Assembly: GCF_003668875.1 (NCBI RefSeq)
Contig: NZ_RAWM01000039.1
Span: forward strand, 2,394 to 66,393
DNA: 64,000 nucleotides
From: Corallococcus interemptor
Lineage (GTDB): Bacteria > Myxococcota > Myxococcia > Myxococcales > Myxococcaceae
Reading direction: 5' to 3'
Below the pieces are notes generated by a model. The model was not told where the DNA came from. It ran no database searches and saw nothing but the letters and a program-made list of their open reading frames with translations. Shown here one piece after another: positions 1 through 64,000 of the stretch (positions are counted from its first letter, which is position 1; each line of letters starts with the position of its first letter). Made by a program: the position numbers and the translations under genes.

Positions 1-2
1 TT

Positions 3-686
3 CATTACCTTCGCCTGGGCGGCGTCACCCTCGCCCTTCTCCTGGGCGCCTCCGTGGTGGCCCTGGGCGTGGCCATCGAGCGGCTCATCGCCCTCTGGGG
101 CGTGAGCGAGCGCTCCCGCAACCTGGGGGAGATCGTCCAGAAGCACCTCCTCCGGGGGGACGTGGCCGCCGCCCGCACCGCCGCCGAGCGCTCCGACGCC
201 GTGGCGGCCGACATCTTCCTCGCCGGGTTCGACCGCTGGGAGCGCTCCCGCTCCGCCGGTGGCAACAGCATCGAGTCCGCCGTGGAGCGCGAGCGCGCCC
301 AGGTGGGCCTGAAGCTGCGGCGCAACCTGTGGCTGCTCGCCACCATCGGTTCGACGACGCCCTTCGTGGGCCTCTTCGGCACCGTGGCCGGCATCATGCG
401 GTCCTTCAAGGACCTGGGCGTGGACGTGGAGGCCGGCGGCACCGGCGGCTCCGCGGCCGTGATGACGGGCATCTCCGAAGCGCTCGTCGCCACCGCCGTG
501 GGCATCCTCGTCGCCGTGCAGGCGATGGTCTTCTACAACTACTTCCAGGCCCGGCTGTCCCGCGTGCTGGTGGAGCTGCGCCTGCTGGGCGACGAGTTCG
601 CGGAGGTCCTCAAGGAACGCTCCGCGAGCGGCGCCCTGCCGGAAGCCCCGCCCCCGCGCGAGAGCGCGACGCAGCCCGCCCCGTAA
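3..686 (+). CDS. MotA/TolQ/ExbB-family proton-channel protein (N-terminus lies upstream of window)
   Basis: Reading frame is open from the window edge. The translation has TM helices and a TolQ/ExbB-like core (FGTVAGIMRSF...ISEALVATAVGILVAVQAMVFYNYF). It is immediately followed by an ExbD/TolR gene. Confidence 0.8.
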   Translation, partial: HYLRLGGVTLALLLGASVVALGVAIERLIALWGVSERSRNLGEIVQKHLLRGDVAAARTAAERSDAVAADIFLAGFDRWERSRSAGGNSIESAVERERAQVGLKLRRNLWLLATIGSTTPFVGLFGTVAGIMRSFKDLGVDVEAGGTGGSAAVMTGISEALVATAVGILVAVQAMVFYNYFQARLSRVLVELRLLGDEFAEVLKERSASGALPEAPPPRESATQPAP

Positions 687-701
687 GGAGACACGCCCAC
701 C

Positions 702-1157
702 ATGGCCATGGGAAAGACGCCCGGCTCGGGCGACGACGAGGTGGAGGGCGCGGGCTTCGCGGAGATCAACATCACGCCGCTGACGGACGTGATGCTCGTG
801 CTGCTCATCATCTTCATGGTGACCAGCTCCGTCATCACCCAGCAGGGCCCGGGTGGCGGCGCCAAGGCGGGCCTCAAGGTGAACCTGCCCAAGGGCGGCG
901 CCGCGGACGTCACCGCGCGCACCACGGACCTGTCCGTCGCGGTGCTGGCGGACGGCCGCTTCGTGCTCGCGGGCAACGTCGTCGCGGAGGCCGAGCTGAA
1001 GCAGGCCTTCGACACGGCGAAGAACCAGAACCCCGACACCGTGGTCATCGTGCAGGCGGACGAAGGCGTCCCCCACGGCACCGTGGTGCAGGTGATGGAG
1101 CTGGCCAAGAAGGCCGGCCTCGCGCAGCTCGCCATCGGCGTGCGCGAAGGCAACTGA
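702..1157 (+). CDS. ExbD/TolR biopolymer transport protein
   Basis: 151 aa with a single N-terminal TM segment (ITPLTDVMLVLLIIFMV) and an ExbD-like periplasmic domain. A GGAG-type RBS (taaggagac) lies upstream of the ATG. It sits adjacent to the ExbB-like gene. Confidence 0.85.
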   Translation: MAMGKTPGSGDDEVEGAGFAEINITPLTDVMLVLLIIFMVTSSVITQQGPGGGAKAGLKVNLPKGGAADVTARTTDLSVAVLADGRFVLAGNVVAEAELKQAFDTAKNQNPDTVVIVQADEGVPHGTVVQVMELAKKAGLAQLAIGVREGN

Positions 1158-1224
1158 GCGAAAGGCCCCCCGGCGCTTCACGTGCCGGAGGGCCTTCTTC
1201 ACTTCAGGACTTCAGGCGCTTGAC

Positions 1225-3069
<1,845 letters not shown>

Positions 3070-3256
3070 GGCCACTCCTGCGTAGGGGCTCGCTGCCTGC
3101 CTGCTTCCCGCAGGGCGGGAAAAAGTAAGGGTCAGCGGCCCATGTGACGCAGGAAGTGTGGCGTCGCCTGATTTTTGAGTCAACCCAAGATGACACCCCG
3201 CGTTGACGAGCGGTCGAAGCCGCCCTTCTCGAACGCGGGATTTCGTCTTGGAACGC

Positions 3257-3961
3257 CTACTTCCTGGCCTTCTTCGCGGCCGGGAGCGACGCCGTCTTCG
3301 CGGCGGGCTTCTCCCGGGGGGCGGTCTTCTTGGACGAGGCGCCGGAGCGGGGCTCGTCCGACTCCTCGTCCTCCTCGTCGTCCTCGTCCCGGTCGCGCTC
3401 CGGGGCGGCGGGCGCCGGGGCGCTCGAGGCGGCCTCGGCGGAGGAGGCAGGGGCCGGGACGACCAGGCTCTCGCGGGGGACCTCCACCACGATGGGGGAC
3501 TGGCCGGAGCGCTGCCGGTTCTCGTCCTCCAGCGAGTAGAAGAGCTGGATCTGCGAGCCGCCCTTCATGACGAGCTCGCCCTTCTGGTTCTCCGCCCAGA
3601 GGTCGATTTCGACGAAGTACCGGCCGCCGGAGCCGTGGCGGTCGCTCACGCGGCCCTTGCAGACCACGGTGTCACCCGGCCACACCATCTTGATGAAGCG
3701 GACGTTGTAGCGCCGCAGCTGGCCGCCGCGGGCCCAGTCGCTGATGAGCTGGCCCAGCATGCCCATCACCAGCATGCCCGGGGCGTACACGGACGGCATC
3801 CCCACGCTCTTGGCGTAGATCTCGTCCACGTGCACCGGGTTGTAATCGCCGGAGGCGCCCGCGTAGCGCGACAGCTGGACGCGGTCCACCGGGGCCTTGG
3901 CCAGGGCCGGCAGCTCGTCACCGACGCGGATGGATTCGAAGTAGAGCTTGCGCGCGGGCAT
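3257..3961 (-). CDS. MaoC-like (R)-specific enoyl-CoA hydratase / hot-dog dehydratase with a Lys/Ala/Pro-rich acidic C-terminal tail
   Basis: Hot-dog fold motif (YAGASGDYNPVHVDEIYAKSVGMPSVYAPGML). Its ATG overlaps the stop of the upstream MaoC N-terminal-like gene (ATGA). It is in an operon with the acyl-CoA dehydrogenase. Confidence 0.8.
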   Translation of the reverse strand: MPARKLYFESIRVGDELPALAKAPVDRVQLSRYAGASGDYNPVHVDEIYAKSVGMPSVYAPGMLVMGMLGQLISDWARGGQLRRYNVRFIKMVWPGDTVVCKGRVSDRHGSGGRYFVEIDLWAENQKGELVMKGGSQIQLFYSLEDENRQRSGQSPIVVEVPRESLVVPAPASSAEAASSAPAPAAPERDRDEDDEEDEESDEPRSGASSKKTAPREKPAAKTASLPAAKKARK

Positions 3962-4410
3962 CAGGCGTTCTCCTTGGCGGCACGCACCACGAGGGTCCGG
4001 CGGGCGCGGAAGACGAGGTTGCCCTCTTCGTCCCGGCCTTCGTCCTCGATGACCGCGATGTCCATCTTGCCGGACATGCCCGGCCGCTCGAAGACGTCCG
4101 ACACGCGGGTGGACACGTAGATGCGGTCCCCCGCGAAGATGGGCCGCTCGTAGTCAAAGCCCTGCTCGGCGTGCAGCAGGCTCTTGATGCCCACCCCCAA
4201 CAGCTCCCGGAGGTCCGCGGCGGAATGGAACGACGCGGGAAACGTGGGCGGCGCGACGATGGTGGGGTAGCCCGAAGCGCGGGCGTACTCCTCGTCGTAG
4301 TAGATGGGATTGTAGTCGCCGATTGCCTCGGCGAAGCGCCGGATGGCGCCCTTCTCCACCTCGTTGAGCGTCGGCGGCGAGGCGCGGCCAATCGCGTTCT
4401 TGTCCAGCAT
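3961..4410 (-). CDS. MaoC N-terminal-like dehydratase subunit (hot-dog fold)
   Basis: 149 aa with a hot-dog-like sequence (GDYNPIYYDEEYARASGYPTIVAPPTF). It overlaps the downstream MaoC-like gene start, a pattern typical of two-gene split dehydratases. Confidence 0.75.
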   Translation of the reverse strand: MLDKNAIGRASPPTLNEVEKGAIRRFAEAIGDYNPIYYDEEYARASGYPTIVAPPTFPASFHSAADLRELLGVGIKSLLHAEQGFDYERPIFAGDRIYVSTRVSDVFERPGMSGKMDIAVIEDEGRDEEGNLVFRARRTLVVRAAKENA

Positions 4411-4430
4411 TTCCCTCTCCTGATGAATCT

Positions 4431-5432
4431 TCAGCGTCCTGACGGAAGCTCGAGCACCGTCAGGAGCCCGGCCTCCGCGGCCGTCAAACGTGGCGCGGCA
4501 TTCACCAGCGCGTTCGCGGTGGCCCGGTCGCCCGCCACTCCCCCCGGGATTTCCAGCACCAGTCTGGGATCCGCGTCGATTTCGATGCGATCCCGTGGGT
4601 TGTCCGCCCCCACAGCGATGGTCAGCTCCAGGCGGACCCGCTCCTGCCCCTCCTCCAAACCCACCACGGATTGGAACATGCCCGCGACGCGGCCTTTCTT
4701 CACGACAAATGCGCCGCCGGTGATGTCCTCCTCCGCGAAAACCGGAGTCACCTCTTCCTCGAAGTCATCACAGTCCAGCCCCAGCCCCAGCGCCGCCAGC
4801 GCCGCGGACTCCACCAGCCCCACGTGGCCCAGCTCCTCGCGGTCCACCAGGTCGAAGAACTCCTCCTCCGACAGGCCCGCGCCCACCTTGCGCTGCAGGG
4901 CTTCACGCCGCGTGCGGGCATCCACCACCCGGCTGGCCGTCACCTTGCGCACGGGGCCGCACACCTGCCCGGCCGTGGCGATGAGGCGATCCAGCACGAA
5001 GCCCGGGTTCACGCCCGTGCCCACGATGGCGACGCCCGCCTTCTGCGCGGCGCGCTCCAGCTTGTCCGCCAGCTCCGGATACTTCAGGTGCGGGAACGCC
5101 AGCTCCTCGCAGGTGCTGGCCACGGGCAGGCCCAGCTTCAGCGCGTCCAGCAGCTGATCCATCACCTGGGACAGCCGTGAGCTGGTGGCGTGCAGCACCA
5201 CCACGCCCTTGCGGCGCCCCACGGCCTTCTCCAGCGAGTCGGACACCTTGAAGCGCGGCCCGGCCTGCCCCAGCACGTCGCTGAAGGGGCGACCCACCAG
5301 GGAGGGCTGCGAGTCCACCGCGCCGATCAGTTCCACTTCGGGGGACGACAGGGCAGCCCTGGCAATCTCCTGCCCGATGAACCCCAGCCCCATCACCACC
5401 ACCGGCACCGGCCCATCAGGGGCTCTAGCCAT
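4431..5432 (-). CDS. NAD(P)-binding oxidoreductase of the dihydrodipicolinate-reductase (DapB-like) family
   Basis: N-terminal Rossmann motif (VVVMGLGFIGQEIARA). The overall layout resembles the DapB/2,4-diaminopentanoate dehydrogenase family. It is the first gene of the minus-strand operon. Confidence 0.6.
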   Translation of the reverse strand: MARAPDGPVPVVVMGLGFIGQEIARAALSSPEVELIGAVDSQPSLVGRPFSDVLGQAGPRFKVSDSLEKAVGRRKGVVVLHATSSRLSQVMDQLLDALKLGLPVASTCEELAFPHLKYPELADKLERAAQKAGVAIVGTGVNPGFVLDRLIATAGQVCGPVRKVTASRVVDARTRREALQRKVGAGLSEEEFFDLVDREELGHVGLVESAALAALGLGLDCDDFEEEVTPVFAEEDITGGAFVVKKGRVAGMFQSVVGLEEGQERVRLELTIAVGADNPRDRIEIDADPRLVLEIPGGVAGDRATANALVNAAPRLTAAEAGLLTVLELPSGR

Positions 5433-5679
5433 CGGAGATTGCTCCCGAATTCCAAGGGGTTACAGCCATTTACGTTGGGTAGGCGGCCACCATAGAACAC
5501 GGCTCGACGGGCAGGCAAGCAGGACGTGGAGTCCCGCGACCTCCGGTTTGAGTGAAACTTCAAGAATTCCGGTGCTTTAGCGGCACTGGAAAGCTTGGGG
5601 GGGCCTGTTTGGCCGTCTGCGGACCCGCTATAAGACTTTGAGAAAGAACGCAGTCTCTTTGCTTGGAGCGAACCTGCCC

Positions 5680-6801
5680 ATGGCCCGAATCCTCGTGGTG
5701 GACGACGACGTGCTCATCCTCGCGGCGCTGTCCCGGATCCTCCAGGCGGAGGGCTACGAGGTCGTGACGCACAGCGATCCGGTGGTGGCGGCGCGGGAGC
5801 AGGGCTTCGACGTCGTCCTGACGGACTTCATGATGCCGTACCTCAACGGCATCGAGCTGCTGTCCGCGCTACGGGAGAAGAACCCCCGCGCGGTGCGGCT
5901 GATGCTGACGGCGGCGGCGGACTTCAAGACGGCGTCCGAGGCGGTGAACCGGGGCGAGGTGTTCCGGCTGCTGGGCAAGCCGTGGGCGCTGAGCGATCTG
6001 ACCAGCAGCATCCGTCAGGCCTTCGAGCACCACCGGCTGGTGGCGGCCAACGAGCGGCTGACGCGCGAGGTGGCGGAGAAGAACGCGGAGCTCCTGGCCA
6101 TCAACGAGGGCCTGGAGCGCCGGGTCATGGAGCGCACCACGGGGCTGCTGGACGGGTTGATCAGCGCGCTGGACTACCGCGACACGGAGACGCAGTGGCA
6201 CTCGCGGCGCGTGTCGCTGTACGCGCGGCGGCTGGCGCAGGAGATCGGCCTCACCGGCGCGGCGCTGGACGTGGTGGAACAGGGCGCGCTCCTGCACGAC
6301 ATCGGGAAGATTGGCGTGCGCGACTCCATCCTGCTCAAGCCCGGCCCGCTCACGCCGGACGAGTGGGTGGAGATGAAGCTGCACCCGGAGTTCGGCTACC
6401 GGATGCTGGCGAAGATGCCCTACCTGCACGAGGCGGCGCTCATCGTCCTGCAGCACCAGGAGCGCTGGGATGGCAAGGGCTATCCGCTGGGGCTCAAGGG
6501 CGAGGAGATCGTCATCGGGGCGCGCATCTTCTGCCTTGTGGACACGCTGGACGCCATCACCTCCGACCGGCCCTATCGCAAGGGACGCCCGATGAGCGTC
6601 GCGCGCGATGAAGTGCGCCGCTGCGCGGGCACGCAGTTCGACCCGATGCTCGCGGAGGCGTTCCTCGGCCTGCCGGAGACGGAGTGGGCGCGCATCCGCC
6701 GCGAGGTGGAGGCGATGGAGGAGGCGGAGAGCCACCGCTGGACGTGCGCGAAGCTGGACGCGAACGGACAGCCCGTGCCCGCTCGCGCCGCCGGGGCCTG
6801 A
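5680..6801 (+). CDS. Two-component response regulator with HD-GYP output domain (probable c-di-GMP phosphodiesterase)
   Basis: A CheY-like receiver (ARILVVDDDVLILAAL...DVVLTDFMMP) is followed by an HD-GYP domain (HSRRVSL...LLHDIGKIGV...HQERWDGKGYP). The ORF begins at 5638, but the receiver starts at the ATG at 5680. Confidence 0.8.
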   Translation: MARILVVDDDVLILAALSRILQAEGYEVVTHSDPVVAAREQGFDVVLTDFMMPYLNGIELLSALREKNPRAVRLMLTAAADFKTASEAVNRGEVFRLLGKPWALSDLTSSIRQAFEHHRLVAANERLTREVAEKNAELLAINEGLERRVMERTTGLLDGLISALDYRDTETQWHSRRVSLYARRLAQEIGLTGAALDVVEQGALLHDIGKIGVRDSILLKPGPLTPDEWVEMKLHPEFGYRMLAKMPYLHEAALIVLQHQERWDGKGYPLGLKGEEIVIGARIFCLVDTLDAITSDRPYRKGRPMSVARDEVRRCAGTQFDPMLAEAFLGLPETEWARIRREVEAMEEAESHRWTCAKLDANGQPVPARAAGA

Positions 6802-6817
6802 GGCACGAAGGCCCGCG

Positions 6818-8915
6818 TCAGGGGGCGCGGGTGCCGACGATGACGTCGTCGATGACCGTGCCCTCCATGAGCGCGTCCACCACGTCCATGCCTTGAATCA
6901 CTTCACCGAAGGCCGTGTAGCGGCCGTCCAGGTGCGGCTGCGGTGAGTGCGTGAAGAAGAACTGGCTGCCCCCGGTGTCCTTGCCCGACAGCGCCATCCC
7001 CACCGTGCCCCGGGCGTATCGTCGGCGCGTCATCTCGCAGCGGATGGAGTAGCCGGGACCGCCCTCCCCGTCTCCGCGCGGGTCTCCGCCCTGCGCGACG
7101 AAGTCCGGCACCACGCGGTGGAAGGTGATGCCCCGGAAGTAGCCCTGCTTCGCGAGCGCCATCAGGTTGCCGCCCGTGAGCGGCGCGTCCGGATCCAGCA
7201 GGACGGTGATGTCGCCCTTGCGCGTGCGCAGCGTGAGCGTCGTGCCGGGAGGCGCGGCGGGCGGACGGTACGTCTCCGGAGGCAGCTCCACACGGGCGGA
7301 GCGGACCGGAGCGCCCGTGAGGGACGTGAGGGACTCGGCCGCGACCCGGCGCACGTTCGCGTGTGGATGCTTCAGCCATTCGCGCAGGCGCGGCTCCGCG
7401 GCCTTTCCCTGCAACGCGACGAGCGCGCCGGCCACCGCCTCCGCCAGGTCCGGCTCCTTGGGGACGCGGTCGGCCAGGGCCTCCAGCGCGGGCAGGGCCT
7501 CGGCGTCCTTCAGCTTGCCGGCGGCGGCCGCGGCGAGCCCCGCCACCACCGCGTCACCGCCTCCAATGAGCGCGCGAATGGGCGCCATCGCTTCGGGCAC
7601 GGGGCGTTCGGAGAGGGCGTCCAGCGCGGCGCCGCGCACGATGGGGCTCACGTGGTTCAGGTAGGGCACCGCGAACGCGGCGCCGGTGGGCTGTCCCTTG
7701 AACTGCGCGACCTCATGCAGTCCCAATGCGAGCCAGCGGGCTTCGGGGACGCGGCCGAAGCCACACTCGCGGACCTGATCCAGCGTGCCCTGCTGCCGGT
7801 CCATCGCCGCCGCGATCCGGCAGTCGAGCCACGCCAGGTCCGCGTGGGCTTCTTCCGTGGCCGCGCTCCGGTCGGCCTCCGCGAACGCCTTCCTCCAGCT
7901 CACGAACACGGGCCGGCCCTGGAGCGGGAGTCCCTGCTGCGCCACCGCCAGGAACAGGTGGCCCTGTGCGGCCCTTCCCTCCGCCACCTGCTTCGCCAGG
8001 GGCACCCGGCTCTCCAGGGCGATGAGCGGGGCGCAAGGCGCACCGGCCTCGCACTTCGCCGCCAGCTTCGCCAGCGCGCGCGCTGCCTCCGCCGACACGC
8101 GGAACTCAGGTCCGCCCAGCATCAGATGCAGCGAGGTCGTGTCCCGCGGGCTGCCCACGTCGCCCAGGCCCTTCGCGCAGAGGGCCCTCGCATCCGGATG
8201 CGCGTTGGCCAGACAGGACCCGAGCGCCTCCACGGCATCCAGCCGCTTCGACGCCGCGAGGAGGTACGCCCCGGCGACGTTCACCTCGCTCCGCAAGCGG
8301 GGATCCAGCAGCGCGCGGATCGTCTCCAGGGGGACGTTCGCCACGGCCGCGGGCCCGGCCTTGCGCGCAGCCACGCCCAGCGCCGTCGCCGCGGCCTCGG
8401 ACCAGGGGCCATTGGCCGGAGAAAGCCGGGCCGTCAGCACCTCCACGGCGCCAGGCGTGGCCAGCTTGCCCAGGGACTCCAGCAGCGTGTCGTGCACCCG
8501 GGCGTAGGCTTCCGAGGCCTCGGCGCGCACCAGCGCTTCCGTGAGCGCCGTCCGTGCCTCCTCCGGCAGCGGCTCCCAGGACTGGGCCAGCTCCCCCGCC
8601 GCGAAGGCGGCTTCTTCGCGCACGGCATTGCGCGGCGCCGTCAGCCCGACGAGGACGGCCTCCAGCGTCGCCACGTCCTGGATGCGCGCCAGGGCCCGGA
8701 GGGCGCGCACGCGCACGGCCCAATCCCGCGCGGAGGTGGCGAGCCGCACCAGCTCGCCGTCTCCCAGCGAGCGGCGGTCCTCCCAGTCCTGGATCCGCTC
8801 GATGAGCTGTGCGGGCGACTCCTGGGGCGGAGGCACGTCGGGCGTCGGCACCGAGCGCACACAGGCGCTCACGAGGAGGAATCCGGCGGACACGGCGGCG
8901 GGCAGGCGGGCCATG
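6818..8915 (-). CDS. Lipoprotein with HEAT/PBS-lyase-like repeats fused to a C-terminal cyclophilin-type peptidyl-prolyl cis-trans isomerase
   Basis: The C-terminus has a cyclophilin signature (GYFRGITFHRVVPDFVAQGGDP...GTVGMALSGKDTGGSQFFFT). The N-terminal about 500 aa are Ala/Leu-rich HEAT-like repeats. The start was placed at the ATG at 8915 (MARLPAAVSAGFLLVSAC, lipobox-like). Confidence 0.75.
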
Positions 8916-8973
8916 CTCGAATTGGCTAGGTCAATTCCCCGCGAAAATCCAGGGGTTATGCCGCTGAACAGGT

Positions 8974-9978
8974 TTGACAGCCGCGCGCCGGGGCCGGGAA
9001 GATATCGGGCCGTTCCCCCCTCCCGGAGCACCGGTCCTGAACTGCCCAGGCTGCAATCGCAAGGTCGCGGACGACACCGCCATCTGCCCCAACTGCGACT
9101 ACATCATCGACCAGTCCTTCCTCGGGGGAGGTGGGGACGAAGGGGATGCTGGCGGTGAGGATGAGAGCACCGGCGTCCGTCCGCCTCCGCGCTCGCGGCC
9201 TCCTCCGGCCCGCGCCGCTCCGGAGCCCCGCGCGCGCCCTGCCCCGGCCCGCGCCAGGACGGGCGCCCGCCCCGCCGCGCCGCCGCCGAGCGACGACGCC
9301 ACCAACGTGCGCAGCATGGAGGACATCGCCCGGGAGAAGGCCCAGCGTGCCGCTCCCGTCCGGACTGGCTCCGCCAAGGCCGCTCCCGCTCGCGCGCCGG
9401 CCCCTCGCCGCGCACCGGCTCCCGTCGAGGAGGACGAGGACGACTCCGCGGACGCGGGGGTGGATCCCTGGTCCAAGGAGGCCCGCGAGCTGGAGACCGC
9501 GCGCTCCCCCATCGATGATCCGGAGGTCCTGCTGGACGACGCGCGCTCGTTCCTGCGCGAGCTGGAGGGCGGCGACCGCATCGCGTTCTGGGGCGCGGCG
9601 CTGGTGGTGCTCTCCTGCTTCATGCCGTGGAAGGAGACGGCGGAGGATGGTGACTTCCTGGGCCTCATCAGCCTGGGCTTCATCTCCTTCCTCTTCGCCG
9701 TCGCGACCATGGTCTTCGTGGGCCTGCGCTCGCGGCAGGTGATGAGCTGGGTGAACCCCATGCTGCCGTGGGGCGCGCAGATGGTCTGCAGCGTCATCAG
9801 CCTCGTGTGGTCGCTGGTGTTCCTGAAGATCTCCTCGGACACCACGCTGGTGCCGTCGCCGCTGGGCAACGCGGAGATGATGAACTCGTCACCGAGCATC
9901 GGGTGCTTCCTGGGCATCCTCGGCGGCGTCATCGCGGTGCTGGGTGGCCTGATGGGGCTGAAGCGCCAGGAGGGGTAG
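8974..9978 (+). CDS. Hypothetical zinc-ribbon membrane protein (N-terminal CxxC-x16-CxxC ribbon, Pro/Ala-rich linker, C-terminal multi-TM domain)
   Basis: Zinc-ribbon motif [20 protein letters not shown]. The C-terminal 150 aa are hydrophobic with non-GC-biased composition. The start codon is uncertain (TTG or GTG). Confidence 0.5.
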
Positions 9979-10036
9979 GCCCGCGAGGATTTCGCTGCCG
10001 CGCCGGAGGGGAGGCGGGCTACCGTCGCCCGCCACC

Positions 10037-10972
10037 ATGTCCGACGCCTCGCCCCTCTCCCGCCTCCTCGACGCGCTGGGTTCGGCCGTCGTGGGCCAGC
10101 CCCGCGTGCTGACCGACCTGGTGACGGCCTTCCTCGCGCGCGGCCACGTGCTGCTGGAGGGCGTGCCCGGGGTCGCCAAGACACTCACCGCGCGCAGCAT
10201 GGCGGGGGCCCTGGGCCTGTCCTTCTCCCGCGTGCAGTTCACCCCGGACCTGATGCCCGCGGACATCCTGGGCACCAACGTCTTCCAGCCGCAGACGCAG
10301 ACCTTCCGGCTGATCAAGGGCCCCGTCTTCACGGAGGTCCTGGTCGCGGATGAGATCAACCGCACGCCGCCCAAGACGCAGGCGGCGCTCCTGGAGGCCA
10401 TGGAGGAGCGGCAGGTCACCATCGACGGCGCCAGCCACGCGCTGCCGCCGCACTTCTTCGTCGTCGCCACGCAGAACCCGCTGGAGCTGGAGGGCACCTA
10501 TCCCCTCCCCGAGGCGCAGCTGGATCGCTTCCTCATGCGCGTGCGCGTGGGCTACCCGGACGGCGACGGAGAGACCGCGCTGCTGCGCGCCTTCCACCAG
10601 CGCGAGGGCCGGCCGCCACAGGTGTCCCGCGTCCTGGACGAGGCCACGCTGACCGGGCTGCAGGACCGCGCGGCCCGCGTCGCGTGCGACGACTCCATCC
10701 TCCAGTACGTGGTGCAGCTGGTGCGCGACACCCGCGCCCACCCCCGCGTGCGGCTGGGTGCCAGCCCCCGCGCCGCGCAGGCCCTGCTCGCCGCGGCCAA
10801 GGCGCGCGCCGCGCTGCGCGGCACCGACTTCGTCACCCCGGACGACGTGAAGGACGTGACCCCCAGCGTCCTCAACCACCGCCTGCTCCTCAAGGCCGAG
10901 GCGGAGGTGGAGGGCGTCACCGCGGATGACGTGCTGAAGCAGATGCTCGAACGGGTGCGAGTGCCCCGGTGA
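10037..10972 (+). CDS. MoxR-family AAA+ ATPase
   Basis: Walker A in a MoxR context ([11 protein letters not shown]), Walker B ([12 protein letters not shown]) and a sensor region. This is the typical length of about 310 aa. Confidence 0.9.
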
Positions 10973-12306
10973 GCGTCGGGCGCCCCGTCCCCAGCGGCCT
11001 CGCCGTGGCGCTGTTCGCCGGAGCGCTGGTGCCCGCCGCGCTCGCGGTGGCGAGTCCCGCCTTCGGGTGGCTGGCGCTCGCGGTGGACGTGGCCGTGCTG
11101 CTGCTCTGCGCGGTGGACTTCCTGCGCGCGCCGCACGCCCGCGACGTCGAAGCGCGCCGCGAGGTGGAGCCCATCCTCTCCTCCGGCGTGGACAATCCGG
11201 TGCACTGGGAGCTGCGCTCGCGCTCGGACCGGCCCGTGCGCGGCGAGCTGCGCGACGAGCCGCCCCTGGACGTGGAGAGCCATGGCCACCGGCAGCCCTT
11301 TGCGCTGGAGCCGGGGGAGCCGGGTGGCGCCTCCACGCGGCTGACGTACCGGGTGCATCCGCCCTCGCGGGGCGACGCGCGCTTCGGCGACGTGAACCTG
11401 CGCCTGATGGGGCCACTGGGCCTGTGCTCGCGGCAGGTGACGCTGCCCGCGGGCCAGGACGTGAAGGTGTACCCGGACCTGCGCGCCCTGTCCCGCGAGG
11501 CGCTGACGCTGGCGCGCGCGTCCGAGGCCGTGTCCGCGCGCACGCTGCTGCGCAAGTCGGTGGAGGGGCGCGAGTTCGAATCGCTGCGCGAGTACCGCCC
11601 CGGCGACGACTACCGCCACATCGACTGGAAGTCCTCCGCGCGCCACGGCCACACGCTGGTGCGCACGTGGCAGCCGGAGCGAAACCAGCCCGTGCTGCTG
11701 CTCCTGGACTGCGGCCGTCACATGGCGGGCCGGGTGCAGGGGCGCAGGAAGCTGGACCACGCGGTGGACGCGGCGCTGCGGCTGGCGCGCGTGAGCCTGG
11801 ACGCGGGCGACGTGGTGGGCGTGCTCGCGTTCGCCAGCGACGTGCGCGCCTTCCTCCCCCCGCGCAAGGGCGCGGAGCACCTGCGCCTCATCACGGAGTC
11901 CCTGTACCGCGCGGAGGCCGGCCTGGAGGAGAGCGACTACGGCCGCGCGTTCGACTTCGCCTTCGCCCGCCAGACGCGCCGCGCGCTGGTGGTGCTCTTC
12001 ACCGACCTGGTGGACCCGGACGCGTCCGCGGGCCTGCTCACGCGCACGCTGGCCCTGCGCCCCCGGCACCTGCCCGTCGTCGCGTCGCTCTTGGACGAGG
12101 ACCTGGAGGCCGCCGCCACCGATGTGCCCGGCGACGCGACGTCCGCCTACGCGCGCCAGGCCGCGTCCCGCATGGAGTCCGAGTACCGCCGCACCGCCAC
12201 CACGCTGCGCGACGCGGGGGCGCTGGTGGTGCGCGCACCGGCTCGCGGCTTCGGCTCCGCTGCACTCAACGTGTACCTGGACGTGAAGGCGCGCGGGCGG
12301 CTCTGA
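10969..12306 (+). CDS. DUF58 domain protein (vWA-like MoxR partner)
   Basis: DUF58 core ([23 protein letters not shown]...[10 protein letters not shown]). Its start overlaps the moxR stop. Confidence 0.85.
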
Positions 12307-12351
12307 GCGCTCACAACGCATTCGTCAAGCCCTTTGAAACATTCCAGCGCT

Positions 12352-12492
12352 CGCGCATGCGCGCATCACTTCGCCGAACAGCAGGCTTGCCAATCGCGCG
12401 GAGGCCGAGTTTTCGGCCTCGGGGAGGACCCCCTTTACAGATGCCGATCGCTGCCCAGAATGGCGCGCCTCAACTGTTCGCGCGCATGCGCG
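12352..12492. promoter_or_regulatory. Pair of GC-palindromes (CGCGCATGCGCG at 12352-12363; GCGCGCATGCGCGC at 12479-12492) flanking the SNF2 start codon
   Basis: Exact repeated palindrome, read directly from the sequence. A function as a regulator or methylation site is speculative. Confidence 0.3.
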
Positions 12493-15275
12493 CACGCTCC
12501 AAACCGGACGGGAGGCGGGACTTGGCGGAGGTCGTGAGGGGTTTGAAGCTGGAGGTCGAGGCGGACGCCGCTGCCATCGCGGCCCAGGCCGCGGAGGAGC
12601 TGGAGCTCGCGGAAGCGGCGCTGACGCCCTTCCATGAACGGCTGCTGGCCGAGGAGTTGCTCGCGCGCAGCGGTGACACCCAGCAGCGGCTGGCGAACGC
12701 GCTGGCTGAAGCGAAGGTGGACCTCAACCCCCACCAGGTCGAAGCCGCGATGTTCGCGCTGGATGCTCTCTCGCGCGGCGGCTGCATGCTCGCGGACGAG
12801 GTGGGCCTGGGGAAGACCATCGAGGCGGGCCTCGTCGTCGCCCAGCTGATGGCCGAGGGCAAGAACCGTATCCTCATCCTGGCCCCGGCCGTGCTGCGCG
12901 CGCAGTGGAATGCGGAGCTGCGCGAGAAGTTCGACCTGGACAGCGTCCTCGTCGACGGCCGGGACGTGAAGAAGCACAACAACTGCTTCGACCAGCCCTT
13001 CCCCGTCATCTGCTCGCACCCGTTCGCGGCGAACAAGTCCGCGCTCGTGTCGGAGATTCCCTGGGACCTGGTCATCATCGACGAGGCCCACCGCCTCCGG
13101 AACGCGCACCGGCCCAACAACAAGACGGGCCAGGCGCTGCGCGCGTCGCTGGCGGGCCGCCCCAAGCTGCTGCTCACCGCCACCCCGCTCCAGAACGACC
13201 TGATGGAGCTGTTCGGCCTGATGTCGCTGCTGGACGAGCAGATCCTGGGCCCCGAGCACGCCTTCCGCAGCCGCTACCGCGCCGACGAGGGCGGCGGCAT
13301 GACGGAGGCCGCCGCGTGCGAGCTCAAGGAGCGGCTGGCCCCGGTGGTGCAGCGCACGCTGCGCCGTCAGGTGCGCGAGTACGTCCGCTACACCAACCGC
13401 CGCAGCATCGTGGAGGACTTCCTCCCCTCCCCCGAGGAGCACGACCTCTACGAGAAGGTCAGCGAGTACCTGGCGCGCTCGGAGGCGGCGGCCATCGAGC
13501 CGGGCAAGAAGACGCTGCTGACGCTGTGCTACCGCAAGCTGCTGGCCTCCTCCACGTTCGCCATCGCGCCCACGCTGCGCCGGCTGTCGGAGAACCTGGA
13601 GAAGCGCCTGGCGGCCGCGCGGCTGGGACAGCAGGCCCTGGCGCTCTTCGAGCCGGAAGAGGCCAAGCAGTTCGTGGAGGAAGGCGAGGAGTGGTCCGAC
13701 GACCCCTCCAAGGCGCCCCAGGTCCGCACGCTGGAGCAGGAGGTCTGGGAGCTTCGCCAGTACGCGGACCTCGCGGACTCCATCCGCACCAACGCCAAGG
13801 GTGAGGCGCTCAAGCGCGCGCTGGACCGCACCTTCGCGGTGATGCGCACGCACTCCTGGCCGGAGAAGGCGCTCATCTTCACGGAGTCCAAGCGCACGCA
13901 GCAGTACCTCTTCAACCTGCTGTCGGAGCACGGCTACCGGGGGAAGATCTCCCTCCTGTCCGGCGACGCCGGCGGCACGCCCGAAGAGCGCAAGGCGCTG
14001 GTGGACGAGTTCCGCAACAAGACGCAGATCCTCATCTGCACGGAAGCGGGCGCGGAGGGGCTCAACCTCCAGTTCTGCAACCTGGTGGTGAACTACGACC
14101 TGCCGTGGAACCCGCAGCGCGTGGAGCAGCGCATCGGCCGGTGCCACCGCTACGGCCAGCAGCGCGACGTGCTGGTGCTCAACTTCCTCAACCGCCAGAA
14201 CGCCGCGGACGCGCGCCTCTTCGAGCTGCTGGAGAAGAAGCTCAACCTCTTCGACGGCGTGTTCGGCGCGTCCGACGAAATCCTGGGCGCGCTGGAGAGC
14301 GGCGTCGACTTCGAGCGGCGCGTGCTGGACATCTACCAGTCCTGCCGCGACCCGAAGGACATCAACGCCGCCTTCGACAAGCTGCGCGAGGAGCTGGAGG
14401 GCAGCATCAGCCAGCGCATGACGTCCATGCGCTCCGTGGTGCTGGAGCGCTTCGACGGCGACGTGCGCCGCCGGCTGCGCGTGGCGGGAGACGCGGCCAA
14501 GGAAGTGGTGGCCAAGCGCCAGCAGGAGGCGCGGGCGCTCACCGGCTCCGTGCTGGGCAGCCGCACCTCCGGACGGCTCCAGGTGGCCAAGGCCGCCTAC
14601 GCGGTGCGCGACCGCACCCAGGACTCCGTCAGCTACCTGCAGCTGGACGCGGCGGGCCTGCCCTCGCGGCTGGCGCGGCTGGCCGGCAGCGAGGGCTGGT
14701 GGTTCGTCTACAAGTTCGAGACGACGGGCCTCAAGCCGGAGGAGAAGCTGGTCCACCTGGTGCTGGTGAAGGACCGGGACGGCGGCTTCCGCGCCCTGCC
14801 GCTGACGGACGGCGTCCACTTCACCAAGCTCGACGCCAAGGAAGAGAAGCGCCGGCAGCCCGCGCCGGTGTCGGTCCAGCTCATGCAAGAGCAGTCGCTC
14901 ATGACCGCCAAGGATGAGCTGATCCGGGCCGCGGAGCGGCGCAACGCGCTGGAGCTGGACAAGGCCAAGGAGCGCGCGGACCGCTACGTCGAGGACTGCC
15001 TGATGGAGTCTCGCGAGGTGGTGGAGGCCGCCCGCCAGGCGTGGTTCGAGGCGCGCAAGGAGGTCTCCGGCATCGAGGACGTCGCGGAGCGCGCGAAGGC
15101 GCGGGCGCACTCGGACCGGATGGAGCGCGACTACCGCCGCAAGCTGGCGTCGCTGCGCAACGAGGAGGAGAAGCGCTACGCCTCCAAGGACCGGCAGATG
15201 GCGGAGCTGGCGAACAAGGCCCGCGTGACGGAGAAGCGCACCCTCATCGCGTCCGCTTACTTCTGGCTGTCCTGA
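12441..15275 (+). CDS. SNF2-family helicase, RapA/HepA-like (about 945 aa)
   Basis: Motif I region LADEVGLGKTIEAGLVVAQL...ILILAPAVLRAQW closely matches E. coli RapA (LLADEVGLGKTIEAGMIL...VLIIVPETLQHQW). Also present are DEAH (VIIDEAHRLRN), helicase-C (QRIGRCHRYGQ) and a roughly 350-aa C-terminal coiled-coil-rich domain. The six-frame ORF of 1402 aa (11067-15275) is an artefact; the true start is the ATG at 12441. Confidence 0.85.
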   Translation: MPIAAQNGAPQLFARMRARSKPDGRRDLAEVVRGLKLEVEADAAAIAAQAAEELELAEAALTPFHERLLAEELLARSGDTQQRLANALAEAKVDLNPHQVEAAMFALDALSRGGCMLADEVGLGKTIEAGLVVAQLMAEGKNRILILAPAVLRAQWNAELREKFDLDSVLVDGRDVKKHNNCFDQPFPVICSHPFAANKSALVSEIPWDLVIIDEAHRLRNAHRPNNKTGQALRASLAGRPKLLLTATPLQNDLMELFGLMSLLDEQILGPEHAFRSRYRADEGGGMTEAAACELKERLAPVVQRTLRRQVREYVRYTNRRSIVEDFLPSPEEHDLYEKVSEYLARSEAAAIEPGKKTLLTLCYRKLLASSTFAIAPTLRRLSENLEKRLAAARLGQQALALFEPEEAKQFVEEGEEWSDDPSKAPQVRTLEQEVWELRQYADLADSIRTNAKGEALKRALDRTFAVMRTHSWPEKALIFTESKRTQQYLFNLLSEHGYRGKISLLSGDAGGTPEERKALVDEFRNKTQILICTEAGAEGLNLQFCNLVVNYDLPWNPQRVEQRIGRCHRYGQQRDVLVLNFLNRQNAADARLFELLEKKLNLFDGVFGASDEILGALESGVDFERRVLDIYQSCRDPKDINAAFDKLREELEGSISQRMTSMRSVVLERFDGDVRRRLRVAGDAAKEVVAKRQQEARALTGSVLGSRTSGRLQVAKAAYAVRDRTQDSVSYLQLDAAGLPSRLARLAGSEGWWFVYKFETTGLKPEEKLVHLVLVKDRDGGFRALPLTDGVHFTKLDAKEEKRRQPAPVSVQLMQEQSLMTAKDELIRAAERRNALELDKAKERADRYVEDCLMESREVVEAARQAWFEARKEVSGIEDVAERAKARAHSDRMERDYRRKLASLRNEEEKRYASKDRQMAELANKARVTEKRTLIASAYFWLS

Positions 15276-15284
15276 GGCCCGTCG

Positions 15285-15635
15285 TCACAGGGGCTTGAGC
15301 CGAACCCACGTCGCGCCCCAGCCTCCGTCCGCCTCGGAGGCGGTCCGGAAGCTTTCGACCTCGGGCAGCGTGGGCAGCAGGGACTGCACGGTGCGCCTCA
15401 GCGCGCCCGTGCCCTTGCCGTGGATGATGCGCACGTCCAGCACGCCCTTCTGGCGGCAGGCCCAGACGTACTCGGTGACGAGGTCCTTCACGTCGCGGGG
15501 CTGGAAGAGATGCAGGTCGAGGTTCCCATCGACCGGAATTTCTACCGCTCCCAGTTCGCCTCCGAGCTCATCTGGCGTGGGCGGGGGCTCCGGACCCTCC
15601 GGCGGCAGGGGCGGGAGTGGCTTTCGGCGTGACAC
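15285..15635 (-). CDS. Smr domain protein
   Basis: Smr motif (LDLHLF...[20 protein letters not shown]). GTG start with an AGGAGGAGG RBS about 10 nt upstream. Confidence 0.7.
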
Positions 15636-15879
15636 CGTAGCGGGCCTCCTCCTGGCGCTGCTTCTCCTCGGCCGCCAGGCGCTGGCGCTCGCGCGCGAGC
15701 CGGAACTGCTCCTTGAGGCTGGTGATTTCCCCCTTCAGCGAGGAGATCTCCTCCTTCACCGCGCCCTGGTGGGGCGTGCCCGTCAGGTCCAGGGCGTTGG
15801 CCGCACGCTTGCCCTCCGACCCCGCACCACCGGCGGAGGTCATCTGCATCAGGAGTGCGGCCAGGGTCATCACCATCAT
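15568..15879 (-). CDS. Small hypothetical secreted/coiled-coil protein (103 aa)
   Basis: N-terminal hydrophobic segment, then Glu/Lys/Arg-rich heptad-like sequence ([37 protein letters not shown]). This composition is not antisense-like. It overlaps the Smr start by 68 nt, so this is a tentative call. Confidence 0.35.
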
Positions 15880-15917
15880 GGCCTTTCACGTAAGCAAGCG
15901 CCGTGCTCGCGCGCAAG

Positions 15918-16976
15918 TCATGTCGCGTGGGCAACGCCCCGTTGGCTGCCCTCCTCTTTGTATGACACGACGCGTTCCGCGAGCCGGACGGCGGACAGGG
16001 GGGCGCTGCCTTCCGCCTTGTTGTTGATGGTCACGAAGACGGGGCGCTCGCGCCGCACGGCGGCCATGCACACGCGGGCCAGCACGTCGCGCGTGCCGGC
16101 GTCTTCGTCCACCAGGCGGTTGAACGGCGCGTAGCGGGCGTAGGCCTCCTCGTAGCCCAGGTTCGGCGGCAGCATCCAGCGCACCACCACGCTGCGCGCT
16201 TCGAAGGCGCGCGTGAGCTTCGCCTGCCGCGCGACGGGCGGCATGTGGGCCCACACCGCGAGCACCGGACTCACGCCCGTGTCCGCGAGCGCCTGGGCAA
16301 AGCCCTCCGTGAGCAGCTCCTCGTTGCGCACCTCCACCGCGTACAGCGGGCCCTTGGGCAGCGCGGAGAAGAACGCGTGCAGCCGCTCCACGAAGCGGCC
16401 CGCTCCGCTCAGCGCCGCGGGGTCCTGTGGCGGGAACTGGAAGACGAGCGGTCCGGCCTTGGTGCCCAGCCCCTCCAGGAACGGCGCCACCACGTGGTCC
16501 ACGGCGTAGGCCGCCTGGAGGAAGCGGTCGTTCACCTGCCCCCGGTGCGCGCCATAGCGCTCGTGCACGGGGAAGCGCGCCAGCGTGCAGGCCTCGTGGG
16601 CCTTCACCAGGAAGCGGAAGCCGTCCGGCACCTGCTGGGCATACTCGGCGAACGTGCTGGCCGGCACCGGCGCGTAGAACGTCCGGTCGATGCCCACCGT
16701 GCGCAGCACCGGGTGGTGCGCGTAGGCGGCCAGGCCCTCGCGCGCCAGCTGGGTGGTGCTGGCCTCGTGGTCGTAGACGAGCCCGGTCCACCCCGGGAAG
16801 GTCCACGACGACGTGCCCAGGTAGACGCCCTGGGGAAGCTGCTCGCCCAGCACGCGCAGGCCGTCGGACGGCTCGGCGGGGCCCACCGGCTGGGTCCGGC
16901 GCCGCGACGTGGCCGGCGGCTCCTCCACGGCCCCGGTGAAGAGGTCGAACTGCGCGGGTCGTCGCGGTGCGCTCAT
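15918..16976 (-). CDS. DUF72 (YecE/UPF0759) family protein
   Basis: DUF72 signature (LGTSSWTFPGWTGLVYD). Start set at the internal ATG at 16976 (MSAPRRPAQFDLF). Confidence 0.8.
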   Translation of the reverse strand: MSAPRRPAQFDLFTGAVEEPPATSRRRTQPVGPAEPSDGLRVLGEQLPQGVYLGTSSWTFPGWTGLVYDHEASTTQLAREGLAAYAHHPVLRTVGIDRTFYAPVPASTFAEYAQQVPDGFRFLVKAHEACTLARFPVHERYGAHRGQVNDRFLQAAYAVDHVVAPFLEGLGTKAGPLVFQFPPQDPAALSGAGRFVERLHAFFSALPKGPLYAVEVRNEELLTEGFAQALADTGVSPVLAVWAHMPPVARQAKLTRAFEARSVVVRWMLPPNLGYEEAYARYAPFNRLVDEDAGTRDVLARVCMAAVRRERPVFVTINNKAEGSAPLSAVRLAERVVSYKEEGSQRGVAHAT

Positions 16977-17230
16977 GCGTTCAGCTCCTCTCCTCCGGTG
17001 GGAGCCCTGGGTGTAATCCCGCCGTCCAGGCGATGCAGCAGGTTGCCCAAATTCAAGGGGACGTTCCAGGTTTCTGGCACGCCCTCCAGGCGGACGGGCC
17101 CGCACGGCCGGTCCTCCCCTCCATGGGGCTGTCTGTGATTGGACGTGGGTCCCAATGCAAATGCAGTCGCATCAGCGTAAGCTCCTCAAACCAAGAAATT
17201 CTTGGTCCGTGCTGTAAAGCTTGAGCGTCG

Positions 17231-18175
17231 TTGCAGCGGCCGGGGGGCCCCATGGACTGGTCGTTGACCGCATCGCTCCTCGCGGAGCGGGATGGACGGC
17301 CCATCGTCGTGATGGACCGGCGCGGCCGCATTGAACTGGCCAATGCCGCGTTCACGTCGCTCCTGGGCCGGCCCCGTGAGGAATTGCTCGGGCGCCGCTG
17401 GACGGAGGTCTGCACGCCGCGCGAGCACGCGCGCGAGGTGGGCCGGGCGCTGCGGGCCATCTTCACCAGCGCCGAGTACCGGCTGGAGACGGACGTGCTC
17501 ACGCGCGACGGGGCGCGTCTGCCGGTGGAGCTGGACGTGGCCGCCGTGGGCCGGCCGCCGCTGCGCCTGGTGGCCATCGTCACCCGCGCGTCCCCGCCCC
17601 GCGTCGTCCCCGAGCGCTCCGTTCTCCCGGAGCCGGCCCCGGCCACGGGGACGCGCCGGGACCTGAGCTATGAAATCTCCACCGAGCTGGCGTCGTTCGG
17701 GACGCTCAAGGCGGTCTGGACCGACGGACAGGCGCGGCAGGAGGAGATGGTGGGCCGGTCGTGCTTCGGTGCCTTCGCGCACCGGGACGCGCCCTGCCTG
17801 GACTGTCCGCTGACGGCCGCGTCCCCACCCTCCTGGCCGCACACCATCGTGCGCCAGGCGTCCGGGCACGCCGAGGGCTACGAGGTCATCACCGCCACGC
17901 CCACGGGCGCGGGCACCGCGCGCGTCAGCGTGCACACCATCGGGGATGACACGCTCAGCGGCCTCTTCGAGGCGAAGGTGCGGCGCATGGCGAGCGCCGC
18001 GCGGCTGTCCGAACGCGAAGGCGATGTGTTGCGATATCTCGCGCTCGGCCGCTCGCCCACCGACATCTCGACGGTGTTGGGGATTACCGAGCGCACGGTG
18101 AAATTCCACCAGGCGAACCTGCTCCGGAAGCTGGGAGCGGAGACGCGGTACGACCTGCTCCGCCTGTTCTTCTAA
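17231..18175 (+). CDS. PAS-domain LuxR-family transcriptional regulator
   Basis: The N-terminus is PAS-like. The C-terminus has a LuxR/GerE HTH (EREGDVLRYLALGRSPTDISTVLGITERTVKFHQANLLRKLG). Confidence 0.75.
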   Translation: MQRPGGPMDWSLTASLLAERDGRPIVVMDRRGRIELANAAFTSLLGRPREELLGRRWTEVCTPREHAREVGRALRAIFTSAEYRLETDVLTRDGARLPVELDVAAVGRPPLRLVAIVTRASPPRVVPERSVLPEPAPATGTRRDLSYEISTELASFGTLKAVWTDGQARQEEMVGRSCFGAFAHRDAPCLDCPLTAASPPSWPHTIVRQASGHAEGYEVITATPTGAGTARVSVHTIGDDTLSGLFEAKVRRMASAARLSEREGDVLRYLALGRSPTDISTVLGITERTVKFHQANLLRKLGAETRYDLLRLFF

Positions 18176-18333
18176 GCAGGGCACCTTCCGCAGGGCATTG
18201 AGTTGACGGTGCTGGAGCTGGAGGCGCGGCCGGGCTCGCAGCCGCTTGATGGGACAGACCAACTGGTACCGCCCCGCGCCCGCGGCCACGGGCGCGCCCG
18301 TGGAGGACGCGCCGCGCCCGGCCCGCTCCGGCG

Positions 18334-19254
18334 CTAGACCTTGAGGCGGATGGCGCCCGGCACCAGCGTCATGGTGCAGGGCAGCCGGCCCGGCGTCTCG
18401 CCGTCCACGTCCAGGAACACGTCGCCCGTCAGGGACTCCGCGTGGAGCGTGCGGCAGCGCAGCCGCCGCGTGCCCTTCCAGGTGACGTGGTCGCCGTTGT
18501 AGACGCCCTTGGACTTGAGGACGAAGTCGGACAGGCCGTAGTTGGACCAGATGGTGATGTCGAACAGGCCATCGTGCGTCACGGCCTCCGGCGCCACGAA
18601 CATGCCGCTGCCGAAGTAGCGCCCGTTGGCCACGGCCACCGCGGTGACGCTCACCGTCTCCGGCTCGCCGCCGTCCACCGTGAGGCGCACCTGCCGCTCC
18701 TGGTACTTCAAGAGGCCCTTCACGGTGCCCCACATGAAGCTCAGGTTGCCGCCCAGCGCCTTGCTGCCCTGGTTCACCTCGCGGGCCACCACCGCGCTCA
18801 CGCCGAACGACGCGATGTTCGCGAAGAAGCGCGTGGCCGGCTTGCCGTCGTTGTCGATGAACTCCAGCCGCCCCACGTCGAAGGGCTCGGTCTTCTCCGT
18901 GCGCAGCCGCTCCAGCGCGGACGTCAGCTCCAGGTCCCACCCGAAGGTGCGCCGGAAGTCGCCGCCCGTGCCTCGGGGCAACAGGCCCAGCGTGGCCTGG
19001 GGGTTGATGACCTGTCCGTCGCGGAAGAAGCCGTTGGTGACCTCGTTGAGGGTGCCGTCGCCGCCCACCGCGACGATGCACTCATAGCCGTCGTCGATGG
19101 CCTGCCGCGCCAGACGCGCCGCATCCATGCCGCCGCTGGTGAAGCCGTACCCGAACTCGCCGAGCACCTTGCCCACCTGCGCGGAGATCTCCACCCATCG
19201 CTTCCCCGTCTGCCCGTTGGCGCTGCGCGGGTTGACCACGAGGAACGTCTTCAT
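18334..19254 (-). CDS. Diacylglycerol-kinase catalytic-domain lipid kinase (YegS/DagK family)
   Basis: Motifs FLVVNPRSANG and IVAVGGDGTLNEV. About 306 aa, typical of YegS-like kinases. Confidence 0.85.
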   Translation of the reverse strand: MKTFLVVNPRSANGQTGKRWVEISAQVGKVLGEFGYGFTSGGMDAARLARQAIDDGYECIVAVGGDGTLNEVTNGFFRDGQVINPQATLGLLPRGTGGDFRRTFGWDLELTSALERLRTEKTEPFDVGRLEFIDNDGKPATRFFANIASFGVSAVVAREVNQGSKALGGNLSFMWGTVKGLLKYQERQVRLTVDGGEPETVSVTAVAVANGRYFGSGMFVAPEAVTHDGLFDITIWSNYGLSDFVLKSKGVYNGDHVTWKGTRRLRCRTLHAESLTGDVFLDVDGETPGRLPCTMTLVPGAIRLKV

Positions 19255-19371
19255 TCAGTGCCTTCTCCCTGCTGCCAGAACGGCCTGTTTACGCAATTGT
19301 GGGCCCAGGCTCCACTCCGCGACCCATGGGAGGGCCTCGGCGCCCGGGGTGTTTGTCACCCGGCCCCGTCC

Positions 19372-20091
19372 ATGCTGGGCTCTTTTTCCCCCTGTTTTCG
19401 TCCCGGCCCCCGAGTGAACTCCCCGTCCTCCACCGAGCAGCTCACCCCCCACCGGGAGGCCACGCGCGCCCTGGACTGGGCGCTGCCCACGCTCCGGCTG
19501 GACCTGGAGGCCGCGGCGCGTCAGCCCTTCCGGGAGACGGGCGCGCAGGAGGACTTCCTGCACCGTCATGACGCACCGGCCCATGAATCCCAGGGGCCCG
19601 AGCGGACCGAGCGCTTCGAACAGGCCCTGGCCCGGGTGCGCCACCTCGCGGACGCGGGCGAGCCGCTGACCTTCGTCAGGATGGTGGAGGTCCAGGAGGA
19701 GCTGCTGGGTGCCCCCACGGGCTTTCGCACCGGGGACGCGTTCGCGTGGGGAGGCGCGCACCGCTACGCGCACGCGCCCGGCCTGGAGGCGGCCTTCCGC
19801 GAAAAGGTGGAGGCGGAAGCGCGCGAAGACCGTCACCCGGTGGCGCATGCCACGCGGTTGTATCTGGACCTGTGTTTCTTCCACCCCTTCCCGGACGGCA
19901 ACGCCCGCGCGGCGCGGCTGTGGCTGGAGTACATGCTGCGCCGGGGCCGGCTGCCCACGCCGCCGCTGGCGCCCGTGGTGCTGTGGCCCAAGCGTCCGGG
20001 AGACGCCGTGAACTACACGCGGCTGGCAAGGCTGCTGGCCCGGAGCATCGCGGGGCCGGACGCCCCGTGCCGCAACGAGGTGTCCGAATGA
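19372..20091 (+). CDS. Fic/Doc-family (Fido) protein with variant motif HPFPDGNARAAR
   Basis: C-terminal core FFHPFPDGNARAARLWLEY matches Fic HPFx(D/E)GN(G)RxxR, except Gly is replaced by Ala. Only the last 240 codons of the 549-aa six-frame ORF are coding; upstream is antisense to the lipid-kinase gene. Start at the ATG at 19372. Confidence 0.6.
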   Translation: MLGSFSPCFRPGPRVNSPSSTEQLTPHREATRALDWALPTLRLDLEAAARQPFRETGAQEDFLHRHDAPAHESQGPERTERFEQALARVRHLADAGEPLTFVRMVEVQEELLGAPTGFRTGDAFAWGGAHRYAHAPGLEAAFREKVEAEAREDRHPVAHATRLYLDLCFFHPFPDGNARAARLWLEYMLRRGRLPTPPLAPVVLWPKRPGDAVNYTRLARLLARSIAGPDAPCRNEVSE

Positions 20092-20753
20092 GTGACAACG
20101 CTTCGGCTTTCACGTGGCGCCGCATCCGCGACAGCCTGGATGCCTACGCGCCGCAATCCCTGGCGGCCAGCCTGCGGGAGGCCCTGGCCCCGCTGCGGTC
20201 CGGCCACATCCATCCCGCCCGGCTCAAGCAGGCGCAGAACGTCGTGGTGGACCTGCTCAAGGCCGAGCTGGGCCCCTGGTACCTGGAGAGCGGCCTGCCC
20301 CTGGGCAACGAAGTGCTGGGGGGCTATTGCTGGTGTCACTCGTTCTTCAACCAGAACCCGCCGCACCGCACCCATGACGTGGATGAGAACATCCAGTTCA
20401 TGCTGGACGCGCTGGAGCGGATCCGTTCGTTTCTGTACGCGCTGGACGGCGTGTTCCAGGCCGCGCGCCGTCAGCTCGAGCTGGCGGGCGACGACAAGGC
20501 TCTCCGGGCAGAGGCGCTCGCGGAAGGGCTGGTGCGGACCGTGGATCTGACGGCGGAGACGACGTCCTGTGAAGAGACCTGGTACCAGGTCGCGCAGGAC
20601 GCCATGACGTGGTGCATCGAGGCGATGGGGCTGCCCTTGTCGGAGGCCACGCTGGAGCAGCTGGAGACCGCCTTCGTCTTCCAGTCCTGGATCGCGCCGC
20701 CTCCAGAAGTCCTCCGGGACGCGGCGGCGCGGGTGGCGGCGGGGGCGGTATGA
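20088..20753 (+). CDS. Hypothetical protein, paralog A (221 aa, GGYCWCH motif); translationally coupled to the Fic-like gene
   Basis: ATGA overlap with the Fic-like stop. It shares clear similarity with the next gene (IRDSLDAY, GPWY.E.GL.LGNE..GGYCWCH.FF.Q, NIQ.M.DALER, CEE.WY). Confidence 0.6.
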   Translation: MSDNASAFTWRRIRDSLDAYAPQSLAASLREALAPLRSGHIHPARLKQAQNVVVDLLKAELGPWYLESGLPLGNEVLGGYCWCHSFFNQNPPHRTHDVDENIQFMLDALERIRSFLYALDGVFQAARRQLELAGDDKALRAEALAEGLVRTVDLTAETTSCEETWYQVAQDAMTWCIEAMGLPLSEATLEQLETAFVFQSWIAPPPEVLRDAAARVAAGAV

Positions 20754-21445
20754 GCCGGTCGGCCCTGGGGCACTGGCTGCTCATCCGCGACAGCCTGGAT
20801 GCGTATGACCCGGAGAAGCTCATCCGGATGCTGCGTGAATACCTGACGCCGCGCGTGCCCCCGGGGACGCGCAAGCTCACGGACGAGCAGCACGACACGA
20901 TGGCGAAACACATCCAGCGGATGCTCGGTCAGAACCTGGGGCCCTGGTACACGGAGACGGGGCTGTATCTGGGCAATGAGAGCTTCGGTGGCTACTGCTG
21001 GTGTCACCGCTTCTTCCGTCAGAAGCCCACGCCGGACATGAGCGTGGAATACAACATCCAGCTGATGATCGACGCGCTGGAGCGTTCGCGCGAATGGCTG
21101 TTCAAGCTGGACGTCCACTTCCAGGCGCTGAAGCGGGACCTGCCCCGGGCCCCCGAGGACCAGGACATCCGGATGCTCGCGCTGGCGGACGGCATCGTCA
21201 CCACGATGAACCTCACCGCGGACGCCACGGGCTGCGAGGAGGCCTGGTACACGTTCGCGCACGAGGCGCTGGCGTGGATGTTCGACGCGATTGAACTGCG
21301 GCCGGGCTATCCGGCCGGGAAGTTGATGCGGAAGCTGTTCGCCTTCGAGTCCTGGCACTCGCCGCCCGAGTCGGAGCTGCGCGACTCGGCGGAGAAGGTG
21401 GCGGCGGCCATCGTGGCGGACGAGGGCCACCGGCACACGCACTGA
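20749..21445 (+). CDS. Hypothetical protein, paralog B (232 aa, GGYCWCH motif)
   Basis: ATGA overlap with paralog A. Paralogous over its whole length. Confidence 0.6.
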
Positions 21446-21459
21446 CTTCGCGGGTCCCT

Positions 21460-22113
21460 TCAGTGGATGGGCTTGCCGCGCGTCAGCTTCCGGGCCTGAT
21501 CGCGCGAGCCGCCCTTCACCTCGATGCGTTTGCCCTGCACTTCCGCTTCCGGAAGCTTGAGGGAGATCTCCAGCACGCCGTTCTCGAAGTTCGCGTGGAC
21601 GGACTCCGTGTCGATGCCCTCCGGAATCGGGATGGCGCGGCGGAAGACACCGCTGCTGCGCTCCAGGCTCCAGATGCCTTCGGCCTCCTCTTCCTGCTCC
21701 ACCTCGAACGAGCGCTCGCCCTCAATCACGAGCAGGTCCTTCAGCAGCTCCACGTGGATGTCCTCCTGCCGCATCCCTGGCAGGTCGGCCTTCACGATGA
21801 GGTTTCCGTTCCGCTCCAGCACGTCCACCTGCGGGGACCAGAGCCCTTCGGCCAGCCCGGCACTCCCAGGAGTGAAGCCCCGGCCACCGAAGCCGGTGAA
21901 GAGCTGATCCATGTCCTCCATCATCCGGCGCAGCAGCCCGAATGGGCTCATGGGCACGGCTGGCGTGGTGGACTCGCGGCGGCTGATGCCCGTGGAGCCG
22001 GTCCGGGGCTCCTGCTGCGAGGCGGTGCCCTGCATGCCGGCCTGGGCGTTCTTCGCCACGGGCGAGGCGGAGGGCTCTCCCTGCGCCCCCGGGTTCCTGT
22101 TGTCGGTTGCCAT
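21460..22113 (-). CDS. Hsp20/alpha-crystallin family small heat-shock protein
   Basis: Alpha-crystallin domain (WSPQVDVLERNGNLIVKADLPGMRQEDIHVEL...GVLEISLKLP) with a disordered Gln/Gly-rich N-terminus. Confidence 0.85.
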   Translation of the reverse strand: MATDNRNPGAQGEPSASPVAKNAQAGMQGTASQQEPRTGSTGISRRESTTPAVPMSPFGLLRRMMEDMDQLFTGFGGRGFTPGSAGLAEGLWSPQVDVLERNGNLIVKADLPGMRQEDIHVELLKDLLVIEGERSFEVEQEEEAEGIWSLERSSGVFRRAIPIPEGIDTESVHANFENGVLEISLKLPEAEVQGKRIEVKGGSRDQARKLTRGKPIH

Positions 22114-22263
22114 GACGTCCTCCCCCGATGGAGCCCGGCTGGCGCCCGGCCGCCGGACCGCACCGGTGACTCAAGCGGGGATGGAATTATCCCAACCCCA
22201 AACCTGGGAGTGCTCGGGAGAGCCCACAAGGGTCCGGGGCGTCCGACATGGGCTTGAGCCCCG

Positions 22264-23151
22264 CTACGCGAGCAGCGTGGCCTCCATCACGGTGAGGGCC
22301 ACGCCACCCACGCGGGCGCGCTCGACGTGGCCGGGCCGGCCGGTGACCTGGATGTCGATGCGGCCCGGCTTGCCGAGCGTGTCTCCCTGCTCGATGCGGC
22401 TGGACACGGTGCCGCCCTGCTCCGGCAGGCGGAGGCTCCCGTGCTCGGCGAGGTAGGCCGCCAGAGGGCCGGCGGCGGAGCCCGTCACGGGGTCCTCCAG
22501 GATGCCGAACCCCGGGACGAAGTAGCGGGCCTGGGCCGCGCTCCCCTCCTCCTTCGCCTCGCGGGTGAAGAGGTAGACGCCGCGCAGGCCGTGCGGCATC
22601 AGCAGCGCGTTCATCGCCGCGCCCCGAGGCGTCAGCGCCTCCAGGTCCGCGAGCCGCCGCAACGGCACCACCAGCCGGTGCCCCTGGCGGATCACCGGCA
22701 GTGACGGGTCCACCTGGGACGCCGTCCCGCCCAGCGTGGCCATCAGCGCCTCCAGCGCCACGGGGCTCGGCTGCGAGGGCGGAGGCGGCGTGGCAATCCA
22801 CACCCGGCTGCCCCGCGAGCCCTGGGGCTCCAGTTCGATCTCGAAGGTGCCGCCGGGGCACTCCAGCGTGTACGTCCCCGGGCTGCGCAGGAGCCCCTTC
22901 TCCGCGAGCAGGTGGAAGCTGGCCACGGTGGCATGGCCGCAGAAGGGAATCTCATCCACGGGCGTGAAGTAGCGCAGGCGCACGGTGGAATCGCCGGGCC
23001 GGGACAGGAGGAACGCGGTCTCCGACGCGCTGACGGCCGCGGCGGTCCGCTGCATGGTGGGGACATCCAGCGCCGAGGCGTCGAGCACCACGCCCGCGCG
23101 GTTCCCGGCACCGGCGGTGCGGGTGAAGGCATCGATGATGTGGACCTGCAT
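22264..23151 (-). CDS. PhzF-family phenazine-biosynthesis-like isomerase
   Basis: PhzF signature at the N-terminus (IIDAFTRTAGAGNRAGVV) and (DEIPFCGHATVASFH). 295 aa. Confidence 0.85.
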   Translation of the reverse strand: MQVHIIDAFTRTAGAGNRAGVVLDASALDVPTMQRTAAAVSASETAFLLSRPGDSTVRLRYFTPVDEIPFCGHATVASFHLLAEKGLLRSPGTYTLECPGGTFEIELEPQGSRGSRVWIATPPPPSQPSPVALEALMATLGGTASQVDPSLPVIRQGHRLVVPLRRLADLEALTPRGAAMNALLMPHGLRGVYLFTREAKEEGSAAQARYFVPGFGILEDPVTGSAAGPLAAYLAEHGSLRLPEQGGTVSSRIEQGDTLGKPGRIDIQVTGRPGHVERARVGGVALTVMEATLLA

Positions 23152-23287
23152 GGGCGGACTCCGGACGGGGCAAGGGCCAGTGGAACGGCGCAGGCATGCT
23201 CCGCTCCACCGCCGCCGTCAAGCGGTGGACCCACGTGCCGGCGAGGCACAGAACGGGGTTGAACGAGAGCGCCCGAGCAGGCACAGC

Positions 23288-24070
23288 ATGCGCATGGGTC
23301 TCCTGAAGTCCGGTGGGTGGGTGGTGCTGGTGGTGTTGCTCCACGCGAGCGGCGCGGCGGCACAGATCGTCAACGTGCAGGCGCTCTTCGACGAGAAGGC
23401 GGAGCTGGGGCCGGCCGCGGCCATCGAGCTGGGCGGCGACTGGCGCACGGGCAGCACGCAGCTGTTCTCCATCCGGGGCTCGCTGGTGGGCCAGCTGCGC
23501 TCCGAGCGGAACGTCTGGCTGGGCGTCATCCGGGGCGAATATTCATTCGCGACGGGCGAGCGCATCGTCAGCCAGGTGATGGAGCACGTGCGCTACCGGC
23601 GCCGGTTCACCGACCGGGTGTCGGGGGAGGTCTTCGCCCAGCACGAATACAACGAGTTCCGCCGGCTCCAGCTCCGGGCCCTGCTGGGAGCGGGTCCCCG
23701 TTTCGTCCTGTTCAACGAAGAGAGCACGGGGCTCACTTTCGGTGTGGCGCTGATGGTGGAGCACGAGCGGCTGCGCAAGGACGGAGAACCGGACGCGGGA
23801 GACCGCTACACGGTTCCACGCGTCTCCAGCTATCTGCTGGGCCGGGTGAAGCTGATGGAGAACATCAACCTCGTGGAGACGGTCTACCTCCAGCCAAGAG
23901 TCACCCGTCCCTCCGACCTGCGAGTGCTCAACGAGACGCTGTTCGCGGTGACGCCCAATCCCCGGGTCACGGTAGGCATTGGCTTCAACCTCACCTACGA
24001 CAGCGCACCGCCCGCGACGGTGCCGCCACTGGACACGCAAGTGCGCACCACCGTGGGGGTGAAGCTCTGA
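23288..24070 (+). CDS. Secreted/outer-membrane hypothetical protein (DUF481-like beta-barrel candidate)
   Basis: Signal peptide (MRMGLLKSGGWVVLVVLLHASGAAAQ). Alternating beta-strand-like pattern ending with an aromatic residue near the C-terminus. Confidence 0.55.
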   Translation: MRMGLLKSGGWVVLVVLLHASGAAAQIVNVQALFDEKAELGPAAAIELGGDWRTGSTQLFSIRGSLVGQLRSERNVWLGVIRGEYSFATGERIVSQVMEHVRYRRRFTDRVSGEVFAQHEYNEFRRLQLRALLGAGPRFVLFNEESTGLTFGVALMVEHERLRKDGEPDAGDRYTVPRVSSYLLGRVKLMENINLVETVYLQPRVTRPSDLRVLNETLFAVTPNPRVTVGIGFNLTYDSAPPATVPPLDTQVRTTVGVKL

Positions 24071-24528
24071 CACGCGTCCCCCACCGGCGGAGGCGGTCCA
24101 GAAGCGAGCACCTCCTCCCAAAGTCCGAAGCAGATGCTCCCCAGTTGGTCCAGGTCCCGCTTGGAGGCCCGGGTGCAGCAGTCGGACAAGAGCTCCACCA
24201 GCACCTGCCGCCGGAGGCTGAAGTAGCCCTCCAGGAGCCACCGGGCGTCAGGCGAGCGCATGTCATGCAGCGCCAGGCCCAGGTTCTCCAGCGTCAGCGA
24301 CTCATCCAACGGCACCGCGCGCGTCTTGCGTCCAGGCCGCTGCACCACCACGCCCCGCGCCGCCAGCCTCCGCAGCGCCTCACGGATGGTGCCCCGGCAG
24401 ACGTCATAGTGCCGCGCCAGCTTCGCTTCCGAGCCGAACTGCCCGCTCGGGTGAATCCGTCCCAGCGCGATGTCGCGCTCAATCTGTGCTTCCACGTACG
24501 CCACGAGCCCGCCGTGCCCCATCCCCAT
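23995..24528 (-). CDS. GntR-family transcriptional regulator (short, N-terminal wHTH)
   Basis: GntR HTH (LARHYDVCRGTIREALRRLAARGVVVQRPGRKT). Start set at the ATG at 24528. Its 3' end overlaps the preceding gene by 75 nt. Confidence 0.6.
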   Translation of the reverse strand: MGMGHGGLVAYVEAQIERDIALGRIHPSGQFGSEAKLARHYDVCRGTIREALRRLAARGVVVQRPGRKTRAVPLDESLTLENLGLALHDMRSPDARWLLEGYFSLRRQVLVELLSDCCTRASKRDLDQLGSICFGLWEEVLASGPPPPVGDACQSFTPTVVRTCVSSGGTVAGGALS

Positions 24529-24608
24529 TCCCCTTCCTCGTCCCAGCATCGCCATCCAACCACAGGGGTCTGACATGGACGCGCGAGGCTCCCCTCCGGA
24601 GCCGGACG

Positions 24609-24640
24609 AAAAAAACCTGTCCGACTGTCGGACAGGTTTT
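24609..24640. repeat. Palindromic repeat copy 1: A7-CCTGTCCGAC-T-GTCGGACAGG-T4 (perfect 10-bp arms)
   Basis: Read directly from the sequence. First of three related copies in the 440-bp GntR/proC intergenic region. Confidence 0.8.
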
Positions 24641-24706
24641 GAGGGAACCACACCGGTGCGGGCGCCTCTGCGCATGACCCGGGCCCTGGTGTCCGCTCGA
24701 TTCGGC

Positions 24707-24737
24707 GAAACCTGTTTGTTCGTCGGACAGGTTCTGA
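24707..24737. repeat. Palindromic repeat copy 2 (degenerate left arm): gaaaCCTGTttgttcGTCGGACAGGttctga
   Basis: Shares the gaaa-CCTGT...GTCGGACAGG-TT(C/T)TGA frame with copy 1. Confidence 0.7.
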
Positions 24738-24841
24738 TCCATCCCACCCGGTGGGCGGCGCTGCCCGTGGCCCTACTTGGGCCCTTCGATAGGCACCCCA
24801 TCACTCCCACCGCTTCGCGCGCTCAATCCAATCGTTTTGAT

Positions 24842-24873
24842 GAAAGCCTGTCCGACTGCCGGTCGGGTTTGGG
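24842..24873. repeat. Palindromic repeat copy 3 (degenerate right arm): gaaagCCTGTCCGACTGccggtcgggtttggg
   Basis: Shares the left arm and flanks with copy 1. Confidence 0.7.
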
Positions 24874-24967
24874 ATTTGCGTCCTCGGAACGTGGCACCGC
24901 TTGAGCCCCGTTGTGCTCCACCTGGCTTGGGCAACGGATGGTGGCTTCCTGGGGGTAGGATTCAGGG

Positions 24968-25819
24968 ATGGCGCTCCATCCCGTTCCCTCCCCTGTCGCC
25001 CTGCTGGGTGGTGGCAAGATTGCCGAAGCCCTGATCCAGGGACTGCTGCGCTCCGGCCTCGTGCGTCCTTCGGACGTTCGCGTCACCGTTCGCCGGTCTG
25101 AACGCGGAGAGGCGCTGCGCTCCCGGCACGGCGTGCACGTCCTCATGGACAACGCGCAGGCGGTGCGGGGCGCGGGAGTGGTCCTGCTGGCGGTGCGGCA
25201 AGCTCAGCTGCGGGACCTGATGGCCGTCATCTCGCCGGCCCTGGCGCCCGGGCAGACCGTGGTGTCGCTCTCCGCGGATGTCCGGCTTGCCCAGTTGGAG
25301 GCGGCGCTGCCTTCCTTTGTTTCAGTCATTCGCGCCATGCCCCACACACCCGTGCGCGTGGGCGCGGGTGTGACGCCGCTGACCGCTGGAACCCGGGTGA
25401 TGGAGGCAGCGAAGCGCGCAGTGGAGTCTGTCTTCGCCGCGACGGGCCAGCCGCTGTGGATGTCCGAAGAAGCCCTGACCGTGTGCACGGGCGTGTCCTG
25501 CACGGGGCCCGCGTATGTCTTTCGATTCGTGGAAGCCCTGGCCCAGGCCGCGGTGGCGCATGGAATGGACGCGGCGGAGGCGGCGGCGCTCGCCAAGGGC
25601 ACGCTCATTGGCGCGGCGAAACTGCTGGCCGAACCTGATGCCGCGACTCCTCGCCTCATCGCGGAGATCGCCACCCCGGGCGGCATCACCGAAGCGGGGT
25701 TGCTGGCGATGGAAGCCGAAGGACTTCCCCGCGTCGTGGGCGAGGCAGTCTCCGTCGCCATCCAACGCACACGCGAGCGCGCCGACGCGAACGCCGCCGC
25801 CTACAGCACGCCGAAGTGA
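24968..25819 (+). CDS. proC: Pyrroline-5-carboxylate reductase
   Basis: Motifs ALLGGGKIAEALIQGLL and the ProC C-terminal dimerisation region (ATPGGITEAGL). 283 aa. Confidence 0.85.
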   Translation: MALHPVPSPVALLGGGKIAEALIQGLLRSGLVRPSDVRVTVRRSERGEALRSRHGVHVLMDNAQAVRGAGVVLLAVRQAQLRDLMAVISPALAPGQTVVSLSADVRLAQLEAALPSFVSVIRAMPHTPVRVGAGVTPLTAGTRVMEAAKRAVESVFAATGQPLWMSEEALTVCTGVSCTGPAYVFRFVEALAQAAVAHGMDAAEAAALAKGTLIGAAKLLAEPDAATPRLIAEIATPGGITEAGLLAMEAEGLPRVVGEAVSVAIQRTRERADANAAAYSTPK

Positions 25820-26484
25820 CGCTTGAGCCCCCGCTGGCCTCCGGGAGTGACGATGAGGCCTCGGGAATCGGGCTGACGCTCCACCCACCCCAGCGAGAAC
25901 ACCCGGGCGGCGAGCGCCGCGCCCAGTGCTCCCGCGAGGTGATCGCGCCGCTCGCTCCAGTCCAGACACCGGTGGGCGAAGTGGCGCCGCTGTTCGCGCA
26001 CGGACGACAGGTCGATGCCGAAGTCCTGGCACCACGCCTCGCCGCTGGGGGTCAGCACGAACGCGCGTCGGCGCAGGGAGAGGTGGCCAGACCGGAGGAG
26101 CGCGTCGGTGATGCCCATGCCCAACCGGCCCGCCAGATGGTCGTAGCAATAGCGCGCGGCCCGCAGAGGCTCGGGGGCCGCTGACGCTCGGGGGCCCCGG
26201 ACCGCCACGGTCATCAGCGCTTCCACCATCCGCGCCACGGTGGGCGTCGCGAGCCGGAACACCTTGTTGCGCCCCTGCCGGGTGGCGCGAATCAGCCGCG
26301 CCTGCTCCAGACGCTGGAGGTGCGCGGTCGCCGTCGCGGGACTGACGCCCGTGCCGAACGCGAGTTCCTTGGCGACGAGCGCCCGCCCCTCCATGAGGAG
26401 CTCCAGCATCCGGATCCGCGTGGCGTCCCCCACGGCTCCAGCCAACATCGTGAGGTCCGGTCCTGCATTCATCGTTCGCTCCAT
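25801..26484 (-). CDS. ArsR/SmtB-family transcriptional regulator with C-terminal extension
   Basis: ArsR HTH (RIRMLELLMEGRALVAKELAFGTGVSPATATAHLQRLEQARLI). Start set at the ATG at 26484. Divergent from the P450 gene. Confidence 0.7.
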   Translation of the reverse strand: MERTMNAGPDLTMLAGAVGDATRIRMLELLMEGRALVAKELAFGTGVSPATATAHLQRLEQARLIRATRQGRNKVFRLATPTVARMVEALMTVAVRGPRASAAPEPLRAARYCYDHLAGRLGMGITDALLRSGHLSLRRRAFVLTPSGEAWCQDFGIDLSSVREQRRHFAHRCLDWSERRDHLAGALGAALAARVFSLGWVERQPDSRGLIVTPGGQRGLKRHFGVL

Positions 26485-26547
26485 GGCGAACCATTTCCTA
26501 GCACACCTCGCCAGTTCTGGCGGCAGAGTGCCCAGCCACGAGGACCG

Positions 26548-27666
26548 ATGACACCGCCCACCGACCCGTACCAGGCCGTCACCCACCCCGACCCATACCC
26601 GTACTACGCGCAGCTTCGCGCCCGGGGCGGACTGCACCGCGTCCCTGGCTTCGGCCCCTGGATCGCGGCGGATGCGGCCACCGTTCGCGCCGTGCTTTCC
26701 AGCGAGCATTGCCGCGTCCGGCCCCGCGCGGAGCCGGTGCCTCCGCACCTGGTGGGCACCGCCGCCGGGGCGCTGTTTGGACGGCTGGTGCGGATGAACG
26801 ACGGCGGCCCCTTCCCTACCGTGAAGGAGACCCTGTCGCGCACGCTGACGGAGGCGCTGCGGGAGGTGCAGTTGGAGAGCCATCGCCAGGCGGCCCGGCT
26901 GTTCGCGAAGCCGTCGCTGTCACGGCTGCCAGACGCAGCGCTCCAACTTCCCGTGCTCGTGCTGGGGTCTCTGCTGGGCTTCCCGGAAGACACCCTGGAA
27001 GCGAGCGTGCAGGACGTGGATGCCTATGTCCGCTCGGTCGCCGGCCCACCTGTGCGCAGCGAAGGCGCGGCGAGGCTGCACGCGCGCGTGGCGGACTGTT
27101 TCCGGTCAACCGCGCGGACTGCGTTCACTGCCGGGCTCATGGCAGGCCCTGGTCCAGAGGACCTGCGCGTCCCCAACGCCGTGGGCCTGCTCACCCAGGC
27201 CTATGAAGCGACGGCCGGGCTCCTTGGAGCGACGCTGCGGGCCTTCGCTCGTGAGCCCTCGCTGCGGGAACAGGTCTCACGGGGCGAGTGCTCGCTCGAT
27301 GACGTGGTCCAGGAAGCGGCCCGGCACGATGCCCCGGTCCAGAACACGCGGCGCTTCACCCACTCGGCCGCGACGGTCGCGGGCGTCGAGTTGGAAGCAG
27401 GAGCGACCGTGGTCGTCGTGCTCGCCGCCGCGAACCGGGATCCCCTGGTGAATCCCCAGCCCGACACCTTCCTGCCACGCCGTGCGGGCCGGCAGACCTT
27501 CACCTTCGGCCTGGGCGCGCATGCCTGTCCCGGGCCGCTGGTGGCGACGGCGATGGCCTCGGCGGCGGCGGCACGGGTGCTCGCGAGCGGCCTGGACCTG
27601 ACGCCGCTGGCGGGCCCCGTCACCTGGCGTGCTTCCACCAACACCCGCGTCCTGGGAGGACCGTGA
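26548..27666 (+). CDS. Cytochrome P450
   Basis: Heme-binding loop FGLGAHACPG and an ExxR-like region. Start at the ATG at 26548 (MTPPTDPYQAV). Confidence 0.85.
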   Translation: MTPPTDPYQAVTHPDPYPYYAQLRARGGLHRVPGFGPWIAADAATVRAVLSSEHCRVRPRAEPVPPHLVGTAAGALFGRLVRMNDGGPFPTVKETLSRTLTEALREVQLESHRQAARLFAKPSLSRLPDAALQLPVLVLGSLLGFPEDTLEASVQDVDAYVRSVAGPPVRSEGAARLHARVADCFRSTARTAFTAGLMAGPGPEDLRVPNAVGLLTQAYEATAGLLGATLRAFAREPSLREQVSRGECSLDDVVQEAARHDAPVQNTRRFTHSAATVAGVELEAGATVVVVLAAANRDPLVNPQPDTFLPRRAGRQTFTFGLGAHACPGPLVATAMASAAAARVLASGLDLTPLAGPVTWRASTNTRVLGGP

Positions 27667-28010
27667 TGATCGCTGTCATCTTCGAAGTCTGGGCACACGA
27701 GGAGCACCGGCAGCGATACCTGGACCTCGCCGCGGAGCTTCGGCCCCTGCTGGCGGACATCGACGGGTTCATCTCCATCGAGCGGTTCCAGAGCCTCGGC
27801 ACTCCCAGCAAGCTGCTGTCCCTGTCGTACTGGCGCGACGAGGCGGCCGTGGCCGAGTGGCGGCGCCTGGAGGCCCACCGGGACGCGCAGCGCGAAGGAC
27901 GGGCGGGCGTGTTCCAGGACTACCGCCTGCGGGTGGCGCACGTGGTGAGGGATTACGGCTTGGACGACCGGGCGGCCGTGCCCGCCGACAGCCGCACCGT
28001 GCACGGCTGA
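27663..28010 (+). CDS. Antibiotic-biosynthesis-monooxygenase (ABM) domain protein
   Basis: 115 aa with a ferredoxin-like ABM pattern. Its start overlaps the P450 stop. Confidence 0.7.
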   Translation: MMIAVIFEVWAHEEHRQRYLDLAAELRPLLADIDGFISIERFQSLGTPSKLLSLSYWRDEAAVAEWRRLEAHRDAQREGRAGVFQDYRLRVAHVVRDYGLDDRAAVPADSRTVHG

Positions 28011-28090
28011 CGCGGTTGACGCACGTTGGCTGTCCTCCCGCCCGTCCCTCCCATGCGGCCCATGACTCCCCTACCTTCCGTAGGGGGTGC

Positions 28091-28492
28091 ATGATGAAGC
28101 GAGGCCATTGGAGAGGATGCTGGGGGCTGGCTGCCGCGCTGCTCGGGTTTCCGGCAGTGGCGCAGATGGAAGGTCCGCCCCAGGGCGCGCCGCAGTTCTC
28201 CTGCTTCGAGGCGGCGCGCGAGGGCAGCGGAGTGAGCGAAAGCGTCGCGGCCCAGCTCTGCCAGGGTGCCCGTTCCGACGCCCCGGCGCGGTGCTTCCTC
28301 CGGGTCCAGGAGAAGGGGTTCCTCTCGGAGCCTGACGCGCTCCAGCTCTGCCAGTACGCGGAGCCCTCGGATGATCCCGCGTCGTGCTTCCTCAAGGCGC
28401 GGACGTCCTCGTTCCTGGACGAGACACAGCTGCTGCAGCTCTGCCGCCCACCCATCGCGGAGATGATGCATCTGTGTCCCTATGGTCCTTGA
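28091..28492 (+). CDS. Small secreted cysteine-rich protein with three about 30-aa repeats (C-F/L...QLCQ)
   Basis: Signal peptide (MMKRGHWRGCWGLAAALLGFPAVAQ). Three repeats each carry a CF(L/E) and a QLCQ/QLCR motif. Read directly from the translation. Confidence 0.5.
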   Translation: MMKRGHWRGCWGLAAALLGFPAVAQMEGPPQGAPQFSCFEAAREGSGVSESVAAQLCQGARSDAPARCFLRVQEKGFLSEPDALQLCQYAEPSDDPASCFLKARTSSFLDETQLLQLCRPPIAEMMHLCPYGP

Positions 28493-28496
28493 GGGC

Positions 28497-31181
28497 TCAC
28501 CGGGCGCCGAGGAACGCCTTGACGCTCGGGACCTGGAGTTTCTGGGACTCGATGCACAGCCGGATGGACTCCACGGCCCGGGCCAGTGCGCGCGGACCGC
28601 CTTCAATCTTGTCCACGCGGGGCGTGAGGAAGGTCTCCACCTGCGCCAGGTTGATGTCGTCGCAGAGGCTCCCCGTCTGGCCAATCAGCCGGCCCAGCTC
28701 GTCCGAACGCAGCCGCTGGGTCAGCGCGTCGAAGTGCGTCTGGTAGAAGTTCCATGCGAGGGATTGCGACTCTGGTGACATCAACGCCATCCGGAGGATG
28801 ACCTGCGAGTCCCGCACGTCGAAGTCCGGAGACACCACGAGCCCCAGGGCCCGCCACAGCAGCTCCGGGTTCCGGAAGTAGGCCAGGGACATCAGCAGCC
28901 GGGAACGCTCGGTGCGATCCTGTTCCTTCTTCGCGGCCTCCAGCAGCGCGTCGAACAGCGCCGCGTCGCCGTGCGTCGCCGCTCGGGGCAGCGCGGCACC
29001 GAACGCCTCCGGGTCCACCGACTTCCGGTCCTTGAGCCAGGCCTGAACGAGAGGCAGCGCCTCCTTCGCCAGCCGGGGGTCATCCCCCAGACCACCGGCC
29101 AGCCGGAGAAAGACGGAGCGTGAGGCCTTCACGGAGTCGTCCTCGCCCGGCTTCGGCACCCAGCCCATGGCCCGAGCACGCGCCGAATAGAGCGACGCCA
29201 CCCACGTACGGAAGCGCTGGCGCTCCTCGGGGGTGAGCTGATCCAACCGCACGAGTTCCAGCAAGGACGCACCGCTCTGCACCACGAGCCGGTTCGCCGA
29301 CTTCGCGGAGGCGGGCACCGCCTTCAGCGCCTCTCCCAACGGCAGGTCGCCCCGCGTCACCGCCGCGTCCACATCCGCCCAGAGCGCCACCTGCTCCGAG
29401 AGCGTGAAGGCGGCGGCCGGGGTCGCGAGCAGCTTCGTCAGCTGCTCGCGGGTGTAACCGGCGCGGTAATAGCCCGCGCCGCCCGCGTTGAGCAGCACCC
29501 ACGCCGGGCACTGCTTCGTGGGCAACGCGACCTCCGCGGAAGGCCCCTGCAGCATCGAGCACACCCGCGACGACTGCGTGCCCGTGCCCACGCGAAGACA
29601 CACGGGCACCTGCCACTCCTGCCGCGCGTCCGCCTTGGACCCCAGGGGGAGGTAACGCTCCTGCGACAGCTTCACGGACGGAGCGCCGCCCGCCGGGCAG
29701 GACAACTGCGCGGTGATCCGAGGCGCGCCAGTGCGCTGGATGAACCCGCCAAAGGATTGCGCCACCTCCGGCCCCGCTGCCTGGCCCAGGTCCGCGAGGA
29801 AGTCCTCCGTGGTCGCGACCTTCCACGCGTGCTTGCGGACATAGCCCCGGAGGATGTCGCGGAAGCGCTCCGGCCCCAGCCACGACTCATACATCGCGAT
29901 GACGGACGAGCCCTTGTCATACGTCGTCCCGTTGTCGAACGAGCCCACGATGTCGTCATTGCTCTCCACAGGCTTGCGCACGGGCAGCGCCGACTCCAGC
30001 TCATCCGCCACCAGCGCGGAGTCGGTCGCGGACATGGCGCGCTCCTGCTGGAAGTCCCAGGACGGCTCCAGCCGGTCCACCGTCTGCCGGTCCAACCACG
30101 CGGTGAAGGACTCATTCAGCCAGATGTCGTTCCACCACGAGCAGGTGACGACGTCGCCGAACCAGTAGTGCCCCAGTTCATGGTTGGCGATGACCGCGTA
30201 GGACTTGCGGCGGACGAGCGTCTCCTCGCCGGGCGGAATGAGCGTGAGCGGCTGGCCGAGCGCGACGATGCCCGGGTGCTCCATGGTGCCCCAGTACCGG
30301 GGCACCACCGCCACATCCAGCTTCTCGTACGGGTACGGCTGGTCGAAGAAGTCCTCCAGCCCCTTCACGATGCGCGGCGTGATGCTCGCGGCGTAGCGCG
30401 TCTCCGCGCCGCGTCCCTTGGGGACGATGAAGCGCAGCGGCACGTTCGTGCGGCCCACGGAGCCCGCCTCCACCACGTCGAACGGCCCCACCATGAAGGC
30501 CACGAGGTAGCTGGGCATGGGCTTGCTCTCCGCGAAGGTGACGCGCTCCAGGCCGTCCGCCAGCGGCTCGCGGGACACGACGGGATGGTTGGCCAGCGCC
30601 ACGTGTCCGGCCTTCACGGTGAAGCGCAGGCGCCACGGCACCTTGAAGGCCGGCTCGTCGAAGCACGGGAAGGCGCGGCGCGCGTCGATGGGCTCGAAGA
30701 AGGTGTAGAGGTAGGGCTCGCCGCCCTCGGCGACGCCGTAGAGGCCCTGGCTGCGCTCGCGGTCCACCTTGCCGGTGAAGTCCAGGACGAGCTGGGCCTT
30801 GCCCACGGGCAGCTCCTCCGGGAGCAGCAATCCCAGACGCCCTTCCGTCGCGGCGACGGGCTTCGCGTCGAACGTGCGGCCATTCACGGTGACGCGCGCC
30901 CGCGTCACGTCCAGGTCCTGCGCGTGCAGCCACACCTGGCGCACCGGCTCGCGGACCTCCACGTCGATGGTGACACTGCCCGGGTACGTGTCCTCCGAAG
31001 GCACGAGCTTCAGGTCCAACGCGTAGTGCACGGGCCGCACGGCGTCCGGCAGCCGCAGCGCGGGAGGCAGCGCCTCCGGCCATGACACGGCGGGCGGTGC
31101 GGAGGCAGGCGGCGCGGCCTCTGGCGCGTGGGCACAGCGGACGGTCAACACCACCAGGACAAGGAGTGGGAGCAGTCGCAT
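28497..31181 (-). CDS. pepN: Aminopeptidase N (M1 family), secreted
   Basis: Zinc motif HELGHYWFGD...WLNESFTAWL and a GAMEN-like region. Signal peptide MRLLPLLVLVVLTVRCA. 894 aa. Confidence 0.9.
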   Translation of the reverse strand: MRLLPLLVLVVLTVRCAHAPEAAPPASAPPAVSWPEALPPALRLPDAVRPVHYALDLKLVPSEDTYPGSVTIDVEVREPVRQVWLHAQDLDVTRARVTVNGRTFDAKPVAATEGRLGLLLPEELPVGKAQLVLDFTGKVDRERSQGLYGVAEGGEPYLYTFFEPIDARRAFPCFDEPAFKVPWRLRFTVKAGHVALANHPVVSREPLADGLERVTFAESKPMPSYLVAFMVGPFDVVEAGSVGRTNVPLRFIVPKGRGAETRYAASITPRIVKGLEDFFDQPYPYEKLDVAVVPRYWGTMEHPGIVALGQPLTLIPPGEETLVRRKSYAVIANHELGHYWFGDVVTCSWWNDIWLNESFTAWLDRQTVDRLEPSWDFQQERAMSATDSALVADELESALPVRKPVESNDDIVGSFDNGTTYDKGSSVIAMYESWLGPERFRDILRGYVRKHAWKVATTEDFLADLGQAAGPEVAQSFGGFIQRTGAPRITAQLSCPAGGAPSVKLSQERYLPLGSKADARQEWQVPVCLRVGTGTQSSRVCSMLQGPSAEVALPTKQCPAWVLLNAGGAGYYRAGYTREQLTKLLATPAAAFTLSEQVALWADVDAAVTRGDLPLGEALKAVPASAKSANRLVVQSGASLLELVRLDQLTPEERQRFRTWVASLYSARARAMGWVPKPGEDDSVKASRSVFLRLAGGLGDDPRLAKEALPLVQAWLKDRKSVDPEAFGAALPRAATHGDAALFDALLEAAKKEQDRTERSRLLMSLAYFRNPELLWRALGLVVSPDFDVRDSQVILRMALMSPESQSLAWNFYQTHFDALTQRLRSDELGRLIGQTGSLCDDINLAQVETFLTPRVDKIEGGPRALARAVESIRLCIESQKLQVPSVKAFLGAR

Positions 31182-31356
31182 GGGGGCGCAGCGTAGAAGT
31201 CGCCCTGGATTCTCGCGAGCCCAAGTTCACGAAGCTGTGCGTTAACGGAACCACCGCCAGGCAGCTGATACGTCTCAGCTCGCGAAACAGTGCTTTGAGA
31301 ACCGGGAGCCGCTACGGTCCAGCTTCCCCCGTATCAGCTCCAAACCGAGGAAAAAC

Positions 31357-32247
31357 ATGTCTCTTCGCAGCAGCGGCCTCCCCTCCCTTTTCGTCTCCCT
31401 GCTCTTCGTCGTGGGCTTCGCGTCGACCGCCAACGCTGACACCTACCAGACCTACGTGACGCCCAAGGTCAATGGTTCTCAGATTGGAACGTATCTCCCC
31501 AACCAGCCCACCGGCAGCTTCAGCAGCGCCGCCGACACCGCCCGCCGCTTCTGTCAGGACCAGGGCCACAGCGGCGCGCAAAGCTTCACCACCGCCCTGC
31601 GCAGTATCGCGTATACATACATCGTGGGAACGAATGGCGTGGGCCCCTGGAACACCACGGGCAACGCCAACGTGACGATGATTGAGACCGTCACCTGCTT
31701 CAACTCCAGCTCGGACACCACGTACACGACGCTCGTGGTCAACGGCTTCCAGGTGGGCACCCTCCAGCCCAGCCAACCGGCCAGCAGCTTCAGCAGCCCC
31801 GCCGATACCGCCCGCCGCTTCTGCCAGGACCGGGGCCACGCCGGCGCCCGTCGCTTCACCACGGCCATCCGCAGCTCCACCTACACGTACATCGTCGGGA
31901 CGAACGGCGTCGGTCCCTGGAACACCACGGGCAACGCCAACGTGACCATGCTGGAGACCATCACCTGCTTCGACGGGACGGTCCTCACGTACACGACGCC
32001 CACGGTCAACGGCTTCCAGGTGGGCACCATCCAGCCCAACTACCCCACGGGCAATTTCAGCACGCCGGTGGACACCGCCCGCCGGTTCTGCCGCGACCTC
32101 ACCCACGTGGATGTGAGCAGCTTCACCACCGCCATCCGCAGCTCCTCTTACACGTACATCGTTGGCGCCAATGGCGTGGGCAACTGGAACACCACCGGTA
32201 ACTCCAACGTGACGATGCTCGAGACCATCACCTGCCTCACCCAGTAG
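31357..32247 (+). CDS. Secreted protein made of three tandem about 90-aa repeats (unknown family)
   Basis: A signal peptide is followed by three units sharing TY.T.VNG.Q.GT..P.QP..SFS..ADTARRFCQD.GH...FTTA.RS..YTYIVGTNGVGPWNTTGNANVTM.ET.TC. Confidence 0.7.
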   Translation: MSLRSSGLPSLFVSLLFVVGFASTANADTYQTYVTPKVNGSQIGTYLPNQPTGSFSSAADTARRFCQDQGHSGAQSFTTALRSIAYTYIVGTNGVGPWNTTGNANVTMIETVTCFNSSSDTTYTTLVVNGFQVGTLQPSQPASSFSSPADTARRFCQDRGHAGARRFTTAIRSSTYTYIVGTNGVGPWNTTGNANVTMLETITCFDGTVLTYTTPTVNGFQVGTIQPNYPTGNFSTPVDTARRFCRDLTHVDVSSFTTAIRSSSYTYIVGANGVGNWNTTGNSNVTMLETITCLTQ

Positions 32248-32347
32248 CGGGGAAACCGCAGGGTATTCACAGACCCCAAACGGGTTTGAGCAGACACCTC
32301 AAACAATCCAGAGCATGTCTGTGTTCATGTTTTGGACCTGATAGATC

Positions 32348-32378
32348 GCACCTTCCTCGTACTGCTCCAGGAAGGTGC
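32348..32378. other. Perfect 10-bp inverted repeat hairpin GCACCTTCCT-(11 nt)-AGGAAGGTGC in a lower-GC intergenic stretch
   Basis: Read from the sequence. It lies 100 nt downstream of the repeat-protein gene. There is no T-tract, so its role is unclear. Confidence 0.4.
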
Positions 32379-32782
32379 GATGCGCCGGCAGGACACACTG
32401 TCCCGGGTGTTGTTTTAAGCATTCATCGGCGCTGTCTTTGCGGTCACGGCTTGCAATGCCGGTGACGAACCGGAGCGGGAGACCGGCAACGTCCGGTTCA
32501 TCAGCGCGGTGCCGCAGGCGCTCGCGGGGGATGAGATCACCCGGGTGACGGTCACCCTGACGGCCTCCGGCGTGACTTCCGCCACCACCGTGCTCACGAA
32601 GGGCACGGACGGCTGGAGCAGCACGATGTATCAGGTGCCCGCAGGCACCCAGCGGACCTTCACGGATGCCTTCCTACACGCCCGCGAGCCCCTGAAGTCC
32701 CCCTGAAAGTCAGTTGAAGAGCGGTCGGACCCACGCGGGTCCGGCCGCTCCGGGCATTGCGGCGCCCCGCGATTGAGCGAGG

Positions 32783-33613
32783 ATGCGGCCCATGTCCAAC
32801 CTCCAAGGCAAGACCCTCTTCATCACCGGCGCCAGCCGCGGCATCGGCAAGGCCATCGCGCTGCGCGCGGCCCGCGACGGCGCCAACATCGTCATCGCGG
32901 CGAAGACGACCGACCCGCACCCCAAGCTGCCCGGCACCATCTACTCGGCGGCGAAGGAGATTGAAGAGGCCGGCGGCAAGGCGCTCCCGTGCGTGGTGGA
33001 CATCCGCGACGAGGCGCAGATCCACGCCGCCGTGGCCAAGGCCGTGGAGACCTTCGGCGGCATCGACATCCTGGTGAACAATGCCAGCGCCATCAGCCTC
33101 ACCGGCACGCTGGAGACGCCGCTCAAGCGCTTCGACCTGATGCACGGCATCAACACGCGCGGCACCTTCGCGTGCTCGCAGGCGTGCATCCCGTACCTCA
33201 AGAAGTCCTCCAACCCGCACATCCTCAACAACTCGCCGCCGCTCAACCTGGAGCCGCGCTGGTTCGGGCCGCACGTGGCCTACACCATCGCGAAGTACGG
33301 CATGAGCCTGTGCGCCCTGGGCATGGCGGAGGAGCTCAAGGACGACGGCATCGCCGTCAACACGCTGTGGCCCCGCACCGTCATCGCCACCGCCGCCGTG
33401 CAGAACCTGCTGGGCGGAGACGACACCATCAAGGGCAGCCGCAAGCCGGAGATCATGGCGGACGCCGCGTACGCCATCCTCACCAAGCCCAGCCGCTCCT
33501 TCACCGGGAACTTCTGCATCGACGACGAGGTGCTGCGCGCCGCCGGCGTCACCAACTTCGACCAGTACCAGTCCGTCCCCGGCGCGGAGCTCCTGCCCGA
33601 CTTCTTCCTCTAG
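32783..33613 (+). CDS. Short-chain dehydrogenase/reductase (SDR)
   Basis: Motifs TGASRGIGKAIA and NNAS, plus YTIAK, the SDR catalytic YxxxK. Confidence 0.85.
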   Translation: MRPMSNLQGKTLFITGASRGIGKAIALRAARDGANIVIAAKTTDPHPKLPGTIYSAAKEIEEAGGKALPCVVDIRDEAQIHAAVAKAVETFGGIDILVNNASAISLTGTLETPLKRFDLMHGINTRGTFACSQACIPYLKKSSNPHILNNSPPLNLEPRWFGPHVAYTIAKYGMSLCALGMAEELKDDGIAVNTLWPRTVIATAAVQNLLGGDDTIKGSRKPEIMADAAYAILTKPSRSFTGNFCIDDEVLRAAGVTNFDQYQSVPGAELLPDFFL

Positions 33614-33630
33614 TCGCGCGGAAAAGCCCC

Positions 33631-34551
33631 ATGCCCCCGCGCAAGCTCCAGCGACACCTGGTCTGGCTCGAGTCCTTCACCGCCGCCGTGGAGGCCGGCA
33701 GCATCGAAGCCGCCGCGGAGCACCTGGGCGTCGCGCGCTCCGTGGTGAGCGAGCACATCCGCGCCCTGGAGGAAGCGCTCGCGGATGGCGCCGCCCTGCT
33801 GGAGCGGGGGCCGGGCCGGCGCCTGCAACTGTCCGCGCGCGGGGAGCGCCTCTACGCGGGCACCCAGACGCCGCTGCACCAGCTGGACGTGAAGCGGCTG
33901 ATGGACCTGGCCCGCGTGGAGCCCACCCTGCGCCTGGGCCTCAACCCCACGCTGTCCATGTCGCTGCTGGGCGGCATCGCGCAGGATGCCGCCGCCGCCG
34001 ACCTCAAGCTGGTGGTGGGCTTCGGCGGCTCGCACGAGCTCATGCGGCAGGTGCAGACGCGGCAGCAGGACCTGGCGCTCGACTTCACCCCCCTGCCCCC
34101 GCACGAGGGCGTGGACACCGAGTCCCTGCTGCGCATGTCCTTCGTCGTCATCGCGGGCCCGGACTCCGCGCTCGCCCGCACGCACGCGTCCCGCCGCTCC
34201 CTGGACGTGAAGGACCTCCAGGACCAACGCTTCGTGGACTGGCTGCGGGACGACCCCTACGGCGGCGCCAACAGCGCCCGCTTCGCCGCGCACGGCGTCT
34301 CCGTCACGGAGGTGGGCCGCGTGGAGAGCTTCCTCCACCTGTACGAGCTGCTGCGCGCCTACAAGGCGTGCACCATCGCCCCGGACGTGCGCCCCACCCA
34401 GCCGTTCCCGCCCGACCTGCACGTCTGGCCCCTGCGAGAACAGGAGCCCCAGGTCGTGGAGGTCGTGGCCGTCTGGCCCTCCGGAGGCCTCAGCCCCGCC
34501 GTCCAATCCCTCCTTGACGGGCTGCGTCGTCGCCTGAACAAACGGCGATAA
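33631..34551 (+). CDS. LysR-family transcriptional regulator
   Basis: The N-terminal HTH (LESFTAAVEAGSIEAAAEHLGVARSVVSEHIRALE) is followed by a LysR substrate-binding domain. Start at the ATG at 33631. Confidence 0.8.
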   Translation: MPPRKLQRHLVWLESFTAAVEAGSIEAAAEHLGVARSVVSEHIRALEEALADGAALLERGPGRRLQLSARGERLYAGTQTPLHQLDVKRLMDLARVEPTLRLGLNPTLSMSLLGGIAQDAAAADLKLVVGFGGSHELMRQVQTRQQDLALDFTPLPPHEGVDTESLLRMSFVVIAGPDSALARTHASRRSLDVKDLQDQRFVDWLRDDPYGGANSARFAAHGVSVTEVGRVESFLHLYELLRAYKACTIAPDVRPTQPFPPDLHVWPLREQEPQVVEVVAVWPSGGLSPAVQSLLDGLRRRLNKRR

Positions 34552-34644
34552 TCCGACGAAGGCGTCGATTTCTGCCGGATTTCCGTCTTGCGGCGCGGTG
34601 CGTATTCTTCATGCGTCCTGTTTCGCCTGAAGGAGCCGCCCGCG

Positions 34645-36240
34645 ATGACGCCCACGGAAAGGACCCTTGCCCGCCTCCCGGCCCACCTGCGCCGCTACGT
34701 GGTGGCCCAGGACTACGAGGCGTACACGCCCCGCGACCAGGCGGTGTGGCGGCACATCCTGGGGCAGCTGCGCGAACACCTGAGCGACAAGGCCCACCCC
34801 GTCTACCTGGAGGGCCTGGAGGCCACGGGCATTGGCGCGGAGGCCATCCCCAGCCTGGACGAGATGAACGAGAAGCTGTCCAAGCTGGGCTGGGCCTGCG
34901 TCGCGGTGCGCGGCTTCATCCCGCCGGCCGTCTTCACGGAGCTGCAGGCGCTGGGCGTGCTGGCCATCGCGGCGGACATCCGCACCCACGAGCACATCCA
35001 GTACACGCCCGCCCCGGACATCGTCCATGAGAGCGCGGGCCACGCGCCCATCATCGCCAACGCGCGGTATGCCCAGTACCTCAAGGCCGTGGGGCTGGTG
35101 GGGTTCAAGGCCATCGCCAGCGTGGAGGACCAGGCCGTCTTCGAGGCCATCCGCAACCTCTCCGTGGTGAAGGAGGATCCCACCGCCACGGAAGAAGAGA
35201 TCGCCCACGCGCAGGCCCGCCTGGAGGCCGCCAACGCCAGCCACCGCTACATCAGCGAGAGCACCCGCGCGAGCCGCCTGTACTGGTGGACCGCGGAGTA
35301 CGGCCTCATTGGCGACCTGAAGCACCCGCGCATCTACGGCGCGGGCCTGCTGTCCAGCATCGGCGAGGCGAAGCACTGCCTGACGTCCGCCGTGCACAAG
35401 CTGCCCCTGGGCGTGGCGTGCGCGGACACGGACTACGACATCACCCGCATGCAGCCGCAGCTCTTCGTGGCGCGCGACTTTGAACACCTCTTCGAAGTAT
35501 TGGCGGAGTTCGAATCCACGCTCGCGTGGAAGCGCGGCGGGGACTTCGGCCTCAACGAGGCGCTGCGCGCCCGCACGGTCAACCACCTGGTGCTCGCGGA
35601 CGGCCGCGAGGTGACGGGCAAGGTCGTGGAGCTGCTGCCGGGCGCGAAGGACGTGGCCCCGGGCCTGTCCACCGCGCTGGCCCGGCTGGAGGGCCCCATC
35701 CTCACGTCCGTGAACGGGCACGCCCTGGACAAGCCCTTCAGCGGCGCGGCGCTGGTCGCCTTTGGCCAGGGCACCCTGCCGGAGCGCGGCAGCTTCCAGC
35801 TGACGCTCGACAGCGGGCTGGTGCTGGAGGGCTTCGCGGTGGGCGGCGGCGAGGTGATTGGCCTTCGCGGCTCGCTCTCCGGCCGCGAGCTGACGCTGCC
35901 GTCCATGGCGCGCCTGTACCTGACGGAGCGCCTGCCGTCCGTGGCGGGCGGGCCCGCCGACCCGGGCACGTGGGACGAGTGGTTCGGGGAGCTGGACGCC
36001 TTCACCGCGGGCGACGGCGAGGCCCAGGCGCGCGAGCGCAAGGCGCAGGCCCTGCCCCCGTCGCTGGCCGCCCTCTACACGGAGGTGCGCCGCATCCGCG
36101 AGACGGGCCAGCTGGCCCCCGAGCGGCTGGAGCAGATCGCCCAGGCGACCTCGGCCTTCCCGTCCGACTGGCTCCTGCGCGCGGAGGTGGCCGAGCTGCG
36201 CGGCGAGGTGCCCTCGCGGCGTGAAGCGGCGCACGCCTGA
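34645..36240 (+). CDS. phhA: Phenylalanine-4-hydroxylase (biopterin-dependent aromatic amino acid hydroxylase) with about 250-aa C-terminal extension
   Basis: Iron-binding region (HESAGHAPIIAN...YWWTAEYGL), which is diagnostic for the AAAH family. The catalytic core is about 280 aa and is followed by an unrelated C-terminal domain. Start at the ATG at 34645. Confidence 0.85.
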   Translation: MTPTERTLARLPAHLRRYVVAQDYEAYTPRDQAVWRHILGQLREHLSDKAHPVYLEGLEATGIGAEAIPSLDEMNEKLSKLGWACVAVRGFIPPAVFTELQALGVLAIAADIRTHEHIQYTPAPDIVHESAGHAPIIANARYAQYLKAVGLVGFKAIASVEDQAVFEAIRNLSVVKEDPTATEEEIAHAQARLEAANASHRYISESTRASRLYWWTAEYGLIGDLKHPRIYGAGLLSSIGEAKHCLTSAVHKLPLGVACADTDYDITRMQPQLFVARDFEHLFEVLAEFESTLAWKRGGDFGLNEALRARTVNHLVLADGREVTGKVVELLPGAKDVAPGLSTALARLEGPILTSVNGHALDKPFSGAALVAFGQGTLPERGSFQLTLDSGLVLEGFAVGGGEVIGLRGSLSGRELTLPSMARLYLTERLPSVAGGPADPGTWDEWFGELDAFTAGDGEAQARERKAQALPPSLAALYTEVRRIRETGQLAPERLEQIAQATSAFPSDWLLRAEVAELRGEVPSRREAAHA

Positions 36241-36258
36241 TTCGAAAGACAGACGGCT

Positions 36259-36314
36259 GAAATGGAAACGGCCCGGTCGACCTCTTCACGAGGCCGCCGG
36301 GCCGAACCATTTCC
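36259..36314. terminator. Bidirectional intrinsic-terminator-like hairpin between convergent phhA and the LysM/C39 gene
   Basis: Extended dyad gaaatgg-aaacggcccgg...ccgggccgaa-ccatttc, read directly from the sequence. Confidence 0.5.
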
Positions 36315-36328
36315 AACCGCCTGGAGGA

Positions 36329-37945
36329 CTACGCGTTGCGGCGCACCATGGCCACGTCGTAGTGGCGGTCCGTCACGTAGCCGTTCGCGGCCTTGCCGGG
36401 GCGGTACATGTTCCCGGTCTTGTCATCCACGTAGAAGCGGTTGTTCGGGTTCGTGTCCTTGCCCTTGCTGGCGTTGGTCGTGCCCGGGTCGTGGAACGTG
36501 TAGTAGGTGCGGCCCTTGTCGTCGACGCCGCGGCCCGTGATGGTCACGAAGTGGTCCGTGAGGCCGTCCGCGTTGTAGCTCGCGTCCTTGTGGCTGACGC
36601 CCACGACCACCGGCTTGCCCGCCTCCAGCTGCTTGTCGATGTAGTTGCGGCCCTCGGCGGCCTTCTTCGGGTCCACCTTCAGCGCGCCGACGCCGTTCTC
36701 GCTCGTGCCCACCTGGATGCGGCGGTCCGGGCCCAGCACCGTGGCCTTCGCGTCGCGAGCCATCGCCGTCGCGGCCTTGAAGCACGCCGTGTCGCTGGCC
36801 GTGTAGCCGTGGCCGTTCTCGAACTGGCTGTAGTACGGCACCTTCACATGCACCGCCGGCTTGTCCTTCGCGCCGGCCACCTGCTGCGTGTCCGTGCGAT
36901 CCGCCTCCGTCGTGGGCTTGGACGTGTTGGTGCCCTGCGTGTTGCCCGTGCCCTGCGTGCGGCCCGGCTTCGAGTCGCCGTTCACCGACGGGGGGACCAC
37001 GCCCGTGTTGGTGTTGGCCGGCTTCGTCGTGGCGCCGGACTGCTCCTTCTTGAGCATGGCCAGCGCGTCCTTCGCCTCCGACTTGAAGCGGTTGGCCACG
37101 CCCTTCTGCACTTCCTTGGAGTTGCCGGAGAAGTGCACCAGGGTGCCGCTGGCGTTGGTGCGGCCGCGCTCGGCGTAGATGTCCTTGATGAGCTGCTCGT
37201 CGCTCACCTTCGCGGGGTCGCGGCCGGCCAGCGCCTTCTTGAAGATGTCATCCGCCTTGCCCGGGCCGTGCTGCACGGAGGTGGACCAGGCCACGTCGCG
37301 CAGCGCCGCGGAGCGCTTGTCCAGGTCGATGCCCGTCGCCTTCTTGATGTTGGCGGCGCCCGGGTCGTAGTGCGTGGCCTTGATGTAGTCGTGCTGGGCC
37401 TTGTCGAAGCCCTTCGGGTCCTTGGCCGCCAGCTGCTTCCACGCGGAGGAGAACTCCGCGGAGCCCGGCTTGCTGCCCGAAAGTGCCTTGTAATAGTCCG
37501 GGTTCGTCTTCTTCAGCGAGTTGACGAAGGACTGCGCGGAGCCGTTCGCGGACGCGAACTGGTAGGAGCCGTAGGACACGCCGCCCTTGTCGCCCTTGCC
37601 GGTGGACACCGTGCCGGGGCCGCGCGCCTCGTACTTGCGGCTCAGGCTGCCCAGCTCGCCGCCCGCGTTGCTGGTGGAGCCACCCTCGGTGGAGGGCGTC
37701 GTCTTCTGCGTGCCGCTGGTGGACTGGGTGAAGGTGTCGCCCGACGTCTTCGTCCCGGCGCTCGACTTGTTGGTGCCCTTCGTGTCGAAGCCGTCCTGCA
37801 CCTTGAGGGACTGGCCCGTCAGGATCTTGTCCGGATCCTTGATGTTGTTGGCCTTGGCCAGCGCGTCGACGGACGTGTTGTAGCGCTTCGCGATTCCGGA
37901 AAGCGTGTCGCCAGAACGGATGCGGTAGTTGGAGACGTCGGTCAT
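36329..37945 (-). CDS. LysM domain protein with central unknown domain and C-terminal peptidase-C39-like (papain-fold) domain; no signal peptide
   Basis: N-terminal LysM ([29 protein letters not shown]...ILTGQSLKV). The C-terminus has [28 protein letters not shown] ... TDHFVTITG (Cys/His papain-like, peptidase_C39_2-like). Non-biased composition over 538 aa. Confidence 0.75.
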
Positions 37946-38134
37946 GGGGGCCCCCTCATGTCAGGCCGCGAACAAAGGCGCGCGGGCGTGCTTGGATTGC
38001 CACGATTATCGAAAGGCAATGCGATCAGTTTCGCATTCCCAGTCGCAATCGTGTCAAACCAGTGATTCCGGCAACTTCAGTTTCAACGGATCGATCCACC
38101 GAGACTGAAGAGGCTGCCCAGGAGGCACACCCGG

Positions 38135-39154
38135 ATGTCCAGGATCCAACCGGATTTCAAAAGTGTGGCATTGCTGTTTGCCATTTGCGTCACGAGCTCG
38201 GCCCAGGGGGCCGGTGGACTCACGGGGGTCTATTCGAACAAGGGCGGGACGCTGGCCATCGTCGAGGGGAGCAACGAGACGCTGGTCCATCTCTCCGGGT
38301 CGTTCCCGCAGGGCAGCAGCGTGGGCACCTGTGATTGCGCCTTCGCCGTCCAGAAGAAGACGGACGCGGCCTGGACGCTGAGCGAGTCCGGCGCGGAGGG
38401 CAGCTGGACGCTGCGCGTCAATCCCAAGCAATTCGTTCTGGAATCCGGCCCGACGCCGCAGTGCTGTGGCGCTGGCTACCCGGGCAAGGACACGTTCGCT
38501 CGGAGCACGGTGAAGCCGCTGGGCATCTGCAAGGTGAAGGCGTCCAAGGCGGCCTTCCACGCGTCGGACGAGGCCAACACCCAGCGCAAGGCGTTCGTGG
38601 TGTTCGGGGACGCGGTGGAGGCCTACCTCGACCCGGTGGAGCCGGACTTCCTGGCCGCGCGCTTCCAGGGGCCCCAGAAGGCCACGGCGGGGCTGCTCAA
38701 GCGCGAGGACCTGGACTGCTCGGCGGAAGGCCCGCCCACGGCCTCCAAGGCGCCGGTGGCCGCGGACAAGCTCAAGCCCTTCGCGGGGACGTGGGTGGAG
38801 CTGACGCGGCAGGGCAAGGGCTTCGTGGTCCTCAAGCCCTGCTCGGCCGCGACGCGCACCTTCACCATCAAGCCCGCGTCGGGCGAGGTGGAGGTGCAGC
38901 TGGGGCAGGAGTCCACGACGCTGAAGGTGACGTCCGTGGAGCCCGGCAAGGGCGCCGGGGCCTGGGTGCTGGGGCTCACGTCCTCGGACGGCAAGCCGGA
39001 GGCGCTCCAGTGGAAGACGGCCGACGCCGCGAAGGGCACCGTGTCCGTCACCAGCCCGGACCTCTTCTCCCAGAGCCACGACTACGTGCGCCAGGAGAAG
39101 AAGTCCGTCTTCCCATCCAAGCAGGAGACGGGATGCGACGAGTACGAGCGCTGA
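38135..39154 (+). CDS. Secreted hypothetical protein (339 aa, Cys-containing)
   Basis: Signal peptide (MSRIQPDFKSVALLFAICVTSSAQG). Protein-like composition (K/T/S/G-rich). Divergent from the LysM/C39 gene. Confidence 0.6.
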   Translation: MSRIQPDFKSVALLFAICVTSSAQGAGGLTGVYSNKGGTLAIVEGSNETLVHLSGSFPQGSSVGTCDCAFAVQKKTDAAWTLSESGAEGSWTLRVNPKQFVLESGPTPQCCGAGYPGKDTFARSTVKPLGICKVKASKAAFHASDEANTQRKAFVVFGDAVEAYLDPVEPDFLAARFQGPQKATAGLLKREDLDCSAEGPPTASKAPVAADKLKPFAGTWVELTRQGKGFVVLKPCSAATRTFTIKPASGEVEVQLGQESTTLKVTSVEPGKGAGAWVLGLTSSDGKPEALQWKTADAAKGTVSVTSPDLFSQSHDYVRQEKKSVFPSKQETGCDEYER

Positions 39155-39170
39155 CGCGCCCGTGAACGAC

Positions 39171-39192
39171 GCCGGGCCCGCGGGCCCCCGCC
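39171..39192. terminator. GC-palindrome hairpin (GGGCCCGCGGGCCC) between convergent genes
   Basis: Perfect 14-bp palindrome 20 nt downstream of the secreted-protein stop and 50 nt downstream of the vault-protein stop. Confidence 0.45.
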
Positions 39193-39240
39193 GATGAGCA
39201 GCGCGACGAGCGCGCCGGTCCAATATCGACATCCCGGCCT

Positions 39241-46949: not shown

Positions 46950-49130
46950 ATGAAAACCAGAATCGCAGTGACGACCGCGGCGCTGCTGTTGCCGCTCGTG
47001 TCCACGGCCGCGGGCAAGGCGCCCGCGAAGCCCGTCGCCGCGGAGAAGCAGCCCGTGGAGACGACCTACCACGGCACCACCGTGGCGGACCCGTACCAGT
47101 GGATGGAGTCCGCGACGGATCCGAAGGTGCAGCAGTGGACCGACTCGCAGAACAGCTTCACGCGCGCGTACCTGGACAAGCTGCCCGGCCGCGAGCCGCT
47201 GCGCCAGCGCATCACGGAGATCCTCTCCTGGAAGTCGCCCGGCTACGGCGGCCTGGATGAGCAGGGCGGCACGCTGCTGGGGCTGAAGTTCCAGCCGCCC
47301 AAGCAGCAGCCCACGCTCATCGTCGTAGGCTCGCTGGACGACACGTCGAAGGAGCGCGTGCTGGTGGACCCCACGGTGGTGGACACCTCCGGCAAGACGA
47401 CCATCGACTGGTTCCAGCTGTCACACGACGGCAAGAAGGTCGCCGTCTCCATGTCCAAGAGCGGCACGGAGAGCGGTGACGTCACGGTGTGGGACGTGGC
47501 CTCCGCGAAGGCGATGCCCAACGAGCTCGTGCCCCGCGTCAACAGCGGCACGGCGGGCGGCAGCCTCGCGTGGAACGCGCAGGGCACGGGCTTCTTCTAC
47601 ACGCGCCATCCGCGTGGCGAGGAGCGCCCGCCCGAGGACCGCAACGTCTACCAGCAGGTGTACTTCCACGCGCTGGGCACGCCCACGGAGAAGGACACCT
47701 ACGCGCTGGGCAAGGACTTCCCGCGCATCGCGATGACGGAGCTGGAGTCCAGCGAGGACGGCCAGTACACGTTCGCGCGCGTGGCCAACGGCGACGGCGG
47801 CGAGTACGACCTGTTCCTGCACGGCCCCAAGGGCACCTGGACGCAGGTGGCGAAGTACGCGGACAAGGTGGTGGCGGCGCGCTTCGGCAGCGACGGCGCG
47901 GCGTACCTGCTCAGCCGCAAGGACGCGTCGCGCGGCAAGGTGCTGCGCCTGCCGCTGGCCACGCCCACGCTGGACAAGGCCACCGTCATCATCCCGGAGG
48001 GCAAGGCGACGCTGCAGGCCGTGGTGCCGACGAAGAGCCGCCTGTACCTGCTGGAGCAGCTGGGGGGCCCCTCGCAGCTGCGCATGGTGGACCTGACGGG
48101 CAAGGAGCTGGGGCTGGTGCCCACGCTGCCGGTGTCGTCGGTGGGCGGCCTGGTGCGCCAGGGCGCGGATGATTTGCTCATCGTCAACGGCAGCTTCACG
48201 CAGCCGGCCGCGTGGTTCCGCTACTCGGCGGCGGACAACAAGCTCGCGAAGACGGCGCTGGCGCGCACGGCGCCGGTCGACATGAGCGACGTGGAGGTGG
48301 TGCGCACCGAGGCCACGTCCAAGGACGGCACCAAGGTGCCGCTCACCATCCTGAAGAAGAAGGGCACGAAGCTCAACGGCACCAACCCCACGCTGCTGAC
48401 GGGCTACGGCGGCTTCAACGTCTCCATCACCCCGGGCTACAACCCGGTGGCCGGCATGTGGCTGGAGCAGGGCGGCGTGTACGCGGTGGCGAACCTGCGC
48501 GGCGGCTCGGAGTTCGGCGAGGAGTGGCACAAGGGCGGCTCGCTGACGAACAAGCAGAACGTGTTCGACGACTTCTACGCGTGCGCGAAGCTGCTGGTGG
48601 ACCAGAAGTACACGCAGCCGAAGAAGCTGGCCATCCAGGGCGGCAGCAACGGCGGCCTGCTGATGGGCGCGGCCGTGACGCAGCACCCGGAGCAGTACGG
48701 CGCCGTGGTGGCGCGCGTGGGCATCTACGACATGCTGCGCACGGAGCTGACGCCGAACGGTCAGTTCAACGTGACGGAGTACGGCTCCGTGAAGGACCCG
48801 GCGCAGTTCAAGGCGCTGTATGGCTATTCGCCGGTGCACCGCGTGAAGGACGGGACGAAGTACCCGTCCGTGCTCTTCACCTCCGGCGCCAATGACCCGC
48901 GCGTGGATCCGTACCACTCGCGCAAGATGGTGGCCCGGATGCAGGCGGCCACCGCGTCCCCCAAGCCCATCCTGCTGCGCGCCAACGCGGAGACGGGCCA
49001 CGGCATGGGCACGCCGCTGTCCGCGCGCATCGAGGAGGAGGTGGACGTCTACTCCTTCGTCTTCAACGAGCTGGGCATGACGTACAAGCCCAACGCGACG
49101 AAGAAGGTCTCCGCGCCCGCGCCGCAGTAG
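46950..49130 (+). CDS. Prolyl oligopeptidase (S9A family), secreted
   Basis: The N-terminal beta-propeller is followed by a catalytic domain with the GGSNGGLL serine motif and His near the C-terminus (ETGHGMG). Signal peptide present. Confidence 0.9.
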   Translation: MKTRIAVTTAALLLPLVSTAAGKAPAKPVAAEKQPVETTYHGTTVADPYQWMESATDPKVQQWTDSQNSFTRAYLDKLPGREPLRQRITEILSWKSPGYGGLDEQGGTLLGLKFQPPKQQPTLIVVGSLDDTSKERVLVDPTVVDTSGKTTIDWFQLSHDGKKVAVSMSKSGTESGDVTVWDVASAKAMPNELVPRVNSGTAGGSLAWNAQGTGFFYTRHPRGEERPPEDRNVYQQVYFHALGTPTEKDTYALGKDFPRIAMTELESSEDGQYTFARVANGDGGEYDLFLHGPKGTWTQVAKYADKVVAARFGSDGAAYLLSRKDASRGKVLRLPLATPTLDKATVIIPEGKATLQAVVPTKSRLYLLEQLGGPSQLRMVDLTGKELGLVPTLPVSSVGGLVRQGADDLLIVNGSFTQPAAWFRYSAADNKLAKTALARTAPVDMSDVEVVRTEATSKDGTKVPLTILKKKGTKLNGTNPTLLTGYGGFNVSITPGYNPVAGMWLEQGGVYAVANLRGGSEFGEEWHKGGSLTNKQNVFDDFYACAKLLVDQKYTQPKKLAIQGGSNGGLLMGAAVTQHPEQYGAVVARVGIYDMLRTELTPNGQFNVTEYGSVKDPAQFKALYGYSPVHRVKDGTKYPSVLFTSGANDPRVDPYHSRKMVARMQAATASPKPILLRANAETGHGMGTPLSARIEEEVDVYSFVFNELGMTYKPNATKKVSAPAPQ

Positions 49131-49217
49131 CCCTGCTTCTCCCACGCCCGTCTCCGGTGCCCCATGGCCTGGAGACGGGCGTTTCTTCTTCCGGGTTTCG
49201 TGGCAGCCTGCCGGCCC

Positions 49218-49652
49218 ATGAGCCCGCTCATCCCCTACTTCGTCCTTTCGCCCATTGTCGCGGGCGGCCTGGTCTGGTGGTCGCTCACCCGTCTGGGAAA
49301 GAAACGGAACGCGCGCGCGAAGGGTTCGCTGGACGCGGTGGTGACGCGGCTGAAGGGACAGAAGGCCACCGGCACCGTGGACCTCTTCGTCCAGGACGTG
49401 TCCTGGTCCGGCGAGACGGAGCTGTCCCCGCAGAACTGCCGCGTGCGCGTGGTGATGGGAGGCCGGGACGCCGCCGGCATCCCGCCGCGCTTCGAGGTGG
49501 AGGTCGCCCCGGGAGCCCCCCGCCCGTCCGCGGACGTGCTCGCGGCGCTGCGCGTGCTGGATGAGCAGGCCATGGAGGCCCTGAAGTCCGGCGGCTGGAA
49601 CTGGCAGCGGCCCACGGTGAGCTTCGAGCCGGCGTCCGGCGTCACGCCTTGA
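49218..49652 (+). CDS. Hypothetical membrane protein
   Basis: N-terminal TM segment (SPLIPYFVLSPIVAGGLVWWSL). Weak evidence otherwise. Confidence 0.35.
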   Translation: MSPLIPYFVLSPIVAGGLVWWSLTRLGKKRNARAKGSLDAVVTRLKGQKATGTVDLFVQDVSWSGETELSPQNCRVRVVMGGRDAAGIPPRFEVEVAPGAPRPSADVLAALRVLDEQAMEALKSGGWNWQRPTVSFEPASGVTP

Positions 49653-49769
49653 GCATCTGTTCGCTCCTCTCCTAGAGCCGCTGGGCGGACTTCGGGTCGG
49701 TGGCGTGCGAGGCAGGTGGTCGGTCGCGAACTGTGCCTCGCAGCCGCGCGAGTCCACCGGGAGATTAGG

Positions 49770-50417
49770 ATGGGGGGCATATTGAGAGACCCAAAGAAGG
49801 CCCCGCCGTCTCGCGGCGGTGTGGAGCGGCAGGTGCGCGCGGACGCGCGGCGCAATCTGGATGCGCTGCTGGAGGCAGCGAAGGAGGCCTTCGCGACCTC
49901 TGGAGTGGACGCACCCGCGCGGGAGATCGCGGACAAGGCGGGCGTGGGCGTCGGCACGCTCTACCGCCACTTTCCGCAGCGCGCGGATCTGATCGTCGCG
50001 GTCGTCCGCAATGAGGTGGATGCCTGCGCGGAGGCCGCATCCGCCATCGCGGCCGAGTTCGATCCCGGGGAGGCGCTCGCGCGCTGGGTGCAGCGCTATG
50101 TCGGCTTGCTTGGCACGAAGCGGGGGCTCGCCGCGGCGCTGCACTCGGGCGACCCCGCCTACAAGTCACTGCCGGATTACTTCCTCGAGCGGGTCCAGCC
50201 CGCGTTGCAGGCCCTGCTGGACGCCGCGGCCCTCTCGGGAGAGATCCGCGCGGACGTGGATGCGACGGAGCTCCTGTTCGCGATCGCCAGGCTCTGCGCC
50301 CCCGACCCACACGATGGAGGCCCTGAACCGGCGCGGCGCATGGCGGCACTGCTCGTGGATGGGCTGCGCTATGGCGCGCAGTCGAAGCCACCCTCGCCTT
50401 CCAAGAAGCGCCGTTAG
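49770..50417 (+). CDS. TetR-family transcriptional regulator
   Basis: TetR HTH (ARRNLDALLEAAKEAFATSGVDAPAREIADKAGVGVGTLYRHFPQRADL). Start at the ATG at 49770. Confidence 0.8.
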   Translation: MGGILRDPKKAPPSRGGVERQVRADARRNLDALLEAAKEAFATSGVDAPAREIADKAGVGVGTLYRHFPQRADLIVAVVRNEVDACAEAASAIAAEFDPGEALARWVQRYVGLLGTKRGLAAALHSGDPAYKSLPDYFLERVQPALQALLDAAALSGEIRADVDATELLFAIARLCAPDPHDGGPEPARRMAALLVDGLRYGAQSKPPSPSKKRR

Positions 50418-50515
50418 TCCTCCACGGTTCTTGCCTTCGCCTTGACAAGCGGAATCGCGTTCCGCATACATGGCCTTAAACCGGAACCATGTTCCGTATT
50501 CTCCCGGAGGAAGCC

Positions 50516-51499
50516 ATGACCGCTGCGAACCGCACGACGCAACTCGGCAGGACGGGCCCGCAGGTGTTTCCCATCGCGCTTGGTTGCATGAGCATGTCCG
50601 GAGCGTATGGACCGTCCGACGAGAGCGAGGGCATCGCGACCCTCCGTGAGGCGATCGATCGCGGCGTGACGCTGCTTGATACGGCCGACTTCTACGCCAA
50701 CGGGCACAACGAGCTGCTCATCCGCCGGGCGATTGAAGGTCAGCGAGACAAGGTGCGGCTCTCGGTGAAGTTCGGAGCCATGCGTGGGCCGGACGGAGTC
50801 CCCGTGGGCTTCGACGCGCGCCCGGCGGCGGTGAAGAACTTCATCACGTACAGCTTGCAGCGGCTCGGCGTTGACCACATCGACGTCTATCGCCCTGCCC
50901 GGCTGGACCCGAACGTCCCAATCGAAGACACGGTGGGGGCCATCGCCGACCTGGTGAAGGGCGGCTACGTGCGGAACATCGGTCTCTCCGAAGTGGGCGC
51001 CGAGACGATCCGCCGCGCGGCGAAGGTGCACCCGTTGAGCGACCTCCAGATTGAGTACTCGCTCATCTCGCGCGATCCGGAGAAGAGTCTCTTCCCCACG
51101 CTGACGGAGTTGGGGATGAGCGCGACCCTGTACGGAGTGCTCTCCCGAGGGCTGTTGACGGGCGCGAAGGTCGAAGGCGCCCGCCTGCACTACCCTCGCT
51201 TCAGTGGCGAGGCGGGTCAGCGCAACGCAGAGGCCGTCGCGCGCTTCCACGCGTTCGCCGCCGAGCGTGGCATGACGCCCGCGCAGCTCTCCGTGGCGTG
51301 GGTGCTGGCGAAGCAACCCGCTTTCGTTCCCGTGGTCGGCGCACGGACGCGCAAGCAGTTGCTCGACGTGCTGGGCGCGCTCGAGAAGCCCCTGTCCCCG
51401 GACGACGTGGCCGCTGTCGAGGCGATCCTCCCGAAGGAGGCGATCGCCGGCAGCCGGTACCCTGAACAACAGATGAAGATGCTCGACAGCGAGCGCTGA
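50516..51499 (+). CDS. Aldo/keto reductase
   Basis: AKR motifs (LGCMSMSG...LLDTADFYANGHNE; IGLSEV). Start at the ATG at 50516. Confidence 0.85.
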   Translation: MTAANRTTQLGRTGPQVFPIALGCMSMSGAYGPSDESEGIATLREAIDRGVTLLDTADFYANGHNELLIRRAIEGQRDKVRLSVKFGAMRGPDGVPVGFDARPAAVKNFITYSLQRLGVDHIDVYRPARLDPNVPIEDTVGAIADLVKGGYVRNIGLSEVGAETIRRAAKVHPLSDLQIEYSLISRDPEKSLFPTLTELGMSATLYGVLSRGLLTGAKVEGARLHYPRFSGEAGQRNAEAVARFHAFAAERGMTPAQLSVAWVLAKQPAFVPVVGARTRKQLLDVLGALEKPLSPDDVAAVEAILPKEAIAGSRYPEQQMKMLDSER

Positions 51500-51534
51500 G
51501 ACCCAGGCCCCTGCCGGTGCGCTAGAAGGGCCGC

Positions 51535-52620
51535 ATGTCCTCCACCTTCCTCGACACCCTCGACACGCCCGCGGCCATCGTGGACCTGGACCGCGTGGAG
51601 CGGAACCTCCAGCGCGTCGCGGCCTACGCGCGCGAGCACCACCTGCGCTGGCGCCCGCACACGAAGACGCACAAGACGGCGGAGCTGGGCGCGATGCAGG
51701 TCGCGGCGGGCGCCACCGGCGTCACGGTGGCCACGCTCCTGGAGGCCGAGGTCATGGCGGCCGTGTCGGACGACGTGCTGCTCGCGTACCCGCCGGTGGG
51801 TGCGCGCAAGCTGGCGCGGCTGATGGCCCTGCCCTCTCGCGTGCGGCTCACGGTGGCGCTGGACTCCCGCGAGGTGCTGGAGGGCCTTGCCCGCGCGGCG
51901 AGGGACGCGGGGCGCACCGTGGGCGTGCTCGTGGAGGTGGACCTGGGCATGCGCCGCGTGGGGCTGCGCACGCCGGATGAGGCCGTGGCCCTGGCGCGCG
52001 CGGCGGCCTCCACGCCGGGAGTCGCCTATCGCGGCCTGACCTTCTACGCGGGCCACGTCCGCGTTCCCCAGGCGGAGCTGCCCGCGGCAATGCAGGCCCA
52101 ATCCCAGGCGCTGGCGACGTTCATGGACGCCTTGAGCGGCGTGGGTCTGCCGCCGGAGGTGGTCAGCGGCGGCTCCACCCCGACGCTCTGGCAATCCCAT
52201 ACCGTGAAGGGACTCACGGAGATCCGCCCCGGCCTCAACGCGCTCAACGACCGCAACGCCGCCGTCATCGGCGCCTGTGATTGGACGGAGTGCGCCTACT
52301 CCGTGCTGGCCACGGTGGTAAGCACCGCCGTGCCCGGCCAGGTGGTCATCGACGCAGGGGCCAAGGCGCTGGTGAAGGAAGAAGGCCTGGCACCGGGCTA
52401 CGGCGTCCTGCTGGACCGGCCGGAGGTCGTGGTGAAGAACCTGTCGGAGGAGCACGGCCTGCTGGACGTGTCCGGCACGACGTGGCGCCCCCGCATTGGC
52501 GAACGGGTGCGCGTGGTCCCCAACCATGTCTGTGTTTCCGTCCCCCAGCATCCCCGGCTGCACGTCATCCGAGGCGACGCGGGCGTGGCGACGTGGGAGG
52601 TCTCGGCGCGCGGCTGGTGA
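51535..52620 (+). CDS. Fold-type-III PLP enzyme of the D-serine deaminase / D-threonine aldolase (alanine-racemase N-terminal domain) family
   Basis: PLP-lysine region (RPHTKTHKTAELGAMQ) and a C-terminal DSD1-like domain. 361 aa. Confidence 0.8.
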   Translation: MSSTFLDTLDTPAAIVDLDRVERNLQRVAAYAREHHLRWRPHTKTHKTAELGAMQVAAGATGVTVATLLEAEVMAAVSDDVLLAYPPVGARKLARLMALPSRVRLTVALDSREVLEGLARAARDAGRTVGVLVEVDLGMRRVGLRTPDEAVALARAAASTPGVAYRGLTFYAGHVRVPQAELPAAMQAQSQALATFMDALSGVGLPPEVVSGGSTPTLWQSHTVKGLTEIRPGLNALNDRNAAVIGACDWTECAYSVLATVVSTAVPGQVVIDAGAKALVKEEGLAPGYGVLLDRPEVVVKNLSEEHGLLDVSGTTWRPRIGERVRVVPNHVCVSVPQHPRLHVIRGDAGVATWEVSARGW

Positions 52621-52630
52621 GCCCTCCCTC

Positions 52631-53626
52631 TCAGCCGATGCGCTTGAGTTCCTGGGTCAGCAGCTCCTCCAGGTGCCGGATGTTCTTGTAGACGAGGCAC
52701 CGGTAGCTGGACACGTCGAAGCGCAATTCCTTCACGTCGCGCACCAGCATCAGGGTGGGCTTGCCGCGTCCCCAGGCATAGCCCACCTCCAGATAGACAT
52801 TGGGGTTCGCCAGCGACAGGTCCGCGATGACGACCTTCGCGGTGTCGATGCGGTCCCGGATGCGCTGGATGATGGGGCCGTCGAAGACGGCCTGGTCCAC
52901 GCGCTCGCACAGCAGCCCGGCCGCCTTCACCGGGTTCAGGATGCCGTAGTGGTAGGTGTCCTCCAGCTCCGGCGCGAAGGGCATCGCCACGAAGGCATGC
53001 GGCTTCTCGTGGGAGTTCGCCCCCGCGGAGGCCATGGGCAGCGCCTGGACGAAGCGGGACATCCGCCGGACGCGGAAGCCCGTGGCCCCCATCAGCGGCT
53101 CCACGCCCGGCGTGAGCCCCATCCCTAGCGCCAACGCCTTGCGCAGCCGCTCCACCCGCTTGGGGTTCAGCTCCACCACCGTGATGCGCTCCAGGCCGCG
53201 CGGTCCGCTGCCGCGCTGGAACGCGTCCACGAAGCCGCCCACCAGGGCCAGCACGGCCTCGTCCTCGTCCAGGCCGTAGTTGGGCCCGTGCACCGTGCAC
53301 GCCAGGTGACGCACGTCCTGCCGGGACTCCAGCAGTTGGAGCGCGCGCACGGAGAACTGGCGGATCTCGTGGTAGCCGAACTGCCGCAGCCGCACCGTGC
53401 CCAGGAAGAGCACCACCGGAGCGCCCAGGCACCGGCGCGTCTCGATGAAGCGGTGGTCCCCGGGGAGCAGGTCGAAGGTGTCCATGCCCACGCCCGCCCC
53501 CTCCAGCCGGCGCGCCACCGCGCCGTCCGCACCGTGGAAGCCCTGCGCGTACTTCAGCAGGACGGCGTCCGCGGCCGTCTCCCCCACGTCCCCCAGGTCC
53601 ACCACGACGTCCAGCGTGTCTCCCAT
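52631..53626 (-). CDS. Hypothetical two-domain protein; C-terminal nucleoside-2-deoxyribosyltransferase-like (SLOG/TIR-like) domain
   Basis: C-terminal motif AFVAMPFAPE...KVVIADLSLANPNVYLEVGYAWGRGKPTLMLV matches the hallmark of Nuc_deoxyrib_tr-like SLOG domains (early-strand F/P, then ADLS..NPNV..E.GYA.G.GKP). The N-terminal 200 aa are unassigned. Start set at the ATG at 53626. Confidence 0.55.
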   Translation of the reverse strand: MGDTLDVVVDLGDVGETAADAVLLKYAQGFHGADGAVARRLEGAGVGMDTFDLLPGDHRFIETRRCLGAPVVLFLGTVRLRQFGYHEIRQFSVRALQLLESRQDVRHLACTVHGPNYGLDEDEAVLALVGGFVDAFQRGSGPRGLERITVVELNPKRVERLRKALALGMGLTPGVEPLMGATGFRVRRMSRFVQALPMASAGANSHEKPHAFVAMPFAPELEDTYHYGILNPVKAAGLLCERVDQAVFDGPIIQRIRDRIDTAKVVIADLSLANPNVYLEVGYAWGRGKPTLMLVRDVKELRFDVSSYRCLVYKNIRHLEELLTQELKRIG

Positions 53627-53840
53627 GGGGCCGGGACTGTAGGGCGCCCCGGTCCGCCCACGCCATCCCCGCGGCCCGGCGCCCCGCGTCAGGAGGCCCC
53701 AAACACAGACGTGGAAAAGCCCCGTCAATCCCTGTTCAATGGCGCCCTTCGCCTGCCTGGCTGTCATTCAGGCCGCCACCGCCCTGCCTGTGAAGCGCTT
53801 CACAGTTTCCGCCTGGCCGGGCCGGTAGCATTTGCACACC

Positions 53841-54734
53841 ATGTCCCTGTTCGCGCGCCTGCAGGCCCTGCTGTCCGCCCACCCGTCCGCCCCGGAGGCT
53901 GCTCCCGGTCAGACGCCCGCGACCGCCATCGCCCCCACGGCGGCGGCCGCACCGGGGGAGGTGGTGGACACGGCCTCCGCGCCTCCGGTCTGCACGCGCT
54001 ACCTGCCCGCGGGACAGGTGGTGGTGCGGGAGGGAGACCCGGGGCACTCCATGTTCGTCGTGCTGGAGGGCCGCGTCGCGGTGCTGCGCGGCAGCGACAA
54101 CGGCGTCAACACGGAGGTCGGCCGCCTGGGCGCCGGCGAGTTCTTCGGGGAGCTGGCGCTGCTCACCGGCACGCAGCGCACCGCCACCATCGTGACGGTG
54201 GAGGACGCCGTGCTGCTGGAGCTCACCCAGGCGGGCGTCCGGGAGCTGGGCAAGGACTACGGCGTGAAGGGGGATCAGATGCAGGAGACCGCCCGGGAGC
54301 GCCTGCTCGCGGACGCCCTGCGCAGCAACCCGCTCATCGCCGCCCTCCCCTCGGATGTGCAGCACGACCTGGGAGATGCCTTCGTCCCCGTCACCGTCCC
54401 CGCCGGAGAGACGCTGCTCACCCGGGGCCAGCCGGGCGACGCGCTCTACGTCCTCATCCGGGGCCAGTGCGAGGTCTTCCACACGCACGGTGACGGCCGC
54501 CAGTCCGCCTATCCCAAGCTGGAGGAAGGCGCCCTCTTCGGAGAAATCTCCCTGCTGCGCAGCCGGCTGGCCACCGCCACCGTGCGCACCGTGACGCCCT
54601 GCACGCTCCTCAAGCTGGAGCGCGACGTGTTCAAGAAGGCCTTCCTGGGCCAGCCCGACCTGCGCGGCGCCCTGGTGCGCCTGGGCCTGGAGCGGCTCAA
54701 GCACACGATGGAAGTCATGGGCGAGCCGAAGTAG
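53841..54734 (+). CDS. Protein with two tandem cyclic-nucleotide-binding (CAP-effector) domains and no output domain
   Basis: Two cNMP-binding signatures (FGELALLTGTQRTATIVT ; FGEISLLRSRLATATVRT). Confidence 0.8.
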   Translation: MSLFARLQALLSAHPSAPEAAPGQTPATAIAPTAAAAPGEVVDTASAPPVCTRYLPAGQVVVREGDPGHSMFVVLEGRVAVLRGSDNGVNTEVGRLGAGEFFGELALLTGTQRTATIVTVEDAVLLELTQAGVRELGKDYGVKGDQMQETARERLLADALRSNPLIAALPSDVQHDLGDAFVPVTVPAGETLLTRGQPGDALYVLIRGQCEVFHTHGDGRQSAYPKLEEGALFGEISLLRSRLATATVRTVTPCTLLKLERDVFKKAFLGQPDLRGALVRLGLERLKHTMEVMGEPK

Positions 54735-54969
54735 TCCGCCGTCCCGCGCCCTCGAGGGCTACCGCAGGGCCTTCCGGGCACCGGTGGACCACAGGGCCCA
54801 GGCCCCGCGCCCCACGTCCTGCCAGGGCGTCGGGGTTTCTCGCAGCACCGCTCACCTCCCCTGTCCGTCGGAAGGTGCGGTGGGCCATGGGAGGGTGCAA
54901 GACAGGGGGCCGGCTGCCTTCAAGGTGAGCGAGGGGGCTGGACGCCCCGTCGCCGCGCGGCGTCCTCTC

Positions 54970-55569
54970 TCAACCGTGGAGCGTCTCTCCGGCCTCCAGC
55001 ATCGCGACGAACTTCTCCAGCCGCCGTGCCCGCGTCTCCGGCTTCTTCGCGTCGTGGAGCCGGAAGAGGATGGCGTAGCGGTTGGCGCTCTTGAGCGTGG
55101 CGAAGAACGCCTTCGCCTTCGGGCTCTTCTCCAGCGCGAGCTTCAGGTCCTCCGGAACCTCGATGGTCTTCGCCCCGGCGTAAGCGGACTCCCAGCGGCC
55201 ATCCGCGCGCGCCTCCTCCACCTCGCGCAGGCCCGCGGGCTTCATGCGCCCGGCCGCGACCAGGGCCTCCACTTTGCCGCAGTTGATCTTCGACCACTTG
55301 CTGCGGGGCTTGCGCGGCGTGAAGCGCTGGAGCCAGTACTCGGAATCGAAGGAGTCCTTCTGCCCGTCAATCCAGCCGTAGCAGAGCGCCACCTCCAGCG
55401 CCTGCGCGTACGTCACGGACGGGATGCCGGACTCCAGCTTCGCGAGCTTCATCCAGACGCCCGGCGAGTCGGCGTGGTGCTTCTCCAGCCACTTCTCCCA
55501 CGCCTTCTCGGACGCGAACGGCACGGTGGGGAGTTCCTGCGTCGTCTTCGCCTTCGCCTTCGCCGCCAT
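54970..55569 (-). CDS. YdeI/OmpD-associated (OmdA) family protein
   Basis: Sequence WEKWLEKHHADSPGVWMKLAKLESGIPSVTYAQALEVALCYGWIDGQKDSFDSEYWLQRFTPRKPRSKWSKIN is typical of the YdeI/DUF1801-like family. Start at the ATG at 55569. Confidence 0.65.
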   Translation of the reverse strand: MAAKAKAKTTQELPTVPFASEKAWEKWLEKHHADSPGVWMKLAKLESGIPSVTYAQALEVALCYGWIDGQKDSFDSEYWLQRFTPRKPRSKWSKINCGKVEALVAAGRMKPAGLREVEEARADGRWESAYAGAKTIEVPEDLKLALEKSPKAKAFFATLKSANRYAILFRLHDAKKPETRARRLEKFVAMLEAGETLHG

Positions 55570-55660
55570 CCGGGGCCACGCCTTTCCCTGACCCGAGCCT
55601 CGCGCCGGGTTCACGACACTCCCACTCTACCGGCGGAAGGCGGCCCGGGCGGAAGCGGTT

Positions 55661-56416
55661 ATGAAACACGCCATGGCTGATTCCACCTCCCGTCCGCCGA
55701 ACGCCGTCCCGCCCTCGCTCGCCCGCGTGGCCTTCCACGCCATGGCGGCCGGCCTCACCCCGCTCATCCCGGTGCCCTTCCTGGACGACTACGCCCTGCG
55801 CCAGGTGCGCGAGCAGTCCGTGAGGGATCAGCTCAAGGAGCGGGGCCTGAAGGCGCCGGACAAGGCCGTGGCGGTGCTCGCCGGCTCGTATGAGACGCGC
55901 AGCCTGGGCGGACAGCTGGTGTCCTATCTCAAGGCCGTGGCGCTCTTCCCCGTGCGCAAGGTGTTCCGCAAGGTCTTCTTCGTCCTCTGGGTGAAGGACT
56001 GCGTGGACCTGACGAGCGTGTGCCTGCACCACGGCTACCTGCTGCACCACGCGCTGGAGCGCGGCGACCTGGACGCGGCCTCGCTCCAGGGGGAGGCGCC
56101 CCGGAAGGTGCAGGCCGCCATCGTCGCCGCCTGCGCGGAGATGGACTCCCGCCCCATCAACCAGGCCCTGCGCCGCCTCTTCCGGAGCAGCCGCGTGCTG
56201 ATGGCGGAGGCCACGCGCGCCTTCCTGGATCCAAAGCGCGGCCCCCGCGTGCCCGACCCGAAGGCCGAGAACGCGGAGGTGAGGTCCCTCACCGACCGGC
56301 TGCTCCAGGAGCTGTGGGAGGAGCGCGGCTATTTCACCGCGCTGGAGGCGCACTACGACAAGCAACTGAAGACCGGCCTCGCCGCCACGGAGCCCCGGGC
56401 CGCGACGGGCACCTGA
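55661..56416 (+). CDS. Hypothetical protein
   Basis: 251 aa with protein-like composition. No recognised motif. Confidence 0.45.
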   Translation: MKHAMADSTSRPPNAVPPSLARVAFHAMAAGLTPLIPVPFLDDYALRQVREQSVRDQLKERGLKAPDKAVAVLAGSYETRSLGGQLVSYLKAVALFPVRKVFRKVFFVLWVKDCVDLTSVCLHHGYLLHHALERGDLDAASLQGEAPRKVQAAIVAACAEMDSRPINQALRRLFRSSRVLMAEATRAFLDPKRGPRVPDPKAENAEVRSLTDRLLQELWEERGYFTALEAHYDKQLKTGLAATEPRAATGT

Positions 56417-56422
56417 AAGCGC

Positions 56423-57430
56423 TCAGGGCACGGGCGCGGCGGCGGTCTCCAGCGGCGCGCGGATGCGAGCGGAGAAGTCCTCCCGCCCCTGCGCGGCCAG
56501 CGCGCGCGCGTTGATGTGATAGCGCTGGCGCACCTGCTCCAGCGGCGCGTCCGTGTCGATGATGCCCAGCTCATACGCGAGCGCGTCCGAGAACGCCGGC
56601 ATCAGCGTGCGGTGATCGTACGGAACATCCTTCGTGGCCACCTTCTCGAAGTGGTGCACCAGGTTGGTGGTGCAGTTGCTCGTCAGCGTGTCGTAGAACT
56701 CCGGCCGCGTGTGCAGCCCGTTCATGCGCTCCACCATGTCCATGAAGAACGCGGTGATGCGCTCCTTCGACGCGTTCACCGGATACACATACACGTCGTC
56801 GTGACGGAAGTTGGAGCGCAGCTGCACCAGGTCCCGCTCGTCCCCCACGACGTAGGTGATTTCAAAGCGGCGGAACAGGCCGCCCAGCGCGGAGAACGTC
56901 TCGCCCTGCTCGCGCCGCACCTCCACGGAGAACACCACGTGGCGGCCGTCCTGGAAGCCGAAGCTCACCATGGTGTGCGCGGCGCCATAGAAGCCGGAGA
57001 AGGGCTCCACGATGAACGACGCGTCCGTGAGCGCGGCCGTGTCGTAGGTGGCCGTGTACCAGGCCGGGTCCCAGTCCGTGGTGCTGCGGTAGCGGAAGTC
57101 ACGCACGTCGTGCAGCGTCACCTGCGTGCCGGACACCTCCGCCCACGGCGCTCGCGCCAGGTCCGGCGCCCAGTCGCGCGTGTTGGAGGGCCGCACCGTC
57201 TGGATCCACCCGTACACGCCCAGGCAGCCCAGCAGCATCACCGCCACACCCCAGCGCCGTGAGCGCCACCGCCAGGCCGCCACGGCCAGCGCCGCCAGGG
57301 CCCCCGCCAGGAGGCCGCGGGCCACGTGCGGCCCCTCCGGCCCCGTCCCCGTCAGGGCCAGGGCCAGCGAGGCCCAGGCGCCTCCCACGAGGAGCACGAG
57401 CCCCGACACGGCGTTCTTCCAGATGCGCAT
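56423..57430 (-). CDS. DUF4105 (Lnb-like) family membrane protein
   Basis: An N-terminal TM pair is followed by a DUF4105-like region ([27 protein letters not shown]...HTMVSFGF). Confidence 0.7.
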
Positions 57431-57620
57431 GCGGCCGAGTATCCGCGCCCCACGCCGCTCGTGTCACGAAGGCGGATTGCGGGTGCAACCCCGGCGGGCG
57501 GCCGGGCTCTGGATCCGCCCTCCCGGGATGGCCCCGGATTTGTCGCATCCGCCTACCTTGACCGCTTTTCCCCGGGTGTGCGACGAAAGGGGGTCCCCTG
57601 CTTTCAGGAGTCACACCTCG

Positions 57621-57848
57621 ATGAGCGACGAGCGCGAAGACACGACCGTTTACAAGGTCGTCGTCAACCACGAAGAGCAGTACTCCATCTGGCCCGCGGA
57701 CCGGGAGAACGCGCTGGGCTGGAAGGACGCCGGCAAGCAGGGCCTGAAGGCCGAGTGCCTGGAGTACATCAAGGAGGTCTGGACGGACATGCGCCCCCTG
57801 AGCCTCCGCAAGAAGATGGAAGAGGACGCGGCCCGCAACAAGAACTGA
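57621..57848 (+). CDS. MbtH-like protein
   Basis: Canonical MbtH signature ([52 protein letters not shown]), with 3 Trp and conserved SxWP. 75 aa. Confidence 0.85.
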
Positions 57849-57909
57849 GGGCCGCGTGCGCTCCCCACCGCGCCCTCCCCGCTTCAACGGGGAGGGTGGG
57901 CCGGCCTGC

Positions 57910-58596
57910 TTACAGGTCCGGCGGAGGCCTGACGCCCAGGTGGCAGGCGCGCAGGGCGAGCTGGGTGCGATTCTCCGCGCCCAGCTTGCGGTACAGCTGC
58001 GTGACGTGTGACTTCACCGTGCGCTCGGCGATCTGAAGATGTGCGGCGATCTTCAGGTTGTCCGCGCCGCCCGCCACGTACTGGAGCACCTCGCGCTCGC
58101 GCTGCGTGAGCAGCAACAGGACGCTCGCCGTGGGTGACGTCACCGGCGGATGCTCGAAGTCGTTGCGGAGCAGTTGCACCGGGAACAGGCGCTCGCCGCG
58201 CACCAGCGACTGCACCGCCGAGGACACCGCGTTCACGCCCAGGCCCGCGCGGAAGAGATACCCGGAGGCCCCTTCGTCGAAGCACTGGGAGATGACCTCC
58301 GGCGTGCTCACCGCGGACAGAAGCAGCATGCGCACTTCCAGCCGGCGCTTGCGGGCCTCACGCAAGAGATTGAGCCCCTCCGTCACGGAGCACCCGATGG
58401 CGGCTTCGCCGTCGCTCTCCACGTCGAGGATGGCCACTTGCGGTGGATCCGTGCCGAGTCCGTCCAGGAAGCCGCGCACGTCGCGCGTCACTGAAGTGGA
58501 ATGACCCTCACCCCGAAGCCCGTCGGACAAGCCCTGCCAGGCCGCCCACGGTCCTTCGAGAATCGAAATACGAACTGCCGATTGATTCGCTGCCAT
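57910..58596 (-). CDS. LuxR/FixJ-type response regulator (atypical receiver plus GerE HTH)
   Basis: C-terminal HTH (LTQREREVLQYVAGGADNLKIAAHLQIAERTVKSHVTQLYRKLG). N-terminal receiver-like domain. Start at the ATG at 58596. Confidence 0.7.
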   Translation of the reverse strand: MAANQSAVRISILEGPWAAWQGLSDGLRGEGHSTSVTRDVRGFLDGLGTDPPQVAILDVESDGEAAIGCSVTEGLNLLREARKRRLEVRMLLLSAVSTPEVISQCFDEGASGYLFRAGLGVNAVSSAVQSLVRGERLFPVQLLRNDFEHPPVTSPTASVLLLLTQREREVLQYVAGGADNLKIAAHLQIAERTVKSHVTQLYRKLGAENRTQLALRACHLGVRPPPDL

Positions 58597-59082
58597 GCGA
58601 TGGCCCCCCAGCCGTCGTGGCGAATTGCTTTCAATGCTACCTGTCGACTTCAACCTGCCCCGGAGTCGGTGGAACCGCGGCGGAACTTCCGCCCTTGCTG
58701 AGCGTGCGAGAACCGCGCTTCAACTCCATCCGGGGGTCCTGTCACTGCTGACCTGCGGACTGCATCTGCGACCGCCGAACGTGCCCCTGCGGGCCGTTCC
58801 TCCTTTTTCGTTTCAAGTAAATCCAGCCAACCGAGACCCTAACATCATCCAAGGCCAGTTGCGAACGGCCCCGAACAGGACTGTCAATTGCGCACGGAAC
58901 GCATGGAAATCCAGGGTCTCGTCCGTCAGGTCGTGATCGCTGTCGTCCGGGGGACACGCCCCCGGCGTTGACATTGCAATGTTTCGATTGGTGTTTCGTA
59001 CAGGGTCCGCACGGGTGGCGCCGGTGTGCGCGGGACTGGCGCATCCTGGATGGCAAGGGCGTATGCTGTGCGTCCCGCGCGC

Positions 59083-59862
59083 ATGACTCCCTCCGCCCCC
59101 GCACCCCATGTCGACGTCGCCACGCCCGAGCGGGTGGCCCTCTCGCTGCCCGTGGCCGGCATCGGCTACCGCTGTCTTGCGTGGCTGGTGGACGCGAGCC
59201 TGCTGTTCTTCTTCTGGGTGGCGCTCTACTTCGTCGTGACGCTGCTGGTGTCCGACGTGCTGGGCGCCTTCCAGGCGCTGTCCGGGCTCACGCAGACACT
59301 GCTGGCGGTGGGCCTGTTCGCCACGCAATGGCTGTACTGGACGCTGGCGGAGGTCTTCTTCCATGGACAGACACCCGGCAAGCGCGCGCTGCGCATCCGG
59401 GTGGTGCGCGAGGATGGCTCGCCGGTGGGCTTCTTCGAAAGCGCGGTGAGAAACCTCTGCCGTGCAGTGGACTTCCTGCCGGTGCTCTACGCCACCGGCT
59501 GCATCACCATGCTGCTGGACTCGCGGCACCGCCGGCTGGGAGACCTGCTCGCCGGCACCGTGCTGGTGCGCGAGGAGGCCATCGACCTGGACAAGTACAC
59601 GCAGGGCGCGGCGCCAGAGTCGCCGCCCCCGCCGGTGGCGGACCCGGGCGTGCAGCGGCCCCTGGGCGCGGAGGACGTGGAGCTGGTGCTGGCGTTCCTC
59701 GCGCGCGCGCCCGGCCTGGAGCCGGACGTGCGGCGGCGGCTGGGAGCGCGGCTGGTGGACCGCGTGGGCGCGTCCCTGACGGACGAGGAGCGCGCGCGGG
59801 TGCTCCAGTCCCAGGAGGCCACGGAGGCCTTCTTGCGCACGCGCGCGAAGGCGGCCCACTGA
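59083..59862 (+). CDS. RDD-family membrane protein
   Basis: RDD pattern (RVALSLPVAGIGYRCLAWLVDASLL...GKRALRIRVVREDG...HRRLGDLLAGTVLV). Start at the ATG at 59083. Confidence 0.75.
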   Translation: MTPSAPAPHVDVATPERVALSLPVAGIGYRCLAWLVDASLLFFFWVALYFVVTLLVSDVLGAFQALSGLTQTLLAVGLFATQWLYWTLAEVFFHGQTPGKRALRIRVVREDGSPVGFFESAVRNLCRAVDFLPVLYATGCITMLLDSRHRRLGDLLAGTVLVREEAIDLDKYTQGAAPESPPPPVADPGVQRPLGAEDVELVLAFLARAPGLEPDVRRRLGARLVDRVGASLTDEERARVLQSQEATEAFLRTRAKAAH

Positions 59863-59863
59863 C

Positions 59864-60874
59864 ATGGCCGCGCCGCTGCCCACCTTCGTCACCCGGCGCA
59901 GGCCGGACTGGGACGCGCTCCAGTCGCTGCTGACACGCCAGCGCGCGGGCCGCTTGAGCCTTTCGGAGCTGCGCACGCTGGACACGCTGTACCGGCGCGC
60001 GGCCGCGGACCTGGCGCGGGCGCAGACGTTCTATCCGGGCACGGACGCGCACCGCTTCCTCAACCAGCTGTGCGCGCAGGCGTATGGCGCCATCTACCAG
60101 CCGCCGCGCGAGCGCTGGGCCTCCACGCGCGACTTCTTCCGGCGGGACTTCCCCGCGACGCTGCGCCGCGAGGCGCGCTTCGTGGGCGTGAGCGCGGGCC
60201 TGCTGGTGCTGGGACTGCTCTTGGGCGCGCTGGTGGTGACGCTGGAGCCGCGCGGCGCGGAGCTGCTGGTGCCGGAGGGCGTGCGGCGCTACGTGGCGCA
60301 GGGGCGCATGTGGACGGATGATCTGCTGTCCGTGGCGCCGCCCAACGCCGTGGCCTCCGGCATCGCGACCAACAACCTCACCGTCACGCTGTTCGCGTTC
60401 GCGTCCGGCATCCTGCTGGGCGTAGGGCCCATCTTCACGCTCGTGAACAACGGCGTGCTGATTGGCGCGGTGGGGGCGCTCTGCTACCGCGAGGGCATGA
60501 CGGCGGGCTTCCTGGACTTCATCGCCGCGCACGGGCCGGTGGAGCTGTCCATCATCGTCATCGCGGGCGGCGCGGGGCTGATGGTGGGCCAGGCGCTCAT
60601 CGACCCCGGCGAGCTGCCGCGCGCGCAGGCGCTCCAGTCACGCGGGCGCGAGGCGGTGAAGCTGGTGGTGGGCTGCGCGCCCTTCCTCGCCGGCATCGGC
60701 ATGGTGGAGGGCTTCATCTCCCCGGGCCACCTGTTCCCCACCTGGGCCAAGGTGGGGCTGGGCCTGTCGCTGGGAGCGCTCTTCTGGCTCTACCTGTTGC
60801 GCGCGGGCAGGACGGACGCGGGCGTGGCGCGCGTGGACGTGCCGGACGCCATGGCCTCCAGCCGCTTGCGCTGA
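59864..60874 (+). CDS. DUF95 / stage-II-sporulation-protein-M-like membrane protein
   Basis: Multi-TM protein with SpoIIM/DUF95 features (NNLTVTLFAFASGILLGVGPIFTLVNNGVLIGAV). It sits adjacent to the RDD gene, as is common. Confidence 0.7.
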   Translation: MAAPLPTFVTRRRPDWDALQSLLTRQRAGRLSLSELRTLDTLYRRAAADLARAQTFYPGTDAHRFLNQLCAQAYGAIYQPPRERWASTRDFFRRDFPATLRREARFVGVSAGLLVLGLLLGALVVTLEPRGAELLVPEGVRRYVAQGRMWTDDLLSVAPPNAVASGIATNNLTVTLFAFASGILLGVGPIFTLVNNGVLIGAVGALCYREGMTAGFLDFIAAHGPVELSIIVIAGGAGLMVGQALIDPGELPRAQALQSRGREAVKLVVGCAPFLAGIGMVEGFISPGHLFPTWAKVGLGLSLGALFWLYLLRAGRTDAGVARVDVPDAMASSRLR

Positions 60875-61332
60875 CGGTGCTTGAGGATGCGCTCGTAGGC
60901 GTCGTTGACCTCTCGCATCTGCTCCGCGGAGCCGCCCCGGTCCGGGTGCCGCTCCAGGGCCAGCGCGTGGAAGCGCGCGCGGATGACGTCCGGCGAATCC
61001 AGGGGCGACACGCCCAGCGTCTGGTACGGGCACTGCTCCTGGACGGCGGTGAGCCACTGATCCAGGCGGGCCTTCACCTCCACGAAGCGCGCGTCCGCGT
61101 CCGCGGTGTCCTTCACCGGGTGCGTGCGCATCTTCGCGTCCGCGCGGAAGACCTCGCTGTAGGTGCTGGACACCCAGCGGTGACACGAACCGCACCGGTA
61201 GTACTTCACCCGGTTTCCGGGCTGGAGTGTCATCATCACGCCGCAGTGGGTGCACTCCACCGTGACGTTCTCCAGTGTCTGCCAGCTCGCGACCGCCGCA
61301 CCCATGGTGACTTCGACCTCCGTTCGCAACAC
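60790..61332 (-). CDS. J-domain (DnaJ-like) protein with N-terminal zinc ribbon
   Basis: J-domain with HPD (YQTLGVSPLDSPDVIRARFHALALERHPDRGGSAEQMREVNDAYERI). N-terminal Cys4 ribbon (CTHCG...CGSCHRW). The start is either this ATG or the one at 61305. Confidence 0.65.
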   Translation of the reverse strand: MLRTEVEVTMGAAVASWQTLENVTVECTHCGVMMTLQPGNRVKYYRCGSCHRWVSSTYSEVFRADAKMRTHPVKDTADADARFVEVKARLDQWLTAVQEQCPYQTLGVSPLDSPDVIRARFHALALERHPDRGGSAEQMREVNDAYERILKHRQRKRLEAMASGTSTRATPASVLPARNR

Positions 61333-61450
61333 GCCTGTAGCACTGGCAAACTCCCACAGCGGCGGATCCCGTCAAGAAAATGTCGCGCGCGACCCGGGGG
61401 GTGCCCCGCGCCGCTGCCGGGCTTCCCGGGATTCGGGTAGAACGAGGCCC

Positions 61451-61990
61451 ATGCGACCGCTCCTCGCCGCCGCCCTGCTCCTGACCGCCGCCGCGCACGC
61501 CCAGGCACCGTCGACCCCGGCGGCCACGGCTCCCAAGGCCGCCCCGAAGGCCGACAAGGCCCCGGCGGACCCCCGCGCCCAGGACGACTCCCTCCTGAAG
61601 GGCCTGTTGTGGGCGGCGGAGCCCGCGCCGGAGGAGATCCGCGCGCTCGCCATCGAGGACCTGGCGCTCCTGGGGGACACGCGCGCCCTGGACCCGCTGG
61701 CCGCGTTCATCTGGGACCCCAACCCGCGCATCCAGCAGGCCGCGTTGCGCGCGGTGGCCCTCTTCCAGCACCGCCGCGCGGAGGAGATCCTGGGCAACGT
61801 CGTGCGCCACCCGCGCCTGCCGGACACGCTGAAGATCCAGGCCCTGAGCGGCCTCTTGTATCAGCGCACCGCCACGGCCCGCCGGGTGGTGCAGGACGTG
61901 GCCGCGGACAGCCGCGTGGGCTACGCGGTGCAGAACGCGGCGCGCTCGGTGGCGTCGCAGTGGGACGCCGCTCCGGCCGCCGCACCTTGA
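61451..61990 (+). CDS. Secreted HEAT-repeat protein
   Basis: Signal peptide (MRPLLAAALLLTAAAHAQA). HEAT/PBS-lyase-like repeats (LGDTRALDPLAAFIWDPNPRIQQAALRAVA). Confidence 0.6.
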   Translation: MRPLLAAALLLTAAAHAQAPSTPAATAPKAAPKADKAPADPRAQDDSLLKGLLWAAEPAPEEIRALAIEDLALLGDTRALDPLAAFIWDPNPRIQQAALRAVALFQHRRAEEILGNVVRHPRLPDTLKIQALSGLLYQRTATARRVVQDVAADSRVGYAVQNAARSVASQWDAAPAAAP

Positions 61991-62086
61991 AACACGCCTG
62001 CCTGTCTGCCCTCCAGGCCTGACGCCGCCCCGGGCCCGCCGGGCCGATTCCTGGAGTGCGCGCGTGTATGGGTTAGACTGGGGCGC

Positions 62087-62614
62087 ATGAAGATCACCCC
62101 CCTCGACATCCGGCAGAAGCGCTTCGAGACGGTGATGCGCGGCTTCGCGCGTCCCGAAGTGGGCGCGTACCTGGAGCTGATCGCCGGCGAGTTCGAGGAG
62201 GTCGTGAAGGAGAACATCGCGCTCAAGGAGGAGCTGAAGCGCACCCAGGCGCGGCTCGAGCAGCATCAGGAGCGCGAGCGCACCCTCCAGGAGACGATGG
62301 TCACCGCCCAGCGCATCAGCGAGGACCTGAAGGACGCCGCGAAGAAGGAAGCGGAGATCATCATCGCGGACGCGGAGCACCAGGCGGAGAAGATCGTCCA
62401 CGGCGCGCACCAGCGGCTGGTGCAGGTGGTGGAGGACATCAACGAGCTCAAGCGCCAGCGCACCCAGTTCGAGTCGCAGGTGCGCTCCGTGGTGGAGGCC
62501 CACCGCAAGCTGCTGGAGACGTTCGCCGCGCCCACCTTCGCGGACCGCGACTACGCGCGCGTGGAGGACAACGTCGCGTTCCTGTCGCAGAAGAAGGCCA
62601 CCTCCAACGACTAG
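62087..62614 (+). CDS. divIVA: DivIVA domain protein
   Basis: The N-terminus (MKITPLDIRQKRFETVMRGFARPEV) matches the DivIVA signature. The rest is coiled-coil. Confidence 0.85.
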   Translation: MKITPLDIRQKRFETVMRGFARPEVGAYLELIAGEFEEVVKENIALKEELKRTQARLEQHQERERTLQETMVTAQRISEDLKDAAKKEAEIIIADAEHQAEKIVHGAHQRLVQVVEDINELKRQRTQFESQVRSVVEAHRKLLETFAAPTFADRDYARVEDNVAFLSQKKATSND

Positions 62615-62625
62615 CACCTGCGCGC

Positions 62626-62925
62626 ATGTCCGCTCCCTGGCTCAAGGCCGTGCAGACCGGGGTGGAGCTGACGGTGCTCGTCCAGCCGCGCGCGTCCCGC
62701 ACGAAAGTCGTGGGCGAGCATGACGGCCAGCTGAAGATCCAGCTCGCCGCGCCGCCCGTGGATGGGGAAGCGAATGCGGCCCTGGTGGAATTCATCGCCA
62801 AAACGCTGGGCGTGCCGCGCCGTCAGGTGACCCTGGTGGCGGGTGACACGTCGCGCCGTAAGCGATTGAGGGTGGAGGGGGTTGATGCGCCGGCGGTCGA
62901 GGCTGTTATCTCTGGTGGACCGTGA
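62626..62925 (+). CDS. DUF167 (YggU-like) protein
   Basis: 99 aa with the DUF167 pattern (VQPRASRTKVVGEHDGQLKIQLAAPPVDGEANAALVEFIAKTLGV). Confidence 0.8.
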   Translation: MSAPWLKAVQTGVELTVLVQPRASRTKVVGEHDGQLKIQLAAPPVDGEANAALVEFIAKTLGVPRRQVTLVAGDTSRRKRLRVEGVDAPAVEAVISGGP

Positions 62926-62933
62926 GGCCACGC

Positions 62934-64000
62934 ATGCTCCGCCTGTTCGCCTTCTTGATGATGCTGCTGGCCTCGCCGGGCGTGTTCGCACAGGACGAAG
63001 GCCCGCGCGGCATCCACGCCACGGAGGCCGTCGTCACCGACACCGCGCTCGTGCCCCACGCGCGCCCCTCCATCGTCGCGGGCGAGCTGAAGACACAGCG
63101 CTTCGTCATCCTGCACACCGCGAAGGCGGCGGGCGCGGCCCGGGCGCTGGCCACGCAGATCGAAGGCGTGCGGGACAACTTCGGCGCGATGCTGGGGCGC
63201 GACTGGCCGGGCACCACCGAGATCCGCCTGGGCGTGGGCCGCCAGGAGTTCGAGGCCCTGGCGCTCCCCGGCGGAAAGCCCCCGGGCTGGGCCGTGGCGC
63301 TCGCCTATCCCGGGCATCAGATCATCCTGCTGGACGCGCTGAGCCTGAACGACGCGGAGGGCCCCACCACGCTGCGGCACGAGCTGGCGCACGTGGCACT
63401 GGGCCAGCTGGCGAAGGACTGGCCGCGCTGGTTCCAGGAGGGCGTGGCGCAGAACCTCACCGACGAGCGCTACTCCGTCGCCCACTACACCGCCCTCTTC
63501 CGCGCGGTGACGCAGGAGCGCGTCTTCCACTTCGAGGACCTGTCCGACGAGTGGCCGGACGTGCCCGCGGACGTCGAAATCGCCTACGCCCAGAGCGCGG
63601 CCTTCGTGGCCTACCTCACCGGCAAACACGGCGCGGCCGCCATGGGCCTGCTGGTGGACGGCGTGCGCGCGGGAGAGCCCTTCGAGCAGGCCTTCGGCAA
63701 GGCCTTCCGCACGTCGCTGCTGTTGGAAGAGCAGGACTGGCGCGAGGGGCTCGCGGCCCGCTACGGCTGGCTGCCATTGACGACCAGCTCCGCGATCCTC
63801 TGGCTCACCGCCTCCGTGCTGTGCGTGGCCGCCTTCTGGCGCCGCACGCGACAGAAGGCCGCGCGCATGACGGAGCTGGCCGCGGAGGACGCCGCCGAGG
63901 ACGCCGCGCTGCGCCTCTTGGCCGCCGCCCGCGCCGCGGGGCCCCTGCCCGTGGATGGCACCGAGCCGCTGTCCCCCGCCCTCCCCTGGCCGGAGTGGCC
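62934..64000 (+). CDS. Secreted putative zinc metallopeptidase (HEXXH: TLRHELAHVALG), C-terminal TM anchor; 3' end beyond window
   Basis: Translated manually. The frame is open to the window end, so it is absent from the ORF table. It has a signal peptide (MLRLFAFLMMLLASPGVFAQ), a HELAH motif and a downstream hydrophobic segment (SSAILWLTASVLCVAAFW). Confidence 0.55.
   Translation, partial: MLRLFAFLMMLLASPGVFAQDEGPRGIHATEAVVTDTALVPHARPSIVAGELKTQRFVILHTAKAAGAARALATQIEGVRDNFGAMLGRDWPGTTEIRLGVGRQEFEALALPGGKPPGWAVALAYPGHQIILLDALSLNDAEGPTTLRHELAHVALGQLAKDWPRWFQEGVAQNLTDERYSVAHYTALFRAVTQERVFHFEDLSDEWPDVPADVEIAYAQSAAFVAYLTGKHGAAAMGLLVDGVRAGEPFEQAFGKAFRTSLLLEEQDWREGLAARYGWLPLTTSSAILWLTASVLCVAAFWRRTRQKAARMTELAAEDAAEDAALRLLAAARAAGPLPVDGTEPLSPALPWPEW

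Follow-up and report, generated by a model that had tools for sequence, protein, structure and literature searches.

Three palindromic elements lie between the start of a GntR-family regulator gene and proC in Corallococcus interemptor, and the question raised by this locus is whether they are operators of the adjacent regulator, members of a dispersed repeat family or part of a structured RNA. In the window, by which we mean the whole stretch of 64,000 nucleotides that was analysed, they are probably the surviving array units of a decayed and immobilised copy of a cassette, present many times in Corallococcus, that combines a regulator gene with operator-like sites. The features concerned are collected in Table 1.

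Table 1. Features at the DUF481-proC locus, in coordinates of the window
Feature	Position	Strand	Evidence or remark
DUF481 outer-membrane-type gene, flanking, outside the element	23288..24070	+	PF04338 on orthologues
Inserted block, 881 bp, decayed GntR cassette copy	24071..24951	-	Synteny breaks, junction alignments
Tentative 3' terminal-repeat remnant GGAGGCGGTCCAGAAGCGAGCAC	24089..24111	+	Alignment to left junctions of EGB and C. carmarthensis
FadR/GntR-family regulator gene, 5' part of ~138 codons, 3'-truncated	24108..24528	-	Pfam, paralogue alignment
Invariant leader box CCATGTCAGACCCCTGTGGTTGGATGG	24552..24578	-	Third GTC-n-GAC core (GTCAGAC); in-frame upstream ATG at 24574-24576
Copy 1	24612..24640	-	Perfect palindrome AAAACCTGTCCGAC-A-GTCGGACAGGTTTT in minus-strand reading; both GTC-n-GAC boxes intact
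Copy 2	24708..24735	-	gaaaCCTGTTTGTTCGTCGGACAGGttctg at 24707-24736; left arm degenerate; sole surviving box GTCGGAC at 24722-24728
Copy 3	24844..24870	-	gaaaGCCTGTCCGACTGCCGGTCGGGtttgg at 24842-24872; right arm degenerate; sole surviving box GTCCGAC at 24850-24856
Tentative 5' terminal-repeat remnant	24930..24951	-	Alignment to EGB only
proC (pyrroline-5-carboxylate reductase), flanking, outside the element	24968..25819	+	Pfam P5CR_dimer, F420_oxidored

A re-reading of the sequence confirmed the three copies of the preliminary description, one perfect and two half-degenerate, and the genes that it had placed on either side were borne out by matches to the GntR winged-helix (PF00392) and ProC domains. 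On the plus strand copy 1 is laid out as A7 (24609-24615), CCTGTCCGAC-T-GTCGGACAGG (24616-24636) and T4 (24637-24640), and a repeat finder assigned it arms of 14 nt each, 100% complementary and separated by a gap of 1 nt. When up to 3 mismatches were tolerated the palindrome pattern matched twice in the 64 kb, against 0.02 matches expected, and copy 3 matched it with 3 mismatches. The copies are palindromic as described, but the length of ~30 bp first given to the repeat was too short, the direct repeat actually extending over 46 nt (identity 72% and 63%, spacings 95 and 136 nt), and the short open reading frames of the KTCPTVGQV type are, as had been supposed, repeat DNA in translation. The motif TGTCNGAC is locally clustered, 7 of its 16 sites in the window falling inside 24181-24856. 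Alignment shows all three to be units of a ~137-nt repeat that recurs in arrays elsewhere: copies 2 and 3 correspond in the alignment to the second and third units of a ~137-nt upstream array like those of loci L152 and L151, while copy 1, 98 nt from the annotated GntR start, is the promoter-proximal palindrome of the cassette, homologous to the one at -100 to -130 in its other copies.

The origin of the block that carries these copies is indicated by comparison with related genomes. Synteny with four other Corallococcus genomes is lost at 24068/24070 and regained at 24950/24952, so that the block is limited by the DUF481 stop codon (24068-24070) on one side and ends 16 nt ahead of the proC ATG on the other. 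C. caeni (15-bp intergenic) and C. praedator have nothing inserted at the orthologous site, and the DUF481 gene lies there directly upstream of proC with a gap of 15-18 nt; C. carmarthensis has one solo palindrome at this site and strain EGB a full element. The ProC protein of the window, for which a look-up by exact sequence returned no record, is 99% identical to that of Corallococcus sp. AB049A. As judged from these alignments, the block is inserted DNA without an ancestral connection to proC. Its ends may retain remnants of terminal repeats: the one towards proC lacks the outer ~11 nt that EGB keeps at the same junction, where the terminal repeat (L110, 3956-3985) reaches 14.8 bits and the background no more than ~6-8, and the one towards DUF481 abuts the point of gene truncation. 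Neither remnant was significant in a gapless matrix scan of the window for terminal repeats. The location of the sites in a divergent intergenic region, and a dyad resembling GntR-family operators, could suggest operators dedicated to this locus, by which the neighbouring GntR protein would regulate both its own gene and proC. This reading, which we regard as very unlikely, is already contradicted by the comparative data, as the block is missing from the two empty sites, the same gene-plus-palindrome module stands beside unrelated genes at no fewer than 24 further sites and the regulator of the window is truncated inside its effector domain.

The truncated gene belongs to a large family of paralogues. 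Its winged helix-turn-helix matches the Pfam GntR domain (PF00392) with an E value of 5e-12 (1e-13 in the paralogue at L036), and its frame stays open to 23995 through 39 unrelated codons. The protein is 70-85% identical to 20 paralogues over residues 1-138 only, blastn similarity spans 24108-24587, and full-length paralogues have ~245 conserved codons; the window copy is without its effector domain past about residue 138. Ahead of the gene, the leader box is invariant or nearly so in 12 aligned paralogue leaders and lies at -49 or -56 in all four paralogues picked regardless of the palindrome, and TGTCAGAC is found within the region of this box at 24568-24575. For full-length paralogues the Pfam FCD domain was matched with an E value of 0.011, below the Pfam cut-off; E. 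coli FadR aligns over residues 8-211, and structure prediction gives an all-helical region at residues 78-229 and a disordered tail. All 50 structural matches listed for this predicted fold belong to the GntR family, and nearly all to its FadR subfamily; the full-length paralogues are on sequence and predicted fold FadR-type two-domain regulators. They are annotated at 320-478 residues, the tails being disordered read-through of repeat DNA.

The homologues of the regulator form 357 clusters, and among the best 120 of these every named source is Corallococcus, next to a few metagenome entries; at least 15 paralogues are found on the chromosome of C. exercitus SDU142 alone. The paralogues are intact, with a median dN/dS of 0.37, a dS of 0.44 and zero stops over 245 codons, values that indicate purifying selection. 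Against this dS, 17 of 21 cassette copies carry the 21-nt palindrome without any mismatch, a conservation that could stem from recent spread or gene conversion and not from selection for binding.

Gene and palindrome keep a regular arrangement in the cassette. The palindrome lies ~100-130 nt upstream of the regulator start in 24 of the 25 copies examined, at 124-127 nt in 15 of 20 copies selected by the palindrome, and at 108-130 nt in all four paralogues selected by protein similarity alone; a second one stands at +900 to +1300 in 13 of ~18 copies, mostly inverted with respect to the first. Cassette units measure 1.5-1.7 kb and are bounded at both ends by terminal inverted repeats of 22-32 nt, which an independent tool detected in four elements (L090, L039, L079 and L095), one of them a gene-less mini copy of 187 bp; gene-less derivatives are known in two sizes, 187 and 407 bp. 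Two copies from the same genome (L013 and L079) are 94-98% identical and their similarity stops exactly at the repeat tips. The repeats have CAGGTCGCCAGAAGTTCGTTGAC-like ends, the youngest copies ending C-TA-AGTAGGT...ACCTACT-TA-G and older ones having TG, CA or CG in the place of the flanking TA. The units look mobile on the evidence of these sequences. No flanking direct repeat indicative of a target-site duplication was found at 7 elements, a TA within CTAG being possible in the youngest copy, and no cognate transposase or autonomous partner with matching ends was found among the sampled palindrome-bearing loci, in which the GntR regulator is the only multi-copy gene beside the palindrome. 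An IS630-type DDE_3 pseudogene in the EGB element was rejected as the cognate transposase, as it has 32-nt inverted repeats of its own and is absent from the other loci. When metagenomes were scanned for the terminal repeat, 36 single matches came up, which we attribute to chance because none came with a palindrome, a paralogue or a paired repeat.

The fixed positions of the palindromes inside both ends of the cassette, mostly in mutual inversion, also fit sub-terminal recognition sites for transposition, the FadR-like protein then being an accessory DNA-binding factor and not a conventional regulator. Mini elements, in which the terminal repeats and a palindrome are retained and the gene is lost, would agree with such a role, as would the fact that the regulator is the sole gene encoded by the cassette. 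However, most palindromes, solo or in arrays, have no terminal repeat nearby, the protein is predicted to have an ordinary FadR fold with a domain of the ligand-binding type, and the sampled loci yielded no transposase partner; we consider this role quite unlikely.

Beyond the cassettes, the 21-nt palindrome was found in at least 107 stretches of 8 kb, with at least 147 perfect copies, in Corallococcus and related genomes, both solo and in arrays, the taxonomic range being likewise a minimum, and the small dispersed repeat family proposed in the preliminary description is thereby supported. It had also been reasoned that a motif with many copies would be a generic repeat and hence not an operator; the many copies exist, but the motif is both dispersed and operator-like. 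According to a rough, purpose-made gene caller, 63 of the 69 solo sites with genes called on either side are intergenic and 6 genic; among the intergenic ones those between convergent genes are enriched (24/63, against 21% expected) and those between divergent genes depleted (9/63), an orientation bias that is the pattern of REP-like elements and not of promoters. Perfect copies also occur in frame within NRPS genes. In one related metagenome-assembled genome 17 stretches bear the palindrome and none of them a paralogue, and a 70-nt hairpin with the palindrome at its tip is confined to metagenome-assembled copies (an uncultured deltaproteobacterium and Archangium bins). Of 115 pairs of neighbouring palindromes within 160 nt of each other, 98 agree in the central base and are therefore head-to-tail, and the dominant period is 65-74 nt; in the array of strain EGB two unit types alternate. 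Arrays with a period of 69-73 nt are not CRISPRs, because the stretches between the palindromes are themselves repeated. Searches of the literature for the palindrome sequence, for myxobacterial REP, RAYT or MITE elements and for a GntR expansion in Corallococcus returned nothing relevant.

High copy number, a mostly intergenic location, the excess between convergent genes and the tandem arrays would all suit selfish REP- or REPIN-like hairpins, which a dedicated enzyme would spread in single-stranded form and which would act, if at all, as RNA or DNA hairpins (terminators or stabilisers of mRNA), with an incidental or hitch-hiking link to the GntR gene. Palindromes flank this gene as REPs flank RAYT genes (PMC3337134), copy 1 folds at about -19.5 kcal/mol, and in the related metagenome-assembled genome the palindrome forms the tip of the 70-nt hairpin. 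Stem pairing, however, is not seen to be maintained in diverged copies. Across its variants 15 compensatory pairs were observed against 17 +/- 3.7 under the null, the majority of changes (238 single ones) break pairing, and substitutions track the GTC-n-GAC boxes rather than a uniform stem. Complementarity ends at the 25-nt core, beyond which an extended hairpin with covarying outer arms was dismissed, the observed values being equal to those of a shuffled left/right control. Neighbouring copies are moreover head-to-tail and not inverted doublets, and no RAYT-like or other multi-copy gene was found in 0.9 Mb of palindrome-bearing DNA. A tblastn search of these ~0.9 Mb of sampled loci with E. 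coli RAYT gave nothing credible, although with the probe used this is a weak test; one faint match, in L064, is not a transposase gene. Taken as a whole, selfish hairpins appear an unlikely explanation.

Folding bears likewise on the proposal of a structured RNA, which was not upheld. Copy 1 is the only significantly stable copy (-19.8 and -19.3 kcal/mol, z -4.6 and -5.2), copies 2 and 3 folding no clearly better than shuffles (z -2.5 to -0.1); Rfam gave no match in the 64 kb at the gathering score, and nothing meaningful in 24300-25200 at E values up to 10. Copy 1 owes its look of a bidirectional terminator to a 13-bp hairpin after which, by eye, come T7 on the minus and T4 on the plus strand, but this is no feature of the family: the T7 run follows a 29-nt deletion, and other family members have no T run. 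A terminator scan of the window region and of one full-length leader reported none. A small RNA, a leader or attenuator, or an intrinsic terminator acting in both directions, for which the hairpin of copy 1 would be the main argument, is in view of these results and of the absent covariation extremely improbable.

Instead of the pairing of its stem, the palindrome conserves a pair of GTC-n-GAC boxes, which are the core element in operators of the FadR subfamily. In 152 variant palindromes the GTC and GAC triplets are seldom changed (2-11 changes each), while substitutions concentrate on the n in the middle of either box (32 and 30 changes). In the flanks T to G and A to C are the most frequent changes and shift the arms towards TGGTCnGACCA, a direction that matches AAnTGGTCnGACCAnTT, the box published for LldR of the FadR subfamily (PMC10272880). 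The two boxes are 8 bp apart, centre to centre, so that two FadR-like dimers could hardly share one palindrome. A sigma-70 promoter scan of the window region and of one full-length leader recognised no promoter. The best reading of these patterns is that the palindromes are probably binding sites for the regulators encoded by the cassettes. The earlier suggestion of an operator for the adjacent GntR protein is thus supported only in modified form, by a coupling of gene and palindrome throughout the family and by the FadR-type profile of the boxes, and not as something private to this locus, where the block is an insertion and the gene is truncated.

The history of the locus can be reconstructed along these lines. 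A complete cassette consists of one FadR-subfamily GntR gene in a unit of 1.5-1.7 kb bounded by terminal inverted repeats, with a perfectly conserved 25-nt palindrome ~100-130 nt upstream, sometimes multiplied to an array of 137-nt period, an invariant GTCAGAC box by the start and usually a second palindrome after the gene. One such cassette probably inserted between the DUF481 gene and proC, and in the lineage of the window it then shed the gene's 3' half together with the greater part of each cassette end. Each palindrome, composed of two overlapping FadR-type GTC-n-GAC dyads, would bind dimeric cassette regulators, which at the palindrome of their own cassette may lead to autoregulation in cis; since many paralogues exist, the same sites, including solo and array palindromes across the genome, may also attract regulators in trans. 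Both boxes survive in copy 1 and a single one in each of copies 2 and 3, and the three may thus be relics that paralogues elsewhere still bind. As to movement, our leading guess is that the cassettes would be mobilised in trans, by a transposase recognising the terminal repeats.

A more speculative view, which we offer tentatively and hold to be unlikely, gives the FadR-like protein a part comparable to that of RAYTs for REPs or of the Myb-like ORF1 for PIF/Harbinger elements. It would be the element's own DNA-binding factor, recognising the palindrome and sharing in the copying or keeping of both cassettes and free palindromes; such a REP-like system would rely on a winged-helix regulator where others have an HUH transposase, and the whole would be a self-propagating module of transcription factor and operator that seeds a genus-wide and fast-evolving network of sites, including those inside NRPS genes.

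The favoured reading, of a decayed regulator-plus-operator cassette, resembles several known systems without coinciding with any of those compared. BIMEs of enterobacteria are mosaic arrays of REP units, and like them the Corallococcus palindromes form regularly spaced arrays, with two alternating unit types in EGB; they differ in unit sequence and host range, in being directly oriented and in their association with a regulator gene. The ends of IS630 and Tc1-mariner elements are characterised by a TA duplication and CAGGT-type tips, and the tips of the youngest cassette copies would fit such a duplication in a CTAG target and repeat tips of this type; this is a resemblance only. Older copies depart from it at the TA positions, and the inverted repeats of the IS630-type pseudogene in EGB are of another kind. 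Among units that are bounded by inverted repeats, hold passenger genes or none, and are moved in trans are mobile insertion cassettes and 'transporter' insertion sequences. With these and with MITEs (reviewed in PMC10969869) the cassettes share terminal inverted repeats of 22-32 nt, the lack of an internal transposase gene, gene-less mini derivatives, unrelated contexts and insertion polymorphism; unlike them, they have no partner insertion sequence in the sampled loci and no clear target-site duplication, their passenger is always the same regulator with operator-like sites, and the sites far outnumber the cassettes.

The REP/REPIN-RAYT system (Bertels and Rainey; PMC3116915, PMC3337134, PMC5581495) is similar in its short palindrome with many mostly intergenic and often clustered copies, in a small gene typically flanked by the palindrome and in lineage-bound inheritance. 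The Corallococcus protein is, however, a winged-helix FadR/GntR regulator and not an HUH/Y1 transposase, and its gene is present at least 15 times per genome whereas RAYTs are single copy; the palindromes are head-to-tail, their stems show no excess of compensatory changes and the gene units possess terminal inverted repeats. With the FadR subfamily (E. coli FadR, LldR, NanR, McbR and DhdR; PDB 1hw1, 1h9t) the protein shares a winged helix and an all-helical effector domain, and the sites share the GTC-n-GAC dyad with a free central base, in paired boxes as in LldR (PMC10272880). Known members are single-copy chromosomal genes with a handful of operators, while in Corallococcus gene and site are amplified and dispersed, the boxes overlap in one 25-nt super-palindrome and the protein tails are disordered and repeat-derived.

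For annotation, these findings mean that the tails of the regulators should be read as repeat read-through and the window copy as a truncated relic, and that 881 bp of foreign DNA now stand between proC and the gene that used to precede it. They also offer a contrast for REP biology, in which the same architecture of a small gene, flanking palindromes and orphan copies is found with a different class of protein. Should the regulators indeed bind the palindrome beside their own genes, a transcription factor and its operator would amplify together as one mobile unit, and this would provide a direct route by which mobile DNA may rewire regulation in Corallococcus, a genus noted for predation and secondary metabolism.

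Reading of the window sequence bore out, positions included, the three palindromic copies that the preliminary description had placed between the GntR-family gene (start 24528, minus strand) and proC (start 24968, plus strand), and the observation is real and non-random: the 21-mer, at up to three mismatches, matched twice in the 64-kb window (G+C content 70%) against 0.02 matches expected. The repeated unit exceeds the estimate of about 30 bp, a repeat search stretching it to 46 nt; copies 1-3 align with units of about 137 nt from arrays in other genomes, and inside the window the family is confined to 24108-24873. That the element might be a dispersed repeat proved right, as an exact scan with one genome per species yielded at least 107 palindrome-bearing 8-kb stretches (numbered with L below) with at least 147 perfect copies. 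Among the matches listed nearly all stretches came from Corallococcus, and a few from Hyalangium, an Archangium metagenome-assembled genome (MAG), a Myxococcaceae MAG and a deltaproteobacterial MAG; by our own count from the locus list, the C. exercitus SDU142 chromosome has at least 38, spread over 0.9-9.0 Mb, and C. coralloides KYC2213 at least 15. The sequence AA-CCTGTCCGAC-N-GTCGGACAGG-TT is totally conserved, with conservation at background level outside it. Many copies form head-to-tail arrays (98 of 115 neighbouring pairs in the same orientation) with a period mainly of 65-74 nt and smaller peaks near 90 and 135; a CRISPR array was ruled out, the stretches between palindromes being themselves repeated. 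Flanks compared with the core masked gave three types, array (55 copies), GntR leader (22) and MAG (14), besides 36 singletons. In stretches of the deltaproteobacterial and Archangium MAGs that themselves hold no GntR paralogue, the palindrome is the tip of a hairpin of about 70 nt with about 30 of 49 positions complementary. Perfect palindromes also occur within NRPS genes, immediately ahead of the adenylation-domain motif LAYVIYTSGSTG(T/A)PKGV in C. coralloides and C. exercitus, where they translate as KPVRQSDRF or EPVRLSDRL, and in one case within a condensation-like domain in C. praedator; they may be 27-nt insertions or old conserved sites.

Features of the palindrome family, its cassettes and the DUF481-proC site
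Feature	Genome or locus	Position or size	Description
Copy 1	window	24609-24640	A7 / CCTGTCCGAC-T-GTCGGACAGG / T4; arms 14 nt, 100% complementary
Copy 2	window	24707-24736	single good arm kept
Copy 3	window	24842-24872	single good arm kept
Leader-box ATG	window (minus); L036	24574-24576; 3609	in frame with regulator ORF (MSDPSGWM...)
DUF481-proC site	C. caeni	15-bp intergenic region	empty
DUF481-proC site	C. praedator		empty
DUF481-proC site	C. carmarthensis	165 bp	one solo variant palindrome
DUF481-proC site	strain EGB		full-length regulator gene, palindrome, unrelated IS630-type pseudogene, seven-unit palindrome array
IS630-family transposase pseudogene	L110 (EGB)	2326-3329	Pfam DDE_3, E 5e-9
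Palindrome array	L110 (EGB)	3330-3720	alternating units ...GTCGGACACGTTCATGCCCCGGG... and ...GACTGTCCTACA(C/A)GTTCGCGGGC...; pair period ~100-150 nt
Terminal inverted repeats (independent tool)	L090	1490 bp	
Terminal inverted repeats (independent tool)	L039	1674 bp	
Terminal inverted repeats (independent tool)	L079	1665 bp	
Terminal inverted repeats (independent tool)	L095	187 bp	gene-less mini element
Paralogue tail	L062	~3580-4230	69-nt (23-residue) tandem repeats
NRPS palindromes	L082; L084; L077	~3849-3875; ~7355-7381; ~3255-3281	perfect, 25-27 nt, in frame
MAG hairpins	deltaproteobacterial: L006, L007, L012, L017, L023, L040, L078, L094, L098, L104, L105; Archangium: L063, L097		CCTCCCGGGCGCGcTTTTCAAAAACCTGTCCGAC-A-GTCGGACAGGTTTtTGAAAAGCGCGCCCGGGAGG

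The GntR gene beside the copies belongs to the repeat. When window 22000-27500 was compared with the palindrome loci by BLAST, over 20 of the loci contained a version of 24108-24587 (76-87% identity), and neither the DUF481 gene nor proC was repeated. The palindrome centre lies 124-127 nt upstream of the paralogue start in 15 of 20 loci; a 29-nt deletion brings it to 98 nt in the window. Of about 18 copies, 13 have a second palindrome, mostly in opposite orientation, 900-1300 nt past the start. Four paralogues (from C. macrosporus, C. caeni, C. exiguus and C. interemptor), for which protein similarity was the sole criterion of choice, all had an upstream palindrome at 108-130 nt, three canonical and one the variant CTGGTCCAAC-A-GTCGGACCAG (about 125 nt, read by eye), as well as the invariant leader box CCATGTCAGACCC at 49-56 nt, and two had upstream arrays with the 137-nt period of the window. 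A protein search gave 357 homologue clusters, at least 15 distinct ones on the SDU142 chromosome; the best 120 (E < 1e-102) were all from Corallococcus where the source was named, with a few metagenome entries. In an all-against-all BLAST, the repeated DNA of the 107 loci comprised only two classes, gene units and palindrome arrays, and no transposase-like gene.

Full-length paralogues have about 245 conserved codons and carry a GntR winged helix (PF00392) with a weak Pfam FCD match, and E. coli FadR aligns to a paralogue over residues 8-211. The structure predicted from 30 family members has a winged-helix domain, an all-helical domain to residue 229 and a disordered tail; all 50 structural matches listed from the PDB were GntR-family regulators, and nearly all belonged to the FadR subfamily (FadR, McbR, NanR, DhdR, VanR and PmiR included), with no nuclease or recombinase fold among them. 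The encoded protein is a bona fide FadR-subfamily member. The paralogues are functional genes, as they lack stop codons over 245 codons and have a median dN/dS of 0.37 at a median dS of 0.44. Past codon 245 the signal of coding weakens (GC at codon positions 1/2/3 of 0.77/0.59/0.73 vs. 0.76/0.48/0.86 in the core) and the open frame merely continues into repeat DNA, which accounts for the NLSDCRTG-type peptides in annotated products of 320-478 residues. The tandem repeats of one such tail (L062) each hold GCGTCAGACCTCCAGCAGG, a further GTCAGAC core like that of the leader box. The window regulator resembles the paralogues only to about residue 138, followed by 39 unrelated codons, and is a truncated relic. 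An ATG in the leader box shares the reading frame of the regulator, every indel between this ATG and the annotated start has a length divisible by three, and the box is invariant at third codon positions too; translation may begin 16-18 codons ahead of the PGAP start.

The cassettes look like mobile elements. Gene units are bounded by terminal inverted repeats of 22-32 nt (consensus roughly C(T/C)NRGCAGGTCGCCAGAAGTTCGTTGAC), and two SDU142 copies 4.5 Mb apart (L013 and L079) are 94-98% identical, their similarity stopping exactly at the repeat tips. Matches to the terminal-repeat matrix above 10 bits fell on gene units, units cut by the locus edge, the mini elements L095 and L057 and, in L004, a single gene-less end adjoining a palindrome, besides a handful of isolated weak ones (10-11 bits); free arrays and solo palindromes had none above 10 bits. 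IS630/mariner elements duplicate a TA target, and the ends of the youngest copy, C-TA-AG...CT-TA-G, would fit a TA duplication in CTAG, which is only a hint; target-site duplication was not found at the cassettes examined, nor a partner transposase in the sampled palindrome loci or in a metagenome scan for the terminal repeat. The C. carmarthensis (L001) and C. llansteffanensis (L090) cassettes abut the same gene, msrB-like by eye only, with its stop codon inside CTGAG at the cassette tip, and look like an orthologous insertion common to the two species.

At the DUF481-proC site, synteny with four other Corallococcus genomes ends at the DUF481 stop codon (24068-24070) and restarts at 24950-24952, 16 nt short of the proC ATG. 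The window, EGB and C. carmarthensis have homologous sequence at the left junction and at the right; a single insertion in their ancestor, with different internal deletions afterwards, is therefore the simplest history, and the empty sites were either never filled or precisely excised. The EGB terminal repeat scores 14.8 bits directly at the proC-side junction, and the two cassette ends of the window are weak remnants only. Species relationships were judged by ProC identity alone, a rough guide (window ProC shares 99% identity with the Corallococcus sp. AB049A protein). In empty-site species 15-18 nt separate the DUF481 stop from the start of proC, so that the two genes probably shared a transcript; the window has 881 bp of foreign DNA between them, which includes an antisense gene fragment as well as a strong hairpin. 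The EGB pseudogene, inserted inside the cassette, carries a frameshift and 32-nt inverted repeats of its own, and no other sampled locus contains it.

The palindrome could act as structured RNA or as a protein-binding site. Copy 1 folds at -19.8/-19.3 kcal/mol (z about -5 against shuffled sequence), but the structured-RNA option of the preliminary description was not supported: copies 2 and 3 folded little beyond shuffled sequence, Rfam gave no match in the 64-kb window or in a permissive search around the copies, and in 152-156 variants that differ from the palindrome at 1-5 positions, compensatory double changes were not in excess (15 vs. 17 ± 3.7 when arms of different copies were paired), most changes disrupting pairing. 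In these variants G6-T7-C8, G10-A11, G14-T15-C16 and G18-A19-C20 changed only 2-11 times each and the base between GTC and GAC 32 and 30 times in the two boxes, while the flanks changed most often from T5 to G (42) and from A21 to C (23), which gives arms TGGTC...GACCA. The box of LldR, of the FadR subfamily, AAnTGGTCnGACCAnTT, is likewise GTC-n-GAC with a free centre, TG before and CA after (PMC10272880). A third core, GTCAGAC, lies within the leader box; both boxes survive in copy 1, and one in each of copies 2 and 3; 7 of the 16 TGTCNGAC sites of the window fall within 24181-24856; and the palindrome is perfect in 17 of 21 gene units despite synonymous-site divergence of about 44%. Together, substitution profile, LldR likeness, site clustering and conservation favour recognition by a FadR-like dimer, for which the neighbouring encoded regulators are the obvious candidates. 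The proposal of operator sites for the adjacent regulator thus holds in spirit, through FadR-type boxes and regulator coupling, and not as a local site nor for proC, the copies being an insertion. Against an operator, by a rough gene caller of our own, solo sites are commoner between convergent genes (24/63 vs. 21% expected) and rarer between divergent ones (9/63), a placement that looks more REP-like than promoter-like; moreover, the two boxes, 8 bp apart, are too near for two dimers, none of the 17 palindrome-bearing stretches of one MAG holds a paralogue, and no promoter was recognized in the window region or a full-length leader.

A small gene flanked by its own palindrome with many orphan copies recalls REP/RAYT, from which the palindrome-GntR system departs on three defining points (PMC3337134): its palindromes lack inverted doublets, no HUH/Y1 gene occurs in the sampled loci, and the associated gene is multi-copy. 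The two-unit EGB array calls to mind the mosaics that BIMEs form in enterobacteria. Gene units resemble non-autonomous cassettes that carry a passenger gene between inverted repeats, and mini copies resemble MITEs. A literature search with partial journal coverage returned no paper with the palindrome sequence or such an expansion in Corallococcus. The regulator-palindrome system, whose mechanism we infer, is here called a combination of a mobile cassette and a FadR-type operator, both of known kinds.

Follow-up and report, generated by a model that had tools for sequence, protein, structure and literature searches.

A divergent gene pair beside a vault gene

The ORF list of the window (the whole 64-kb stretch of Corallococcus interemptor DNA that we analysed) contains two divergently oriented genes separated by a 189-bp gap, exactly as the original prediction gave them. 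The first lies on the minus strand at positions 36329..37945 (stop codon at 36329-36331) and codes for a 538-aa leaderless protein made of three modules, referred to here as the putative effector. It matches the C. interemptor protein P0001, annotated as 'LysM peptidoglycan-binding domain-containing protein', at 100% identity. The second gene lies on the plus strand at 38135..39154 (stop codon at 39152-39154) and codes for a 339-aa secreted all-beta protein, the neighbour, which is the candidate immunity protein. Third-position GC content is 0.97 in the effector ORF and 0.92 in the neighbour ORF, the coding signature of a 70% GC genome, indicating that both are real coding genes. A 614-aa antisense ORF (36221-38065) was rejected as a high-GC artefact. 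Next in line is the MVP gene, which starts at position 39241; a vault gene had indeed been predicted there, and its adjacency to the pair is genus-specific and incidental.

The intergenic region (37946..38134) is a candidate for the effector promoter. Alignment of 10 such regions from 5 genera revealed a sole invariant block, a GATAAT box located on the minus strand at 38005-38010, with a GAAACT/GCAACT-like element about 16 nt upstream; these two elements may constitute the promoter of the effector gene. A simple sigma-70 promoter and terminator consensus scan of the locus returned nothing useful, with no match at threshold. The gap between the two genes measures 123-190 bp in 19 of the 20 loci of the pair.

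The effector begins directly with a LysM peptidoglycan-binding module, which occupies its extreme N-terminus (aa 7-49, minus strand 37799..37927) and scores 56.9 bits against PF01476, well above the gathering score of 20.9 (E 2e-15). A low-complexity linker rich in T, G and S (aa 50-97, 37655..37798, same strand), whose conservation is limited to Corallococcus, joins it to the central domain, and a second linker rich in T, A, K, G and P (aa 291-364, 36854..37075, same strand) separates the central from the C-terminal domain. A stop codon is found 5 codons 5′ of the effector ATG, and the maximal 10-residue hydropathy over the first 40 aa is only 0.35, compared to 2.87 for the neighbour. These two observations indicate that the effector has no signal peptide, and both the LysM-first start and the missing leader anticipated from the sequence were thus borne out. 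Nearly all relatives are likewise leaderless, and about 80 homologous loci show the leaderless LysM-first start as a rule. No PAAR, VgrG, MIX or other trafficking domain was found in the effector or in any relative seen, and no XVIPCD (T4SS) or other such domain turned up in a search of the Luteimonas and sphingomonad relatives. The family has no accessory domains other than wall-binding LysM and SH3 modules.

Two predicted peptidoglycan hydrolase domains

The central domain (aa 98-290, minus strand 37076..37654) matches the T6SS_VgrG3-like_C family (PF21277) over profile positions 1-182 of 183, with an E-value of 6.9e-53 and a score of 179.8 bits for a cut-off of 27. A domain HMM thereby bears out the proposal that this region is hydrolase-like and assigns it to the VgrG3-C-like muramidases of chitosanase/lysozyme fold. 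The V. cholerae VgrG3C structures 4noo and 4nso also match the domain (E 4e-27), and alignment with the KYE…GD motif of 4noo predicts an acid pair formed by E106 (37628-37630) and D119 (37589-37591), both conserved to at least 90% across 32 homologs. Brooks in 2013 and Yang/Zhang in 2014 reportedly described VgrG3 of V. cholerae, with Glu827 and Asp842 as its catalytic residues. By homology, the central domain is predicted to be a muramidase that cuts glycan strands.

Homology to phage proteins was also found, as the LysM module matches phage endolysin PHROGs and the VgrG3C-like domain matches phrog_26249 and phrog_34863, two groups of giant phage proteins without an assigned function (E ~1e-42). 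The effector could on these grounds be the remnant of a prophage endolysin or of a tail-associated lysin. We give this origin a probability close to negligible, considering that no phage gene was found in the flanks or anywhere else in the 64-kb window, holin and spanin genes included, that the neighbour has no PHROG match and that the locus is syntenic across species.

The C-terminal domain (aa 365-538, minus strand 36332..36853) resembles the C-terminal domain (CTD) of BtaeB. It matches the PDB chains 9jdd_A and 9jg8_C with an E-value of 2.2e-21, and its Cys (ACFKA/ACYKA) and His motifs align with theirs. These chains were deposited as 'Peptidase C39-like domain-containing protein', and the title of 9jdd is that of a T6SS effector-immunity complex; the two entries are structures of BtaeB, a T6SS effector of Bacteroides fragilis, and BtaiB, reportedly described by Li et al. 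in 2025 (Cell Host Microbe 33:1901). An AlphaFold model of the domain (pLDDT 88.9) gave 9jdd_A as its top Foldseek match (E 1.7e-13, TM 0.76), while the runners-up were papain-like proteases with E-values >1e-3. Conservation and motif alignment predict a catalytic triad composed of C388 (36782-36784), H465 (36551-36553) and D486 (36488-36490), each at least 90% conserved among homologs; C388 is the sole cysteine of the entire 538-aa protein.

PF13529 (Peptidase_C39_2) matches this domain below its gathering score (18.9 bits for a cut-off of 24) and over profile positions 93-142 only. Some homologs display faint PF13529 matches as well, and the shuffled L040 variant passes at 27 bits. We thus placed the domain in a BtaeB-like clade that is related to C39_2 but lies outside that family. 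The original prediction of a C39_2-like C-terminus was right in kind, given the papain fold and the Cys and His motifs, but the domain is no bona fide PF13529 member. It is predicted to cut a peptide or an amide bond. The label 'amidase' for the BtaeB-like domain is suggested by name alone. With homology to both VgrG3C and the BtaeB CTD and with the predicted catalytic residues kept, the effector does look like the multi-domain enzyme targeting peptidoglycan that had been proposed, as far as its sequence goes.

The secreted neighbour and conservation of the pair

The neighbour carries a predicted Sec-type signal peptide (about aa 1-25, plus strand 38135..38209, ending in …SSAQG) with a typical n-h-c organization (…VALLFAICVTSSAQG). 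Its hydropathy peaks at 2.87 at residue 11, the ASAQG c-region is conserved in homologs and pLDDT remains <50 over residues 1-26 of the model, in agreement with the signal peptide that had been assigned to this 339-aa protein. Together with 8 conserved cysteines, the hydropathy profile and the ASAQG motif suggest that the mature protein resides in the periplasm, the compartment in which the toxin would act.

In profile searches, the neighbour resolved into two fused modules, each of which also exists as a stand-alone protein; at least 135 relatives of the N- and C-modules were returned. The N-module (aa ~27-200, 38213..38734 on the plus strand) contains the conserved cysteines C66, C68, C110, C111, C132 and C195, and the C-module (aa ~206-339, 38750..39151, plus strand) forms a lipocalin-like beta-barrel. 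Stand-alone secreted proteins of ~200 aa, forming about 60 representative clusters, cover the N-module only. One of these proteins, P0165, is encoded directly downstream of a 668-aa PF21277 protein, with a 4-bp overlap between the genes, and a stand-alone C-module, P0181, is paired with a stand-alone BtaeB-like protein, P0143; each of these pairings was seen once, at one locus. Two further N-modules are orphan or lack an effector within 3 kb. A metagenome scan on the association between the N-module and VgrG3C returned two close full-length homologs only, with confirmation via the first sequence, and the N-terminal partners of larger proteins containing the N-module have no Pfam domain.

Structural comparison gave the immunity protein BtaiB as the best match of the neighbour, a tentative relationship, and Foldseek against the PDB returned only weak, scattered matches. 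Comparison of the neighbour profile with PDB sequences yielded nothing meaningful. No Pfam model exists for the N-module, and neither TsiV3 nor any PDB sequence detectably resembles it. The neighbour outpaces both the toxin domains and the flanking genes in its rate of evolution. We propose that the N-module inhibits the VgrG3C-like domain and that the C-module inhibits the BtaeB-like domain, an assignment of one immunity module to each toxin domain that we consider likely.

Among the loci coding for all three effector domains, 21 of 22 keep the pair head to head, always divergent and amid unrelated flanking genes. Divergent orientation is less usual among effector-immunity pairs. The pair is found in Corallococcus, Cystobacter, Archangium, Pyxidicoccus and Myxococcus, that is, in at least five myxobacterial genera, and on one metagenome contig; co-occurrence across genomes, proposed as a check on the pairing, was therefore observed. 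The exception is a tri-domain copy without the neighbour (L020/L087). A 275-aa divergent gene beside this copy at L087 was considered as an immunity homolog and turned out to be unrelated to the immunity family. With this co-conservation, the tentative BtaiB match and single modules sitting beside the matching single toxin domains, the sequences agree with the suggestion of a cognate immunity protein.

More distant relatives vary in context. Proteins sharing only the VgrG3C-like domain are encoded in toxin islands (RHS/DUF6968/IS66) or, in Actinomycetota, have a WXG-like N-terminus. Short leaderless LysM-VgrG3C proteins are found at about 29 loci of Pyrinomonadaceae (Acidobacteriota), in conserved synteny with the housekeeping genes dnaB, alr and radA and with no immunity-module homolog nearby. 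All-against-all ORF clustering, which is noisy in high-GC loci, was applied only to this low-GC synteny. We had considered that these genes might belong to a contractile-injection or phage-tail operon, and Pfam gave housekeeping genes instead. Their synteny indicates that the leaderless LysM-first architecture alone is not a toxin signature.

These relatives are pertinent to another reading, in which the C. interemptor enzyme would be an endogenous autolysin acting in growth, division or removal of myxospore peptidoglycan, with the neighbour as its periplasmic regulator. Such a role would fit the core-genome setting of the Pyrinomonadaceae genes, which adjoin the alanine racemase gene, and the chromosomal site of the pair, which is fixed across several Corallococcus species. 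However, a leaderless enzyme cannot reach the periplasm of its own cell, and the pair travels as a unit between unrelated contexts in other genera, its flanks differing from one genus to the next. Elsewhere, both modules of the neighbour are found orphaned or beside single toxin domains, which is typical behaviour for immunity genes, and M. xanthus wholly lacks the VgrG3C version. An autolysin is therefore highly improbable.

Delivery and comparison with known systems

We conclude that the pair probably codes for a bifunctional peptidoglycan-degrading toxin and a fused double immunity protein, as homology and conservation of both genes suggest. According to the mechanism that we propose, the effector, which lacks a signal peptide, would be synthesised in the cytoplasm and would act in the periplasm of another cell. 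There, the LysM module would anchor it to glycan strands, the VgrG3C-like domain would cut the sugar backbone and the BtaeB-like Cys-His-Asp domain would cut a peptide or amide bond, thereby breaching the sacculus twice. The neighbour would be exported by Sec into the producer's periplasm, where its N-module would neutralise the muramidase and its BtaiB-like barrel the cysteine hydrolase, so that toxin arriving from outside would harm neither the producer nor its kin. Delivery would most likely occur via the single myxobacterial T6SS, with the effector as an 'orphan' cargo, in line with the non-Sec export that had been suggested.

The search for T6SS, T3SS, T4SS or Tad genes anywhere in the 64-kb window was negative, and no linkage to vgrG, hcp, paar or an adaptor gene was found in the window or in 8 related annotated loci. 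In M. xanthus, effector-immunity loci are scattered over a chromosome encoding one T6SS, and orphan loci are normal (PMC10433427). We tentatively regard the effector as T6SS cargo, a route about which we are slightly more doubtful than confident. The explanation as a whole, with a toxin-immunity pair, a double inhibitor and an orphan T6SS cargo, remains the one we favour on balance.

Myxobacteria also lyse prey by means of secreted enzymes (PMC10433427). The effector could accordingly be a released bacteriolysin that leaves the cell by lysis or by a non-classical route and digests prey peptidoglycan from outside, especially that of Gram-positive bacteria, while the neighbour, as a periplasmic lysozyme or peptidase inhibitor of the Ivy/MliC/PliC type, guards the producer's own wall. 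Wall-binding modules as the sole accessory domains of the family, along with the absence of any trafficking domain or linked secretion gene among those sought, would suit a released enzyme. Yet the closest characterised relatives of both toxin domains are injected T6SS effectors. Moreover, the producer's sacculus is out of reach for an enzyme on the far side of the outer membrane, and there would be no need for a dedicated periplasmic double inhibitor that is inherited along with it and evolves fast. We thus consider a bacteriolysin unlikely.

Injection during predation by a Tad-like Kil system or by the needle-less T3SS* would be a different route. Prey killing uses Tad-like and T3-like systems, T6SS having so far been tied mainly to kin discrimination (PMC10433427). 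The effector is leaderless, predicted to be lytic and conserved at a fixed locus across a predatory genus, as would be expected from cargo of such machines. We know of no identified effector of either Kil or T3SS*. This route is nevertheless decidedly improbable, since no kil or T3SS gene is linked within the 64-kb window, a folded LysM that begins at residue 7 does not resemble a disordered signal of the T3SS kind and T6SS contexts are the only ones from which homologous toxin domains are known.

Leaderless LysM-first wall hydrolases are present in several phyla, here in Myxococcota, Acidobacteriota, Sphingomonadaceae and Xanthomonadales, and those of Acidobacteriota look like core cell-wall genes. 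These hydrolases might form a widespread class of cargo for an unrecognised export or delivery route. In myxobacteria they might act as the long-sought lytic effectors with which the Kil/Tad-like system or T3SS* kills prey on contact, instead of as T6SS substrates, and LysM would then double as a recognition element, a generalization that we judge distinctly unlikely.

If the toxin-immunity reading holds, the locus would join the toxin domains of two unrelated T6SS effectors, Vibrio VgrG3 and Bacteroides BtaeB, behind a LysM anchor, with two immunity modules fused to match, providing a compact natural case of 'one toxin domain, one immunity module' bookkeeping. It would also define two new immunity families, with about 60 representative clusters for the N-module, and a candidate antibacterial weapon conserved in a predatory genus.

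VgrG3C/TsiV3 of V. cholerae (4noo, 4nso) combines a peptidoglycan glycosidase acting in the periplasm with a periplasmic immunity protein. The likeness of the C. interemptor pair to this system consists of clear sequence homology of the central domain with an aligned Glu…Asp motif, and of predicted action and immunity in the periplasm. In VgrG3 the toxin domain is part of a VgrG spike, whereas in Corallococcus it belongs to a free leaderless protein, with LysM before it and a second toxin domain after it, and the N-module does not detectably resemble TsiV3. BtaeB is a 617-aa protein with another N-terminal region and a dedicated adaptor, encoded in a Bacteroidota T6SS(iii) locus (PMC13402684). 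The Corallococcus protein instead has LysM and the predicted muramidase in front, with no adaptor or T6SS gene nearby, and its BtaiB-like immunity module, unlike BtaiB, is fused to a second module.

TseP of Aeromonas dhakensis is a chimeric T6SS effector that combines amidase with lysozyme activity (PMC11893102); its domain order and families differ from those of the Corallococcus protein, and the abstract of that study mentions no fused double immunity protein. Tae17 of A. baumannii is a bifunctional T6SS cargo effector made of Ig-like, LysM, glycan-cleaving and Cys-amidase domains, and its N-terminal region, LysM included, binds VgrG (PMC11796386). Tae17 differs by its extra Ig-like first domain, by a lytic transglycosylase in place of a VgrG3C-like muramidase and by being encoded beside VgrG17. 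The likeness lies in domain design: like the Corallococcus protein, Tae17 is leaderless, has flexible linkers and carries LysM near its N-terminus, and its glycan-cleaving domain and then its cysteine amidase follow in the places of the predicted muramidase and cysteine hydrolase of the Corallococcus protein.

Domain organization and predicted active sites of the 538-aa protein

Two divergent genes separated by 189 bp likely constitute a locus coding for a predicted bifunctional peptidoglycan-degrading toxin and a fused two-module immunity protein, a result that bears out the original prediction as an observation and supports its interpretation. The ORFs at 36329-37945 (minus strand), coding for the 538-aa effector, and at 38135-39154 (plus strand), coding for its 339-aa neighbour, are both true genes according to codon-position GC (GC3 of 0.97 and 0.92, respectively, in a window of ~70% GC). 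Database comparison revealed that the effector is 100% identical to a Corallococcus interemptor protein. The antisense ORF 36221-38065 was rejected as a high-GC artefact by codon-position GC.

The effector comprises three folded modules and two intervening T/G/S/K-rich linkers. As predicted, it opens with a LysM domain (aa 7-49, E 2e-15). The central region had been described as reminiscent of cell-wall hydrolases; domain HMMs assign aa 98-290 to Pfam PF21277, 'T6SS_VgrG3-like_C' (E 6.9e-53, profile matched over its full length), and crystal structures of the Vibrio cholerae VgrG3 C-terminal muramidase domain (VgrG3C) align with it at E 4e-27. The KYE…GD motif is kept as E106 and D119, each at least 90% conserved across 32 homologs; their counterparts are the catalytic acids of VgrG3, and the two are predicted to play that part here.

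The C-terminal domain (aa 365-538) was expected to be a C39_2-like papain fold. Its papain-type Cys (ACFKA) and His motifs align with those of PDB 9jdd_A/9jg8_C (E 2e-21), but its Pfam C39_2 score falls below threshold (18.9 versus 24 bits). An AlphaFold model built from 40 homologs was confident (pLDDT 88.9), and Foldseek against the PDB returned 9jdd_A as the sole significant match (E 1.7e-13), followed only by weak papain-clan proteases. The entry 9jdd carries the title 'type VI secretion system effector-immunity complex BtaeB CTD-BtaiB from Bacteroides fragilis', and BtaeB (Bfe7) is described second-hand (PMC13402684) as belonging to an adaptor-dependent T6SS secretion complex. The effector has no cysteine other than C388, and C388, H465 and D486 are each at least 90% conserved among homologs.

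The effector indeed lacks a signal peptide: its ATG, preceded by GAGGGGG, has a stop codon five codons to its 5′ side, and hydropathy revealed no hydrophobic stretch at the N-terminus. Across 80 genome loci, and in many proteins from databases, the leaderless start recurs as a family trait, with LysM beginning at residue 3-10 or a non-hydrophobic low-complexity N-terminus. Alignment of 10 intergenic regions from five genera revealed a single conserved block, an invariant (10/10) GATAAT box on the minus strand (38005-38010, within 37946-38134), ~60 nt 5′ of the effector ATG, with a GAAACT/GCAACT-like element ~16 nt farther upstream. This box is a plausible −10 element of the effector gene.

Modular structure and co-conservation of the secreted neighbour

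No Pfam, NCBIfam or PHROG family matched the neighbour. Its predicted secretion was corroborated by a Sec-type signal (hydropathy peak of 2.87; ASAQG motif in homologs). The mature protein contains eight cysteines, six of them invariant, and its predicted structure (pLDDT 79) is an all-beta fold divided into two or more lobes; Foldseek found no convincing match to this model.

The most informative result of the analysis is the modular decomposition of this protein. Its profile retrieved 135 matches from 1.84 billion representative proteins. Most are secreted proteins of ~190-220 aa covering only profile positions ~15-200 (N-module), while a separate handful of 130-180 aa, the size of BtaiB, cover only positions ~200-342 (C-module). 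The stand-alone N-module P0165 lies downstream, with a 4-bp overlap, of a 668-aa protein whose sole Pfam domain is PF21277. The C-module P0181, which also stands alone, shares 34% identity with neighbour aa 203-339. It forms a divergent pair with P0143, a BtaeB-like protein of 242 aa that likewise stands alone and shares 60% identity with the effector C-terminal domain. Since each module also occurs alone beside the matching single toxin, at one locus each, the effector would combine toxins A and B and the neighbour immunities A and B, in keeping with the proposal that the neighbour is the immunity partner. Two further N-modules are orphans or have no effector within a 3-kb contig, and a metagenome scan for a repeat of these pairings returned close full-length homologs only. 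One of those two N-modules, a 210-aa N-module-only homolog in Hyalangium gracile (L088:6001-6633), has no toxin gene nearby, the behaviour of an orphan immunity gene.

Scanning a genome collection yielded 80 loci, in which the neighbour was sought by tblastn and module HMMs. The neighbour was present, and divergent every time, at 21 of the 22 distinct tri-domain loci (the window, at least nine Corallococcus strains or species, Cystobacter, Archangium, Pyxidicoccus, Myxococcus sp. RHSTA-1-4 and one metagenome contig). Of 20 fetched loci measured, a set in which some places occur twice, 19 have a gap of 123-190 bp. Flanking genes differ completely from genus to genus, so the two genes travel as a unit. 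The lone exception is a second tri-domain copy in Myxococcus sp. RHSTA-1-4, beside an unrelated 275-aa divergent gene. A Myxococcus xanthus paralog sharing LysM and the C-terminal domain has a different middle domain and no neighbour homolog beside it.

Identity across genera is 42-56% for the neighbour and 60-80% for the two toxin domains; within Corallococcus, the neighbour N-half is 84-87% identical versus 93-98% for the flanking Biopterin_H and major-vault-protein (MVP) genes. Such faster divergence is what one would expect of an immunity gene.

The full-length MVP homolog (39241-41514 (-), ORF open to 41937; Vault repeat domains 1-4 and MVP_shoulder, E 4e-45) adjoins the pair, as originally noted, but only in some Corallococcus genomes: two genes intervene in another strain, and MVP is missing from the annotated loci compared in other genera. 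We saw no functional link between the vault gene and the toxin pair. Elsewhere in the window, a Cys-rich ORF of 85 aa whose N-terminus resembles a signal (41902-42159, plus strand) is followed by a DUF6310 protein (42090-43121, plus strand, E 2.7e-54) that starts like a lipoprotein (…LLLIVFSAC) and has a D…EIK motif in its C-terminal domain. That these two genes, also kept in L086, a Corallococcus sp. CP114039 locus, encode a SitA-like lipoprotein toxin is speculation only. An OmdA 'bacteriocin-protection' domain (E 6e-23) occurs in a 199-aa protein (54970-55569, minus strand) that bears no relation to the toxin pair as far as we could see.

Related architectures

Several relatives show further signs of polymorphic-toxin behaviour. 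Four Myxococcales MAG loci (L040:4123-5664, L042, L047 and L053) present the order LysM, Peptidase_C39_2, VgrG3C, with C39_2 scoring above threshold (27 bits), an independent joining of the same three module types. At the syntenic site in CP114039 (L086:8190-10849), an extra gene coding for a 282-aa LysM and BtaeB-like protein (P0140) directly follows the tri-domain gene, and the immunity gene is separated from MVP by two more inserted genes. This site behaves as a variable island. Myxococcus landrumensis encodes a leaderless 346-aa VgrG3C-only protein (L085:10001-11041) that lies beside genes for RHS-repeat proteins, two DUF6968 proteins and an IS66 transposase; the short ORFs on either side of it, which have no annotation, may represent another immunity type. 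In an Actinomycetota MAG (P0077, locus L029), a VgrG3C-like domain follows an N-terminal helical, WXG-like region with a W-x-G motif (…LAWAGNDQ…), an architecture suggestive of a putative T7SS-type toxin in Gram-positives. The domain also occurs at a Cytobacillus locus (L082), and that of the effector matches two PHROGs of giant phage proteins. Directly downstream of a tri-domain gene in Myxococcus sp. RHSTA-1-4, a 481-aa protein (L004:9887-11332) carries SLT (lytic transglycosylase), LysM and Peptidase_C39_2 domains, one more combination of a glycan-cutter with a C39-like domain.

Delivery route and comparison with known systems

An enzyme that has no leader yet calls for an antidote in the periplasm must be carried into that compartment of sister cells, which argues for contact-dependent delivery. 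The T6SS is the best, though unproven, candidate because both toxin domains have T6SS relatives, because Acinetobacter baumannii Tae17, a proven T6SS cargo effector (PMC11796386), is nearly identical in design, and because M. xanthus possesses a single T6SS with effector-immunity loci spread around the chromosome (PMC10433427). We found no secretion-system genes of any type in the whole 64-kb window or in eight annotated related loci, and no trafficking domain in the effector.

Pyrinomonadaceae call for serious caution: there, leaderless LysM-VgrG3C proteins of ~290 aa (L043:5995-6918 and ~28 further loci within L032-L083) lie in a conserved core-gene run (dnaB, TPR-peptidase, alr (alanine racemase), LysM-VgrG3C, abhydrolase_11, two TonB, gdh, arsC, radA). 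No immunity-module homologs were found near these ~29 genes, which look like core cell-wall genes rather than toxins. Either the enzyme serves there as a housekeeping autolysin, or LysM-first proteins have an unrecognised export route. We hold only tentatively, at somewhat under an even chance, that the effector is a T6SS cargo effector.

VgrG3, BtaeB, Tae17 and TseP provide precedents for the toxin domains as well as for the two-activity design; in Tae17, the N-terminal region including LysM binds VgrG (PMC11796386). New here are the proposed fusion of two immunity modules to match the two toxins, two candidate immunity families that bear no annotation, and the putative export of leaderless LysM-first proteins.

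Follow-up and report, generated by a model that had tools for sequence, protein, structure and literature searches.

The minus-strand gene at 52631-53626 of the window (the whole stretch of Corallococcus interemptor DNA that was analysed, 64,000 nucleotides) encodes a protein whose N-terminal half is, at the level of the fold, a macro domain and whose C-terminal approximately 125 residues are a Nuc_deoxyrib_tr-like (DrHyd) domain belonging to the TIR/DrHyd/SLOG clade. This protein, called Macro-DrHyd here, thus joins known kinds of domain in a combination that is uncharacterised and widespread. We give a probability of about one half to the reading that it is a self-contained, macro-regulated N-glycosidase, probably a NADase, which acts as an immune or cell-death effector in an NAD+/ADP-ribose network. 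The features of the locus are as follows.

52631..53626, minus strand: Macro-DrHyd gene, 331 aa plus stop; its M. xanthus orthologue is MXAN_3123
53057..53626, minus strand: N-terminal divergent macro-fold domain, aa 1-190
53009..53056, minus strand: inter-domain linker, aa 191-206, variable and predicted to be disordered
52634..53008, minus strand: C-terminal DrHyd (nucleoside 2-deoxyribosyltransferase-like, TIR-related) domain, aa 207-331
52787..52789, minus strand: codon of E280 (Glu; canonical TIR/NDT catalytic position, helix following strand 3)
52991..52993, minus strand: codon of F212, at the position after strand 1
53627..53831, no strand: divergent intergenic region, 205 bp
53832..54734, plus strand: dual cNMP-binding protein, 300 aa from TTG or 297 aa from the ATG at 53841

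The original prediction of a minus-strand gene with characteristic C-terminal motifs, divergent from a dual cNMP-binding neighbour, holds for this locus. In the list of open reading frames, the longest frame (52631..53767, minus strand, 378 aa) contains both of the quoted strings, AFVAMPF and KVVIADLSLANPNVYLEVGYAWGRGKPTLMLV, and the neighbour matches PF00027 twice (E 1.5e-46) and is 99% identical to a Corallococcus interemptor protein. Alignment with homologues placed the real start at M48 of the 378-aa frame, at 'MGDTLDVVV': a length of about 331 aa is shared by more than 100 homologues, whose alignment opens at MGDTLD, and the 47 codons upstream are not conserved. With M48 as the true start, the real gene is therefore 52631-53626 and the divergent gap measures 205 bp. 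Promoter scanning and reading of the sequence found no sigma-70-type site in this gap, and Rfam, searched from 50 to 58 kb with E up to 1, gave no match to a regulatory RNA.

An AF2 model of the whole protein (pLDDT 84.6) gave the C-terminal domain the three-layer alpha/beta (flavodoxin-like) fold common to NDT, DNPH1 and MilB, and it shows the TIR fold, the catalytic Glu lying in alpha-C. The domain is marked by the motifs HAFVAMPF, LCERVD, NPNVYLEVGYAWG and FD and by Y313. The catalytic Glu of deoxyribosyltransferases, which the original prediction had named as the residue to check, is found as E280 at the canonical position: phmmer aligned it to the Glu of MilB 'HVEIGWA', and in the model it sits in helix 275-286, after strand 265-269. 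E280 is kept in 133 of 146 representatives (105/106 standalone versus 28/40 fused forms), and C240 and E241 are conserved even more strongly. The prediction had called this C-terminus a SLOG or Nuc_deoxyrib_tr-like domain; the latter part is borne out by the canonical Glu and by PF05014 matches in relatives, whereas the SLOG label was dropped, as neither a SLOG/LOG model match nor SLOG/LOG folds as the closest neighbours were found.

The members of PF05014 (NDT, DNPH1/Rcl and the MilB/BlsM CMP hydrolases) share with Macro-DrHyd the Glu in 'xxExG(Y/W)A', placed in the helix after strand 3. Of 100 diverse relatives, 98 matched the PF05014 model at E up to 1 (best 1.4e-9), and a precomputed match exists for close orthologues, whereas the window protein itself scored 24.2-24.6 bits, below the cut-off of 28.8. 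Macro-DrHyd further differs from this family in having the additional invariant residues C240-E241-R242, D223, D304 and Y313, in its conflict-system fusion partners, and in that the DrHyd domain always stands behind a macro domain. The DrHyd domain also behaves as a cassette: in a Bacillus plasmid protein it is preceded by an N-terminal domain of a different, unrelated kind, which fits a C-terminal effector whose N-terminal regulators vary.

A further difference concerns the substrate. The position after strand 1 is occupied by Tyr in the 2'-deoxy-specific NDT and DNPH1 and by Phe or Ala in NADase TIRs (PMC11204291). Motif alignment (hAFVAMPF versus IYFxGxxF) suggests that F212 is the equivalent of the NDT Tyr; this residue is Phe in 138 of 148 representatives and Tyr in four. 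Because Phe and not Tyr is found here, we do not class the protein as a true deoxyribosyltransferase. As judged from the sequence, the domain is probably not 2'-deoxy-specific, and the database label 'nucleoside 2-deoxyribosyltransferase' is probably wrong as to the substrate.

With the TIR NADases and signal generators (SARM1, plant TIRs, ThsB, PycTIR/CAP12-type), Macro-DrHyd has in common the Phe at the NADase-TIR position and a match of its C-terminal domain to the PADLOC 'TIR effector' model PDLC00733 (E 1.2e-13), and in fused relatives a TIR seems to stand in for the DrHyd Glu. In contrast with these proteins, its relatives are barely matched by TIR models (Pfam TIR_2 in 2/100 and CAP12-PCTIR_TIR in 15/100, all weak), the fold is nearer to MilB/NDT than to TIRs, and there is no sign of TIR-style BB-loop oligomerisation.

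The N-terminal 200 residues, left unassigned in the original prediction, can now be described as a macro-fold domain. Near-invariant residues are D20, K25, A27, G32, D34, Y85, T111, H113, G114, G118, D120 and E123, and the conserved stretches comprise a G-D13 motif, D20, G32-A-D34 and T111-x-H-G-x-G/N-x-G118-L-D-E, whose likeness to the canonical GDIT, GGG and GxxG motifs was judged by eye. The catalytic Asn and the GGG loop of the MacroD type are replaced by K25-x-A27-Q28 and G-A-D. The Pfam Macro models PF01661 and PF14519 matched neither the window protein nor any of 100 relatives at E up to 1, and the family profile found no macro sequences in the PDB. The only sequence signal to the macro clan was Peptidase_M17_N, the LAP N-domain, in 13 of 100 relatives (best 2.9e-5); that domain is not known to bind ADP-ribose. 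The macro domain is much nearer to the PARP9/PARP14/MacroD type than to the macro domain of ThsA. Between the two domains, pLDDT falls below 50 at residues 194-206, where alignment columns are gappy and weakly conserved, and polar residues are strongly conserved in both domains.

In the preferred reading, the macro domain is joined by a flexible linker to the DrHyd domain, the nucleoside-2-deoxyribosyltransferase-like sister of TIR. The DrHyd domain would be an active N-glycosidase whose ribo-nucleotide substrate is most likely NAD+ or a derivative of ADP-ribose, and its reaction would then be TIR-like, either cleaving and depleting NAD+ or making an ADPr-type product. The macro domain would bind an ADP-ribose-type ligand and either gate DrHyd as a sensor, in the manner of the Thoeris ThsA macro and SLOG domains, or process the DrHyd product. 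A precedent exists in other macro domains and in SLOG domains, which are known to sense ADPr signals produced by TIRs (10.64898/2025.12.03.692087). Macro-DrHyd as a whole would then be an effector in the NAD+/ADPr immunity or programmed-cell-death network typical of multicellular bacteria.

Across Myxococcota the protein is conserved and keeps a length of about 331 aa, and it is present in at least seven other phyla, with a patchy and not universal distribution; the family comprises 397 clusters at 50% identity (E <1e-30), and a genome scan found it in at least 534 species. About a quarter of the cluster representatives (40/148) are extended by 80 aa or more. In a hand-picked set of 42 extended proteins, the fusion partners were TIR_2 in 23, EAD7 in five, EAD1 in two and CHAT in two, with single cases of bDLD1, DUF4062 and HD. 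TIR-Macro-DrHyd proteins occur in Ktedonobacteraceae genomes and a caspase-Macro-DrHyd protein in a Methanosarcina MAG. These fusions place the Macro-DrHyd dyad among the effectors of NAD+/ADP-ribose conflict systems, so that the suggestion of a nucleotide-signal or defence module survives in the form of nucleotide- and NAD-centred conflict systems indicated by the relatives; its other half, the cNMP gene as partner, does not.

There is also a resemblance to the EAD/Death-like-adaptor-linked effectors of NTPase conflict systems in multicellular bacteria (Kaur, Burroughs, Iyer, Aravind 2020/2021). EAD1, EAD7 and bDLD are effector-recruiting adaptors (Kaur et al. 2020, PMC7159879), and both DRHyd and Macro appear among the effector or NAD-processing domains of that paper and related ones. 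Relatives of the window protein carry EAD1, EAD7, bDLD1, TIR and caspase/CHAT domains, the gene of one CHAT-fused form adjoins that of an nSTAND1-WD40 NTPase, and the taxa concerned (Myxococcota, Nostocales, Ktedonobacteria) agree with those papers. The window protein, in contrast, has neither an adaptor nor an NTPase neighbour; EAD-coupled membership holds for some relatives and not for the window gene. For the EAD-fused relatives, contigs were too short for informative context. The dyad is not described in the EAD/Death-like-adaptor papers, although a mention in the Burroughs 2015/2020 papers is possible, and we found no literature on MXAN_3123 or on combinations of TIR/NDT and macro domains.

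Loss of the catalytic Glu follows the fusions. E280 is absent from 12/40 fused versus 1/106 standalone forms (Fisher p 5e-7), a statistic that counts related sequences, six Q-bearing TIR forms looking like one clade. Seven of ten E280-less proteins scanned carry an apparently active TIR that retains its W-x-x-x-E motif, and in fused relatives a canonical TIR appears to replace the DrHyd Glu. E280 is also missing from two members fused to EAD, and the DrHyd Glu is therefore not always needed.

The surroundings of the standalone form give a different picture. In Myxococcaceae the gene is single-copy-like, syntenic and strongly conserved, and is set among housekeeping genes; the Corallococcus copy is vertically inherited and standalone. 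The genes at approximately 49.7-58.7 kb of the window encode Ala-racemase-N/D-Ser dehydratase-like, YdeI/OmdA, Lnb_N and LuxR proteins and one protein without a Pfam match, and genes further upstream are presumably, from their translations, an aldo-keto reductase, a TetR regulator and a prolyl oligopeptidase. No neighbour conserved across phyla was left after frame-composition filtering of the flanking open reading frames. An apparent neighbour in 67 loci turned out to be the antisense shadow frame of the target itself, in high-GC genomes, and operon-like same-strand upstream genes in distant loci were unrelated housekeeping genes (squalene-hopene cyclase, amidase, ThrE, AstA, PMT_2 and Ser/Thr kinase). 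PADLOC on 107 neighbours gave only sporadic matches (one SduA, methyltransferase-like) and thus no defence island, and a full-length copy was absent from the phage and plasmid collections. Such a vertical, syntenic, partnerless and phage- and plasmid-free profile is atypical of defence genes.

This profile favours the idea that Macro-DrHyd is a housekeeping enzyme of nucleotide or ADP-ribose metabolism, acting in salvage or detoxification and not in conflict. DrHyd would hydrolyse the N-glycosidic bond of a nucleotide, like MilB, DNPH1/Rcl or LOG-type nucleotide nucleosidases, and what the macro domain binds or hydrolyses would be a free ADPr metabolite, for instance O-acetyl-ADPr or ADPr-1''-phosphate. 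The conserved, syntenic position in Myxococcaceae, ordinary metabolic neighbours in more than 40 distant loci without defence enrichment, and the absence from phages and plasmids all fit with it. Metabolic enzymes, however, are not repeatedly fused to TIR, caspase/CHAT, HD and EAD/Death-like adaptors as this dyad is, no pathway gene shares a conserved operon with it, and the distribution across phyla is patchy. We hold a housekeeping role to be rather unlikely, though the most probable of the rival readings.

Within the effector reading itself, the standalone protein may be a free-standing 'hub' that serves TIR-type immunity or developmental cell death in social bacteria, in which the macro domain senses an ADPr messenger made in trans and switches on the DrHyd NADase; the messenger would come from any one of the genome's numerous unlinked TIR or DrHyd sensors. 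We regard this version as rather doubtful. If true, it would amount to a Thoeris-like circuit with unlinked, chromosomally fixed sensor and effector genes, and to a new class of ligand-gated DrHyd NADase that is neither TIR nor SIR2. In Thoeris, ThsA is a SIR2-SLOG protein in type I and a Macro-TM protein in type II. Macro-DrHyd differs in that its effector is DrHyd and not SIR2 or TM, that its macro domain is of another type than that of ThsA, that it lies outside defence islands, and that no TIR (ThsB) gene is adjacent to it. Neither the 64-kb window nor the flanks of 80 loci contained a TIR frame, apart from two cis-fused cases (L075 and L079); this search used an HMM built from the fused TIRs, which divergent TIRs could escape.

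Reversal or repair of ADP-ribosylation was also considered: the macro domain would act like DarG, MacroD and TARG1 and strip ADP-ribose from proteins or nucleic acids, and DrHyd would process the released or attached nucleotide. The protein would then counter ADP-ribosylating toxins, either in the manner of an antitoxin or as a repair factor. The many invariant charged residues of the macro domain (K25, D120, E123, H113) suggest catalysis over simple binding and speak for such a role. It is nevertheless improbable, since no ART, DarT or sirtuin partner gene was seen in the flanks, the catalytic Asn/Asp/GGG motifs of MacroD are not conserved, and the replacement of the DrHyd catalytic Glu by TIR would be left unexplained.

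The original prediction had also paired the TIR-like protein with its divergent neighbour. Pycsar consists of a PycC cyclase and a cNMP-binding TIR or TM effector, and a cNMP-binding protein beside a TIR-like protein has the superficial look of a split PycTIR, with the cNMP sensor controlling the enzyme. The divergent adjacency over 205 bp in the window and in the closest Corallococcus genomes is in line with this. So are two PADLOC results: the cNMP domains of the neighbour match cNMP-TIR effector models, and the Macro-DrHyd C-terminal domain matches the 'TIR effector' model; the cNMP-binding matches, however, are generic to the domain. The pairing breaks down on co-conservation, which the original prediction itself had named as a point that could refute it: adjacency is confined to Corallococcus, and in one clade of that genus the cNMP gene lies about 0.9 kb off with another frame in between. 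Myxococcus and Pyxidicoccus loci keep the flanking synteny without the cNMP gene, monooxygenase and ketopantoate-reductase genes filling the slot, and it is absent from all 43 more distant Macro-DrHyd loci. The Pyxidicoccus cNMP orthologues stand in a separate conserved Dak1/Dak2-cNMP-CBS-NMO context, with no Macro-DrHyd gene within 7 kb, and no nucleotide cyclase was found among the scanned flanking genes (approximately 49.7-58.7 kb). Thus, the adjacent cNMP-binding gene is a genus-specific coincidence outside the Macro-DrHyd unit, and a split Pycsar-like module is very improbable.

Least probable is a purely non-catalytic sensor or scaffold, whose two domains would both bind nucleotides and signal to unlinked partners like the SLOG and macro domains of ThsA: some members without E280 keep all other conserved residues and inactive TIR/DrHyd/SLOG domains are known sensors (PMC9503650), but E280 is retained in all but one of the 106 standalone forms, and the standalone protein has no output domain or conserved partner.

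If the reading of Macro-DrHyd as a macro-regulated NADase effector is true, a large uncharacterised family, including MXAN_3123, a conserved gene of the model organism M. xanthus, would add a new macro-domain clade to NAD+/ADP-ribose-based immunity and make DrHyd its third catalytic chassis beside TIR and SIR2. The loss of the catalytic Glu where a TIR was gained would be a natural experiment that asks whether DrHyd and TIR are functionally equivalent. In social bacteria that lyse during development the gene is a fixed part of the core genome, and it may therefore give tractable access to the question of whether immune-type NADases were co-opted for developmental cell death.

The window, with a G+C content of ~70%, contains the two genes that the original prediction had paired:

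52631-53626, minus strand, Macro-DrHyd gene (from homologue length and alignment start at M48)
53832-54734, plus strand, dual cNMP-binding gene (two PF00027 domains, E 1.5e-46)

The longest minus-strand ORF (52631-53767) encodes 378 aa counted from the first ATG and includes the strings AFVAMPF and KVVIADLSLANPNVYLEVGYAWGRGKPTLMLV. Since more than 100 homologues are ~331 aa long and align from M48 ('MGDTLDVVV'), the gene was placed at 52631-53626, and residues are numbered from M48. ORF and Pfam analyses confirmed the predicted minus-strand gene, the quoted strings and the divergent dual cNMP neighbour, which lies 205 bp away. The Macro-DrHyd protein shares 94% identity with proteins of C. exercitus and C. 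coralloides, and the cNMP protein 99% with one of C. interemptor. The 47 codons upstream of M48 (53627-53767, minus strand) form an N-terminal extension that was not conserved in the homologue alignment. Similar non-conserved extensions occur in several database entries, MXAN_3123 (350 aa), P0002, P0007 and P0049, where they are probably mis-called starts.

The C-terminal domain (aa 207-331) falls in the 'DrHyd' superfamily of NDT-like domains, placed together with TIR and SLOG by Aravind's group (PMC9503650). The Pfam model Nuc_deoxyrib_tr (PF05014) scored 24.2-24.6 bits against the protein, under the 28.8-bit cut-off; among 100 diverse relatives it matched 98, with a best E of 1.4e-9. A phmmer search of PDB sequences paired 'NVYLEVGYAWGRGKP' with 'GTHVEIGWASGMGKP' in MilB, a CMP hydrolase. 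PADLOC model PDLC00733, labelled 'TIR effector', matched at E 1.2e-13. Of the proposed SLOG/deoxyribosyltransferase-like identity, the second part was supported by the PF05014 matches in relatives and the MilB alignment, and SLOG was rejected in favour of DrHyd. The catalytic Glu that the prediction had proposed as a check was found as E280, in the helix after strand 3, at the catalytic position common to NDT, MilB and TIR, and is kept in 133/146 cluster representatives of the family. The residue after strand 1, F212, is F in 138/148 representatives. A Tyr at this place enforces 2'-deoxy specificity in NDT and DNPH1, and in NADase TIRs the residue is Phe or Ala (PMC11204291). With the position equated by motif alignment, F212 would point to ribo or NAD-type substrates, and the database name 'nucleoside 2-deoxyribosyltransferase' would then probably be wrong about the substrate. 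At the end of strand 2, the 'LCERVD' motif contains C240-E241-R242 (52901-52909, minus strand); C240 (140/148) and E241 (143/148) are more conserved than E280, and the motif is retained in E280-less proteins. It may serve as a further catalytic site, as a contact surface for the macro domain or in ligand binding.

The N-terminal 190 aa, previously left unassigned, proved assignable: Foldseek gave TM-scores of 0.65-0.72 (normalised to targets) against macro folds, and the predicted fold is that of a macro domain. By profile comparison, the domain is very divergent. PF01661 matched none of 100 relatives, the only matching macro-clan model was Peptidase_M17_N (13/100, best E 2.9e-5), and the family profile found no macro sequences in PDB. 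K25 (142/144 representatives), Y85 (146/146) and D120 (147/147) are kept, as are a G-D13 motif, D20, A27, G32-A-D34 and the motif T111-x-H113-G114-x-G/N-x-G118-L-D120-E-x-E123. By eye, the conserved residues fall at the sites where macro domains carry the Asp that contacts adenine and the two loops that bind phosphate; the MacroD catalytic Asn is substituted in the family. From these residues, binding of an ADP-ribose-type ligand is plausible.

The two-domain protein is kept throughout Myxococcota, including MXAN_3123, and occurs also in Acidobacteriota, Chloroflexota, Nostocales, Binatia, Longimicrobium, Bacteroidota, Alphaproteobacteria and one Methanosarcina MAG. A genome scan confirmed at least 534 relatives, and an exhaustive search (E < 1e-30) gave 397 clusters at 50% identity. 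The locus L030 (BNCN01000010.1, 'Comamonas sp. KCTC 72670') showed complete Myxococcus-type synteny with 65-88% protein identity, and its assembly looks mislabelled or contaminated. The 'uncultured Enterobacterales' MAG labels of L051, L052 and L059 also look doubtful, given that the family otherwise occurs in genomes resembling those of Myxococcota.

Extensions of at least 80 aa were present on 40/148 representatives. In 42 hand-picked extended proteins, Pfam recognised TIR_2 (23), EAD7 (5), EAD1 (2), CHAT (2), and bDLD1, DUF4062, HD and an astacin-like domain (one each). Two Ktedonobacteraceae genomes encode TIR-Macro-DrHyd proteins, and the Methanosarcina MAG encodes a caspase-Macro-DrHyd. 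Genome examples also include TIR-fused forms that are lone genes without a partner. The only fused relative seen adjoining a STAND NTPase is a CHAT-Macro-DrHyd (741 aa), which follows a WD40-repeat nSTAND1 NTPase downstream at a distance of ~650 bp (L087:1360-2808 and 3463-5688). Kaur et al. 2020 (PMC7159879) described EAD1, EAD7 and bDLD as effector-recruiting adaptors, and their list of NAD-related effector domains includes DRHyd and Macro. A 317-aa protein of Bacillus mycoides plasmid p334 (L081:3434-4387, plus strand), annotated 'nucleoside 2-deoxyribosyltransferase', has the DrHyd cassette alone in common with our protein (hhalign probability 98.4%), its N-terminal domain being unrelated. 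Its neighbours are integrase, recombinase, HNH and XkdX genes, making it a possible mobile relative of sensor-effector type.

E280 was missing in 12/40 fused and 1/106 standalone forms (Fisher p 4.8e-7). As the six sequences with Q seem to form a single clade, these counts overstate the number of independent events. Where E280 was lost, D223, C240, E241, Y313 and the macro residues were unchanged. Ten E280-less proteins were scanned: seven had a TIR at the N terminus, one had EAD1, one EAD7 and one no recognisable domain, so that two EAD-fused forms also lack E280. The TIRs of the E-to-Q group retain the W-x-x-x-E catalytic motif. We infer that a canonical TIR can substitute for the DrHyd Glu, in which case the ancestral DrHyd reaction would have been TIR-like.

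The main alternative, a housekeeping role in nucleotide or ADPr metabolism, is favoured by the vertical inheritance of the gene and its housekeeping neighbourhoods; we consider it rather unlikely. Downstream, a D-Ser-dehydratase-like gene is kept in Corallococcus, Myxococcus and Pyxidicoccus, together with other synteny of the flanks. The divergent upstream slot varies: cNMP and YdeI in Corallococcus, a styrene-monooxygenase-like gene and ApbA in Myxococcus, and subtilase, PilP-like, CitMHS or unknown genes elsewhere. Once antisense shadow ORFs had been removed as artefacts, no neighbour conserved across phyla was left; in distant loci, matches of the 107 closest genes were spread over 98 different Pfam families, none recurrent, with only sporadic PADLOC defence matches. 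An HMM built on the fused TIRs, which may miss divergent TIRs, found no separate TIR ORF in the 64-kb window or in the flanks of 80 loci, and no full-length copy was found in phage and plasmid collections. Farther along the window lies a gene for a 251-aa protein (55661-56416, plus strand) to which Pfam, PADLOC and NCBIfam gave no match; it is conserved in Corallococcus, Myxococcus and Pyxidicoccus, where it is syntenic with an Lnb_N-domain gene (56423-57430). The product of a small ORF (57627-57848, plus strand) is MbtH-like (E 9e-25 against PDB MbtH-like chains, PA2412 among them), suggesting a nonribosomal peptide synthetase cluster close by.

A lineage-specific coupling with the cNMP protein is very improbable: the predicted nucleotide-signal pairing failed on co-occurrence, as the cNMP gene adjoins Macro-DrHyd only in Corallococcus, was absent at all other Macro-DrHyd loci examined, and has Pyxidicoccus orthologues located elsewhere. 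In one Corallococcus clade (L006/L008/L009/L011/L044), an alpha/beta-hydrolase-like ORF (~339 aa, Hydrolase_4/DLH matches, ~5000-6000 in locus coordinates) lies between the two genes, so the divergent adjacency is broken even inside Corallococcus. Full-length cNMP orthologues (64-66% identity) occur in Pyxidicoccus and Myxococcus; in two Pyxidicoccus genomes their order is Dak1/Dak2, small ORF, cNMP, CBS, NMO, and no Macro-DrHyd gene lies closer than 7 kb. No cyclase was found among the flanking genes scanned, and no Rfam element or sigma-70-like promoter in the intergenic region. In the first cNMP domain, the phosphate-binding cassette is canonical (FGELALL...RTAT). The second (54500-54620, plus strand) reads FGEISLLRSRLATAT, where by eye the Arg at the canonical position is apparently missing, and may be degenerate.

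We did not find the Macro-DrHyd dyad described in the accessible literature, in which Aravind-laboratory work is incompletely covered. The reading that we favour, with a probability of about 50%, is a self-contained macro-plus-DrHyd enzyme with an NAD+/ADPr-type substrate and a macro ligand, acting in immunity or cell death. Its folds, conservation and domain architectures and the absence of a partner gene were observed, and its substrate, macro ligand and role in biology are inferred. The DrHyd domain would cleave the N-glycosidic bond in NAD+ or an ADPr-type ribonucleotide, and binding of an ADP-ribose-type ligand by the macro domain would serve to gate the enzyme or to process the DrHyd product. 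The Macro-DrHyd module would be an effector of NAD+/ADPr-centred immunity or cell-death systems.
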